A stretch of DNA of 62,894 nt, counting the filler, from Hyphochytrium catenoides (Eukaryota > Protista > Hyphochytriomycota): NCBI GenBank assembly GCA_900088475.1. It is 14 parts of 14 records of this genome, joined end to end, with 100 filler letters (N's around TTAATTAATTAA, not from the genome) between each part and the next. Parts side by side here need not be neighbours in the genome. Positions count along the whole stretch, not along the records: positions 1 to 18,695 come from FLMG01003904.1; 13 more parts are not named here. One strand, written 5' to 3'. Both the position numbers and the translations under genes were made by a program. Below the pieces are notes generated by a model, which was given only the letters and a program-made list of their open reading frames with translations, did no database searches and was not told where the DNA came from. How positions within the stretch are numbered: position 1 is the stretch's first letter; each line of letters starts with the position of its first letter. This document shows, one piece after another, positions 1 to 62,894 of this stretch.

Positions 1-745
1 CCGTATACTATACCTCGTGGAGCTTGGAGCAGAAGAGATTGCTGCATCATCTCGCCAATCATCCAGGATGATGGCTCTCTTGGAAGTCACAAGGCCGTCC
101 TGTTGGCCGCAGGAAGAGCCAAGTGCCCAGTGATTAGCAAGTAGCCCTCTCTCAAAGATATCCATAATGTCCATTGGACATGGCGACGTGGTGTTCGCTT
201 CTTGAGGTCACTCTAAGGTAAGAGAGAGTTGGGCGGGAGACTGATACTACCTCTGAAAGTCACTAATCGATGAGGCTCCACCCATGGTCTATTGACTCTT
301 CTATCACTCATAAGAGTATCTAATAAGGTGGTCGAGGCTTCTAGGACCCTTGAGCTTGAGAGCGAGGACGAGTCTGCCGCTAACTCGTCTCCGTCCGTCC
401 GAGCTACCGGACAGTATGGACAGAAGTACGGAGAAGTCGGTGATGGAGTAGTGAGGGGCAGATGATGTTTCTATAGAGAGAGGAGGAGCTACTAGCTCGG
501 GCAGCAGGCAGCAGACAGACATGGAAACGTCGAGCAGGACTTACGCTATGCGGATCTTCATGTAGACCAAACACTGAACCGTCATAGTAAAGAGTGGTAG
601 AGCACTTTGACAGAGGTACCTATAATATGTTAGATGGCGTGCTGCCGCCTCGGTCCAGCTTCAGAAGCAATGAATGTCAGAGAGTAGGTGAAGTTGCTAG
701 TCCTGATAGGCCCAAGCTGATGCTTGGAGTCCTGAGTGTCGTGAG

Positions 746-885
746 CTGCCCTCTTGCAAGTCGCCCTCTTGCAGCCTGTCCTCTTGCAGCCTGTCCTCTT
801 GCAGGTTGCCCTCCTGCGCAGGCTGCCCTTCTGCGGGCTGCCCTCTTGCAGGATGCCCTCTTTGCAGGCTGACCTCTTGCGGGCT
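746..885. repeat. Minisatellite, ~15-bp unit (ctgccctcttgcagg), ~9 copies
   Basis: Directly visible degenerate tandem units. Confidence 0.85.
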
Positions 886-2869
886 GCTTGGCACTAATGA
901 CCCGCTGATAAGAAGCAGGCTTGCTGTGCAGAAAGCCAGCCAGCGAGGACACCGGTGCATTGGGACGGTTGATGGAGTGGATGCCCTTGTGACGCTGGTA
1001 AGTGTGAGGATGAAAGCCATGCCAACACCTCATTATCACGGGAAGGAAAAGGACATTACTGCGACTTATTATGACTCTCTTCAACGGCCTGATGAACAAC
1101 CATCAGAAGAGAAGGTATGAACGTCGCTCAATCCCTGAAACCACCTCGTTTGCCACATCTGCTTCTTTTTTCCCCTCAGATTATTAGGTCAGCTTTGCAA
1201 GGCTTGCACAGCCACATTGCATAATACCTACTGTCGGAAGAGGAAGAAAGTATACACAGCGACATTGCAAGACTCCTGCCGGAAGGGAATCGGGGCGTAC
1301 AATTGCATAAGGGCTACATTCCGCAGCAGAGTGAAAATTGGTCATGTGGGCATAGGATCCCTCCTATGTGTGCTAGGGCAGGTTCCGCGAGTCAAAGAGT
1401 ATGATATACCTTCTTCAGGCCTGCGGTGGTCCGCCACGTCAAGCTGTGTTACGTCCATGACGGGTCTAGTCCCATACATTAATATGGGTGTGGTCGCCAA
1501 ATATGGTCGAATGGCCGTCAATGCCGAACATGAAGCTCTGCCTAAGTTCACTTAATGAATTTATATATGGGCTGCAATCAGCACCACGAACTCTCTTGCA
1601 TATGAACTTATCTAGAGCGGCATGTTCTGCATAATCGGACATGCGACCATCTCTTGGCCATGCACAATAAGATGATTGAGAGGCAATGTCATGATGGTGG
1701 TGCGTGATAGGGCATCCCTTCTATGGCTGTGCTTAGTCAGGCACGACTAGTCAACAGACATTAAAGGCACACATCAACCAGAGGAGCTCATCATGTAAGA
1801 GGAACAAACTCCTCTCTTCTTGCTTGTCGAAGGCGCTAGTAATGATAGTAGGGTAGACAGGACGACCTCAACTCCTAGTTCTACTCTCTCCCTCTTCTCG
1901 CCCTTCTCTCTCCTTCTGTCCTCTCTCTCCTTCTGTCTTCTCTCTCTTTCGTTCCCCTCCCCCACTCTCACTCCTTTCTAGCCCTCTACTCTCTCTCCCT
2001 CACTTTCTTTATCTTCTAATCTCCTCCCTACTACTCCCTTAAGTCTCCTTCCTAGGCGTGGAGACATTTGCCGATGTCTCCTGCAAAAGCATAAAACTCC
2101 GTCCCTAAGACGCTCTAAGAAAGAGAAGAATCTTGCCTTTATAGGTCCAGGAGGAGATGGGAGATGATGCATGGCTACGAAGAAGAGTATGACCATCATC
2201 TCAGATCATCGCCACCCTTTCCATCTTTCTTGCCAAAGTTTGGGCGATCCAAGCGATGGAGATCCTGCACCCGAAGCGAAGGCCATCTCTGGATCTCTGG
2301 GTGCTCCCAAAGAAGCTTCACCGTCATTGTTTTCTATAAACAATCGCCGGCAAGTAGCGGGTAACGTACATCACAAGAGCCTTGATAAACTACAGGGCAA
2401 GAGAGCCGCAAACGGCATGAGCTTCGTGATGCTTGGCTGATCTCCGTTCAGCTGTCAAAAGAGAAGCTTCAAGAGCTCCAGGAAGGGCACCAGGGACCAC
2501 GCCGACCGTAAGCGGAGCGCTGATTCTTCTAGTGAGAGGAGAAGAGCGACTGCAGGAGCTTCAGCAGGGCCACGCCGTCGGCCCCAAGCAGACGACGGAT
2601 AGCCTTCAAACAAGCAAAGCAAGCTCCTTTCTTTCGGCTCGGCGAGGAGCTAGGAGTACCGGCCTGGGACCGACGAGCTTCTAGTGGATCAAGAGAATGA
2701 AGCGCTCCTCTTCTCTGTCAGCCGGCTGCCACACCCTCCCTTAGTCAGTGCTACGGCGCGGCATCTGGCGCTATGCCCCTTGAGAAGAAACTTGATGAAG
2801 GACTGACCCCGTTGTGACTCATCGAGCTCTCAAGTCGAGTGCCAGGGATTGCTGCACCTGCAACTCACC

Positions 2870-5800
2870 ATGGCCAGCAGGGCCATTGCGAAAGCATGTC
2901 TTGGAGGGAGGGCTGGCTTCCGACCTCACTACTATGGGATTTGGACCAAGGCGACCAGTAGTAGAATAACATCACAGGCGGTCAGCAGGTCCCACGGTAT
3001 CAGAGCGTACACAGGGCTCACGGGTCCCCTGGCCTGGAACCCTACCAGGGAAAGATACACAGGCCAACGGGTGGACCCATCGAGAGAACTCTGTCAGCGG
3101 ACGTTTGCAACAGCACTGGCTAGGACGAAGAATAAAGGCACTCGTGCCTCTGCGCTGCAGCATACGGAGAATGAGACGGCTACTGATGGAGGTCAGCGAC
3201 CTTCAGTTGTGGCCCTTACTCGGCTCGTTGCCAAGTATGGCGCTCAGAAAAATCTTCGGGCCGTTGAGAAGGTTTTATACAAGCGCATGCCTGAGGCTGG
3301 TGTGAAGCCCGATGCGTTCACCTGCTCTGAGGTACTGAAGGCGTACCTAAAGGCTGGTGAGCTCGACAGGGCCGAGACATTTCTGCGTGACGGAATGCTG
3401 TCGCTGGGAGTTAAGCCAACTGCTATTCACTTCAACCAGCTCCAGGGAGGCTATGCTTCTGTGGGTAAGTTGCAGGCTATGGAGGAGATCCTGTACAAGC
3501 GCATGCCTGAGGCTGGTGTGGAGCCCGATGGGATCAGCTGCTCTGAGGTACTGAAGGCGTACATCAAGGCCAGAGAGCTTGACAGGGCAGATGTATTTCT
3601 ACGTGATGGAATGGTGTCGCTAGGAGTAGAGCCAACTGCTATTCACTTCAACCTGCTCCTGGGAGGCTACGCTTCTGTGGGTAAGTGGCAGGCTATGGAG
3701 GAGATTTTGCACAAGCGCATGCCCGAGGCTGATGTGAAGCCCGATGAGATCAGCTGCTCTGAGGTTCTAAAGGCGAACATCAAGGGTGGTGAGCTCGACA
3801 GGGCCGAGACATTTCTGGGTGACAGAATGCTCTCGCTAGGAGTAAAGCCAACTGGTATTCACTTCACCCAGCTCCTGGGAGGCTATGCTTCTGTGGGTAA
3901 GTGGCAGGCTATGGAGGATATCCTGTACAATCGCATGCCTGAGGCTGGTGTGAAGCCCAATGAGATCACCTGCTCTGAGGTACTGAAGGCGTACATCAAG
4001 GCCGGTGAGCTCGAGAGGGCCGAGACATTTCTACGTGACAGAATGCTGTCGCTAGGAGTAAAGCCAACTGGTATTCACTTCACCCAGCTCCTGGGAGGCT
4101 ATGCTTCTGTGGGTAAGTGGCAGGCTATGGAGAAGATCCTGGACAAGCGCATGCCTGAGGCTGGTGTGAAGCCCAATGAGATCACCTGCTCTGCGGCACT
4201 GAAGGCGTACATCAGAGCTGGTGAGCTTGAGAGGGCCGAGACATTTCTGCGTGACAGAATGCTGTCGCTAGGAGTAAAGCCAACTGGTATTCACTTTACA
4301 AAGCTTCTGGGAGCCTACGCTTCTGTGGGAAACTGGCAGGCTATGGAGGAGCTCCTGTACAAGCGCCGGCCTGAGGCTGGGTTGCAGCTGAAGTTTGACA
4401 AGGTCGATTCCTTTGAGGTGGTGATGAAGAATCTTAAGGCAAGAGAACTGGCAGCAAAGCGTATTGATGACGGTGTTGCATTACTACGAGGGAAGTCAAA
4501 CGCTGTGAACTTCAATCAGACTATAGAGAGTGAAAAGGCTACCGACAGAGGTCAGCCACCTTCAGTTGAGGCCCTTACTCGGCTGATCGCCAAGTATGGC
4601 GCTCAGAAAAATCTTTGGGCCGTTGAGAAGGTTTTATACAAGCGCATGCCTGAGGCTGGCGTGAAGCCCAATGAGATCACCTGTTTGGAGGTACTGAAGG
4701 CGTACATTAAGGGTGAAGAGCTTGAGAGGGCAGATATATTTCTGCGTCAGAGAATGCTGTCGCTAGGAGTAAAGCCAACTGTTCCTCACTTCAACCTGCT
4801 CTTAGGAGGCTATAGTTCTGTGGGTAAGTGGCAGGCGGTGGAGAAGATCCTGTACAAGCGCATGCCTGAGGCTGGTGTGAAGCCCAATGAGATCAGCTGC
4901 TCGGAGGTACTGAAGGCGTACATCAAGGCTGGTGAGCTTGAGAGGGCAGAGATATTTCTGCGTGACGGAATGCTGTCGTTAGGAGTAAAGCTGAGTGCTC
5001 TTCACTTCAACCTGCTCCTGGGAGGCTATGGCTCGGGAGGTGACTGGCAGTCTATGGAGGACATCCTGTACAAGCGCATGCCTGAGGCTGGTGTGAAGCC
5101 TGATGAGATCAGCTGCTCTGAGGTACTGAAGGCGTACATCGGGGCCAGAGACCTCAAGAGGGCCGAGACCTTTCTGCGTGACGGAATGCTGTCGCTAGGA
5201 GTAAAGCCGACTATTACTCACTTCACCCGGCTCCTGCGAGGCTACGCTTCTGTGGGTAAGTGGCAGGCTATGGAGGAGATCCTGCACAAGCGCATGCCTG
5301 AGGCTGGATTGCAGCTGAAGTTTGACAAGATCAGCTCCTTTGAGGTGGAGATAAAGAATCTTAAGGCTGAAGAACTTCCAAGGACAGCAAAGCTTATTAA
5401 TAACGGTGTTCCATTGCCACAAGGGAAGTCAAGCGCTGTGAACTTCAATCAGAATATGGAAAGTGAGAAGGCTACTGACAGAGGTCAGCCACCTTCACCT
5501 GTGGCCCTTACTCGGCTGATTGCCAAGTATGGCGCTCAGAAAAATTTTCTGGCCGTTGAGAAGGTTTTATACAAGCGCATGCCTGAGGCTGGTGTAAAGC
5601 CCGATGAGATCACCTGCTCTGAGGTACTGAAGGCGTACGTCAAGGCTGGTGAGCTCGAGAGGGCAGAGACATTTCTGCGTGACGGAATGCTGTCGTTAGG
5701 AGTGAACCCAAATGCTATTCACTTCACCCGGCTCCTGAGAGGCTATGGTTCGGAAGGTGACTGGCAGGCTATGGAGAAGATCCTGTACAAGCGCATGCCT

Positions 5801-6625
5801 GAGGCTGGTGTGAAGCCCGATGAGATCAGCTGCTTGGAGGTACTGCAGGCGTACATTAGGGCCGGTGAGCTCGAGAGTGCAGAGATATTTATGCGTGAGG
5901 GGATGTTGTCGCTAGGATTAAAGCCAGATGCTTTTCACTTCACCCAGCTGCTGGGAGGCTATGGTTCTATGGGTAAGTTGCAAGATATGGAGGAGATCCT
6001 GCACAAGCGCATGCCTCAGGCTGGTGTGAAGCCCAGTGAGATCACCTGCTCTGAGGTTCTGAAGGCGTACATCAAGAGTGGAGAGCTCGAGAGGGCAGAT
6101 ACGTTTCTGCGTGACGGAATGCTGTCGCTAGGAGTAAAACCAAATAAGATCCACTTCACCCAGCTCCTGGGAGGCTATGGTTCTCTGGCTGACTGGCAGT
6201 CTATGGAGGAGACCCTGTACAAGCGCATGCCTGAGGCTGGTGTGAAGCCCGATGAGATCAGCTGCTCTGAGGTACTGAAGGCGTACATTAAGGCTGGAGA
6301 GCTCGAGAGGGCAGAGATATTTCTGCGTGACGGAATGCTGTCGCTAGGAGTAAAGCCAAGTGCTATTCACTTCACCCTGCTCCTGAGATTCTATGGTTCT
6401 GTGGGTAAGTTGCAAGATATGGAGGATATCCTGTACAATCGCATGCCTGAGGCTGGTGTGAAGCCCGATGAGATCAGCTGCTCTGAGGTTCTGAAGGCGT
6501 ATCTTAAGGCCGGTGAGCTCGAAAGAGCAGATACATTTCTGCGTGACGGTATATCGTCCCTCGGAGTAAATCCGCACGCTAGACGTGTTCGCTCGATCAT
6601 GGAGAGGTATCGTTCTTCCAAGTAA
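2870..6625 (+). CDS. Pentatricopeptide-repeat protein, copy 1 (intronless, 28 PPR motifs in 3 modules, likely mitochondrial presequence)
   Basis: Uninterrupted ORF. The ATG at 2870 is in caccATGG context and conserved in copy 2. 36-aa motifs EISCSEVLKAYIKAGELERAETFLRDGMLSLGVKPT and AIHFTQLLGGYASVGKWQAMEEILYKRMPEAGVKPD match the PPR pattern (Y-x3-G ... M-x3-G-V-K-P-D/N). The N-terminus is R/S/T/A-rich, acid-poor, and contains QRTFATA. Modules at 3206-4399, 4565-5326 and 5498-6577. Confidence 0.93.
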   Translation: MASRAIAKACLGGRAGFRPHYYGIWTKATSSRITSQAVSRSHGIRAYTGLTGPLAWNPTRERYTGQRVDPSRELCQRTFATALARTKNKGTRASALQHTENETATDGGQRPSVVALTRLVAKYGAQKNLRAVEKVLYKRMPEAGVKPDAFTCSEVLKAYLKAGELDRAETFLRDGMLSLGVKPTAIHFNQLQGGYASVGKLQAMEEILYKRMPEAGVEPDGISCSEVLKAYIKARELDRADVFLRDGMVSLGVEPTAIHFNLLLGGYASVGKWQAMEEILHKRMPEADVKPDEISCSEVLKANIKGGELDRAETFLGDRMLSLGVKPTGIHFTQLLGGYASVGKWQAMEDILYNRMPEAGVKPNEITCSEVLKAYIKAGELERAETFLRDRMLSLGVKPTGIHFTQLLGGYASVGKWQAMEKILDKRMPEAGVKPNEITCSAALKAYIRAGELERAETFLRDRMLSLGVKPTGIHFTKLLGAYASVGNWQAMEELLYKRRPEAGLQLKFDKVDSFEVVMKNLKARELAAKRIDDGVALLRGKSNAVNFNQTIESEKATDRGQPPSVEALTRLIAKYGAQKNLWAVEKVLYKRMPEAGVKPNEITCLEVLKAYIKGEELERADIFLRQRMLSLGVKPTVPHFNLLLGGYSSVGKWQAVEKILYKRMPEAGVKPNEISCSEVLKAYIKAGELERAEIFLRDGMLSLGVKLSALHFNLLLGGYGSGGDWQSMEDILYKRMPEAGVKPDEISCSEVLKAYIGARDLKRAETFLRDGMLSLGVKPTITHFTRLLRGYASVGKWQAMEEILHKRMPEAGLQLKFDKISSFEVEIKNLKAEELPRTAKLINNGVPLPQGKSSAVNFNQNMESEKATDRGQPPSPVALTRLIAKYGAQKNFLAVEKVLYKRMPEAGVKPDEITCSEVLKAYVKAGELERAETFLRDGMLSLGVNPNAIHFTRLLRGYGSEGDWQAMEKILYKRMPEAGVKPDEISCLEVLQAYIRAGELESAEIFMREGMLSLGLKPDAFHFTQLLGGYGSMGKLQDMEEILHKRMPQAGVKPSEITCSEVLKAYIKSGELERADTFLRDGMLSLGVKPNKIHFTQLLGGYGSLADWQSMEETLYKRMPEAGVKPDEISCSEVLKAYIKAGELERAEIFLRDGMLSLGVKPSAIHFTLLLRFYGSVGKLQDMEDILYNRMPEAGVKPDEISCSEVLKAYLKAGELERADTFLRDGISSLGVNPHARRVRSIMERYRSSK

Positions 6626-7859
6626 TACCGCTTCACTTTCTCGAGGGTTTTGTACCCGCTGATAGATGTGCTGGCGCGGGTGCTTAGATGGGGAAGTCAA
6701 GTTGTTTGAGGTGGCGGATCTCTGTCATCCTGCTCTCCAGGAGCGTGATGAGTAGGAGCTGTAAGGTTCTGGTTGTTCCGCGTATCCCTTTGTCCCTAGA
6801 GGCAGTTAGCGACCGTCTATCTTTGATGATAGTGATGTGTTGAAGGAGAGCTTGCAGGTCGTGGGAGGCTTCTCACGCCCTCAGAGGACCCACACTCTCC
6901 CCTTGTGAGTCCAATTAACTCTATACCCCTAAATCCAGCTGTCTCACTGGAGGTGCTCACCACCTTGACAGCCATTTTATAAGAGAAAGACCTTTATAGT
7001 TTTAAGACTAACCGCTGGCGACGGAATGGCGCTGCCCCACAGACATCATCACGATGAAGACTCAATTCTCTTAAGTGCAGTGGAGTTGCTTTAGGTTAAT
7101 CAGATTAGCATGACGGGGCTTTTGCCACTACCTGAGAGGTGAAGGCTGTGGGCGGATGATGTATGCAGCAAAGAAGGCCGCCCGATTGCTAAACAGGGAG
7201 TGGACGAGCAGCTTTAGCAATAAGCAGCGAGCCAGAGAGAACCAACAGGCCAAGCTGCGCTAGCTATAGTCTTCTTTCTCGTGAGACACCGTCTCAGCCG
7301 TATACTATACCTCGTGGAGCTTGGAGCAGAAGAGATTGCCGCATCATCTCGCCAAGCATTCAGGATGATGGCTCTCTTGGAAGTCTTAAGGCCGGCAGGT
7401 TGGCCGCAGGAAGAGCGAGGTGCCCACCAATTAGGACGTAGCCCTCTGTCAAACATAGCTATAGTGTCCATTCCTCTGAGGTAAGAGAGAGGGTGGGCGG
7501 GAGAATGATACTACCCTGAAAGCCATGGAATGATGAGGCTCCACCCATGCTCTATTGACTCTTCCTCACTCATAAGAGTATCTAAGAGAAAAGAGTAGCT
7601 TACTGGGCGCCAGCACAGCGGACGGAGCTGGAGCACCACGAGCAGAACTTACACTAGCGGCTCTTCATGTGATCCCAACACTGCCAGAATCGTGATAGAA
7701 AGAGCTCCAGAGCATATAAACAGAGGCACCCGTCATAAGGTAGTAGGTCACGTGCTGCCGCCTTCTTTGTCCGCTTTCAGCAGTAGTGACGTCAAAGAGT
7801 AAGGTTAACATGCTAGTCTCCTCATTCAGCCCAAGCTGATGCTCGGAGTTCTGAGTCCC

Positions 7860-8126
7860 GCAGGCTTCTCTCTTGCAGACATCCCTCCCTCTGCAGACTC
7901 CCTTCCCTCTTGCAGGCTTCCTTCCCTTTTGCAGACTTCCTGCCCTCTTGCAGACTCCCTTCCCTCTTGCAGACTCCCTTCCCTCTCGCAGGCTTCCTTC
8001 CCTTTTGCAGACTTCCTTCCCTCTTGCAGACTTCCTTCCCTCTTGCAGACTTCCTTCCCTCTTGCAGACTCCCTTCCCTCTTGCAGACTTCCTTCCCTCT
8101 TGCAGACTTCCTTCCCCCTTGCAGAC
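7860..8126. repeat. Minisatellite, 19-bp unit (gcagacttccttccctctt), ~14 copies
   Basis: Directly visible tandem units, with the same flanks as the 746-885 array. Confidence 0.9.
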
Positions 8127-8680
8127 TGCTTGGCACACTGATGACCCGTTGCTAACAAGCCGGTGTGCTCCGCCGAGAGCAGAGAGCCTGATGACCTGTG
8201 AGCCTCATAGAAATATTGAATGTCTTTGAAAGGACAAACTGCCCGTACATCCAGAGGAGCGTTAGCGGTTAAAATGCCACAGAGTGAGAGCCGCTAACGC
8301 CATCCTCCGTTTGCCCTCACATGTCCAACGCCACTTCCAAGAGCTATATTACCAAAGCCCACCCAGGCTTCCCCCAGTAGATGATTGACGGACAAGCAAA
8401 GCAAGCTCCTTTCCTTGTCATCCTATCGTGATGCGAGGCGGGAGGGAGGAGCACTGTGGCCAGACGCCAGACAGACGGAGCTTCAAGAGAATATTTAAAG
8501 CGGGCTCCGCTTCTCTGTCAGCCTGCTGCCACACCCTCCCTTGGTCAGTGCTACGGCTCGGCACCGGGCACTATGAATGCCTCCTCTGAAAGAAGAAGCT
8601 TGATCAAGGACTGCTGACCCCTTTGTGCTCATCGAGCTCCTCAAGTCCGGTGCCAAGGATTGATGCAGCTGCAACTCACC

Positions 8681-11600
8681 ATGGCCAGCAGGGCCATTGC
8701 GAAAGCATGTCCTGGAGGGAGGGCTGGCTTCCGACCTCACTATTATGGGATCTGGACCAAGGCGACCAGTAGTAGAATAACATCACAGGCTGTCAGGAGG
8801 CCCCGCGGCATCAGAGCGTACACAGGGCTCACGGGTCCCCTAGCCTGGAACTGTACCAGGGAAAGATACACAGGCCAACGGGTGGACCCATCGAGAGAAC
8901 TCTGTCAGCGGACCTTTGCAACAGCACTGGCTAGGACGAAGAAGAGAGGCACTCGTGCCTCTGCGCTGCAGCATACGGGGAATGAGACGGCTATTGATGG
9001 AGGTCAGCCACCTTCAGTCGTGGCCCTTACTGGGCTGATTGCCAAGTATGGCGCTCAGAAAAAACTTCGGGCCGTTGAGAAGGTTTTATACAAGCGCATG
9101 CCTGAGGCTGGTGTGAAGCCTGATGAGATCAGCTGCTCTGAGGTACTGAAGGCGTACATCAAGGCCGGTGAGCTCGAGAGGGCAGAAGCATTTCTGCGTG
9201 ACGAAATGCTGTCGCTGGGAGTCAAGCCAACTTTAATCCACTTCAAACTGCTCCTGGGAGGCTATGGTTCTGTGGGTAAGTGGCAGGCTATGGAGGACCT
9301 CCTGTACAAGCGCATGCCTGCTGAGGCTGGTGTGAAGCCCGATGTGATAAGCTGCTCTGAGGTACTGAAGGCGTACATTAAGGCGGGAGAGCTCGAGAGG
9401 GCAGAGACATTTCTGCGTGACGGACTGCTGTCGCTAGGAGTAAAACCAACTGTTATTAACTTCAACCAGCTCCTGGGAGGCTTTGCTTCTAAGGGTAAGT
9501 GGCATGCTATGGAGGAGATCCTGTACAAGCGCATGCCTGAGGCTGGAGTGAAGCCCGATGGGATCAGCTGCTCTGAGGTACTGAAGGCGTACATCAAGGC
9601 TGGTGAACTCGAGAGGGCAGAGGCATTTGTGTGTGGCGGAACGCTGTCGCTAGGAGTTAAGCCAACTGTTATTCACTTCAACCAGCTCCTGGGAGGCTAT
9701 GGTTCTGTGGGTAAGCGGCATGCTGTGGAGGAGATCCTGCACAAGCGCATGCCTGAGGCTGGAGTGAAGCCCGATGAGATCAGCTGCTGGGAGATACTGA
9801 AAGCGTACATCAAGGGTGGTGAGCTCGAGAGGGCCGAGACATTTCTGCGTGAAGGAATGCTCTCGCTGGGATTAAAGCCAACTGTTGCTCACTTCACCCG
9901 GCTCCTGGGAGGCTACGCTTCTGTGGGTAAGTGGCAAGCTATGGAGGATATCCTGTACAAGCGCATGCCTGAGGCTGGATTGCAGCTGAAGTTTGACGAG
10001 ATCAGCTCCTTTGAGGTGGTCATCAAGTATCTTAAGGCAGGAGAACTGGTAGCAAAGCACATTGATGACGGTGTTGCATTGCCACAAGGAAAGTCAAACG
10101 CGATGAACGTCAATCAGAATATAGAGAGTGAGAAGGCTACTGATAGAGGTCAGCCACCTTCAGCTGTGGCCCTTACTCGGCTGATTGCCAAGTATGGCGC
10201 TCAGAAAAATCTTTGGGCCGTTGAGAAGGTGTTATACAAGCGCATGCCTGAGGCTGGGGTGAAGCCCGATGAGATCACCTGTTTGGAGGTACTGAAGGCG
10301 TACATTAAGGGTGAAGAGCTTGAGAGGGCAGATATATTTCTGCGTGAGAGAATGCTGTCACTAGGAGTAAAGCCAACTGTTCCTCACTTCAACCAGCTCC
10401 TGGAAGGCTATAGTTTTGTGGGTAAGTGGCAGTCTATGGAGGAGATCCTGTACAAGCGCATGCCTGAGGCTGGCGTGGAGCCGAATGAGATCACCTGCTT
10501 GGAGGTAGTGAAGGCGTACATCAAGGGTGGAGAACTCCAGAAGGCAGACGCATTTCTGCGTGACGGAATGCTGTCGCTAGGAGTAAAGCCAAATGCTTTT
10601 CACTTTACCCAACTGCTGGGAGGCTATGGCTTGCGGGGTGAGTGGCAGGCTATGGAGGACATTCTGTACAAGCGCATGCCTGAGGCTGGTGTGAAACCCG
10701 ATGACATCATCTGCGCTGAGGTACTGAAAGGTTACATCCAGGCCGGTGAGCTTGAGAGGGCCGAGACATTTCTGAGTAACGAAATGGTGTCACTAGGAAT
10801 AAAGCCAACTGCTATTCACTTCACCCAGCTCCTGAGAGGCTATGGTTCGGCGGGTGACTGGCAGTCTATGGAGGAGATCCTGTACAAGCGCATGCCTGAG
10901 GCTGGTGTGAAGCCCAATGAGATCACCTGCTTGGAGGTACTGAAGGCGCACATCAAGGCCGGTGAGCTTGAGAGGGCAGAGACATTTCTGCGTGACGGAA
11001 TGCTGTCGCTGGGAGTAAAGCCAACTGTTATTCACTTCACCCAGCTCCTGGGAGGCTATGGTTCTGTGGGTAAGTGGCAGGCTATGGAGGAGATNNNNNN
11101 NNNNNNNNNNNNNNNNNNNNGACTATTACTCACTTCACCCGGCTCCTGCGAGGCTACGCTTCTGTGGGTAAGTGGCAGGCTATGGAGGAGATCCTGGACA
11201 AGCGCATGCCTGAGGCTGGATTGCAGCTGAAGTTTGACAAGATCGGCTCCTTTGAGGTGGAGATAAAGAATCTTAAGGCAAAAGAACTTGCAAGGGCAGC
11301 AAAGCGTATTGATGACGGTGTTCCATTGCCACAAGGGAAGTCAAGCGCTGTGAACTTCAATCCGAATATGGAGAGTGAGAAGGCTACTGACAGAGGTCAG
11401 CCACCTTCACCTGTGGCCCTTACTCGGCTGATTGCCAAGTATGGCGCTCAGAAAAATTTTCAGGCCGTTGAGAAGGTTTTATACAAGCGCATGCCTGAGG
11501 CTGGGGTGAAGCCCGATGAGATCACCTGCTCTGAGGCTCTGAAGGCGTACATCAAGGCTGGAGAGCTTGAAAGGGCAGAGACATTTCTGCGTGCCGGAAT

Positions 11601-12753
11601 GCTGTCGCTAGGAGTGAACCCAAATGCTTTTCACTTCACCCTGCTCCTAGGAGGCTATGGTTCAGTGGGTAAGTGGCAGGCTATGGAGGAGGTCCTGCAC
11701 AAGCGCATGCCTGAGGCTGGGGTGAAGCCCAATGAGTTCAGCTGCTCTGAGGTTTTGAAGGCGTACATTAAGGCTGGAGAGCTTGAGAGGGCAGATGTAT
11801 TTCTACGTGACGGAATGCTGTCGCTAGGAGTAAGGCCAACTGTTATTCACTTCAACCTGCTTCTGGGAGGCTATGGTTCAGTGGGTAAGTTGCAGGCTAT
11901 GGAGGAGATCCTGTACAAGCGCATGCCTGAGGCTGGTGTGAAACCCGATGAGATCAGCTGCTCTGAGGTACTGAAGGCGTACATCAAGGCCAGAGAGCTT
12001 GAAAAAGCAGATACATTTCTGCGTGACGGAATGCTGTCGCTAGGAGTAAAGCCAACTGCTATTCACTTCACCCAGCTTCTGGGAGGCTATGGTTCAGTGG
12101 GTAAGTGGCAGGCGGTGGAGGAGATCCTGTACAAGCGCATGCCTGAGGCTGGTGTGGAGCCCGTTGAGATCACCCGCTTGGAGGTACTGAAGGCATATCT
12201 TATGGCCAGAGAGGTTGAAAAAGCAGATACATTTCTGCGTGACGGAATGCTGTCGCTAGGAGTAAAGCCAACTGCTATTCACTTCACCCTGCTGCTAAGA
12301 GGCTATGGTTCGGGGGGTGACTGGCAGGCAATGGAGGGGATCCTGTACAAGCGCATGCCTGAGGCTGGTGTGAAGCCCGATGAGATCGCCTGCTCTGAGG
12401 TACTGAAGGCGTATCTTAAGGCCAGCGAGCTTGAAAGAGCAGATACATTTCTGCGTGACGGAATGCTGTCGCTAGGAGTAAAGCCAACTGCTATTCACTT
12501 CACCCAGCTTCTGGGAGGCTATGGTTCAGTGGGTAAGTGGCAGGCTATGGAGGATATCCTGTACAATCGCATGCCTGAGGCTGGTGTGAAGCCCAATGAG
12601 ATTACCTGCTTGGAGGTACTCAAGGCGTATCTTAAGGCCAGAGAGCTTGAAAGAGCAGATACATTTCTGCGTGACGGTATACCGTCCCTCGGAGTAAATC
12701 CGCACGCTAGACGTGTTCGCTTGATCATGGAGAGGTATCGTTCTTCCAAGTGA
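8681..12753 (+). CDS. Pentatricopeptide-repeat protein, copy 2 (paralogue of 2870-6625, spans an assembly gap at 11095-11120)
   Basis: Near-identical N-terminus, linkers and C-terminus (ARRVR[SL]IMERYRSSK) to copy 1. ORFs 8660-11230 and 11074-12753 are two halves separated only by 26 Ns. Modules at 9017-9997, 10163-11238 and 11410-12705. Confidence 0.9.
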
Positions 12754-14222
12754 TGCCGCTTCACTTTGTCGAGGATTTTATACCTGCTGATAGGTGTGCT
12801 GCGCGGGTGCTTCGATGGGGAAGTCAAGTTTTTTGAGGTGGCGGATCTCTGTCATCCTGCTGCCCAGGAGCGTGATGAGTAGGAGCTGTTAGGATTAGTT
12901 CTGGCTGTTCCGCGTATCCTTTATCCATAGAGGCAGTTAGCGACCGTCTTTCTTTGATGATAGTGATGTGTCGAAGGAGAGCTTGCAGGACGTGGGAGGC
13001 TTCTCACGCCCTCAGAGGACCCACACTCTCCCCTTGTGAGTCCAATTAACTCGATACCGTTAAATCCAGCTGTCTCACTGGCGGTGCACACCACCTTGAC
13101 AGCCAATTAAAAGAAAGACCTTTATAGTTTTAAGACTAACCGCTGGCGACGGAATGGCGCTGCCCCACAGACATTATCGGGATGAAGACTCAATTCTCTT
13201 AAACGCAGTGGAGTTGGTCTAGTATTTGATCCTTATGGCAGGGCTTGGCCTGAGAGGTGAAGGCTGTGAACCGATGAGGTCTGCAGCAAGCGAGGGTTGT
13301 TGGAGTGCCCTAAGGGAGAGTTAATGAGCAGCTTCAAGCAGGTTAGTCAGAGGTTAGAGGAAACAACAAGTGGCCAAGCCTATGACCCTAGCTATGGTCT
13401 TCTTTCTTTTGGGAGCCCATCTCAGCCGTATAACAATAGTTTGTACTCGAAGAAGCTTTGGAGCAGAAGAGACTGGTGTATCATCCCAGCAAAGGGTCCA
13501 GGATGATGGCTCTCTCTTGAAACGCCTGAGAAAAATCCTAGGAGGTGGAGGCTTCCCGAAGTCTTGAGGAGAGAGACTAAGACGAGCTTGAGGGGCACCT
13601 CCGGACCAGGTAGAGAACCTCTAACTCCAATCACTATCACTATTGCACTACTTCGTTCTTGAGTTGCAGTTGACAAGCTAGCATTCGCTAACCCACAAAA
13701 AGTATGGTTTGACAGACCGGCAAAAGGACTCCAGGGAATTGAACTCTGCAACTGTACAATGCTGGCAGCGTAGTGTCATAGATGAGGATGAAAACCCGAG
13801 GCAGACAAGAGGGTTACATGCACATGATGCAAGAGCGAGGGTCCCAGTAGAGCGACGGGAGAGTAAAGCTAGGTATTTGCTGAGAGACCAAGGCTGCCAG
13901 AAGTAGAAGTCATCCTTGCGTGCACTCTCGAGCCATAGAGTCTAAACACCCAAACAACCAATGTTGGGCTCTCTAGTGTGTCAAGGGCAGTTTTGACTGA
14001 AATGTGGTCAGCCTTGCTAACTTTGCGCACGGCTAAGACGTCGATTCAAGACACAAGGCCCCGCTCGCGTTATCAAGGAGAATCATCGGATTCAGTTCCT
14101 TTTCTATAAGCAGATGGACCGTGAAGAAGGCAGTGAGATCAAGTGAAACTCCAAGCAGAGCGCTAGGTAAAGAAGGAGGAAACACGTCTCAGAAGTGCAT
14201 TATAGTGAGTGGGACCAATAGC

Positions 14223-14582
14223 TTAGTAGTCATCGCCTCCGCCGCCGAACATGTCCATTCCGCCGCCAAGGTCAGCCTCTTCCTCCTCTTCCTCCTCCTT
14301 CTTGGCAGGAGCACCAGCAGCAGGTCCTGCACCAGCAGCAGCAGCACCACCAGCGGCAGCAGCACCACCTCCGCCGCCGCCGATAGAGACCGATGAGATC
14401 TTGGCCTTGCCTGCAGCCACAACCTCGTTGATGTCCTTGCCCTCGAGCTCGGAAATGAGAGCGTTGAGCTTCTCAGAATCAGCCTCAGCGCCAACTGCGC
14501 TCAGGATAGCTTCTACTGCAGAAGCATCGGGGGAGGTGTTGCCTCCAAGAACGGCTAGGAGATAAGCAGCTACGTGACGCAT
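14223..14582 (-). CDS. RPLP2: 60S acidic ribosomal protein P2
   Basis: MRHVAAYLLAVLGGNTSP...ILSAVGAEAD...LISELEGKDINEVVAAG, an Ala/Gly hinge and an acidic tail. The ATG directly follows a 5'-UTR intron at 14583-14678 (GTGAGT...TCCAG). Confidence 0.96.
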   Translation of the reverse strand: MRHVAAYLLAVLGGNTSPDASAVEAILSAVGAEADSEKLNALISELEGKDINEVVAAGKAKISSVSIGGGGGGAAAAGGAAAAGAGPAAGAPAKKEEEEEEEADLGGGMDMFGGGGDDY

Positions 14583-15217
14583 CTGGAGACGAAAGAGAGA
14601 CAGCAGAGATCCATCGACAAGCTTTAATTTCTTTAAACCCAGCGCTTCAATGACAAGTTCAGGAACTCTAAGACTCACCTTTTTTAAGGTTGAATACCTG
14701 ACAACGTCTTGTTTCGCTGCCTTTGCGTAGATATGATGGTGATGAAGATTTGGAGAGCAAAGTCCGAGGTGCTGTCCGCGTCTCCGGCTGGTGAAGCTTG
14801 CTCAGAGCTTCAGATCTCCTCCGTTATTGGCTTTCCAGGCCGCGCCGTGAGTGGTGGCGGCAGGATGACCCCTATAGCCAAGCAGTAGGGTTAGTACAGA
14901 GCCATTATATTCCGGTACATCCTTATAGGGGGTCTAAATATCTAACCTCCCTTTATATGAGGTTGAGGAAGTAGATCACAGGCTAGTTCCGACTAAAGCC
15001 TTTGGCCAAGGATACATTGACGCCTTTATGGAGAAAAATATAGATATATGATAATCTCATACTAAGCTAAAATGGTAACTATTTCAAGTTGATAAATTCC
15101 CAGAGTTCGTTTACGACCTAATCATTAACAGCTTTCGTCCGTGAATCCTATCTTCAATCCCACGGCACTTCCTAAACCTACGCCTCTCTGATTTTAGATG
15201 GGTTTCTTCAAAATAAG

Positions 15218-18089
15218 ATGTGGTTCTGTCTCGTTTTTGCCATAATCGAGGATGCTGATTCGGGATTTTGGCGCTTGTACAGGGCGCTGAGGCGTGAGTC
15301 ACATCATCCGTGCCGCAGTCCGCGTCCCACTGTCATCGAAGTAACAGCTTCCACTTTCTGGGCCCTCATCTATAGAGCAGAAGTCTCTAGAATGTCGGGG
15401 CGGAGTACGTGAAGAAGCTTCACGTCCAGAAGCAGGGATACATCTACACTGGAAGCTCTGTCTAAGTGTGTTCCTGCAATCCCTGATCCTGTAAGCGGCA
15501 CCGGTGCTGTCCATCATGTCCTTTGCTGGGAGCAAAGGGCAGGAGAAGAAGAGTGGATCTACAGCGAGCATTGAGATTGATCTAAGCAAAGAAGGCATCG
15601 CCACCGCAGTGGCTCACTCTATAATCGGGAGGAGAAGCAGACAGGAGGTAGGGACTGATCACTAGCACGGGAGCCGAGCAGTCGAGAGCTGACGTGTACA
15701 AGGATCGGCCTTTTCCCCATCTACTGTCCATGTAGTCTGGCTTGGTTTTGCCTTCTTTCTCCCATACTTCAGCCATCTTCTTGCTTTGGCGTGGCGGAGT
15801 CTCTAAATAGAGCTTTGGGTCCTCATCCGCATATAAGCCTCTTTTTCACAATCCTCTCTATTTCTTCTTTCCTTTGTTCTGTCGCCCTAGTTGCCGAAGG
15901 GCCTTTCTCTTTTCTTTCCATAGACATATAACAAGCTACGTCTTCTTATTCGTTCTGATCCGTGGTCCAACCTATATCTGTCTCACTTACTGCTAGGACA
16001 CCGCCTACATCAGCGATCCGGAAGGTAGAGTACCTATCAATGTCAGGTGTGGCTCAGGGACACAAATCTATGGCGTGTTCGATGGACATGGCGGCAACAG
16101 AGCCTCAGGATTCTGTGCAGAGAAGATTGCTTCATATGTGAGCAGCTTTGAGCAGGAGACCAACAGATTGGACGAGAACGTGCTGGCGAAAGCACTGAGA
16201 CAACTAGGTAAACCGTTTATTCTCTCTTTGTCCTCTTCCTTCGCCACCCGCAGGGTCCGAACTTCATTATTCTTTTTGCTCGTCGTTGTCCTTCCCGCCA
16301 GCTGCCTTTCTTGATGTCTGGGTGTGGGCTTATTATGCATCTCTGATCACCCTCATCCTCCATTCTACCGCCAGTCAACTACGTCGCTTACTCTCGGCTT
16401 CCCAACCCTCTCTACTATTCTGCCATAATACTAGTCTAATGCTAGCTGCTGCGTGGCAATATGCCCCTCTGGTTCTACTAGCGGTATTCTGACCTTCTTT
16501 CCTTAGATGCGGACTTCTGCAGTTGCGTTGACACGGTCAGGACACCGCATTCCCGTTATATCATGGACGATGGGACCACCGCCATTGTTGTCGTCCTGAG
16601 AGAAAAGACTTTGTACGTGGGAAATGTAGGAGATTCAAGGGCAATCCTGATCAGGAGCGACTGGAGTACTCTTCCGCTGTCCAGAGGTACGACTACAGCT
16701 TGCTATAGCTAGAAACCAGGGATGGTGCGTTTTGCCCCAGGATATGGAAAGATAAAGAGAAGATCTTATGAGTGTTTGCGCTGAATCGGCGAGAGTCAGT
16801 TAGGTAATGCCTAGAGCAACCAAGAGAATATCGAGAGAAGGGGAAGAGGGAGGAGTGGGCAAGCCCATGTGAGCAGTGGACAAATTAGCTGACGAGAACT
16901 CTTGCGCTTTTGTCCAGATCAAAAGCCATCGCGGCCAGACGAGAAACAGCGATTGGAGGCCAGTGGTGCGAAGGTCACTGGATTAGTTTTTGGCTGTGAA
17001 TTCCCGCGGTTCTTGCTGCACTATTGGCCGTTTAGCATGATATTCGACGTGCCCCGAGTGAACGGCATCTTGGCGGTAAGTTACGCTAGCAGCGGCGGAC
17101 TCCTCATACTCCCCTCATCTTGCCTCTTCTACCGCTTGCTTTACTGCATCTCCCTTTAGATTGAGCTTCGGTCATTTTCTCTTGTCGCAATCTTGCTATC
17201 CTCCTTTAACCCCTATACCAGTGTCTTCTGTTTATTTTGCCGGCGCCCTACGTACTTGTACATGAGCAGCTATCGGTGCTCTTACTCTTTTCCCATCTGC
17301 TGTTGGCCCTTTGCTACTGTACTATTCATACTGAAAGGCCATGGAGGGATTGTCATATCCGGTTTGCTCTCTACCGACCGGCGACTGCCTTTCAAGTGTA
17401 TCTTCCCTTCTTTACTACCCTGTCCAAGACTTTAGTGAGGCTGTCCCGCTGTCTTCTATCCACTTCATATACAACCCACTTTCTCGCCATTATTGCTTGC
17501 TCTGTCCGTCCATTATCACACCCACTCAGCTAAATGAATACCGTCTTTTCTCTCGCGCCCTGTCTTCTCCCAGATGTCACGAGCCATTGGGGACCGAGGG
17601 TTAAAGAGCTTTATTATCTCTGAGCCTGAGGTGGAGAGGTTCGAACTTACAGAAGGAAGAGACCAATTCTTAGTGCTTGCGACAGACGGCGTCTGGGATG
17701 TGCTAGACAACAAGCGCGTTGCCAACATAATCCGCGGAGAACTTACGAAGTTCGGATCAGAGAGCTACACTGTCTCCCAGCTGCTCGAGAGGGCAGCCAG
17801 AGCAATATGCATGAGAGCGATGAAGTCAGGAAGTTTGGACAATATCACGGTGGTCATTGTAGACCTAAGGCCAGTATTCCTCAGCACTAAACGGCAGCTG
17901 AAGCAGCCGATGAGCGCGGAGAACAGTGGAAGGCTGGGGGGGAGAGGACCTTCCTCTTGCTCTTCTTCTTTCAAGACGCCTGTTGTGCAAGCGAGTCCGT
18001 CAACCGCTTCGGAGGAAGAGGAGCTGGTGGTGGAGACGGGCGTCTGTGTGGAAATTATGGCAGAAAGCAGCAACATCATGGCGTCATAG
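15218..18089 (+). CDS. Protein phosphatase 2C (PPM family), spliced
   Basis: In-phase exons 15496-15647, 15997-16207, 16507-16686, 16918-17075 and 17574-18089 give GRRSRQED, GVFDGHGG, DGTTA, NVGDSRA, SRDQKP, RVNGILAMSRAIGD, LATDGVWDV and GSLDNITV. The first exon 15218-15404 is tentative; alternative start ATG 15516. Confidence 0.92.
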
Positions 18090-19331
18090 TGCGAGAAGAG
18101 AAGATTAGGAGAAAGAGGAGGAGAACGAGGGACTGCTGAGTCCTAATGGCAATATTTATTCTTTTAAGTCGTTGTTGCAGGCAGTAAAATCCACTGTTAG
18201 CCTCCGTTGAACTGAGGCGCGATACTCCTCTGTCCTAACTGCTCTAGGAACTGTCATTAGCTCGGCTTTCTCTCTTCTTCCTTCTTCTCGTTAGCTCTTC
18301 TTTTACACTTAGGTTATTATCTATTCTCCTATTTACCCTTCTGACTTGTCTCTTCTCTCGCCTTCTTCTTCATCTTCTTTTCCTTAGCTGTGGTTCGTTT
18401 ATCTATTCTTCTCCTTGTTACTTTCTAACCTCGGCCCCTCCAGCCGTCCTCCTCTTCTTCTTCGCTTAGCACCATCATCCTGCTGATGTTGATGGCTCTT
18501 CTATTTAATTTGATCCTTCACGATCGATGGTCCTCTTGTCGCTATTATCTCTTCCTTCTCAATCCCTCTTTCACAAATTATGCTCCTTCGTGCTCCCCTC
18601 TCTACTTGCGTTCATTCTCAGCACTTTCTCTCTCTTTCTTTTTCTCTTTTTTATTCTCCTCCCCCACCCCACCCCCTCCACTCCTGGTTCTCCTCNNNNN
18701 NNNNNNNNNNNNNNNNNNNNNNNNNNNNNNNNNNNNNNNTTAATTAATTAANNNNNNNNNNNNNNNNNNNNNNNNNNNNNNNNNNNNNNNNNNNNGAAGC
18801 AGAGAGAGAGAGAGAGATCCAATAGAGTGACAAAGAGAGAAAAGAGGAGAGAGAGAGAGAGAAAGAGAGAGAGAGAAAAAGGAAATGAGACCAAAGAAAG
18901 GGTCCGCAGAGAGAGTGAAGAGAGAGAGAGAGAGTGTGTTAGCATCAAGACAAGCAAGATAAGCTTCAGCTTCTTAGAGATCTAGGCTTTTAGTTCTCGC
19001 GGCGAGGAAGAAGGGAGGAGAGAGAGAGAGAAACAGAGAGAGAATGAGAAAGAGAGAAACAGAGAGAGGAAGGGAGAGTTTTATTTGGCAAGAAGCAAAA
19101 AGAAAAAGGAGAGGAAGGGACAGTGTGAAGGACACGAGACTTGGTTGGAAAAAAAGACAGAAAGAGCAGAGAGAGAATGAAAGAGATTGAGAAACAAAGG
19201 AGAGACAGGGAGAGACACGAAAACGGAGAGAGAACAAACCGAGAGGGGAAATCCAGAGAGAGAGAGAGAGAGAGAAGTAGCAGGAGACAGAGAAGATAAG
19301 AGAGAGGGTCAAAGTCTTGACGGGGCGTTAC

Positions 19332-19829
19332 CTCGAGGTAGAATGGCGCGATAGAGACAAAGTCGATCATGTTGGAGGCGTCCGTCACAAACTGACGCGT
19401 GTCGTTCGCGATGAAGAGCCGGATCACGAACTCCAAAGTAAAGACTTTGGTGGCCAGGATGGGGAGAGAGGAAGAGGGAAAGAGAGAGTGAGGAAAAGAG
19501 GAGAGAGAGAGAGAGAGAGAGCAGAAGAACAGAGAACCAAGCGCGAAAAGAAGGGACGGAAGAGATGATAACGAAGTGGAGCGGAAGGAATCCAGAGGAA
19601 AAAGGGAGAGAGAGCGCGAGGAGAGAGCGGGCGGGAGAGAGAGAGAGAGAGAGANNNNNNNNNNNNNNNNNNNNNNNNNNNNNNNNNNNNNNNNNNNNNN
19701 NNNNNNNNNTTGTCAAAGAATGGAACAAGCCGTAGAAGCAAGCCCAAAGAAAAGGACGGAAAGGCCGATGGGTCCTTGTTTCTCCATAACTTTCCTCTTT
19801 TTCCATGCACCGCAGTTATCTCATATGCT

Positions 19830-19864
<35 letters not shown>

Positions 19865-20413
19865 TCTCCCCTTACCTGCCGCAAAGAGAAGCTCTAGTGG
19901 TCCCCAGAGGCTGTCGAGGCTCATCATGGCGAAGGGATTGCGGTTGCACTGGTGACGGAGACAAACATCATGGAGCCCTGTCCCGCTCAACTGCCTCTGT
20001 GTGCGGAATGGCCGGCTGAGGAGAGAAAGAGCAGGAGAATGGACACAGAGGGAGAAAGAAGAAGAAGAGAGAGAGAGAGAAAAAGAGAGAGAGAGAGAGC
20101 AAGAGAGAGAGAGAGAGAGAGAGAGAAAGAGGAGATGTTAGAAGAGAGGAGGAGAATAATCTTCCGTCCTCACGAATGACGGACACAAGAGTCCATAGAA
20201 CAGAGAGAGAGAGGTACAGAACTGGATGAGAGGAAATAACGACAGATAAAGCTAGAGAGAGTAAGAGAGACAGTGGAAGAGGCTCATACAGAGAGAGAAA
20301 AACATATTTGCAGCGGCTGGTGAGGAGAGTCCACCAACAGAGAAGACGAGCCACCAAGTAAAGAGATTCAAGAGACAGAAAAATCAGCTAAAAGAGAGAC
20401 AGCGTGAAGAGAA

Positions 20414-20455
<42 letters not shown>

Positions 20456-20663
20456 CTTCCCCAGGCAGGACACAGACAGCTTACTCTTGAAGAGAGAGAC
20501 TTACGGTTGGTTGAAGGTGTTGTTGCATGTCAGAGCTCCTTCCGCGAGTGATCCAAAGTTATAACCTCCTCCAAAGCAATCAGAGGGCCGTGGGTCGCCC
20601 TTGCAGAAGAAAACGAGCTGCCAAACGGGACACAAAGAGAGAGAGAGAGAGACACACACAGAC

Positions 20664-20714
<51 letters not shown>

Positions 20715-20953
20715 GAGAGAGCCATAAGAGAAAGAAGAAGTGAGAGCAGGACAGAGGGACAGACAGAGAAATACCATTCCCTTACTCTGATCTATAAGAA
20801 GGTAGGAAGACAAGAAAGACTGGAGAGACTGGGAGGAGAGAGAGAGAGAAAGAGAGAGAGCACAGGCAATACTAGTAGGAGATATCCCACATGCTATGCT
20901 CTCTCTCTCTCTCTCTCCCCTATGTGTTCCTTTCTTCTCTCTCTTTTCCTCCC

Positions 20954-20990
<37 letters not shown>

Positions 20991-21274
20991 TTCCTTACCG
21001 TCTCTTCCGATTGCGTGCCATTTGGATGAAAGACAAAGCAGCCAGGGTCAGAGAGAGAGTTGGTTTGGGCGGCCGCGCAATACTTAAAGACAGCGTTCTC
21101 ACAGTGCCACGTGGACTCTCCCCAAGCTTGAAGGTCAGGCATCGTCTCGGAGAAGAAGCAGAGACAAGAGAAGAGAGTCATGAACATGATGAAGCGGAAG
21201 ATAAAGCTGCGCACGCCGACGTACAGGGAAAGAGAAAAGGGGGAGAGAGAGAGACAGAGAGAGGGAGAGACAGA

Positions 21275-21319
<45 letters not shown>

Positions 21320-21899
21320 TTCAAGACGAGAGAAAGAAGTTAGCATAGGGGGGAGAAAGAGAAATCGGAAGAGAGACAGGAAGAAACGGCATCAGAAAAG
21401 AGAAAAGAGTGGAGAGGGAAGAACAGAGAAGCAATTGGGAGGAGAGGAAGACAGGAGTAAGAGGAGGGGAAGAGAATCGACCGAATTGTAGAGGAGACAA
21501 GAGAAGGGTAGACGAAGAAGAGGAGAAAGAGAGGAAAGAGGAAAGAAGATCAAAGAAGGGGTCATGAGAGGAGAGAAGAAAAAACGGAAGTGAAGAAACA
21601 GCGGCAGGAGAAGATTGTGACCGTTAGAGAGTTCCAGGAGAGGGGTTAGGAGAGAGAAGGAGAAGAGAGAGTGCATGAGGCAGAGAAAGACAGAGAGAGA
21701 ACAAAGGGAGAGAGAAGTGAGGGAGAAGAGCAACCGATGGGGGAGAAGGGAGGGAAAGAGAGAGGACGGAGAAAGAGAGAGAGAGGATGAAATGGTAAGA
21801 TAAAGTTATGCGGGACAGAATGAACTCTCTCTCTATCCATCATCTCTCCCTATGCATCTCTCTCTATTATACGATGGGCTTCTGTCTCTCCATCCACCC

Positions 21900-21939
<40 letters not shown>

Positions 21940-22335
21940 TACGTGCCAAGTGCGGAGCCATCAGGAACTTCCATCAGGAACCACATCTGCTGCCGAAATC
22001 TCTGAAGCGCCATCTGCGTCCTTCGGCCGAAGATCCATTCTTTCTTAACCTTCACCGCGGGACTATAGGACCAGGGAGGACAGGTAAGGAAAGGGGCCGG
22101 AGAGAGAGAGAGATTGCGAGAACAAGAAGAAAGAGAGACAGAGAGAGAAAGAGAGAGAGAAGGAGGGAGAGGGAGAAGGGGAGAGAGAGTGATAGGAGGA
22201 GAGAGACAATGGACGGAAGGTGAGAGTGAGGGTGCGGCAGGAGAAGGGAGATAGTGAACGAAGGAAAGGGGGAAAGCGGGGAAGAGGAAACAAGAAAGGG
22301 AGAAAGGAGTTTAAGGAGAGAGAGAGATTGAGATT

Positions 22336-22386
<51 letters not shown>

Positions 22387-22732
22387 GGGCGGAGCGAGTT
22401 AGGGTCGCGAAGAGAGAGGAGAGGAGAAGGGAGGTGACTGAAGCGAAAATTTGAATGGCTATTCTGGCCGCAATGGCGCGCTGGTCCTTTCTCTCCCTCT
22501 TTTTCTCTCTCTCTTCCTCCACCTTTCCTGTCCGCTCTTCTGTTTCTCCTCTCCCACTTCATCCCTCTCTCTCTCTCTCGCTCTCTCCTATTTGCTTACC
22601 TGATGAAGTGGATTGGAGAAGATGTGGCTGCGCTCCCTTGCGCAGCCTTTCGCTTGATGTCTTGGTACTTCCTCTGTATCTCCGTTGGCTCCTCCACATC
22701 CTTCTGGAACACCGCCTCGCGCATTCTCACCT

Positions 22733-22780
<48 letters not shown>

Positions 22781-23557
22781 GGGGACAGATTCGGACGAAT
22801 TCCGAGAGAGAGAGGAAGAGGAGAGGAGAGAGAGAGAAGAAGAAAAAGAGCCTGGGAGAGACAGCGATGGGGAGAAGCGGAATATGAGAGACAAACGTAG
22901 AGANNNNNNNNNNNNNNNNNNNNNNNNNNNNNNNNNNNNNNNNNNNNNNAGAGAGAGGGAGAGAGGAGAGAGAGACGGACAGACAGATAATGGGACAGAC
23001 AGACAAATAGACTGGGGGAAGAGAGAGAGAGAGAGAGAGAGTGTGTGTGTGGACGAGAGAGAGAGAGAGAGAGAGTGGAAGAGAGAGAGGAAGGGAGAAG
23101 AGATGGACAGAGACACAAAAAGACAAAAAGACTGGTGGGGAAAAAGAGAGAGAGACAGAAAGAGAGAGACTGGAAAAGAGAGAGGGAAAGAGAGGGACCG
23201 AGAGAGAGACATCGCCGGCCCCCGGGTGGGTTCCCTTACCCATTTGGAGGACTGGTGGAGAGAGGAGATATCCCTAATGAGCCGATGATGGTGCGTGACC
23301 AGGTGGTGGCTCATCTTCGTGACCTCTTCCAGGAGCCCGAGGAGCTGCTGCCCCGTGACGCCTGGGAAGCCTAAGATCAGGCAGAGCTCCTGCAGCTGCT
23401 CGTACACGGAACAGAAGGAAGACGTGACGGACATCCAACTGTCAGTGATGAAGTCGTGAGGACGCGCGCAGGTGTCTTTCCCTTGATGGTCCAGCAACCT
23501 GGGGGGGAGAGAGAGAGTGATAGAGANNNNNNNNNNNNNNNNNNNNNNNNNNNNNNN

Positions 23558-23591
<34 letters not shown>

Positions 23592-24313
23592 GAGAGGATT
23601 TAAGAGAAGAATAAAAGATGAAGTGTCGGTGCCGTTGACGTGAGAGAGAAGATGGGAAGAAGAGAGAGAGAGAAAGAGAAGAGAGAGTGCGTGAGAAGGG
23701 TTGAAGCCGGCCGCGACGGACAAGACAAACAAGGAGAACAGAAAGAATAAAGGAGGAAAAGTGAGAGGGAAGAGAGAGAGAGAGAAACGAGAGAGAGAGA
23801 CACACACACATATGTAGAGAGAGCAAAACGAGAAAGAGAGAAAAACGGAAAAAGAATGAGGGAGTGGGCGAGAGCGAGAGAAAGAGAAGGGGTTTGAGAA
23901 AAGAAAAGCGGTAGGAGAAAGCAAAAGATAACAAAAGGGGGAAACAAAGAGAGAGAGAAGACAAGAGAACGGAAATGAGAAATTACTGAGCTGCACCTGG
24001 ACGTTTTTTGAGATAATCTACAGATGAACACCAGGAGAGAGAAGAGATGGGGAGGAAAGAGGGACGAGGAAAGAGACAATCAGTAAAGTTAAAGCATCTC
24101 TCTCCTTACCTATGGACTGCGGGCGCTGATGACGGCGCGGCGTTCATGGAAATAAGAGACTGACGCCGAGAAGCTCTTGATGAGGCGCCGCGGATCGTCT
24201 CCAGATTTGCCGCGGTCTGCACACAGAGAGAGAGAGAGAGAGAGAGAATGCGGGATTGAAGAGATGGATTGAAAATCCGTGAGCTCTCTAACTTGCTTCC
24301 CCCACAATCTCTT

Positions 24314-24347
<34 letters not shown>

Positions 24348-24711
24348 CTCTATCTACTTAAGACCATATCATATCTCCTGCACTCCTTCGCACATTTCTC
24401 TGTCATCTTCCCTCTCTTTCTCTCTCTTTTTTTTTCTTTCTCACTTTCATTAGTCGATTTTTTGCTTGTCTCTCTCCTCTCTCCTCTCTCTCTCTCTCTC
24501 TCTCGCTCTCGCTGTTCATTCTCTTTCTCTCTTTCCCATTTCCTCGTCCTCGTAGATTACCGATGCCTCTTGCCAGGCCAGCTGGAATTCGTTTCCAATA
24601 ATCGCAAGCGGCATGGAGAGAAAGAGAGCGCCCGCAATCATGGCGACGGCACCGATGAGACGACCCATTAAAGTCGCAGGAACCATGTCGCCATACCCCG
24701 CTGAGGTCATT
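19332..24711 (-). CDS. Voltage-gated K+ channel-like protein with two 6TM domains in tandem (partial, 9 exons)
   Basis: Phase-consistent exons 24711-24561 (MTSAGYGDMVPATLMGRLIGAVAMIAGALFLSMPLAIIGNEF, pore and S6), 24216-24110, 23498-23240, 22730-22600, 22062-21943 (RQQMWFLMEVPDGS, pre-S1), 21206-20999 (S1, ETMP), 20617-20505, 20015-19876 and 19444-19332 (FTLEFVIRLF...NMIDFVSIAPFYLE, S2-S3). Confidence 0.85.
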
Positions 24712-25677
24712 CTAAGGAATATCGAAGGAGAGAGCCACAGAGAGAGAGAGAGAGACAGACACACAGACACACAGAAAGAGAGACACACACACACAGAGAG
24801 AGAAGAGAGAAAGAAGAGGAAAAGAAGAGAGAAAGAACAGAGAAAGAACAGAGAAAGAACAGAGAAAGAACAGAGAAAGAACATAGAGCAAGAAGAGAGA
24901 AAGAAGAGAGAGAAGAAGGGCAGGAGTGGGGAAGAGAGAGGGAGAGCGGGGAGAGCGAAAGAGAAGAAAAGGAAAGAGGAAGAGGTGAAAAGAAAGGCAG
25001 AGAGAGAAGTAGGAAATAAGAAAATAAACAGAAGAGATATCCGTAGAGGCATAATAAGAGAGGGAACGACGGTAGACAGTGGGAAGATAGAGGGAAAGAG
25101 AGTGCATGGGAGAGTGAGAGAGAAAGAAGGGAGGGGAGAGAAGAAGAAAGGCAGAGGGGAAAAAAGGGGAAGAGAACGTGAGAAAAAGAGAGAGACACAT
25201 ACAGAAGAGGAGATGGTCAAGTGTGTAGAGAGGAGCGGAAGAGAGACAAGAGAGGGAAAGAGTAACAAAAAGGGGAAGAGTAATAAGAAGAGAGGGAGAG
25301 AAAAAGAGAGAGGGAGAGAGAAAGAGAGAGAAGGAGAGAGCGAGCGAGCGAGCGAGAGAGAGAGAGAGAGNNNNNNNNNNNNNNNNNNNNNNNNNNNNNN
25401 NNNNNNNNNNNNNNTTAATTAATTAANNNNNNNNNNNNNNNNNNNNNNNNNNNNNNNNNNNNNNNNNNNNGAGAGCGATGAGCCAAGTAAAGTGTTAGTT
25501 TAAGGAAGATAATATATTCTGCAGCATAGACCTGATAGAAGAGACCGCACTTGCGAGCTGAATGGCAGAGAGAACGAATGTGGATTACAAGGAAAGAAAG
25601 AATGGATCAAAAAGAACGAGAGGAGAGAGAGGGGGAGAGAGGGAGAAAGAGAGCGAGACCGAGAGAGAGAATGAGAG

Positions 25678-25715
<38 letters not shown>

Positions 25716-25748
25716 AAAGAAAGAAAGTGAGGTTGCCTCCTTTCTTAC

Positions 25749-25944
25749 AGGGTTTGCCCGCTCCACGCACAGTAGTTGTTAAAGTAGAACATGGTCAGGG
25801 TGAGGACAATGTTCTTATAGAAACTGTACAGAACCACTGGAGATGCATCCAGCCAATGGCAGAACGGCCACAGGCAAGCGGACAGAGCCGAGAGAAACAG
25901 AGAGACCGGGAAACAGAGAGAGAGTCACAGAGAGAGAGAGAGTC

Positions 25945-25975
<31 letters not shown>

Positions 25976-26517
25976 ATAGAGAGAGAGAGAGAGAGAGAGA
26001 GAGACTTTGTTAGTTTCCAAAGACGCTTTCACAGTTCGAGGGTCTCGCTCACCCTTGGACATCCTCCTATAGTTCCAGCGGCCGTGAACGAGAAGGAGGC
26101 GCTTTAAGTACCGGAACTGCCCGATAGCAAAGTCGCTGTTGTTTACTGCTTGCATTCCTTCCTTTCCGCTGATGCCGACCCCGATGTGCGCCTCCTACAG
26201 AGAGAGAAGTGAGAAGAGAGGCAAAGACTGAAAGAGAGAGAGAGAGAGAGAGAAATGAACTCTGATGAGGAGTGCCAGACTTGACTTTTGAGAAGACAGG
26301 AATGGGCTGGGAAGAAAAGAAGATCTATTGGGTGCTTCGGGTTATGCTTTCTCTGCATTGTCTCGCTCACCTGGAGCATGCCAACGTCATTGGCACCGTC
26401 TCCAATGGAGAGAGTCATGGGCTCCGGATGCACACCTTTCTTTACCATTCGAACGATCTCTGCCTTCTGAGAGGGAGATACACGGCAGGCAATAGCGACC
26501 TTGCAGAGCCGCGCCAG
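25749..26517 (-). CDS. P4-type ATPase (phospholipid flippase), internal fragment
   Basis: Exons 26517-26371, 26194-26053 and 25836-25749 give [65 protein letters not shown] and LYSFYKN. Confidence 0.95.
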
Positions 26518-26831
26518 CTGATAGAAAGAGAACGAGATCTGTGAGATGTGGATTGCTGGAGGAGTCAAGAGAACCTGCAGATGACCGACCACAAGGAACA
26601 TTTTTTCTGCAACTTTGTTTNNNNNNNNNNNNNNNNNNNNNNNNNNNNNNNNNNNNNNNNNNNNTTAATTAATTAANNNNNNNNNNNNNNNNNNNNNNNN
26701 NNNNNNNNNNNNNNNNNNNNTTCAGGCCAATGGACTGGATTACTCATATCAGAGGGCGAGCTCCAGAGCTTGCTCCTCTATCTTAAGCCCTGTGCTCATA
26801 CAACAATAGAACTACATTCCGCACTCCTCAA

Positions 26832-28006
26832 CAGGGGTGTGTGGTATTATCACCTTCTGGGACCGGTACGATAGTAGCGAAGCACTTACCAAGATTAGTT
26901 TAGAGTGATAGTATTGTTTCCTACCGATACCTACAAATACCACATCGGTACGGATCTCTACCGAAACTAACATGGTAGGTATTGGTATACCAAAATCAGT
27001 CCCGAAATTGGAATCGACCGGTATCACCTACCGGTACTTGCACCAACATTGACTCCAGCGGTACTGGATACCGGTAGTTAGTACCGACACTTGGCTGGTC
27101 GATATTATCGATCGTGACCGGTAATTGGTACCGATATTGCCCTTGACTGCTGGTAGGTACGCTAGCACTCAACATAGCAGGGGTCTGCACCGACATTTGC
27201 TACATGCCAGTGGTCGTCACTACATTATTATCATTACTGTCGTCACAAGTATTTATTAGCGGAGGATTCGCATCCCACCGTCGTGGAGAGCTATCGTTGT
27301 GAGAAGACGGATGGTAATGGAGCAGTTTTTGTTAGTATCCTACTTACTAGTAGAAGATAGAAGAGCAGTCAACGACGGTAACTTACCATTACTTGTTGTT
27401 TTTGGTTGTCTTCTTGTCTTCTCCAACAACATAATACAAGACTGCCTGTCGACGAAAAGCTTTATAATAAGTAGTAGTTTAACCACGATGCGTTCCTTCT
27501 TCTTAGGGTTCTCCCTTATGCTGGTGATCGATGATGATGGTCAAAAGGTTCAGGAGAAGAAGAGCGCGTCCCGTCGTGGTGGTGATGACCCATTTTACTC
27601 ATCATAACAATGATAATATTCGTCGATACTAATAGGAAGGGGTATTATCCTAATCATCAACGATAAACTATTATGCTGCTGCTCCATGGAGCCGCCGGCG
27701 GTCGTCCTCCTGCCCTTGCGGCTTCGCCTCCAGAATTGCATTGTCTCACAGTGAGTACCGGTATTATGCCCAAGAAGAAGAGTGGATACTATCATCAACC
27801 ACTACTACTAGGTAGATACCGAGATAGCTCTGACGGTGGATACTATCAATAATGCATACCGAGATTGGTACCGAAGGTAAATACCATCAACACCCGAGTA
27901 CCTAGATTAGCTCTGACGGTTGATACTATCCAATACTCAATACCGGAAATGATACCGGTATTACACCGGTATTACCCAATACCGGTACCAATACCGCACA
28001 CCCTTG
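26832..28006. mobile_element. Non-autonomous hAT-type DNA transposon (1175 bp)
   Basis: 17-bp imperfect TIRs caggggtgtgtggtatt / aataccgcacacccttg (15/17 match). Exact 8-bp TSD ctcctcaa at 26824-26831 and 28007-28014. Subterminal clusters of ACCGGT/GGTACC/ATACCG motifs. No transposase ORF. Confidence 0.88.
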
Positions 28007-29710
28007 CTCCTCAACCTTGATGAGCTTGGAGTTCTACGAGTGCAGCACAAGATAAGAGGAACCCTTGGAGCGGCGGCTTTTACTTCTATTATTATCTTTG
28101 TTATCTGGATAAGGAAAAGTCTTACGCGCTCCCACTTATCTCGCACGTCTGGTTGGGCGCGCTGCTCCTCTATTTTGATGAGAAGAAGCTATAGAAACAG
28201 AAAAGATAGGCTCTAGAAGTACGGCACCCTGGCCTTAGCAGCAGAATATGCGTGAGAGCCAGCGAAAGTTGCCACGGCACTATACTGTCGCCACATCATC
28301 CCAGACTTCCCATCCATCTTTTGCGGGGATCTGGAGAGGCGGAGGGTAAAAAGGGAGTCACTTTGTTCATGTTCTGTCGGAACAAGAGGTCCTCACCACA
28401 CGCTCACACCTTGGACCATGCAACAACAAGGAACACCCCGTAGCCCGTGGGCTCTAGAACTAAAGAATGGTTCCTCTCTGACACGATATCGTTGTGGTTG
28501 TTGGCACCTAATCATTATCCCTTATTATTATGCAGCTTGGTGGAAGGGTGGAGCGGGTGAAGGGGACCAGGCTACAGTACAAAGTGCACCATTGCAAGGT
28601 CATCACAGTCGTGATCCACTTCATAATACCCAGTGGTTACGGCTGACTGTCTTGCCGAAGGAGGACGGCCGCTGGAGTTTTTGTCATCAAAATCTTTCCT
28701 TGACATCCAAACGCCACGATATCCTCATCAAAAGTTTGGGCACTGAGTGAGCAGGAGGAGGAAGAATGAATGCAGCAGAGGGTTTGGGTTAACTCATTCA
28801 TGGATGGAATAGTGGCGAGATTCTTCCGCCCAACTCTTGATGTGAGGAAATGATGCTGCCCCTTGTCCAAAGGAGAAGATGATAATAGGGGTCCATCAAG
28901 AAGGTCTACCGACAACGAACGACCCAGAGCCATCTTCACCCTATGTACATACTATCCTTATTATTCCTCCACTCCAACGAACACCGCACCAGCAGCGAGG
29001 TTAGTAGTAAAGTGGTGGGTGGTGCTCGCTCGCTGGGTGCTTACCGCCCAAGAGGTCGAGCTCTAGCGACCAGCCTCCTTCTTTCTTGCTCCTTTATTAT
29101 TCAGTCCCGTCTTTGGCTAATAACACTGCGGCTGTTGGCAGCTTCCCTCTGCAGCAGACTACTACGGCGCGTGGTTGTCATAGTGCCCGTTGTTCATTAT
29201 TTTAAGAAAGTCAGAGTCGCCGTTGATTGTGGAAGTCGTGTCAAGTACCTTAGAAAGGGTCAACGGAAGCCAACCACCATGAGAGATGAACTACTGATGT
29301 TTCCTATATGATCATGGTCTTCCGATGAATAATAGTTCCACCCTTGGTTCCACCAGTCCCTTCAGCAGCCCTATTTTATGACAGTAATAATAACAGGTAG
29401 GAGCTACTAGAACTATCGTTTTTCAATGCGTTTTTTCAATGAAAGAGCAAGAAGGCTGCTACTCGTTAGATATTGTACTCTTTTATTTATTATATTGTTG
29501 TATTTATTTATGATGAAGAAAATCAGTAGAGAGTGTGAAATCGACTACTGTTTGAAGAAGATGAAAGAAGCAAATATGTACTACGAAGCAACAAAAGAGA
29601 ATGGAGAAAGAGCTAAACCTCACGGTCAACAGACTAATTCTAGAAGAAGAAGAAAGAGAAGAAGAAGAAGAGGAAGAAGAAGAAAAGAAAAACTAAGAAG
29701 AAGAAGAAAG

Positions 29711-30366
29711 AGACTAATTCTAGAAGAAGAAGTAAGAGAAGAAGAAGAAGAGGAAGGAGAAGAAAAGAAAAACTAAGAAGCCTTAGGCTCTTCCAGCATC
29801 CCAGCTCGAACCTGCTCCCTGCTCATCATCAGTAAAAGAAGAATCATAGTTGATTTCCTCAGTAATGATGAGCGGAGAAGAAGGAGAAGGAGGAAGAGGT
29901 GAACCATCAGCAACCATGTCATCATCAGCAACCATGTCATCGCCAGCAACCATCATGTCAACACCGCCGGGCTCAACCGTCGCGAGACAAGCAAGAGAAG
30001 GGTCCAGCTGTTCAGGAGGAACGCGCTTCAATTATGAAGAAAATTTTTAATAGGAACTTACTGCTACTACTATCGCTACTACCAGACTAATTCTAGAAGA
30101 AGAAGAAAGAGAAGAAGAAGAAAAAGAAGAAGAAGAGAAGAAAAGCTAAGAAGCCTTAGGCTCTTCCATCATCTCAGCTCGAACCTGCTCCTTGCTCATC
30201 ATCAGTAAAAGAAGAATCATAGTTGACTTCCTCAGTAATGATGAGCGGAGAAGAAGGAGGAGGAGGAGGTGAACCATCAGCAACCATGTCATCATCAGCA
30301 ACCATCATGTCATCACCAACAACCATCATGTCAACACCGTCGAGCTCAGCCGTCGCGAGACAAGCA
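29711..30366. repeat. Diverged direct repeat, ~373-bp period (second copy runs to the contig end)
   Basis: 29711-29993 aligns with 30084-30366. The motif agactaattctagaagaagaag also occurs at ~29631. Confidence 0.85.
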
Positions 30367-30467
30367 NNNNNNNNNNNNNNNNNNNNNNNNNNNNNNNNNN
30401 NNNNNNNNNNTTAATTAATTAANNNNNNNNNNNNNNNNNNNNNNNNNNNNNNNNNNNNNNNNNNNNT

Positions 30468-30581
30468 TCCAGGGAGCAAATTATGGAGGCGATGGCCGAC
30501 TATCAGTTTGGAAAGAACGGCTTTGAAAAGGCACCCCGTTGGCAATCAGAGATTGGTAAACCCATTACTGACCGAATGTAA
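30468..30581 (+). CDS. Pirin, C-terminal 37 aa (gene truncated by the contig start)
   Basis: SREQIMEAMADYQFGKNGFEKAPRWQSEIGK...stop matches the eukaryotic pirin tail (EEI-QA--DF---KNGFE-A--W-S). Confidence 0.8.
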   Translation, partial: SREQIMEAMADYQFGKNGFEKAPRWQSEIGKPITDRM

Positions 30582-31005
30582 TATCATTCTTTCTTCAAGT
30601 TCTTCACAACCTAGTGTCCCCTAGAAGTAACTTACCGGGCGGCCAGACAGCCCTGTCACCAGTAGGACGATAGTAACAGTACCCTATATAATAGACTTGC
30701 ATTATAGCGTGAATAGCCACTTCTTCTTAGTACACCTCGAGATGCAATAAATTCACCTTCATCAATTAAGGCGCATAATGTCTTCCCTGCAATCATAACC
30801 AAGGAGACTTTGGTCATTAATGGAAGATCACACATACACCATACTTATCACGGAGCAGGGAGTAAGGGAGCGAAAAGATTTTTCCAACTTTCATGAACAA
30901 GTGGGAAGAGAGTTCGGCTCCATTTGCCTTATATAGATAGAGTTTAGGCATTAGTCACTGTGTCAAGCAGAAACTACTCCCCGGCTCTAAACTGCGTAGT
31001 GGCTG

Positions 31006-31113
31006 ATGAAGCTGCTTTCTTCTCTAGTGGGACTTGTGGACGCTTGGCATTAAGCGATTAATGAAGCTGCTCTCTCTAATGGGACTAGTGGACGCTTGCC
31101 ATTGAGCGTTGAT
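31006..31113. repeat. Two diverged ~55-bp tandem copies
   Basis: atgaagctgct...gggact(t/a)gtggacgcttg(g/c)catt(a/g)agcg at 31006 and 31061. Confidence 0.8.
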
Positions 31114-34100
31114 AGACAGACAAAAACAGCCAATGCAGCTAACTTCCTCACCCCCTTCGAAGAGGGTGAATTAGCTCTGCTATGGGTAACTAAAAGGAAA
31201 AAGGACGGATGAATAACCCACGAGGTCCAAGAAGATAGGTCAATGGGGTTATAGAGAGTCAAAGGGTCTGGAGCATGCGCTCAAACTTGAGCTCGACAAC
31301 GTGACGCTTCAACGAGAGGCTGTGCTTCAATGAGGGCCTATGCTTCCATATGTCGAACTGCTCATCCTCCGAAGTGCAGGCCCAGAGCCAATAATCATGA
31401 AGCCGTCGCTACTCCATCTAGTGGCTGAAGCTTCTTGATCACTTGACGATCCCTCAGCTACCTCGTAGTAGTAGAGAGCCAGTAGTCCCTCAAGCCTACG
31501 TCGTTCCTCTACCGTGGGAGCGAAGCCGCGTAGAACACCGTGGTGATGTGAAAGAGCTTGTATCTTTTACTTTCACTTTATAAAACTCGTTTAACAATCT
31601 TAGAGAGAAAGAGAGCTGGATCTACCTCGTCATCAACCTGTCTTCCGTATATAGGCCAGCCAAGCATGCTCTTGCCCGTCTGCTATTGCTGCCGATACCG
31701 TACCTTGCTCTCAAACATTTGTGATACAACGCACATCCTCACTACTTCCTCTTCAGCCATCACAAACAGTGATCCTGAGATTACCTTCTGCTGCCTTGAG
31801 TGCCTTTCCGCGACATTCCTGATGCGGCAACTTCTGTGAGTTAAGCTCTACACTCTGAGAACCTTTCGTGGCCGTTGGCCTGTCGATGAGGAGCGAGGAA
31901 AGCCGGAGAATGGTGGACAGAGGATGGAGGTGGTCCTGGTCTGTCTCTTCATCCAACAATCCTATGATTAACTAACAAATGGCACCCCCTGTCTCTATAA
32001 GCGGGCACCTACTAACAACTATCAAATATGGCCGATTGTGGTCCGACTAGCAAGGTGTTCTAGCAACGATCACCTCACATTGGACAGAATACGACGCGGC
32101 ACACCTAACAGCAGCCTAACAACTACGACGTTAGTACATCACCTTGTCATTCTATGGACCCAACAGAGACAGGCGATGACCAACCAAGGGAATCTTCTTG
32201 TTGTGTACGAAGGAAGAAGGTTGGCGAATGCTCCTCATCTCAAGTGGCAGAGCTTCCGGATGATGAAGTCAGGGCTGGCACCGACATGACGTGACAAGAT
32301 CACTCCTCAGGCGATAGGTCTTGCCGACGGCGCTGAATGGTTGCCTTCGGAAGCCTTGCGTTGGACTCGCTAGGACAGAGGGACCACCTAGGGAAGGCTC
32401 CTCACAAGTCAGTGTTCTAAGGGTGGGGCTTTTGCATGTGTTGGTGCCACGCCGCCAAAAGGTTGAGCTGAAAAGGCATTTTGAAGCCTGAGCTTTGAGG
32501 TTAGAACAGCCAAACCGTCTAGCCTTCTTATACCCAGATCGCTTCCGCCTTGACTCTCTCCGGGAACCGCCTTTCCTCAGGAGGTTTGGAAGGACATTGC
32601 CGCTGTATTGAAAGCCGCACCTCTACTCTGGCCAAGGTAGTTAAGGCTGCGAAGAGCCAACACTGGTGTAGACGAGATGACTNNNNNNNNNNNNNNNNNN
32701 NNNNNNNNNNNNNNNNNNNNNNNNNNTTAATTAATTAANNNNNNNNNNNNNNNNNNNNNNNNNNNNNNNNNNNNNNNNNNNNTTCAGTCCTTGTGAGACT
32801 GCCTCTTCCTTGAGAAGATCGACAAAAATATAGTGGATAGTCGAAGGTGCCGAAATTTGGCAATCTCTCGTTGACTGCTAGTGAGTCTGGTTGAGGGCTT
32901 ATTGGATTGCTGAGCGGCTTATTTCCCAAGAACAGAGAGGGACAAGAAGCTTTCTGCAACAAAGCTCTTGAATCTCTTCGAGTAAGCAAAGTTTAACGCG
33001 AAACGCTGCAATAGCGGCAATCCAATGTAGCAGCTAACAGCAGATTGCGCTGCCGTCCCAGACTACGCCAAACCGGAGATTAGACCTTCAGAAAAATGCA
33101 GGATCGCTCTCAGCTCTCACAAAGGAACGAGAGAGCGTTTATAAAAATAGTGACAATTCCTTCCCAAGATGATAAGCGGGCCCTGCACACCCTCTCCCCG
33201 CCTAGTCGCAGTCAGTTCTGATCCTGCAGCACACACCTTGCTAACCCTCCGTGTTGAACGATGATTAGAGGTTCCCAGTTCCCAGAGCACTTTTAGAACT
33301 ACTGAAGAAGAAAGCCAGAGATCTTCTTTGTCTCCCGGATCTTTCTCCAGTTCCCTCTCATTCAAGGCGCGTCCACGATCGATCACTGCTTCAGCTGAAG
33401 CAGCAGCAAGCTATGATAATGACAGCAAAGCAAAGCAAAGCAAAGAGCGGAAAGAGTTTCATCTGGACCTTGATCTCACATACAGAGCATCTGATCCCTA
33501 ACTCTTAGCCTTTCTTCGCGACAGGCCCACTCGACAGAGAAGGTGCGTGCTTGAAAACTGTGAAACGCCAACCCGAATCTACCACGAGACAGAGTGAAGA
33601 GGATCACGTGGAAATAACAAGGATACATCACGCAAGAGATGAGGTTGAAGGTTGGGGAAAACACAATGAGGGTGAGGTGGGAATATCAAACATGTCTCAT
33701 TCCATAGAAGGAAGCTTTCACTGCTACAGAAGGTTTGGAAAGCTTCGAGTCTAGCACAATCTAAGGGGTTAAACATGAAGCTTTCATGAATTGAATGACC
33801 TTATAGCGAATATTTCGTGGGCCCAACGCTCAGCGGCTCAGGGATAAGAATTCTGTGTCACCTTTGTAAAGCATTTGTTGTAGGGCTTTTAGGACTGCGT
33901 TGGGCCTACAGGTTCTTTAGTGCCAGCAACCTTGCAAGAATAGAGAGAGGAACAAGACCCAGCGTCATCACTCCCCTGCTCCCAAGCCCGTCATTATGAA
34001 GGAGACTATGGTTTTTATGGAAGTTTGGGCGGTGGGTCCTCGGAGAGCTACCGATACACGACTATGGAAAAGGCTTGCTGTAGAAGTGAAACAAGGGGTT

Positions 34101-34325
34101 ATTTTATTATTAGAAAAGGGAGAAAGGACAGGGAGGGGAAATTTTTGTGAGCTTGCACTTGCTAAGCCTTAGAATGTCATCACCTGTAGCGCGATTCTCC
34201 TCGTAAATAAAGAGTCATCTTTAGTAGTAGTAGAGTAGGGAGGAAGAGCAATAGGATCTTGGGCTTTGGCCTCAAGTTGTTATGTTCCTTCGAGTGACTG
34301 GCATCTTCTTCTTGGTAGAGGCCAA

Positions 34326-34433
34326 CTCGCCAAGTCGCAAGTGGCAAGAAAAAGAAGCTGCTTTACTACTCCAAACAATCTCGCCAAGTCGCAAGTGGCA
34401 AGAAAAAGAAGCTGCTTTACTACTCCAAACAAT
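34326..34433. repeat. Exact 54-bp tandem duplication
   Basis: ctcgccaagtcgcaagtggcaagaaaaagaagctgctttactactccaaacaat, two copies. Confidence 0.9.
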
Positions 34434-35244
34434 AATGAGGAAGAAACCAAACAGTAGAGGTAAAGGGGAGTATCCACTAGTCTATGTATGGCGATTCGTG
34501 CACTTTTCCAACTAGTTCGTGCACTTTCCAGCTGTTCTTGCTCTGGAAAATGCTAATTATAATAAGTGGAGCAGTGATATAACGAGCAGAGCAAGAACAG
34601 CTGAACGCGAAGTACACTTCTTTCGGCACCGCTTGATCAGGCAAATGTCCTTGGCTCTGCACGAGGAGGCAGCCCGAATGATTGTTTTTGGTTGACCCCA
34701 CCTACCTTTTCTTGCTGCTTTCCACTCTTCTCCTCTCCTCCCTTTCTTTCTTTCCCTCGTTCTTCTTCTTCTCAACCTACGACCTCCCCGGCTCCTGTTC
34801 CTCCTCCTGTTGATGATGTTCAAGGGGAGATTCAAGATTTTTTTCTCTCCCGCATTATTATTGGTGAGGAAGATGATCTCCCCGCGTCCTCCTCAGTGTC
34901 CCCGCAGCTCTCGCTTCCTGCCCAACATCCTCCCCGCCCGGCCGCCTCCCTTGGTGGTCAAGTGATGACGNNNNNNNNNNNNNNNNNNNNNNNNNNNNNN
35001 NNNNNNNNNNNNNNTTAATTAATTAANNNNNNNNNNNNNNNNNNNNNNNNNNNNNNNNNNNNNNNNNNNNTCTCTCTCTCTCTCTCTCTCTGAGCCTTGT
35101 GCGCGGACGATGGCAAGTCTCTTATCTGTCTCTTGATTGAACGTATTTGAGACTTGACGTCTTCCTGATACAGTTCCCCTTGGCTCGGCGGACTTGCCTT
35201 GAACTTTATAAGTCGCTTGGACTTACTTACTTATGTCCCTGCAG

Positions 35245-36392
35245 GATCATGGCGCGGATGACAGCTCCGGGCGCGGTGGTGGAGACTGCGGCGCTCATCA
35301 TCCTGCTCGCTCTCATGCTCATCAGGTGGCGACCCTCTCTCTAACTCTCTCCCCCTCTCTCTCCCTCTCTCTCTCCCCTCTCTCTGTCGCTCTCTTTGTC
35401 TCTCTCTTTGTCTCTCTTTTTGTCTTTCTCTCTGTGTCTCTCTCTCTCTGTCTCTCTGTGTCTCTCTCGGCTCTCGGCTCTCTCAGTGTCTCTCTCTCGC
35501 TCACTCTCTGGCTCTCTCTCTTTCGCGGGCACTCTTTCTCTCTTTCTCTCTTTCTCTCTTTCTCTCACAACCTCTGTTTACCTCCCTGGTGTTCTCTCTC
35601 TACCCTTCTTTCTCCTCCTGGTCGCCGTTTTCACTCTCGTCCACAAATTGACTCCGTGTGCTCTCACGTGTCCTCTCTTCGAAAACTCTGGCTCTCTTCC
35701 TCTCTTTCTTCTCTTTCTTCTCTCGCTCTTTTGTCTTTGTCTCTCATCTCGTGTTCTCTCTCTCTTTCTCTCTTTCTCTCTCCTGTACAGACTGGTGGTG
35801 GACGTCTTTGGAGAAGCTCTGAAGATCATTTTCCCTTGCTTCACGACTCTGGCCACGAACCACGCTTCGATGGATGAATATCCAAACTATTTCTTAGGTC
35901 TGCGGCCGTCTTATCCTCTCAGCGCCATCTCGCTCTCTCTCTCTTTCTCTCTCACACTGTCTCTCTTAATTTATGTCTCTTCCGCCTTGTTCTTCCCTCT
36001 TCTCTCTCTCTCTCTTCTCTGTCCCATATGGTCCTTCTCTCTTCAGTGTCAGTAGCTCAGTTATTCTTGTCTTTCCTATCTCGTGCTTCGTTGTACTGCG
36101 TCTCACTGATGCTTTCATTGACCTGCGACCGATACCTCGATGTCCGTTGTGCCTCTATTCACTTTCGCCCATGGTCTCGCTCCTTTTTCTCTCCCTTTTT
36201 CTCTTTCTGTCTTTTTCTCTTTCCTTTTCTCGCTCTCTCTCTCCTCTCGCTTTCTTCCCTCCTCTCGCTTTCTTTCCTCCTCCTCTCTCTCTCTTTCTCT
36301 CTCTGTCCCTGGGCCCGCTGTTCTGTCTGTCTGTCTCTCTGGCATATTCTTAAATCTCTCTTGCTCTATCTCACTCACACTTCTCTTTCTCC

Positions 36393-36435
<43 letters not shown>

Positions 36436-36583
36436 ACACTCTCTATAAATAGCTATTCCCGAGCATATCCTGCGAGAGCAGCTAATGGATCACAGCGTCA
36501 AGCCAGAGCTGCAGCACCAATACGAGAGAGCCTTAGAAGAGAAGGTAAAGCAGCACATAGAACTTCGTTCTTTTCTCTCTCTC

Positions 36584-36619
<36 letters not shown>

Positions 36620-37081
36620 CCCTCTCTCTCTTCCTCCCTCTCTTTCTCTCCCTCTCACTCTCTCTCACTCTCTCTCGCTCGCTCTGTGTCTCTTCTTGTG
36701 TCTCTTTGTCTCTTTCCCTTCCCTCTCTCTCTCTTTTCTCTCCCACTGTCTCTCTTCTCTTTCTCCTTACCACCTTGCTCTTTAGATGAGTATGAAGCAA
36801 AACGGCACGACCTTTGAAGCTAAAGGGAAAACCTTCTCGAAGCTCCACTCTTATGGTGAGAACCCGCTCCAGAGAGAAAGAAAGAGAGAGAGAGAGAGAG
36901 AGAGAAACTCCTCTTTCTCTCCCTCTCCCACTTCCCTTCCGCGCTTAATTCTGAAAACAGATCTTCCTTGCCTCCATCCTCTTCTCGCCACTTTCTTGCC
37001 TTGTTTTCTAGTGCTGGCAGTCTTTCTTGGACAGCCGCTGCTCTTGGCTTCACGCTCTGTCCTTAGCTCTCTCTGTCTCTC

Positions 37082-37141
<60 letters not shown>

Positions 37142-37313
37142 TTCCTTTCTCTTTCTTTCTCTGCACTCTCTCACGCACACACTCACAATTCCTCTTTGTC
37201 TCTCTCTCTGTGTTTCCCTGTCTCCTTGTCTCTCTCTCTTTCTTTCTCCCTTAGATATGTCCCAGAACAGTAACTTTATTGAGTCTTTCGCGCTGGACGC
37301 CGCCTGCTTGAAA
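35245..37313 (+). CDS. Spliced membrane-protein gene fragment, possibly the C-terminal part of a TMC-like protein
   Basis: Phase-consistent short exons 35245-35325, 35791-35897, 36453-36544, 36786-36855 and 37255-37313 encode a TM helix followed by YPNYF...KLHSYDMSQNSNFIESFALD. The exon model is solid; the family call rests on recalled similarity only. Confidence 0.5.
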
Positions 37314-37805
37314 NNNNNNNNNNNNNNNNNNNNNNNNNNNNNNNNNNNNNNNNNNNNTTAATTAATTAANNNNNNNNNNNNNNNNNNNNNNNNNNNNNNN
37401 NNNNNNNNNNNNNGTTTGATGATGCACTAAGGCCCGACGGCTGATGAAGAAACTGCTTGAGCTCGTCACCGAGTTCGGTCTTCTGCTCTCAGGCTAGCTG
37501 CACAAGACTCAAGAAAGCAGCGCTAGTAACCCGTTGTTACGAATACGTCCATAGCTCATACATTATACACCACGAAGATGCTGAAGATAATTCAGAAAAG
37601 GTGCTGTAAAAGCACCTTTTCTGAATTAATTCTACCGGGCCTTTTACAGCACTTTTTTGCGCTAGAGGCGCAAACCCGAGGCGCAAACCTAACCCTAAAG
37701 CTGCGCTAGCAAAGGCCGGATCATCTCCATCTTCGGATATTCTCTACGTAACGCCAAGAGTACTTCGGCGCAGCTCTAGAGGGAAGACTGTATAACCCAC
37801 GTTAT

Positions 37806-38243
37806 TCAGTTCTCATCAATAAAGGCTAATAGAGCTTCACTGATATATGAACAATGATTGCACGACTCAAGGCCCCTACAACCACATTCATCCGGAAACA
37901 GTTCCTTCATCGGCATTCTTATACACTCTTGTATCACACCCTGATTCCCCGACCGCCTGTATCCCATAGCCGTCGCAATGACATAATACACCTGGTTCCG
38001 AAATCGCCTTACTAGAAGACCTTCAATCCCTCCAAGGCCATCCCTTTCTTGTTTCTCAATCATGTCACCAATGGATAGCGCGTCCAAGACTCCAGGGTCT
38101 TCATTAATTTCGTCCCCTACTAGGTCTTGACAACATATATGCTTGTGCCGCTGTCTCTCTGCCTGTGACTCCATTTTGCAGAATGCAGGGCCCCTGGTCC
38201 TGATCTCGGAGAGTATCGCTTTCCGGATACCTGATATTGGCAT
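37806..38243 (-). CDS. Cys-rich ORF, weakly like the P2X7 cytoplasmic ballast / Kolobok KolX domain; possibly decayed
   Basis: HICCQD...RRFRNQVYYVIATAMGY...IQECIRMPMKELFPD resembles the R-x2-Y...G...C-x5-R-x2-FP pattern. Intronless, with structured repeats on both flanks. Confidence 0.35.
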   Translation of the reverse strand: MPISGIRKAILSEIRTRGPAFCKMESQAERQRHKHICCQDLVGDEINEDPGVLDALSIGDMIEKQERDGLGGIEGLLVRRFRNQVYYVIATAMGYRRSGNQGVIQECIRMPMKELFPDECGCRGLESCNHCSYISEALLAFIDEN

Positions 38244-39899
38244 CCCCTTAAGAGGTATGTCACCAAGGATAGGATATCTGCTCTCGGGATAGAAGCAATA
38301 TTTACCATCGTAGTAGATATGTGTTCAATAAGGAGACGGAGCAAAGTAGTAGTCAGTGTGAACCTTATCCGTGACCCTCTAATGAGTCAATCAATTAGAC
38401 AAACCTTGCTACCTCTTCTCTGATGTCCCTCGTAAAATCAGCCATTGTCTGGAGAGGCAGTGACTTCTGCTGACGATGGCAACGAAGAAGGAGGACGACA
38501 ACAAACAGCCTTCTTCTTCTTCTTCTTGGCAGCGACGATGACTAAGAAGAGGATGAAGGACGGTGCACTATAACGAATTATAGAGAATGCCCCGCATGCA
38601 CTCGTCGAGCTCCTCTTCTACTAGACCGAAGTAGAAGATTGACCTTGGATCCTGGTGCTCGACATGCTGCTGCTGCCATAAGCGCAATCATCGGAGAATA
38701 GTGGACTGAGTAGTTTGTGCCAAAGAAGGAGGACAAGATAGAGGAAGAATGGAAACGAAAGGAGGAACATGCGAGCCTCGATGATAAGCCCGTCTTTATA
38801 TTGGGGCGTTAGTGTTGGGAAAGTTTACCAAATAGGGTAATCTGTTAAATTATTGATGAAAGGCCGTTTACCTTTTTGGTAAATTTTCTCGTTAGAATTA
38901 CCATTCATTTTTCAAGTCAACCCAAAAGCGCATTTACCTTTTTGGTAAACTTTCTCGAAAAATTTACCAAAAAGGTGAATTCGTCCTTGGAGGGTTAAAA
39001 GCACCTTCGTCCTTCGAGGGTTAACACTTTTAGAGGCCCAGATTCGCAACTTTTCTCAAGAAATTTCAAGTTAGGCCCTCCTCCAAAAGAGGAGGACGAC
39101 AGACCTTCGGCTCATGGCCACTTCGTTCCTAGCATTTCATACATAGCTTCGTATACCTATTAACTTGCACAGTTCCGTAATAATACTAGCAGATAGCAGA
39201 CTCAGCCTCTTCTCTGGCTCATAGTGGTAAGTAAATCTTCGTCATCAAGGTACCAACCAGCCATCATCACCACAGCGGTGGTCTCGAGCAGAAACAACAA
39301 CTCGACACGCTTGTTGTCGGAAGAGCAACAAGAGGTGCCTCATCCTCCAGAGAAAAAGGAGAAGACGATTTTTTCTCTCGCTGAGGAAAAAAGCTAGACA
39401 CTCCCCCTGTCTTTCTTAGAAGAGAAGAGACTCTGACTTTTCTCTTGGTAGGGTCTCGGTCTGCCAGTCCTTGGCCCGACAACTTCTTCGACAAAACAGA
39501 CTTCTTTCCGCCTCCCTGATATCAGCTTACAGCAAATCTCGGGCGCTCCTTTTTTCTGCCAGAACTGGCTCTGATCCTCATTTCTTCTGTCCCTCACCTT
39601 ACCACCTAATGAGGTCTATCTGCTTTGATTATTTTCAATCTCCCTTAATTAACTTCTCAGCAGCCTCTGAGGCTAGAAAAAAGTCGTTCACACGATACGA
39701 TGGCTCTGCCCAGCTCTGCCCCAAACAAGAAGCTACTGAACGAGCATTTTCTTTGTACAAATCGATTAGTAGTAGTTTAGTTAAATGGTTAGGAGGTCAG
39801 AGACAACGGTGGCCAACAACTGGCACGGTAGGGGCAGCTGTACGGAGCTATCGGCTGATAACCCTGATACAGTATAATAGTGGCTGCTAGAGCAGCGTA

Positions 39900-40700
39900 G
39901 CCGAGAGATGGTTGCATGGGGACTGGTTCACGCAGTACCTAAAATGGTACAAGCCACACCAGCGGCTATGAAAATGCTCACCAACACCAGCCAGGATAGC
40001 TGGACCGTGTACCGAGTTGAAAGCATTCCTGAAGTCAACCTTCAGCAAAACCTTATCCTTGCTGTCGCCAAAGTCAGTAACGACTTTCCGGACAGCGTGA
40101 GTGACGTCCTCGACACCCCCAGGGACCGCAGTAAACAGCTGACGAGGTGAGGAAGACACAGCCTGGGCTTTGACCTCTTCACAGCAGCTCTTGGAGACCG
40201 ATCGACGGACAGTTCCTCCAACGGCAACGGGTCGAAGGCCACCATCTTTCTTGGTCAAACCAACAAAAGAGCGCAAGCGAGAGAAGAAGAGGAGAGATCA
40301 GAAGGAGCCAGGCCTTGGGCCACGAACATAACTAGCGTGGTGGCAGGGAAAGGCCTAAGGCCTGATGGACGGACGGGTAAGGTGTGAGTATGCAGAGGTC
40401 CTTCAGGTGTTGGGATCGCAGCTGAGAGGCACCAGCCGCTGAACAGGAAGGAACGGTAGAGATCTTATTTAGCAGAGAGAGAAGGAAGAGAAGAGAAAGG
40501 CAAGGCAGGAAGAGGAAGGGCAACACCCTCGGGGTGTTTGCTCTTGAGAACTGCAAGAATTGTCTCTGAGGGAGTGGCAACGCCCTCGGACACCATGGTA
40601 GCCGCCACAGCTTTAGCAAACAAGCCGTCTTGGGCCAGCTTGGACGCCGGCAGGACGTTTGGCAGTAGATGGGGGTCCGGGGAAGCGGCTGGAAATGTCG
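39900..40700 (-). mobile_element. Decayed CRE-like non-LTR retrotransposon, N-terminal part of the reverse transcriptase
   Basis: In shifting frames: LAVLKSKHP, SAAGASQLRSQHLKDL, LTKKDGGLRPVAVGGTVRRSVSK, SPRQLFTAVPGGVEDVTHAVR and LLKVDFRNAFNSV. No YxDD motif seen. Confidence 0.85.
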
Positions 40701-41166
40701 CAGCAGATTGCTGGTCGGAAGATAGATGACGGTTGACAGGAGGCTCGCGCTTCGTCCCAGAGCGCGGCGGTACTCGCCAGCTTGCCACCGAGAGATGCGT
40801 TCTTGGAGAAGGTTGGAAGAAGGTTGTAGGACTAACTCTACTACCCATAAAGACTAATACTATTATTTCTATAATGAAAGAGTAGAAGGAGGAGAGGAGA
40901 GAAGAGAAAGAAGAAGAGACAAGAACAGCTACGAAGACTTCGTCCCTTCCCACAACCTCGCCGCCACCATCGTTATAGAGAAAGAACAGTGTATCTTTTG
41001 TTATGCATTTCTCTCAGAAGAGAAAGTCTATTATGAGANNNNNNNNNNNNNNNNNNNNNNNNNNNNNNNNNNNNNNNNNNNNTTAATTAATTAANNNNNN
41101 NNNNNNNNNNNNNNNNNNNNNNNNNNNNNNNNNNNNNNAGAATGAAGCGACACCACAAGGTCTTAC

Positions 41167-41257
41167 TGATTTCCTCCTCTTCTCCTCCTGTCTCGGTGAC
41201 TTCAGCAGGGATTGCATAAGGATAAGCCAAGAGCCGGAGCTTCTGGTTCAGCTGCAT
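41167..41257 (-). CDS. Possible first exon of an RTRAF/CGI-99 (RLL motif)-like gene
   Basis: MQLNQKLRLLAYPYAIPAEVTETGGEEEEI followed by a GTAAG donor. Resembles the M-x3-KL-x-AL-x-Y start of RTRAF, but only 30 codons are visible. Confidence 0.35.
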
Positions 41258-42061
41258 CCTTTTGCTCAAATGATCCGCTGGCTTCTGAAGTGTAGCTACA
41301 CGGCACTAACTTTGCAGACCAGACAACGACGACCTGGAGACGCTACTGGAGCCTCCTCTTGACGCAGCGCATCCCGTTGTCCTATCCAGCAACAGCTGAT
41401 AGGAAGCGCACTTGCTCTCCGTCCACTTGCCGATGAGATCTCTGCTCTTCTGGAAGAAGAAGATCTGTGAAGATTCGTCGCTGTCGAAGCGGCAACAATC
41501 CTACTAATTACCAACCTTCATTACCCATGGGTACCATGCCCTACACAGTCATTGCTAATATTCAGTACCCATGGGTCCGTACCCTTATAAACACTCAACA
41601 GCCATTGTACAGAATGGAAGCACTATCTAGGTTAACCGAATTTGGGAATCAGAAGAGACAAGTGAAGAAACGACTCTCCTCCTTGGCCACTGATGATGCA
41701 CTCACATCACTCCNNNNNNTCTCTCTCTCTCTCTCTCTTCCTTCTCTCTCTCTCTCTCTCTTCCTTCTCTCGCTCTCTCTCGCTCTCTCTCGCTCTCTCT
41801 CTCTCTCTCTCAGACTCAAACTCTCTCTTCTGTCTCCCGTCTCGCAAGCTCTCCTGTCTGCCATTACGGAACTTATCGGCCGCTATAATACTTTGGATAG
41901 AGAGGCGGACAAGTACTATCCTCCCTTGGTCCCCATTTCTCTTCGTTTCCTGTGTCTCAGGAGGGACAAGGTAGCGGATACTCTCTTCTGTGCCTCTTCG
42001 TCTCTCTTATCTTCTTACTGTCATCATCTCTGTGCTCAGGGAAGCAGATCAATAAGGACAG

Positions 42062-45000
42062 ATGAGCGAAACCGAGGGCCATGCAGACAGCAATGCACTG
42101 ATGAGAGAGAGAGCAGAAGGGTCTGATGAAGAGAACAGAATGGAGCAAGAAAGGAGAGAAAGCATAGGGAGATCTACTGGCGACAAGCGTCAGAAGGTAC
42201 AGGGAAGAGCAGAGCGACAGCGCAGAAAGAAAGAGAAGGCCGAGATGAGAGAGAGAGGAGAGTGGGACCGTTGTCTCTTTATAGATCAGAAGGCCAATAA
42301 GTTCTGCAATAAACAGCGGTAAGTGACACCCTTCTCAAGCCCCTCTTCTCTGAAGTAGAACCCTGTCCTACCTCTTGACTCAGTTCGATGACCTCTTCCC
42401 TTTGCCCTTTCCTTCAGAAAGAAACTCGCCATTCCTCATAGTTTACCTGCTAGGCGATCTCTCTGCTCAGCCGCCGCTTCCTCTCGACAGCCCTCTTCCC
42501 TTATTTTCTCTGACCCTCTTCCGCTGCCCCTTGCGCCACGCTGAGATGCTTTCCTTCTATCGTTTGCCTCAACCTGTCTAATAGAAATCTTAAGTTTATC
42601 ATCTCATCTTTCTCTCTCGACGTCTCTTGTCTTTCTCTTCCTTTGGATGCCCGTTTATTTGCCGATCATATACCGCGGCCTGTCTTCTCTGTACCTCTCC
42701 GCCCTCCCTATGTCTTCGCTCTCTAACTGTTTTGTGCTTCTTCCTTAGTGCTAAAGGCTCCACTCACTGCGCCTATCATCGACACTTGGATGGCTCTTCT
42801 TCTGTCTCTCTTGGGATAGAAAGAGTTCCCTGTCCTCTGGATCCCTCTCACTCTGTGTATAGGAAAGCCCTAGAAAAGCACTTGCAGATTTGTAATAGAG
42901 AGAAAGAAAGAGAGAACATAGAGAGTCAACCGTATTTCAGGCTGAATATAAACTCAGGCAAGAGAAAGACAGGAAACGGAGAGGAGGAGCAGGACGACGG
43001 ACTATGGAGAGACACAGAGAAGAGAGCGTCAGTATCACAAGCAGGTAGGACAGAGGAGAAAGAAGATGGCAGCCATGGAAAAGGAGTTAGCTCTTCAGCT
43101 CTCACCCGAATGCTGGTAGGCTCATCCACTTCTCTTTCTTTCTACTCTTCTTTCGTCTTCTATCTCCCATACAGTCCTTCTCTCTCTGTCTCTTTTCTGT
43201 CCCTTCTTTGCCGCTACGTTATCGCCAATGAAATCTCTGTCGCATCCTTTTTCAGAATCACTGCTCTCTAGCAGGCCTCGCTTCTCATCGTGCCACTTTC
43301 ATTTACCTAGGAACGAGTTCCATTAGAACCGTTCAGACAGAAAGTGCGGCGAACTTTTACCTCTTTGATTAGAGAAGAAAGCGACGGAGAAGGTGATGAT
43401 GAAGGAAAAGAAGTAGAGCAGCATAAAGAGCAGATACCTAATAAGGCGCAAAGGGACGAAAAGAAAGGAAAAGGGAAAGTGGGCCTCTTCACCCAGATCC
43501 TAGATGGACCGAAAGGTTGCAGGGAGCTACTGGAGTCCGCAGAGAATGCGGGGTCCAGGCATCACACAGCGCGGCACATCATTCAGCAATGTTCCATCGT
43601 GGGACATCTAGAACGAAGGTGAGAGATGGTGTCATAAAGAAAGACAGAGAGAGAGCAAGAGGAGTGAGAGAGTCTTATTGTTGATATATGGCCTTTCCTG
43701 CCCACCGACCTTCGCCTTCCATGCATCTGACTTCTTGCTTTTCTCCTGCTAGGGGGCTCTTAGACCCTAAATTTCTATACCTAGAGCTAGGGGCAGGACG
43801 TGCGATGCTTTCGTTGGCTTTGCAAGCTGCTGCTCCAGAAGCGAAGTTTCTTTTGATAGAAAGAGCCAGCGTAAGATTCAAAGTGAGTAAGAAGATGCCA
43901 AAAAGACAGAAAATGTGCTGAGTGCTACAGACTTATGGCATCTCTGATTATTCTCCTACACTCTCTTCCTCTTTCCAGGATTCCTTTCCTTATCGTGATC
44001 GCTACTTCTCTTCTCTCTCTCTCTCTCCCTCTCTCTCACGTCTTTCCTTAGCCTGCTTACTTAGCTGGCCCGTCCACTCGAATCATCTCAGGCTGACAGG
44101 CACATTCTTAGTGGAGAGTTCAAGAGACTGAAAGTGGACCTACGACATTTAAACCTCGCGGGGGTTTCTTCCCTCTCTTTGCCTACTTCTCCTCCCATCG
44201 TCGCTGTTTCGAAGCACCTTTGTGGGGTGGCGACAGACCTTGCCCTCCGGTGTCTCCTGAGGACTTTACCTAGGGAGGATAGTCGGACCCCAACGCAGTT
44301 ACACAAAGAGAGCATCAAGGTGGAATCAACAGGGTGCGATGCAGTGGATGAGACGGAGAGGAGAGAAAGGAAGAGTCGATTGCGAGGTATTTGTGTGGCG
44401 ACTTGCTGTCATCACGCCTGCAATTGGGATGACTATGTAGGACAGCGGTACCTTCTCGAGCTGGTAAGCGCTCCGATGCCTCTCTCCCGCTCTGGTCAGT
44501 CTCCCTTTACCTTCAGACTTTCACCGTTCCCTACGTCTCAAGTGACTGCGGGCACTTGAGAGGGCCTTCATGCCGCAGTTTGCTGTGCTTTGCTCCTTTC
44601 CTGAGGTCCCGCTAACGTGCGACAACTTCTCATGGTTTCTGCCATTTTCTTATTTGCCTTTCTCCGTACCTAGTCTACCTTGACACGTTTCTCTCACTTT
44701 CTGCTACCAGGGATTCACACCGGACGAATTTGCTCTAATGACACTAGTCAGCAGTTGGGCGACATGTGGCTGGGAGAGATCCCAAGAAGAAGAGCATAGC
44801 GTCAGGTAAATACACGGAGTTTTAACGGTATAGAAGGAGTATCTATAGAGGGGGATCTATATGTTCCCTGGCCCACTGATGGAAGAGGAAGAGGTGATCC
44901 GTAAACATTGTTGGGTTGGTGAGAGAGAGCAACGAGGATGGTAGGGCAATCGGCGTGGAGGAATCACAGGCTGTGATGTCGGGAAGCTATGGAAGGGTGA

Positions 45001-45221
45001 ATGGGATCTCTTCCCGCTTGTTTGCTTTCTAACTCGGCGCGTCACCCCTGCTGGTGCCTTGCAGTCCGAAGATGGAGCTAGGGCAACAGTGTAAGCGTCT
45101 CATCGACGCGGGTAGAGCAAGATTTCTAGAGGACGAGGGCATGGCAGTGGAAATGGTGCGATACTGCAGTCCAGAGGACTCGTTAGAGAACTGTCTCCTA
45201 TTGGCTTGGGAGAGGTCTTGA
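42062..45221 (+). CDS. TRMT13: tRNA:m4X 2'-O-methyltransferase Trm13 (complete, 7 exons)
   Basis: Exons 42062-42318, 42749-43115, 43311-43618, 43753-43882, 44092-44463, 44711-44805 and 45065-45221. CCCH finger, RVPCPLDPSHSV...KHLQIC (CHHC finger), ELGAGRA, SKHLCGVATD, VATCCHH, SSWAT, GQQCKRLIDAGR and SLEN. Confidence 0.96.
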
Positions 45222-46129
45222 AAAGAAAGAGGACCACAGAACTTTCTCATCACCGGCAGCGGAAGATAGATAAAAGTCCAAACAGAGGACGGCAGTCATC
45301 TTTTGCTACGGTACTATGTATCTTCGCAGTTAGAGGCTACAGCTAGTGTCGGGATGCCAATCATGTGTCCGAGGAGAAACTGTCTAAGTCTTTTCTCATC
45401 ATCAGCGTCAGCTTATGAGAAGGATTGTCGGCAGTGAGAACCAAAGGCTACCTTTTCTACTACAGATGTTATTTATTGCTGTATTTGCCGCTACCAGCTC
45501 TACCGGAGGCAAGAGGAGATAGCAGGTGTCTTAATAAAGGAATGTTTGGAAGGTCTCTGGGTGGTGAACAACTGAGCAAAGGCAGAGTATAATGTTCCAG
45601 GGCAGAGTGCAGGACAAGCAGCTGACCAGTCAGTCCTTTTCGCTAAACCTGGTTAACCAAGAATTCGAACTGAACCTTCACTCCTTCGCGTCAAGTAACG
45701 TCTCTGGACTTGTCTCTTTTACTATCTCCTTGTCAGCAGCGTCTGTTCTGACTGACAGGTCAACTAGAAAATATTTTGGTTTAGACTTTGTTTTCTCTTG
45801 TGAGGGCTCGGTGCTTTCCTTCCGCGTCTTCGCCATCAATCAGATAGCTGTCGCCTTGGCGGGAGAGTGCTTGGAAGCTCATAAACAGGACCCGATGACC
45901 ATTGGAGACCAGCACCATTAAGGGCAGAATAAAGAGGAGAACTTTTTGGGGCACTATACACCAGGCTTTCTAAGAGAGAGTAGAAAGAAAGTCGGCCAAT
46001 GCNNNNNNNNNNNNNNNNNNNNNNNNNNNNNNNNNNNNNNNNNNNNTTAATTAATTAANNNNNNNNNNNNNNNNNNNNNNNNNNNNNNNNNNNNNNNNNN
46101 NNTCTCTTTCTCTTCTTTTCTCTCTTTCC

Positions 46130-47470
46130 TTCTTCTGCTGAGAATAGCGCCAGCGGCTGGTCCTCTGGCAGTGGCGGGCCTGGAGCCCTCACACAATGAA
46201 CCACTTCAGGTGCCGACTGCAGGAGAAAGAGAGAGCTTAGCTATTCAAGTTCTTGGTGTCTTTCTCTCTCTCGAAACTCCTTCTTCCCTCTGCGTCTCTC
46301 TCTTTTTCGGGCCGACTTGCACATCTTTCTTCTCGCTGTCCGCCTCTCTTCTCTCGTCTCCCGCCCTATACGATTCCTTGTTTACTCTTTTTATTTCTCT
46401 CTGTCCTATCTTCCTCTCTTTTCTTCTTTTCTCTCTCTCTCTCTCTGGCTCTCTCTCTCCTCTGCCCTGACCCAGAGACTTACTCTGAGGGTAGTTGCCA
46501 TCCAGATTCCCTTGGAAAAGGTCTCTGATAGGTCAAACAAATAGTTTACCTTGTTCTATCACACCAGAGAGAGAGAGAGANNNNNNNNNAGAGGGAGAGA
46601 GAGAGAGGGAGAGAGAGAGAGAGAGAGAGAAGGAGAAGGAAACAAAATAGACAGAATGTTAAAATAAAGAGAGAGGGAGAAAGAGAAAGAGGAAAAGAAA
46701 GAGAGAACTCAAAAGATTTAAAATGGTAAAGACTCAAATATAGGTGCGCGAGGACAGCTGCAGAACCACAAAAGAGAGAGAGAAAGAGAGGAAAAGAGAG
46801 GGAGAAAGTGGAGAAAAAGAGAGAGAAGGAGAAGAGATGTGGATCGCCAGCCAGGGAGACAGACCAGAGGAGGGAAGCAACCTGATAGTGTTCTCCCATG
46901 AGCTGCAGGGGAGAGGCGGGTCTGAGGAAGCCTGGAGCCGTGGAAGAATGCTGGAGAGAGCGCTCGCGGAAAGAGAAGAGAGAGAAAGACTCGGGAAGAT
47001 CTTCCGCAGAGGCGTTACCGCCCTGAGATGCAAAGCTGCTGACCATCTGCCGCAGCTTCAGACAGCGCTCCTGCACTGTCTCTCCTGGAGGACAGGGCAA
47101 CATGAGAGATGGAGCGAGAGGAGAGAGAGAGAGAGAGACAGAGAGAGAGAGAGAGAAAAAGAAAGAGAGAGAGAGTAAGAGAGAGAAAAGAGAACGAGAG
47201 GAGATAGCCAACCGTGGCTGTGGAAAAATCAAAGAAGAGAAAGAGAGAAGTCATCAACGCCAGGAAACATAGATAGATATAGAGAAAGGTACAGGTAGAG
47301 AGAAAGATAGTGAACAACAGAGAGAGAGAGAGACTTCATCTTCTCCTTCTCACCTCTGTGGTTCCCCTTGGGCGGGCAGACGGCGTGGAAGTGCATGTGT
47401 CTCAGCATCTCAAGGACGGGGTCAGAGGCGTGCTCCAGGAGCATCATAAAGTCATCGTTACCATCTCCCG
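46130..47470 (-). CDS. Unidentified spliced gene fragment
   Basis: Complex-sequence islands with GT/AG edges inside GA microsatellite: DDFMMLLEHASDPVLEMLRHMHFHAVCPP, ETVQERCLKLRQMVSSF..., NKVNYLFDLSETFSKGIWMATTLR. Boundaries approximate. Confidence 0.4.
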
Positions 47471-48470
47471 CAGAGGGAGAGAGAAAGGAAGAGAGAGACA
47501 GAGAGAGAAGAAGGAAAGAGAAGAGACAGCATTTCGAGGAAGCTTTCTTCCGTCTGGCAAGCGAGAGCTGAGGAGAGAGTCTAGGGGACAACATCGTCCA
47601 GATAACAGGAGAAAGAGAGAGAGACTATCGCCAAGAAATCTTGCTATCACTCAGGGGAAGAAGAGGATAATAAGCCTGGGCAGGCGCATTTTTTCTTGCA
47701 GATTTCTCTCCTCTCCACACTTCTTTTTCCTGCTGTTCCCCTTGCTTATACTCAGGCCTTCCTTTCTCTCACTCTGTCTCTCCTGCCTCTCTGTCCCTGT
47801 CTCTATCTCTCTTTAGCAGGAGGGGAGACTTTGTTATTGCGATGAGAAAGAGAAAAGAGCAAGGTAACTGAGCCCTCTTCTTCAGTCTTCCCGTCTCTCT
47901 CTGAAGGCCTCTTCAACACGAACTCCTGGATCTTCTTCCTACTCTCCTCCTCTTCTCTCCTCCCTCGCTCGCTCTCTTTCTCCCTCGCTCGCTCTCTTTC
48001 TCTACTCTCTCTCTCTCTCTCTCTCTTTCTCTTCTCTTTCTCTCTCTCTCTCTCTCCCCCTCTCTCTCTCTCTCTTTCTTGGTCTCTCTCTCTGTCGGTT
48101 TAGCCGTTTAGCCCACGACCAGCTCCTGACTTCTCTCTTCAGGGTACCGCTAACGGTAATCCAACAACAACAGCAAACATCCCCTCACCACTGCAATCGG
48201 CTCACAAATTGTCGTCATAATGTCAAGTCCTAGGATGTGTTGAATATCAAACAGTATAATTTATTGTTTGCAAGACAAGCCATATAATCAAAGTATAGGC
48301 CTATCCGTGACTGTCCTGAGAAAAGACGTTACATTGCAAAATGGCCTCCTCCCTCTCTCTCACTCTATCGGGTCCTACACCACTACCGTTTCGTCTCTCT
48401 CCTTTCCCTCTCTGTCTGTTTTTTCTCTCCGTTTCCTCTTTGTCCCTCTGTTTCCTTCCCTGTCCCTTTG

Positions 48471-48501
<31 letters not shown>

Positions 48502-49492
48502 GGTGCTCTCTCCGTCAGACACTCTCTCTCCTATCTTTGCCCCCCTTATAGCCCTCCGCGACCGCGGGGAAGGTGAGAGAGAGAGAGAGAGAGAGAGAAG
48601 ATCAGAGAAAGAGATGATGATGACAATGGAGGACAGCAATCATTCTATCCTATTACGTAGTAATAGGTGCTTATCATACTTCTTCCCCTTCTCTCCAGAC
48701 ACGCGGGGGACTCTCCCCACCTCCTCCTCAAAGGAAAGTAGAGAAGAAGAGACTACTACCACGACAACAGAAAGTCGAGGAGTATGTAGGAAATATCAAT
48801 CACTAAAACCAGCAACTTTACTGTTTGACTAATGAGAGAGAGAGAGAAGAGAGAGAGAGAGACCGCAACCAAGGTAGGGAGGAGAGAGTGCAAAGCAACA
48901 AAGAACAAGAAAGGAAAGCAAAGGAGTAACAAAATTTGACAGAAGTGATGGAGAAGATAAGTAAGATGGTCCGTGATAAGCTAGGGGAGGGAGGAGAGAC
49001 AGACTCTGGTCGTCGGAGTTCAAGGTTACTAGGAGTAGCCACAGCAGCTCCAATTGCAAACTTATAGGCGTGATTAAGAGCAGGAAAATATGCTTTGGAT
49101 GGAGAGATAAAAATTAAGGCGCCCAGCGAAGGAGATAGAAAGAGAGGGTGAGAGAGTAGGACTCTTTTCTTCCGCCTTCTCCATCATCATCGCGGGTTGA
49201 CCAGGCAGCAGCGCCATAGACTAGAAATGATACATTGTTAATCTCTTAGTAGAAACTTTATAAAAAAACGAGAGGATATTCCCTGACAGCAGGCAGGATC
49301 TTCGAAAATTAAAACAAAGAAAGAGGAAGAAGAAGCACTATGGAGGTGGTCTCCGTCCTTCTTCTTACGTCTTAGCAGGGGTAGGAGGACTATTGCTGAA
49401 GCGGAGGGGAGAAGAAACATCCATTATGAAGAGAGAGAGAGGAGACCTTGGCAAATGCACCGCCTTTCTTCTCCCTTCTCTTCTCTCTCCCC

Positions 49493-49639
49493 CTATCTCG
49501 TCCACCTAATAAACCTTAGCGCCACGAGTGCCATGGCGACATACGCGAGAAGAATCATCCCTACGGCGAGGACATTGGTCACTCTGTCTCCATAATTCAT
49601 TGAGCCTTCAAAGAAAGACTCGACAAACGCCTCCACGGT
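49493..49639 (-). CDS. ABCG/PDR-type ABC transporter, C-terminal 48 aa
   Basis: TVEAFVESFFEGSMNYGDRVTNVLAVGMILLAYVAMALVALRFIRWTR-stop fits the terminal TM and ALR-x5-R-stop of ABCG/PDR proteins. Confidence 0.65.
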   Translation of the reverse strand, partial: TVEAFVESFFEGSMNYGDRVTNVLAVGMILLAYVAMALVALRFIRWTR

Positions 49640-49975
49640 CNNNNNNNNNNNNNNNNNNNNNNNNNNNNNNNNNNNNNNNNNNNNTTAATTAATTAANNNN
49701 NNNNNNNNNNNNNNNNNNNNNNNNNNNNNNNNNNNNNNNNATAAGAAAAAGGGATCGTATCTGTAGCACAAATGCTAAGGGAATAAGATTTGTCCGTTTC
49801 AGGCTCAGCATTGATAATCAGTAATCTGTTGTATATGATTCTCTACCTGATCTATAAAGCAGTAGTCGTAACTAGAAGAGACAGAGTAACGACTAGAGAG
49901 CGAGACGGTGACAGAAAGAAAGAGAAAAAAGAGAGAGAGAAAGAGAAAGAGAAAGAGAGAGAGAGGAAAGAGAGG

Positions 49976-50031
<56 letters not shown>

Positions 50032-50344
50032 AAGCAACGAGATATTAGAGGTGGAGAAGAGGAAAGAGAGAGACAAATCGAGACGAAGAGAGGCAGAAAG
50101 AGACTCGCAGGGGGAGAGAGAGAGAAAGAGTAAAGCAGGGAGAGAATAGAGACCGTGGGAAGGAGGAATTGATGAGAGAGACACAAAGTGACACCAAGAG
50201 AAAAGAGGAAGAGAGAAGCCCAAAAAGAGAGAGAGAGACATGTCTGGATGCAGTAAACAAAAGTGAAGAGCATGAAGAAGACATCAACTGTCATTTTAGC
50301 AGGAGAAAGGTAAGCGTTTAGGTGGATAGAGCGACACAGATACA

Positions 50345-50398
<54 letters not shown>

Positions 50399-50929
50399 CC
50401 AAGAGAGGGAAAGAGAGACTGAGAAGTCTTCTCACGCGGCAATGCTGTTACTCAGAGGTAATATTAGGAGAATTGATATATAAAAAGCAGCAATAAGCTG
50501 ACCAACTAAATACAGCGTCCTAGTAAAAACTCCTAACCCTCGCCTTCCTTAATGAGAGAAGGAGGAAAAGACAAAGAGAGAGAGAGGGAGAGAGAAAGGA
50601 AGAAGGAGACAAGGAAAAGCCACCGAGAAAATGAATGAATCCGGATTCGTCTATAGAAAAAAGGTGAAGTGGAGGCGACACTTTGTCTCTATGTACACTG
50701 CTCCCTTGCTTCCTCCCTGATATTGCAAAGCGAGAAGAGAGAGAGGGCCAAGAGAAGGAGCACGGGCGAGAGGAGAGGAGAGGAGAGAGGTACCGCCGCC
50801 CGACAAAAAGAGAGAGAGAGACAAGAGGCCCATTATCCTCGTCGTCTTCTTTCTTTCCCTCTCTCTCTTTTGCCTTCCCCCTTCTTTCTCTCTTTCTCTC
50901 CTCTTTTCTATCTCCCGAATTATTCGCGC

Positions 50930-52160
50930 TCACGCGCCTTGCGTGGGCCTCTGTCTCTCCACCTTGATATCCCCTGCGGCCATCATCCCTCCTCCTCCTC
51001 CCGGTCTCTCTCCTGCTCTCTCTCCTGCGCTCTCTCTCTCTCCCGCCCTGTATAACTGCGTCAAATGGAGAGAACAATAGCCTTGTTCCCTTTGCACTTT
51101 GTTGCATCCTTCCTGCTTGCATTTTAAGTTTCCCCCATGTTCGATACAGTGACCACCCGCCCGCGCGGTTTTTTTACACCCAGGAAAGCGGCAGTGGCGC
51201 CGTCCGCCGTGTTGAACGCAAAATCCCCCGAATTGTACCACTTTTAAACAGTGGGGAAAACCGCACGTTACGCCTCCTCCGTGTATTCGACAGAGTCCGC
51301 CCACTTGACGGGATTTTTCACACCCTGGGTATTTGCATTTTTTACCACCTCCGTGTTTGATACAGAGGCCGTGGGACTGCGCGGCGTTGGGACAGTTCGG
51401 ACNNNNNNNNNNNNNNNNNNNNNNNNNNNNNNNNNNNNNNNNNNNNNNNNNNNNNNNNNNNNNNNNNNNNNNNNNNNNNNNNNNNNNNNNNNNNNNNNNN
51501 NNNNNNNNNNNNNNNNNNNNNNNNNNNNNNNNNNNNNNNNNNNNNNNNNNNNNNNNNNNNNNNNNNNNNNNNNNNNNNNNNNNNNNNAGGGAAATAAGAA
51601 GAGAGATAAGTAGAGATAGGAGAGAGAGAGAGAGAAGAAGGAGAAGAAGAAGGAGAGGAAGACGATTAAGAAGAAAAAGAGAGAGAAGAGGAAAGGGAAA
51701 GAAAAAAAAACAAGAAGAAGAGAAATTAAGAAGAGAGATAAGTGGAAGTAGAAAAGAGAGAGAGAAGGAAGATGAATAAAGAGGAGGAGGAGAAGAAAAG
51801 AGATAAGAAGAGATAAGTGAAAAGAAGAGAGAGAGAGAGAGAGAGAAGAGAGAGAGGGAGACAAAGAGAGATAAGGCCAGGAGGGGCCACAGAGGGAGGG
51901 ACAGAGAGAAAAAGGGGGAGAATGGGGAGTTAAAAGGGGAATTCGAAATACGGCACCAAAATGAGAAGAAACAACGAGAGAGAGAGAAAATGAGAGTGCA
52001 ACGCAAGAGCCGGAAAATTAAGGGAGAGATTGCAATAGATGGACAACACAGAGAGAGAAGAAAAACAGATAGAAAGGGCAGGAGACAAAAGTGGGAGAGA
52101 CGACGGCATGGCAAGGCTTTTGTTTAACAGAAAGACAGAGCAAAAGGGAAGAATACTAGA

Positions 52161-52197
<37 letters not shown>

Positions 52198-54042
52198 TTA
52201 CCTTGACTGGCGCGATTGCATCCCGGCGTCTCGCATCTCTTTCCTCCTCCGTGTTTCTTGCAGCGTCCTCTGGACCTGGTGAGCTTGTTACATCCTTCTT
52301 CCATGCAATATTTCTTCTTCTTTCCTCCTCCTCCCGTGGCTCCTCCTCCCACAGCAGCAGCAGCAGGACCTCTCTCTCTCTCTTCTTCTCTCTCTCTCTC
52401 TCCTCCCTCTCCTACTATTCTTCTCCCTGGAAGCGAAGGACCTCCGCCACCGGTGGGAGGAGGAGGAGGAGAGGAAGAGGAAGAGAGAGGAGGAGCTGGC
52501 GCTGCAGCGATAAACTGCTCTCCTCCCACCATTCCCACCTCGCCTCTCTCTCTCTCTCCTTCTCTCTCTTTCTCTCCCGCCTCTGTCTCTTGCTTGGGCT
52601 CTACAAAGCCAGGAATGTACCCAATATTATGCAGCGCAGCCGCTGCCGCCATTCTCCCGCTCGGGTCCCCATACATTTCGCTAATATCCGAAGGGAAAGA
52701 GGGAGAGAGAAACCTTCCATACTCTCTCCCTCGTCCTCCTCCTCCTCCTCCTGCTAAATAATTAGAGAGATCAAAGCCAGGAAGTTTCATCTTTTCTCTC
52801 TCTTGAGCTTGTTGCCATGCTGCGGCAGCCATTCTTTGCCGGTAAGAAGAAGAAGAGGAAGAAGAAGAGGGAGGGAGACCAGCGGGAGAGAGAGAAGAAG
52901 AGAGAGAAGGAGAGAGAGAAGAAAGGGCGAGAGTGCCCATAGGGAGAGGAGGCTGGGTACGGAAAGGCATAAGAGAGTAAAACGCTGCTGTCTCTCCCTC
53001 TCCTCCTCCTCCTGCTGTCCCTCCTGCTCCTCCTCCTCCTCCTGCTGCTGCAGGACGAGAGAGAGAGGCAGAGCGAGAGAGAAGATATGAGAAATTCTGC
53101 GCGTTTTCTAGAGAAGAGAGAGACGGCCCCGCTCTTTCTCTCTCTCCTCCTCCTCCTCCCGTTCCTCCTTGAGAAGGGAGAAAGAGAAGAGACTCTTCCT
53201 CTCCTCCTCCTCCTATTCCTGGTTGTACCGCCACTGTCTCTCCCGGAAACATTCTGTTGAGCATATCCGTGGTAGGAGAGAGAGAGGGCGGAGAGAGAGA
53301 AGAAGAGAGAGAGACAGGAAACTCTTCTCCTCCATATTTTCCTGGATCTAAGGGAGATGACTGGGCTGCTAGCGCGCTGTGAAAGGAAGAAGAGGACGAG
53401 GAGGGAAGAGGAGGAGGAAGGGGAGGAGAGGGAGAAATACCTTCAAAGTCTCCCCCTAACATTCCCATGTTGTCTCCCCTTCTTCTCTCTCTCTCTCTCT
53501 CTCCTCTCTCTCTTCTCCCTTGTTCTCCCCTTGCTCCTGCGCCTCCTGCCAGGCCGCTGAATCTCTGTTGCCGAGGGAAATCACCAAACTGACTGCCTTC
53601 GCGAGAGACGCGGCTATCTTTTTCTCTCTCTCTTTCTCTCTCTCTTCCTCCTCTTTCTCTTCCTCCTCCTCCTGCTACCATCTCTCCTATCTTTCTACTA
53701 GTACTCGTGACACCTCCCGCTCCTCCTGAGCTCCCCGTTCTTTGTCTTCTCTCTCTCTCTCCTGGAGATCTATGCGAAGAGAGAGAGAGAGAGGCTTTTC
53801 CTCCTGCTCCCCCAGGAGAAGGAGCTCTATTTCTCTCTGTTTCTCCAGTTCCCATTCTCTTTCTTTCTAAAGAGAGAGAACGAGAAGAAGGAGAAGAAGA
53901 GAAAGAGAGAGAGAAAGAAGAGGGTTCGGGCTCGAGTTGTCGGAGAGCCTTTTCCTTCTTTCTTTCCATCAACAACTTTCGTCTCTCTCGTCTTCTTTTC
54001 TCATCTGCATCCCTAAGATAATAACAGCGGTCACGCAGCGGA
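50930..54042 (-). CDS. WRKY19-like Cys/His (C-x4-C...C-x2-HGG) zinc-finger repeat protein with a long low-complexity N-terminus
   Basis: A long exon ~54042-52202 ends with CMEEGCNKLTRSRGRCKKHGGGKRCETPGCNRASQ. The last exon (from the N gap to the stop at 50930) has about five more repeats. 5' end undefined. Confidence 0.85.
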
Positions 54043-54918
54043 CTAAGGGAGAAAAGAGAAGAGAAACAGAGGGAGAGAGAGAGAAAGAGAGAGAGAGAGA
54101 GTCGTTAGCATAAAGAGAACAAGCCATAAGGATGACTGGACAGCGTCATCCAATACAGAGACAAAGAGAGAGCGCACCAAGTAGAAAGAATGAGAGAGAC
54201 CACGAACAGAGAACGACAAGAAACTGTCAGGGAAAGAGAGAAAGAGAGAGAGAGAGATTCCGTACCGAAACTCTTTTCCTGACTCTCCTCTGTCGGTCAG
54301 TGCAGGGCATTAGAGATTCTGAACCATTCCAGAGTAGAGGAAGACAGAGAGAGAGAGAGAGCTAAAGCAGTGGAGGTGTCTCTTCTCTCCTGCTTTGCTG
54401 CGCTGTCACTGTCACTGTCACTGTTCCGAAAGAGAGAGAGAGAGAAAGAGAGAAATCACCACAAGAGAGAGACACAAAGAGCGAGAAGATGCACTGCGGA
54501 TCGGCAGTGTGGAGAGAAAGAAAAAGAGAGAGAGAGAAAGGAACTTTTCTCTTTTATAGTCTCTTTCCGCTTGTCGGTTACTTCTCAGATGGCTCTGAGA
54601 GCTCGTTTCGAAGGCTCGACGCGGAAAGAGAAAGAGAACAAGAAAGAGCTTCTCTCTTCTTCTTCCCCGTTCTCTTCCTCTCTCTCACTTCTCTTTCTTG
54701 CGCACTGTGGATATAAGGAGGACAGGAGAGCAGCGGAGAGTTTCTCTCTCTCTCTCTCTCTGATGCAGAATCAAGGGTCTGACCATCTGACAAGAAAATG
54801 TAGGTGGGAAAGAGAAGAGAAAAGCGAGATAAGGAGAGAAGAGAGGGAGACGATGCTTGCAGCGCGCGGGTTCCTTCCCCCATGTCCTGTGTTCTGTTCT
54901 GCATCTTTTCCTCTTAAC

Positions 54919-54954
<36 letters not shown>

Positions 54955-55562
54955 CCTCTCTCTCTCTCTCCCCATTATGAGGCCTCGTCTCCTCTCGTCG
55001 CTTGTACTGTCGCTCCTTATTGGCCTCTTTTCTCTCTCTCTCTCACTCTCTCGTCGCAGAATCGGAAGCCAGGCAGTGGAGGGCGTTGGCCAAACAGAGG
55101 AGAGAGAAGAGAGAGAGAGAGAGAGAGACAAGAGAGAGAGAGAGAGAAGAGAGAAAGAGAGAAGAGAAAGAGAGGGAGAGAAGAGGGAGAGAGAAAGAGA
55201 AAAGAGAGAGAAAGAAGCTAAAGAACCACCTGCCCCGCTTCTCACATCTTTTATGGAATAAACAAAAAACGAAATATTGCCTCAGCCCTATATTAACCAT
55301 GGAATGAAACCTTTCATTGAATCCTCCATGAATCTATCATGAATCTTTCATGTCATCCATCAAGGTCGACCTCAGCTGTGATCTTGTTGGTTGTCTCTGT
55401 TCTCCCTTTGACGCTTCAAACAAGAGCAACATATCTTCTGCTCTCCTCTCTCTCTCTCTCTCNNNNNNNNNNNNNNNNNNNNNNNNNNNNNNNNNNNNNN
55501 NNNNNNTTAATTAATTAANNNNNNNNNNNNNNNNNNNNNNNNNNNNNNNNNNNNNNNNNNNN

Positions 55563-57538
55563 AGCACAGACAATAACTCCCCATCAGCAGGCAGGCATTC
55601 AGACACCACCTTCACAGCCTTCGCGTGATCTACCATTGTCGTTGAGGTCATCCAAACTTAAGCTTTGGTCCCCCGCACTATCGCCCGAAGCTGAGACGCC
55701 TGCATGCTGAAGGTTGACCGTGTCTCCATTGGCACCTTAGTACCCCATATGGTGAATAAAATTTAAACCCCTTACCTGTAGCCTGGCCGGGTTGTGTTGA
55801 CAAGATATCCTCTATGCACTGCTCCGCAGTTTTATGGGGACGTTTTCCCGGAAACAAAAGCTGCTGAAATACCTGCAGCTCTGCCAAGTCCAGGGTCTTG
55901 AGGTCGGGCGGAGTGAAAGAGCGACGCTGGTTAGCCTTGAAGCTTTCTATCAAAGTCGACACTGCGCGGGCATGCGCAACATTTGGAGGCAGGCCTGAGT
56001 ACATACAAGCCGTCCCGCTTCCATCACTGCCTCCGAAAATGATCTGTTTGCCATGGATTATGTGCCCGTTAGCTGCTGTGTCTACGGGAAGATATGGAAA
56101 TGCTGACCAGGCTAAAACTCGGCTCCAGCCGAGCTAAGTATCTGTGAGCATTTAGTAGTTCGCGGATCAGTACTCTTTTCTTCGGCTTTGCTTTTTTCCC
56201 GCCAGGTTTGCGCTTAACCGTTCTTTTCGGACACAATCTTGTCTTCTTCCAAGGTATTATTGTCCCGCACTCTACAATAGAATTGGTATGGAGCCGTCGA
56301 AAGGACACGCAGGAGGACGGTGACAGGTTAGCTTACCGGCACTCGTAAATATATCATCATATTCACACCAGCCCCTCACACGTTGAGGCACTCCCATCCC
56401 CTCCTCCAATTCCGCCTTCTGACAGAGAGCCACAACAGCTGGCCTGTGCGTTCGGAAAGCAGACTTTACGTTTGTCAAGCGGACATATACCCAATTGTCG
56501 GGCAAACGGTCGGAGTCTTCATCAGCGTCGAACTCATCTAGAGTAATTTAATTGGAAAGTTACTTTAGATAACCTAAGTAAGGGCATCAAGGCAAAACGT
56601 GACAGCTCACCGTCCCTCAAAACTATTCCATGTGCCAGCGTAGAGCGCCCTGGGCCCTTGGGGTCTAATCCTCGGAGAGAGACTTCGTCACCCGCCTCTG
56701 GGTCACGAGTGACGTAGCTCGCGGTCCCAACTGTATGCATAGCTGACCAGGGGACGACGGTTCCTGCTCCTGAGTAGTAGTATATTAGCCGGCGGGTAAG
56801 ATGGATATGGAGTCGTGGCAACTGAAGGGTTATTCACCTTGATGCGGAAAAATGGAAATGCATCCTGCGCCGTCTTCCTCAAAGATACGGTTCCCCTCTT
56901 TGTCACAGATAAGCCGCAATGGAGTGGGGATCCCCTCCCAAGACGCCAGTTTGTAGTGGCCTCTACGTTCAGAAAGCTCCACCCAGGCGACCTCTAGGCC
57001 GCCTTTAATAGCAATGTCGGTTAATCGATAGTGGGGGTAAACTGGTCCATTGCTGAGCCTGGTGTTACCAGATGTAAGCGTCATGTCTTGAAGGATTCCT
57101 CGAGCGATAACGTTGTTGCCTGACGGTTTTTTCCAAGCTATAGGACTTGGGAAAAATGTGGCGGTGCGGGCACCCGCAGTTCTGTTGGAAGCCAGTGAAG
57201 TCTTTGGGGGGGCTTCAAGCTTGTACATACTCACCTCCTTTCCCTTCAAAGCCCGCCAGGCCGGCAGGGATGGAGCCTAAAGGCAACAAAATCACTTTAG
57301 AAGGAGCTGTCAAGTAGACGTAGTTCTGTATAGCTCTCCGGAGTTTTTACGATGTCTTGCTCACCTCGGCGCTCTCCCTACGACCAATGCCGGGATCGCT
57401 GTTCTGTTGTTCATCTCTAGCGGTGTCGTTTTCTTCATCAGCGCTTTCTTCGGCACTGCTCTCTTCTCCAGCAGCTTCCTCGTCACCGCCGCTTTCTTCC
57501 CCTTCAGATTCGGTGGCACTCATTTCTTGACTATTCTC
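55563..57538 (-). CDS. Spliced gene with short introns and two domains resembling the En/Spm (CACTA) TnpA/Tnp1-like domain
   Basis: Phase-consistent exons 57538-57365, 57276-56838, 56769-56611, 56537-56337 and 56271 onward; introns are 65-88 nt. Two units of G-x-EVS...(IA/LA)-x-GI...GT(V/I)(V/I)PW follow an acidic tract. Confidence 0.5.
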
Positions 57539-58921
57539 NNNNNNNNNNNNNNNNNNNNNNNNNNNNNNNNNNNNNNNNNNNNTTAATTAATTAANNNNNN
57601 NNNNNNNNNNNNNNNNNNNNNNNNNNNNNNNNNNNNNNCTCAAAAAGCGCAGAAGCTTGGCGCCACACAATCTTCACGATGGCCAATCTCATTAGAAATA
57701 GATGGAACGTTTAGTGAGCATGTTCCGAATACAGACAAGGGGCAAGAAGCAGTTGTGACTAGTAACTAATTCTGAGAAGTGATACCGATAACCGCCAGGA
57801 TTATCATTTAGGAGAGCTAGTGATAAACCAGTCATTTAGGTTGATGATGATGATGGCTCTGATAATCACTACTAAGATTATCGCTGACATCGAAGAGTCA
57901 CAGGAAAAGTTCTGCATTTTTTGCCATCTCCAACAGCCTCTCCCTTCTCTCTTTGTAGAGAGAGAGAGAGAGAGAGACAGAGAGAGAGAGAGACAGAGAC
58001 AGAGAGAGAGAGAGAAAGAGAGAGAGAGACAGAGAGAGAGAGAGACAGAGAGAGAGAGAGACAGAGACAGACAGAGAAGAGAGACAGAGAGAGAGAGACA
58101 GAGAGAGAGAGAGACAGAGAGAGAGACACACAGAGAAACAGAGAGACAGAGAGAGAAACAGAGAGAGAGACACACAGAGAGAGAGAGAGACAGAGAGAAA
58201 GAGAGAGAGAAAGGGAGAGGAAGAGTGAGGACGTGAGGGAAGGTGGTGGGGGAGGAGGAAAAGAAGCCATGCTCCCAAGAGCAAAAGAGAGCAGGGAGAG
58301 GAGAGAGAGGAGAGAGAAAGAGAGAAAAGAAGCCTCTGCAATTGGAGCAAAAGAGATAGGTCTGTCCTCCTCTGGCACCTGCACCTTCCTGATCGTCGCT
58401 TGCTTTGGCGCAGGCGGGGAAGGATCTTCCTTCCCCTTCGACCTTTGTACCAAGGAAGCCTTCTGGCCGTTGAAGTTCCGCGCTGATCTGAGGAGAATCC
58501 TGTTTGTCTCTCTTTCTCTATTCGATTTCCTGTCCTTCAAACAGGAGAGAAAGAGAGTCAGCGGACCCTGGAAACAGAGCTCGCGAAGCTCAAGAAGTCT
58601 AACAGATATTAAAGAGTTCCCTAGCGACAGAGACTTCAATCCCAGATATAATAGGATAGAGGGAGAGGAAAATTAGAGAGGAACAGGAACAGGAGAGAAA
58701 GTGGTAGAGAAGAGGAACGATGCCGTGGATGAGCTCTAAGATCGCTCGAGGAGGAGGCGATGAGGAGAGCAAAGAGGGATTCGATGGGTTTGTAAGGTAG
58801 GAGAGAAAAGATTGTGAAGCTACGGAGTCTCCTTTGTCTGCACTACTGAGTGCTCTTCCAATATTGGCTTTCTTTCGTCTATGGAGTTCTCAATCTGCTT
58901 CAGATTCCCTCCCTTTCTTGA

Positions 58922-58972
<51 letters not shown>

Positions 58973-59636
58973 TTTCTCTCTCTCCCTCTCCCTCTCTCTC
59001 TTTTCTCCCTCTCTCTCTTTTCTCCCTCTCTCTCTTTTCTTTCTTTCTTTTTCATTTTTCTTCTCTCTTTTTCGCTCTTCTCCTGTGTGTCGATCTCTCG
59101 CTTTCCCTCTCACTTCTCTTCTTCCCTCTCTCTGTCTTCTGTCGTCCACCTTTGTTCTCTCTATATCAATCACTCTCTGTTTCCTCACCGACGCTCCGCT
59201 GCTTCTCTCTCCCTCTCGCTGTCTTCCCTACAGACTGTTCATCAATCATCCAGATCGCTCTGAAGCCTTTCAATGCTTGCTTCCCTACAAGCCCAGCCAG
59301 ACNNNNNNNNNNNNNNNNNNNNNNNNNNNNNNNNNNNNNNNNNNNNTTAATTAATTAANNNNNNNNNNNNNNNNNNNNNNNNNNNNNNNNNNNNNNNNNN
59401 NNTAGCGCACCTTCACAGTCTCTGCCTGTGATGCTGAGAGGGCCATCTTCCTGCTGCTGCTTCTCTGCCTTCATTGGGTTGAGTCTTCCTTCTTCATTAT
59501 GCTCCTTTCTTCTCTCTCTCTCTCTCTCTTTCTCTGTTGGTCCTATGTTTCCTAGCAATGCCAGTCCGATAGCGCGGCAGTAGCCAGTCAGGAGGAGCAA
59601 ATAACTAGGGCGCGGGACGTAGATGGCGAGAGAGAC

Positions 59637-59687
<51 letters not shown>

Positions 59688-59889
59688 ACCTGCGAAAAGG
59701 GCTGAGGAGCGAGGAGAGGAAAGGGCGTACTGTGGTACTATCTTGGGCACTTGCGGAGTGGCCGATCAGGTATTTTCGGCTTTCCCAGTTAGAGCACAGA
59801 ACACAACATCGCACTCGCTCATAATCTAGGCATCATGGTTATTTTGGGGACCGCACGAAAGGAGTAGGTTGAAGCTGAAAGAGCAATAA

Positions 59890-59922
<33 letters not shown>

Positions 59923-60379
59923 CATAGACAAGAGGCCACGATAATGACCAGAGAGGAAGGGAAGCAAAGAGAAAGGGGAAAAGCGAGGGAAGAAAAGGAG
60001 AGAGAGAGACAGAAGAGAGAAAAGGCGAGGAAAAAGGAAGAGAGAGAGACAGAGAGAGAGAGAGAGAGCTTTATATTTACAGGGTATTATCTTAAATGGC
60101 ATCTACTGCCCATAATGCTGTGGCCACAGACTCTTGACACCAGATTTAAGGAGAAGGAGAGATGAGAGAGAGAGAGACACGAAAAGAAAGAGAGACAGAT
60201 GTCTTCTGCCACGGGTGAAGGTCAAGAGAGAAAGGTCGCTGAGAGATGGATGAGAGACATATGCTAGTCCAAGAGGAAGAGAAGCCGACGACGTCTTAAG
60301 GAGCTGGAGAAGGCATTGAGCTTCTCTCCTCAACTGCTTGCTCTCTCTCTTTCTCTCTCTCTCTCTCTTTTCCTCTCCC

Positions 60380-60665
60380 TCAACTATCTGCCCCGCCGGT
60401 TGCACTGGCGGCCTTGAGAAGCTTGTTCTCTCTCTGCTGATTGTGCTCAAACTTCCTCTTCAGCGCGAGTCTCTTCACATGGAGAGGATTCTTGGCTGTC
60501 TTCAAAACAGGCTTGAATCTCTCTCCAACTGTCCCTTTCTCTCTCTCTCCCCCGGCAGAGACTCCGGGGATAGAGACGCCGAATTTCTTCTCTAAACAGG
60601 CGTGGATGTCCTTCACCTCCAAGACAGAGGAAGAGCGATGTTTGGCCAGTTGGCAGGCGAAGCCT

Positions 60666-60699
<34 letters not shown>

Positions 60700-60922
60700 A
60701 ACGAGCAGAGAGAGAGAGAGAGAAAGAGAGAGAGTAAGCACGTGTGAGAGAGAGAGAGAGAGGACGAGCAGAGAGAGAAAGATAGAGAGTCAGCACGTGA
60801 AAGAGAAGACAACAGGAGAGGAAGAGGCGTACGGCGATGTGAAAAAACAGAAAAGAGAAGAAGACATCAAGAGGTAGAATGGGAAATCAGACTGAAAAGG
60901 AGAGACACACAGAAGGAGAGAG

Positions 60923-60959
<37 letters not shown>

Positions 60960-61658
60960 ATAGAGATATTGATCTACAATGACTGCGAGGGAATCACAAG
61001 AGAGGGAGAGAGAAGCCATAGCGAGAGATGGCACGAGACAGGACTGTACAGACAAGAAAAAAGAGAGAAAAAGGGAGAGAGAGAAGAGAGAGAGGAACGC
61101 CGAAGGTGAAAGCATAACAAAGTCAATCTTTTCTTTCTCCGCCTCTTTTTCATTCTCTCTCTCTCTCTCTTTTGTCCCTCTGTCCCCTTCTTCTTCTCTC
61201 TGCCTCGTATTCTCACCTGTGACTGTATCAACAAACTCATCTGCGAGACAGAGGAGCATTTCCTCGACATCAGGATGGAGAATATAGTTCGGGTCAATCT
61301 CTCTCACCATCTCTTGAAGCTTCTTCGACGCAGACAAACTCCAGCTGTTTCCTGCAGGGGAGCCAGCACCAGTCGTGGCGGCAGATGCAGACGCAGAGAC
61401 AGAGACCGAGGCCGCGTTTTTCGCATTATTTCCCCGATTTGTGGCTGGAGCGGCGGAATTTCGCGCCTTTGTGACTGCAGACGAATTGGAGCTTGATTTC
61501 TGCGCCTTTTTGCTGCTCGTGGTCTTGGTCTGAGCAGCAGAAGTCTTGGGCTTGTTACTGGATTTGGATGCCGGCGGCGGAGTGGCCGTTGAAGGCATGG
61601 GAGAGGCTGACGACGGAGGCGGCGTGGCGCCTGGGCCTTTGCTCGGCGTTGAGCTCAT
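60380..61658 (-). CDS. TAF12: TFIID subunit 12 (histone-fold), 2 exons, 241 aa
   Basis: Exons 61658-61217 and 60663-60380: KKLQEMVREIDPNYILHPDVEEMLLCLADEFVDTVTGFACQLAKHRSSSVLEVKDIHACLEKKFGVSIPG...HVKRLAL. Confidence 0.96.
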
Positions 61659-62088
61659 GATATTGAGAGAAACACTGCAGAGACTCAATTGTGGAGCTCT
61701 TCCGTCTCTTTCTTCTTCACCTGCCAGGCATGACTCTCTTAACCAAGGCTCTTAATGGTTCTGAAAGACAGCAGCAAAGAGCGCAGAGCGAGGAAAAAGA
61801 GGGAGCAGAGAATAAAGAAAGAGATTATTGAGAAAGACTGAGAAGAAAGAGAGAGAGAAGGAAGATTTGGGCTGAGGAAGTGAAGATGCACGGTGAGGCG
61901 GACGAATCTGCAAAAAGTATTATTCGGAGACTCATCATTGCGTTTTCTTGAGAGGCAGCGGGAGAGAAAGAGAGAAAGAGCGAGAGAGAGAAAGTGAGAG
62001 AGAGGAAAGAGAGAGGAAGACAGAGACAGAAAGAGAGGCCGAGATAAGAAGATAGAAAGCGGAGAGAGAGAAAAGGGAGAGAGAGAGA

Positions 62089-62124
<36 letters not shown>

Positions 62125-62853
62125 GAGAGAGCGAGGGTGACAGAGCGAGTGAGAGAGAGAGAGAGAGAGAGTGAGAGTGAGAGTTCTGTGTGAGAAAGAG
62201 AGAGAGTTTTTGTGAGAGGTAGAGTGTGAGAGAGAGAGAGTCGGTATGACCGAGAGAGAGATAGAGAGAGAGAGGAAAGAGAGACAAGAGCGAAAGCACG
62301 GCCGACGAGAAAGAGTGCGATAATAACAGGAGCCAAGAAGAGTCAAAGATCTCCCAGGCGCCGAGACAGAGTAGGGTTAGAGACGGGGAACAGGAAGAGA
62401 GAGAGGGCACTGGATTTCCAAGTAGATCGTGATCATTGTATTCTGGATAACAATACTTTCATTAGGTATACCAACGCAACATTCACCACAGGAAATAACT
62501 AAACTTTTAATGTTTCAAACGACATTGATGTCATAATACCCAAGGATTGATCATTTCTTTCATGTAATTAACTTCCGTTCAATGTTTCCGCGAGCGGAGG
62601 TTTGGATAAGCCTCTCCTATCTCTGCAAGTGATACGCGAGAGTAAGGATCAAGTCCCAGACAGAGCCCGAAGTCATACATATTTTGGGTACTAATGGCTC
62701 AAGAAGGACAACACAGAGTAATATTGAGATACGAGGTCATCAAGACAGAACAGCACATGAGCGAGAGAATGCACGATGGTGGCTGACTTGTACAGCCCGC
62801 GGGAGAGTGAAAACGAGAGAGAGAGAGAAAAAGAGAGAGAGAGAAAGAGAGAA

Positions 62854-62894
<41 letters not shown>

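Follow-up and report, generated by a model that had tools for sequence, protein, structure and literature searches.

Two tandem genes for PPR proteins lie in the window, by which we mean the whole 62,894-nucleotide stretch of the Hyphochytrium catenoides genome that was analysed (assembly GCA_900088475.1; 14 parts joined end to end with filler). Their features are listed in Table 1. The genes are a tandem duplication: blastn aligned positions 2704-7000 with 8504-13128 at ~88-89% identity, and the start context ACCATGG is common to both.

Table 1. Features of the two dyad-type PPR genes, in positions of the window.
Feature	Position	Strand	Description	Evidence
Gene 1 CDS	2870..6625	+	dyad-type PPR protein; intronless, 1251 aa, stop 6623-6625	ORF list, translation, Pfam
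N-terminal region	2870..3205	+	~112 aa, mitochondrial-presequence-like, S/T/A-rich	composition, inference
PPR block 1	3206..4393	+	B' (3206-3313) and five 216-bp A+B dyads (3314-4393); 11 motifs	
Linker 1	4394..4564	+	resembles a decayed A motif and half a B motif; predicted disorder	translation, AF2
PPR block 2	4565..5320	+	B' and three dyads; 7 motifs	
Linker 2	5321..5497	+	homologue of linker 1	
PPR block 3	5498..6577	+	B', four dyads, and a terminal A motif; 10 motifs	
C-terminal tail	6578..6622	+	basic; 15 aa long, following the last A motif	
Gene 2	8681..12753	+	tandem paralog with the gene 1 build; frame broken solely by a 26-N assembly gap (11095-11120)	

The PPR region of gene 1 (3206-6577) has a strict two-motif period. 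It is organized in 216-bp (72-aa) units with zero indels, each unit being an A motif and a B motif of 36 aa, and the translated sequence comprises 28 motifs, each exactly 36 aa long, arranged as B'(AB)5, linker, B'(AB)3, linker, B'(AB)4A. TRF detected 216-bp arrays at 3278-4380, 4637-5307, and 5570-6570 (84-89% matches, 0% indels, scores of 971-1723). A strictly alternating dyad of this size had been proposed in a sequence-only reading of the locus, and TRF, translation, and HMM typing agreed on it. The array is split by two linkers into three blocks (~57-59 aa between blocks). The last B motif of block 1 grades by decay into linker 1, and ~54 linker residues were predicted to be disordered (AF2 pLDDT <50 at residues 109-162 of segment 4064-5104, modelled from a thin 3-row alignment). 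The three-block build, a recent amplification of the 216-bp unit, and the tandem gene copy are features beyond those in the earlier reading.

The dyad proteins are members of the PPR superfamily, as judged by profile HMMs, solenoid fold, and the code residues of the B motifs. In a Pfam scan of the gene 1 protein, only PPR families were above threshold (PPR_3, 1e-83; PPR_2, 7e-73; PF13812 at 275.6 bits with a cut-off of 25, PF13041 at 241 bits, and PF17177, PF01535, and PF12854 above cut-off). The scan found no E, DYW, or SMR domain and no match to PF20431 or PF14432, and the protein ends 15 aa past the last motif, all in keeping with the earlier reading. The AF2 model of block 1 (pLDDT of 92.6) had 20 helices and ten helix-turn-helix units. 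The leading Foldseek matches to this model were all PPR proteins, with the dPPR-RNA complexes 5I9G and 5I9F first (E ~1e-15, lowest 7.6e-16). Based on these models, we are confident that the predicted fold is a PPR solenoid, as had been supposed. Global superposition was better with plant mitoribosomal rPPR chains (TM of 0.70-0.72) than with RNA-bound dPPR (TM ~0.48), indicating that the model's superhelix may not have the shape seen in the RNA-bound state.

The A and B motifs are two classes with different code residues. By phmmer, every 36-aa motif matched a single 35-aa designer PPR motif, the alignment needing just one gap, in helix b, and its fifth and last residues coincided with the PPR code positions, at which code residues were present in B motifs and partly in A motifs. 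The two classes were only 27% identical in protein and 43% in DNA. Motifs were counted in the close family, over 72 intact dyads. The pair at positions 5 and 36 was canonical in 71 of the B motifs (ND 27, TN 17, TD 14, NN 13), and the other was DN. In A motifs, Cys was at position 4 in 69 of the 72 and the pairs were mostly non-canonical (ST 18, SS 12, SN 8, LT 3, plus others), as the earlier reading had described for both classes; A motifs retained the scaffold residues Cys4, Lys9, and Lys13. Using published code strengths (PMC6468296), we classified A motifs as strong (16/72), weak (30/72), or having a pair without reported binding (26/72). Among the motifs of three old paralogs (see below), strong codes were found in 18/23 B versus 5/23 A motifs (Fisher p = 0.0003). 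Most A motifs of the old paralogs had pairs without reported binding; examples overall were LT, AC, GR, RK, and RD. Position 5 was much less restricted to code residues in A than in B. The asymmetry in code residues between A and B is statistically solid.

The earlier interpretation was borne out in part. The dyad architecture and the code asymmetry were supported, but strong reading of only every second base is no more than a possibility. A motifs are not blank in published assays: a position-5 residue of S, A, C, or G is purine-type, the pairs ST and SS have a weak preference for A, and SN, SD, AD, and CD are strong codes (PMC6468296). A motifs may thus equally well be purine-biased readers of low specificity or pure spacers. 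Alternatively, every motif might read its base, with A motifs using a purine-restricted or novel code tuned by A36 and targets being contiguous with purines at alternate positions. The residues at A5 (S, A, C, G, or T) are all purine-type in dPPR assays, as this alternative would have it. A36 is hypervariable, ranking second in variability among all positions, with pN ~1.45 times the global pS, as expected of a specificity-determining site, so A motifs could also add to specificity. However, the pairs without reported binding, in about a third of the close-family A motifs and most of those in old paralogs, and the looseness of A5 compared with B5 make it unlikely that all motifs read a base, although we give this alternative some weight.

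The dyad is a real and old architecture. There were about 125 dyads in the 61-Mb genome, spread over at least 15 contigs, in paralogs that differ in length. HMM typing gave a strict BABAB order in every paralog, with BB at linkers only. The old paralogs C58, C2157, and C2495, a set with identities of 45, 33, and 28%, preserved both the order of A and B and their 72-aa spacing. Along the 19 motifs of C58, scores with the A and B models alternated: A motifs scored 12-42 bits with the A model versus at most 4.6 with the B model, and B motifs 21-58 bits with the B model versus at most 3.6 with the A model. C3753, a PPR of this genome with canonical 35-aa motifs, served as a contrast.

Recent amplification of the 216-bp unit accounts for the very high regularity of gene 1, and together with the three-module build and the tandem gene copy it accounts for much of the regularity of the window. 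The nearest-neighbour dyad was in the same gene for 37 of the 72 dyads, versus 6.2 expected. We considered whether the A/B alternation is a by-product of very recent amplification of a unit covering, by chance, two ordinary PPR motifs, with no functional classes. The units are 84-89% identical in DNA without indels, and dyads are more alike within than between genes, both consistent with this explanation. However, the 72-aa spacing, the motif order, and the asymmetry in code residues all persist in the strongly diverged paralogs, so the alternation is not solely a by-product of recent amplification; A and B have little identity to each other, and amplification in a 108-bp register never occurred. 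We rejected recent amplification as the sole cause, which is largely refuted by old paralogs with low inter-repeat identity and which we consider improbable.

It is very improbable that the arrays are non-functional, either as pseudogenes or as artefacts of assembling a repetitive locus from short reads. The genome is a short-read Platanus assembly of a heterozygous diploid (PMC5795050), meaning that the number and order of dyads inside arrays may be imperfect; gene 2 contains an N gap, and several paralogs are on short contigs that end within arrays. Nonetheless, gene 1 is a 1251-codon open frame within 52% GC DNA, more than 10 paralogs have intact frames, and conservation extends to the start context and the presequence. 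In addition, overall pN/pS was 0.46, and many scaffold positions were invariant. The highest pN relative to global pS was at A22, A36, A27, B1, and B14.

We compared the dyad proteins with known classes of helical repeat proteins. They are like P-class PPRs (maize PPR10; designer dPPR, 5I9F/5I9G) in having a helix-turn-helix solenoid, strong Pfam PPR matches, code positions in one-to-one register, canonical ND, NN, TD, or TN pairs in B, and no catalytic C-terminal domain. They differ from the uniform 35-aa motifs of a pure P class in their exact 36+36-aa period, with the extra residue in helix b, and in their two strictly alternating classes, one alone bearing canonical pairs; their identity to database PPRs is 26% or less. 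Plant PLS editing factors also have ordered motif variants, one of them with a weak or non-canonical code (the 35-36-aa L motif in plants, the A motif here). Unlike the plant triplets, with their 31-32-aa S motifs and C-terminal E1/E2 and optional DYW extension, the gene 1 protein has solely 36-aa motifs in a two-step alternation and no such extension. To ask whether A is a plant-type L motif, single motifs were aligned with designer proteins; A and B both matched P-type designer motifs best (A versus the PLS designer protein 5IWW, only 28.8 bits). The lineage is stramenopile; the dyad apparently originated independently of plant PLS. The protist HPR (37 aa) and OPR (38 aa) repeats are likewise lineage-specific alpha-solenoid RNA-binding repeats for organelle gene expression, but the dyad proteins have an exact 36-aa period and match the PPR code, and their best matches were Pfam PPR models and PPR structures. 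Based on these comparisons, the A/B dyad proteins are probably a new, lineage-specific variant of P-type PPRs that was derived from the P type.

In the searches described here, we found no match to the dyad among described PPR subclasses or in other organisms, consistent with the initial impression of an undescribed arrangement. When 1.84 billion representative proteins were searched with a profile, the best 150 matches (at least ~169 bits) included no other dyad-type PPR. A scan of JGI metagenomes with a 5-dyad alignment gave 123 pattern matches of which zero were confirmed, and the literature searches likewise turned up no further example. In a word-indexed protein search with gene 1 and C58 as queries, the best matches were canonical PPRs at 20-27% identity with no self match, and the dyad HMM found a 72-aa period in none of them. 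Exact-sequence look-ups of the PPR, ribosomal P2, cox1, and cox2 proteins gave no match in the protein collection, indicating that the proteome of this genome is absent from the searched databases.

The dyad proteins are likely mitochondrial. The genome includes a conventional 48-kb mtDNA carrying a stramenopile cox1, and psbA was looked for in the genome and not found. An apicomplexan or dinoflagellate origin, considered on the basis of composition, was rejected in view of this mtDNA and its cox1. The N-termini of 12 paralogs each have 7-12 R/K and 0-2 D/E residues (nine and zero, respectively, in the first 60 aa of gene 1), a composition that resembles mitochondrial presequences. Judging from sequence features, the proteins probably bind mitochondrial RNA with a period-2 pattern of specificity.

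We propose the following mechanism. Each motif would form a PPR helix-turn-helix with helix b one residue longer, giving 36 aa. The proteins would be imported into mitochondria and hold single-stranded RNA in the solenoid's inner groove, one nucleotide per motif. B motifs, with ND, NN, TD, or TN at positions 5 and 36, would specify mainly every second nucleotide. A motifs would keep the scaffold and, with purine-type or non-binding pairs (ST, SS, AC, LT) and a hypervariable last residue, might read the intervening nucleotide weakly, with a bias for A or purines. A P-type-like role, as an RNA stabilizer, processing barrier, or translation modulator, is suggested by the lack of a catalytic domain. 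The family probably grew and diversified through duplication of whole modules, tandem gene duplication, and unequal crossing-over that kept to the 216-bp register. Taken jointly, a lineage-specific, mitochondrial, single-stranded-RNA-binding dyad PPR with specificity mainly from B motifs and growth in 216-bp register is the reading that we favor, with somewhat better than even confidence. More tentatively, and short of probable, the dyads may be an independent class of ordered motifs, so far hyphochytrid-only, in which code motifs alternate with scaffold or backbone-contact motifs and RNA is read with dinucleotide periodicity.

A scan for targets of 12 code strings in the 48-kb mtDNA gave best matches no better than those of permuted codes (the fraction of permuted codes scoring as well or better was 0.38 to 1.0), a lack of significance that we attribute to code strings too poor in information and an AT-rich mtDNA. 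That the scan yielded no predicted target, and that the best global superposition was with plant mitoribosomal chains, would fit structural PPRs, associated with the mitoribosome or binding proteins, without sequence-specific RNA recognition. This seems improbable for proteins in which B5/B36 are confined to four canonical pairs and toggle freely among them; many fast-diversifying, length-variable paralogs are also atypical of stoichiometric structural subunits.

In organelles, programmable RNA recognition is mainly the work of PPR proteins and, to our knowledge, the plant PLS triplet is the only known ordered arrangement of PPR motif variants. If a second ordered architecture arose independently, a division of labour among motifs would have evolved more than once. 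Here, the A/B arrangement was kept through deep divergence of paralogs, with putative base-specifying and non-specifying motifs alternating strictly. The dyads offer a natural test of the share of specificity contributed by each motif and of the effect of a longer motif on solenoid geometry, and a new scaffold for designer PPRs. If true, dinucleotide-periodic reading would be a natural design principle unused by any characterized PPR and could inform engineered RNA binders.

The PPR dyad family of this stramenopile is fast-expanding and fast-diversifying. It is similar in this respect to the RFL genes of flowering plants, which are also mitochondria-type and P-class-like, with tandem duplication, fast evolution, and elevated nonsynonymous change near the code positions (A36 and B1 here). 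RFL proteins are a plant clade with uniform 35-aa P motifs, whereas the best plant matches to the dyad proteins were 21-26% identical and dyad expansion was largely intragenic, by 216-bp units; the two families resemble each other solely in how they evolve. We know of no link between dyad PPRs and mitochondrial conflict. The family is a rare non-plant case of rapid PPR diversification, through in-register repeat amplification, and suggests that mitochondrial RNA targets may change quickly in this little-studied, non-photosynthetic stramenopile lineage.

The PPR protein of gene 1 consists of two motifs in strict alternation. The 216-bp arrays of the gene showed 84-89% matches and no indels (TRF), and so did those of gene 2, its tandem paralog. 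Wrapped at 36 residues per row, the gene 1 protein resolved into 28 motifs, each exactly 36 aa, in the order B'(AB)5, linker, B'(AB)3, linker, B'(AB)4A, then 15 residues and the stop codon. These results confirm the 36+36-aa dyad that had been read from the sequence alone, along with the array limits proposed there: the first motif starts exactly at 3206, and the final one ends exactly at 6577. Pfam matches were to PPR families only (PPR_3, 1e-83; PPR_2, 7e-73; PPR_long; PPR; PPR_1). No E, DYW or SMR domain was found in the gene 1 protein by Pfam, also as claimed, and translation bore out the end 15 aa past the last motif.

Features of the first part of the window, by position
Feature	Position	Strand	Remarks
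Non-coding tandem array	745-887		15-bp unit, x9; upstream of gene 1
Gene 1 and flanks	2704-7000		duplicated at 8504-13128
Gene 1, long open frame	2849-6625	+	first ATG 2870, 1251 aa
216-bp array, block 1	3278-4380
Linker 1	4394-4564
216-bp array, block 2	4637-5307
Linker 2	5321-5497
216-bp array, block 3	5570-6570
Non-coding tandem array	7865-8127		19-bp unit, x14 (89% matches); upstream of gene 2
Gene 2, long open frame	8660-12753	+	sole interruption 26 N at 11095-11120
Ribosomal P2-like gene	14226-14582	-	downstream of PPR genes
PP2C-type phosphatase gene	16075-18089	+	intron-containing; downstream of PPR genes

The predicted fold is a PPR solenoid, a point on which the sequence-only reading could have failed. 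An AlphaFold2 model of five dyads (3314-4393, with a 16-row paralog alignment) had a pLDDT of 92.6 and a pTM of 0.78, and contained ten identical units, each with a helix of 12-13 residues and one of 14 residues joined by a turn and followed by a loop. The best Foldseek matches were all PPR: designer PPR-RNA complexes 5I9G, 5I9F, 5I9H and 5I9D (E 1e-14 to 1e-16), followed by cPPR, dPPR10 and maize PPR10. Global TM was ~0.48 to the group of designer complexes and PPR10, versus 0.70-0.72 to plant mitoribosomal PPR chains, indicating that the predicted superhelix is unlike the compact RNA-bound designer form.

Gene 1 seems to encode three modules, with 11, 7 and 10 motifs, joined by flexible tethers. 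In a model of linker 1 (three alignment rows), ~54 residues were predicted to be disordered (pLDDT <50) between two confident solenoids. Both linkers, predicted as disordered, resemble a degenerate A motif with half of a B motif, and the region preceding block 1 resembles the linker ends. Together, these features suggest that gene 1 grew by duplicating entire mature modules internally, through triplication of one module.

Canonical code pairs were carried by the B motifs, and mostly non-canonical pairs by the A motifs, as had been proposed. In phmmer alignments to PDB chains, each 36-aa motif matched one 35-aa repeat of designer PPR 5I9F with only one gap, located in helix b, and residue 5 and the final residue coincided with the code positions. 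We counted residues by position in 72 intact dyads. Position 5 of B was N or T in 71/72 and position 36 was D or N in 72/72, giving the pairs ND (27), TN (17), TD (14), NN (13) and DN (1), the first four of which make up the canonical set for U, A, G and C. Position 5 of A was mostly S (51), with A (10), L (5), C (3) and T (2); position 36 was mostly T (27), S (14), N (12), C (8) or D (6), and the commonest pairs were ST (18), SS (12) and SN (8).

We graded these pairs by published systematic dPPR assays (Yan et al. 2019, PMC6468296), in which SN, SD, AD and CD are strong codes, ST and SS show no more than smeared binding to A, and many other pairs do not bind; position 5 counts as purine-type when it is S, T, A, C or G. 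By that list, 71/72 B motifs were strong; 16/72 A motifs were strong, 30/72 weak and 26/72 non-binding. The bias was also present in the old paralogs (strong codes in 18/23 B motifs versus 5/23 A motifs; Fisher p = 0.0003).

The scaffolds of the two motifs were also distinct. Conserved residues were I2, C4 (69/72, the Cys noted earlier), L8, K9, A10, Y11, K13, A20, F23, S30, L31 and G32 in A, and H3, F4, L7, L8, G10, Y11, S13, E21, L24, R27, M28, E30, A31, G32, V33 and P35 in B. Lys9 was present in 71/72 and Lys13 in 68/72 A motifs; B motifs have Gly9 and Ser13. In designer PPR structures, Lys13 touches an RNA phosphate. If this contact holds here, A motifs may make backbone contacts and B motifs base contacts. 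Overall pN/pS was 0.46 (pairwise Nei-Gojobori), and per-codon pN relative to global pS was highest at A22 (1.58), A36 (1.45), A27 (1.32), B1 (1.26) and B14 (1.21), placing the A36/B1 junction among the fastest-evolving spots. In contrast, B5 and B36 toggled only within a two-letter alphabet.

The dyad is an old design on which recent amplification of the unit is superimposed. We found ~125 dyads genome-wide, on at least 15 contigs. In the close family (64-80% identity; C2767, C1149, C4408, C183, C1873, C1634, C420, C4325, C4263, C1238 and C1676; proteins of 440 to >1250 aa), DNA identity of dyads was 85.2% within one gene versus 79.5% between genes, and the nearest-neighbour dyad was in the same gene for 37/72 (6.2 expected), which shows that dyads are still being amplified or homogenised in steps of 216 bp. 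Recent amplification as the whole explanation was rejected: the older paralogs C58, C2157 and C2495 (45%, 33% and 28% identity to gene 1), with repeats diverged from one another, have kept their dyads 72-74 aa apart, in most cases exactly 72. C3753, a canonical PPR gene in this genome, has the usual 35/70-aa spacing. HMMs of A and B trained on the close family alone alternated without exception over the 19 motifs of C58, where A motifs scored 12-42 bits with the A model versus ≤4.6 with the B model, and B motifs 21-58 bits with the B model versus ≤3.6 with the A model. The A/B order, kept in all three old paralogs, and the low identity of A to B (27% protein, 43% DNA) argue for an old, conserved A/B dyad and support the architecture as first read. 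Two weak matches to the dyad profile (C120:4302-4481 and C1539:1318-1521; 45-53 bits) may be still older dyad-type genes or ordinary PPR genes.

No other dyad-type PPR was found among the matches inspected, in line with the earlier remark that the dyad was not recognised as a described class. Word-indexed searches with gene 1 and C58 returned canonical PPRs only (20-27% identity). With a dyad profile (72 positions, 49 dyads, old paralogs included), HMMER was run exhaustively over 1.84 billion representative proteins and gave 29,127 matches; the best 150 (≥169 bits) all had 35/70-aa spacing, with ≤50 bits per stretch, versus 75-120 bits at 72-aa spacing in this genome. Outside this genome the highest total was 398 bits, from a canonical PPR of 3173 aa in which 35 stretches matched; our own paralogs totalled 417-1510 bits, inflated because these sequences trained the profile. 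Short or fragmentary relatives could have escaped the search. Neither a JGI metagenome scan nor literature searches yielded a dyad-type PPR.

The dyad proteins share fold and code with P-class PPRs, but those have uniform 35-aa motifs instead of 36-aa A and B. The plant PLS class likewise has ordered motif variants, including a weakly coding L motif of 35-36 aa, but arranges them as triplets that include short S motifs, and has E/DYW tails. Plant Rf-like genes evolve in a similarly fast, clustered manner, but they form a plant clade and their motifs are uniform. Single motifs of both classes aligned best with P-type designer motifs, so A and B both appear to be P-type derivatives and not plant L motifs. 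Specific reading of every second base by B motifs is plausible, and a variant in which A motifs add a weak, purine-biased reading would be equally good.

N-termini of the paralogs have the make-up of mitochondrial presequences (in 12/12 examined, the first 60 residues include 7-12 R/K and 0-2 D/E, and the N-termini are rich in S/T/A), and we infer that the dyad proteins are mitochondrial. Because there is no catalytic domain, they would most likely act as P-type PPRs do, binding mitochondrial transcripts in a sequence-specific way and thereby stabilising, delimiting or modulating them. Code strings of 12 modules or proteins, scanned against the mtDNA, did not beat permuted codes, a scan of little power, as the mtDNA is AT-rich and the strings have 5-10 informative positions. 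The mitochondrial contig (C4759; 48,127 bp, 30.5% GC) has normal cox1 and cox2; the cox1 protein was 81-84% identical to those of Nannochloropsis, Heterosigma, Saprolegnia and other stramenopiles, and 97% identical to an environmental sequence. A second identical cox1 copy is on contig C1785, and cox2 (C4759, L031:31-1305) encodes 424 aa, including a C-terminal extension of ~190 aa that is of low complexity and rich in Lys/Glu/Pro. No psbA was found in the genome, and the host appears to lack a plastid.

The published assembly of Hyphochytrium catenoides (Platanus, short reads, heterozygous diploid) has 4758 scaffolds and one mitochondrial record, ~65.7 Mb, and its paper does not mention PPR proteins (PMC5795050). 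Array length and dyad order are uncertain because the assembly is short-read. The contig with both genes (C2965, 1-18695; genome 61 Mb in 4759 records) has a sparse, eukaryote-like ORF distribution dominated by two long + strand frames, and the introns of several hundred bp that split the PP2C gene confirm that the contig is eukaryotic. The duplicated segments were ~88-89% identical (blastn), and both genes have the start context ACCATGG. In the P2-like ORF, GCA repeats encode a Gly/Ala hinge, and its C-terminus reads ...MDMFGGGGDDY versus the usual ...MGFGLFD; this exact protein was not found in the protein collection. The two non-coding arrays upstream of the PPR genes share the core CCCTCTTGCAG.
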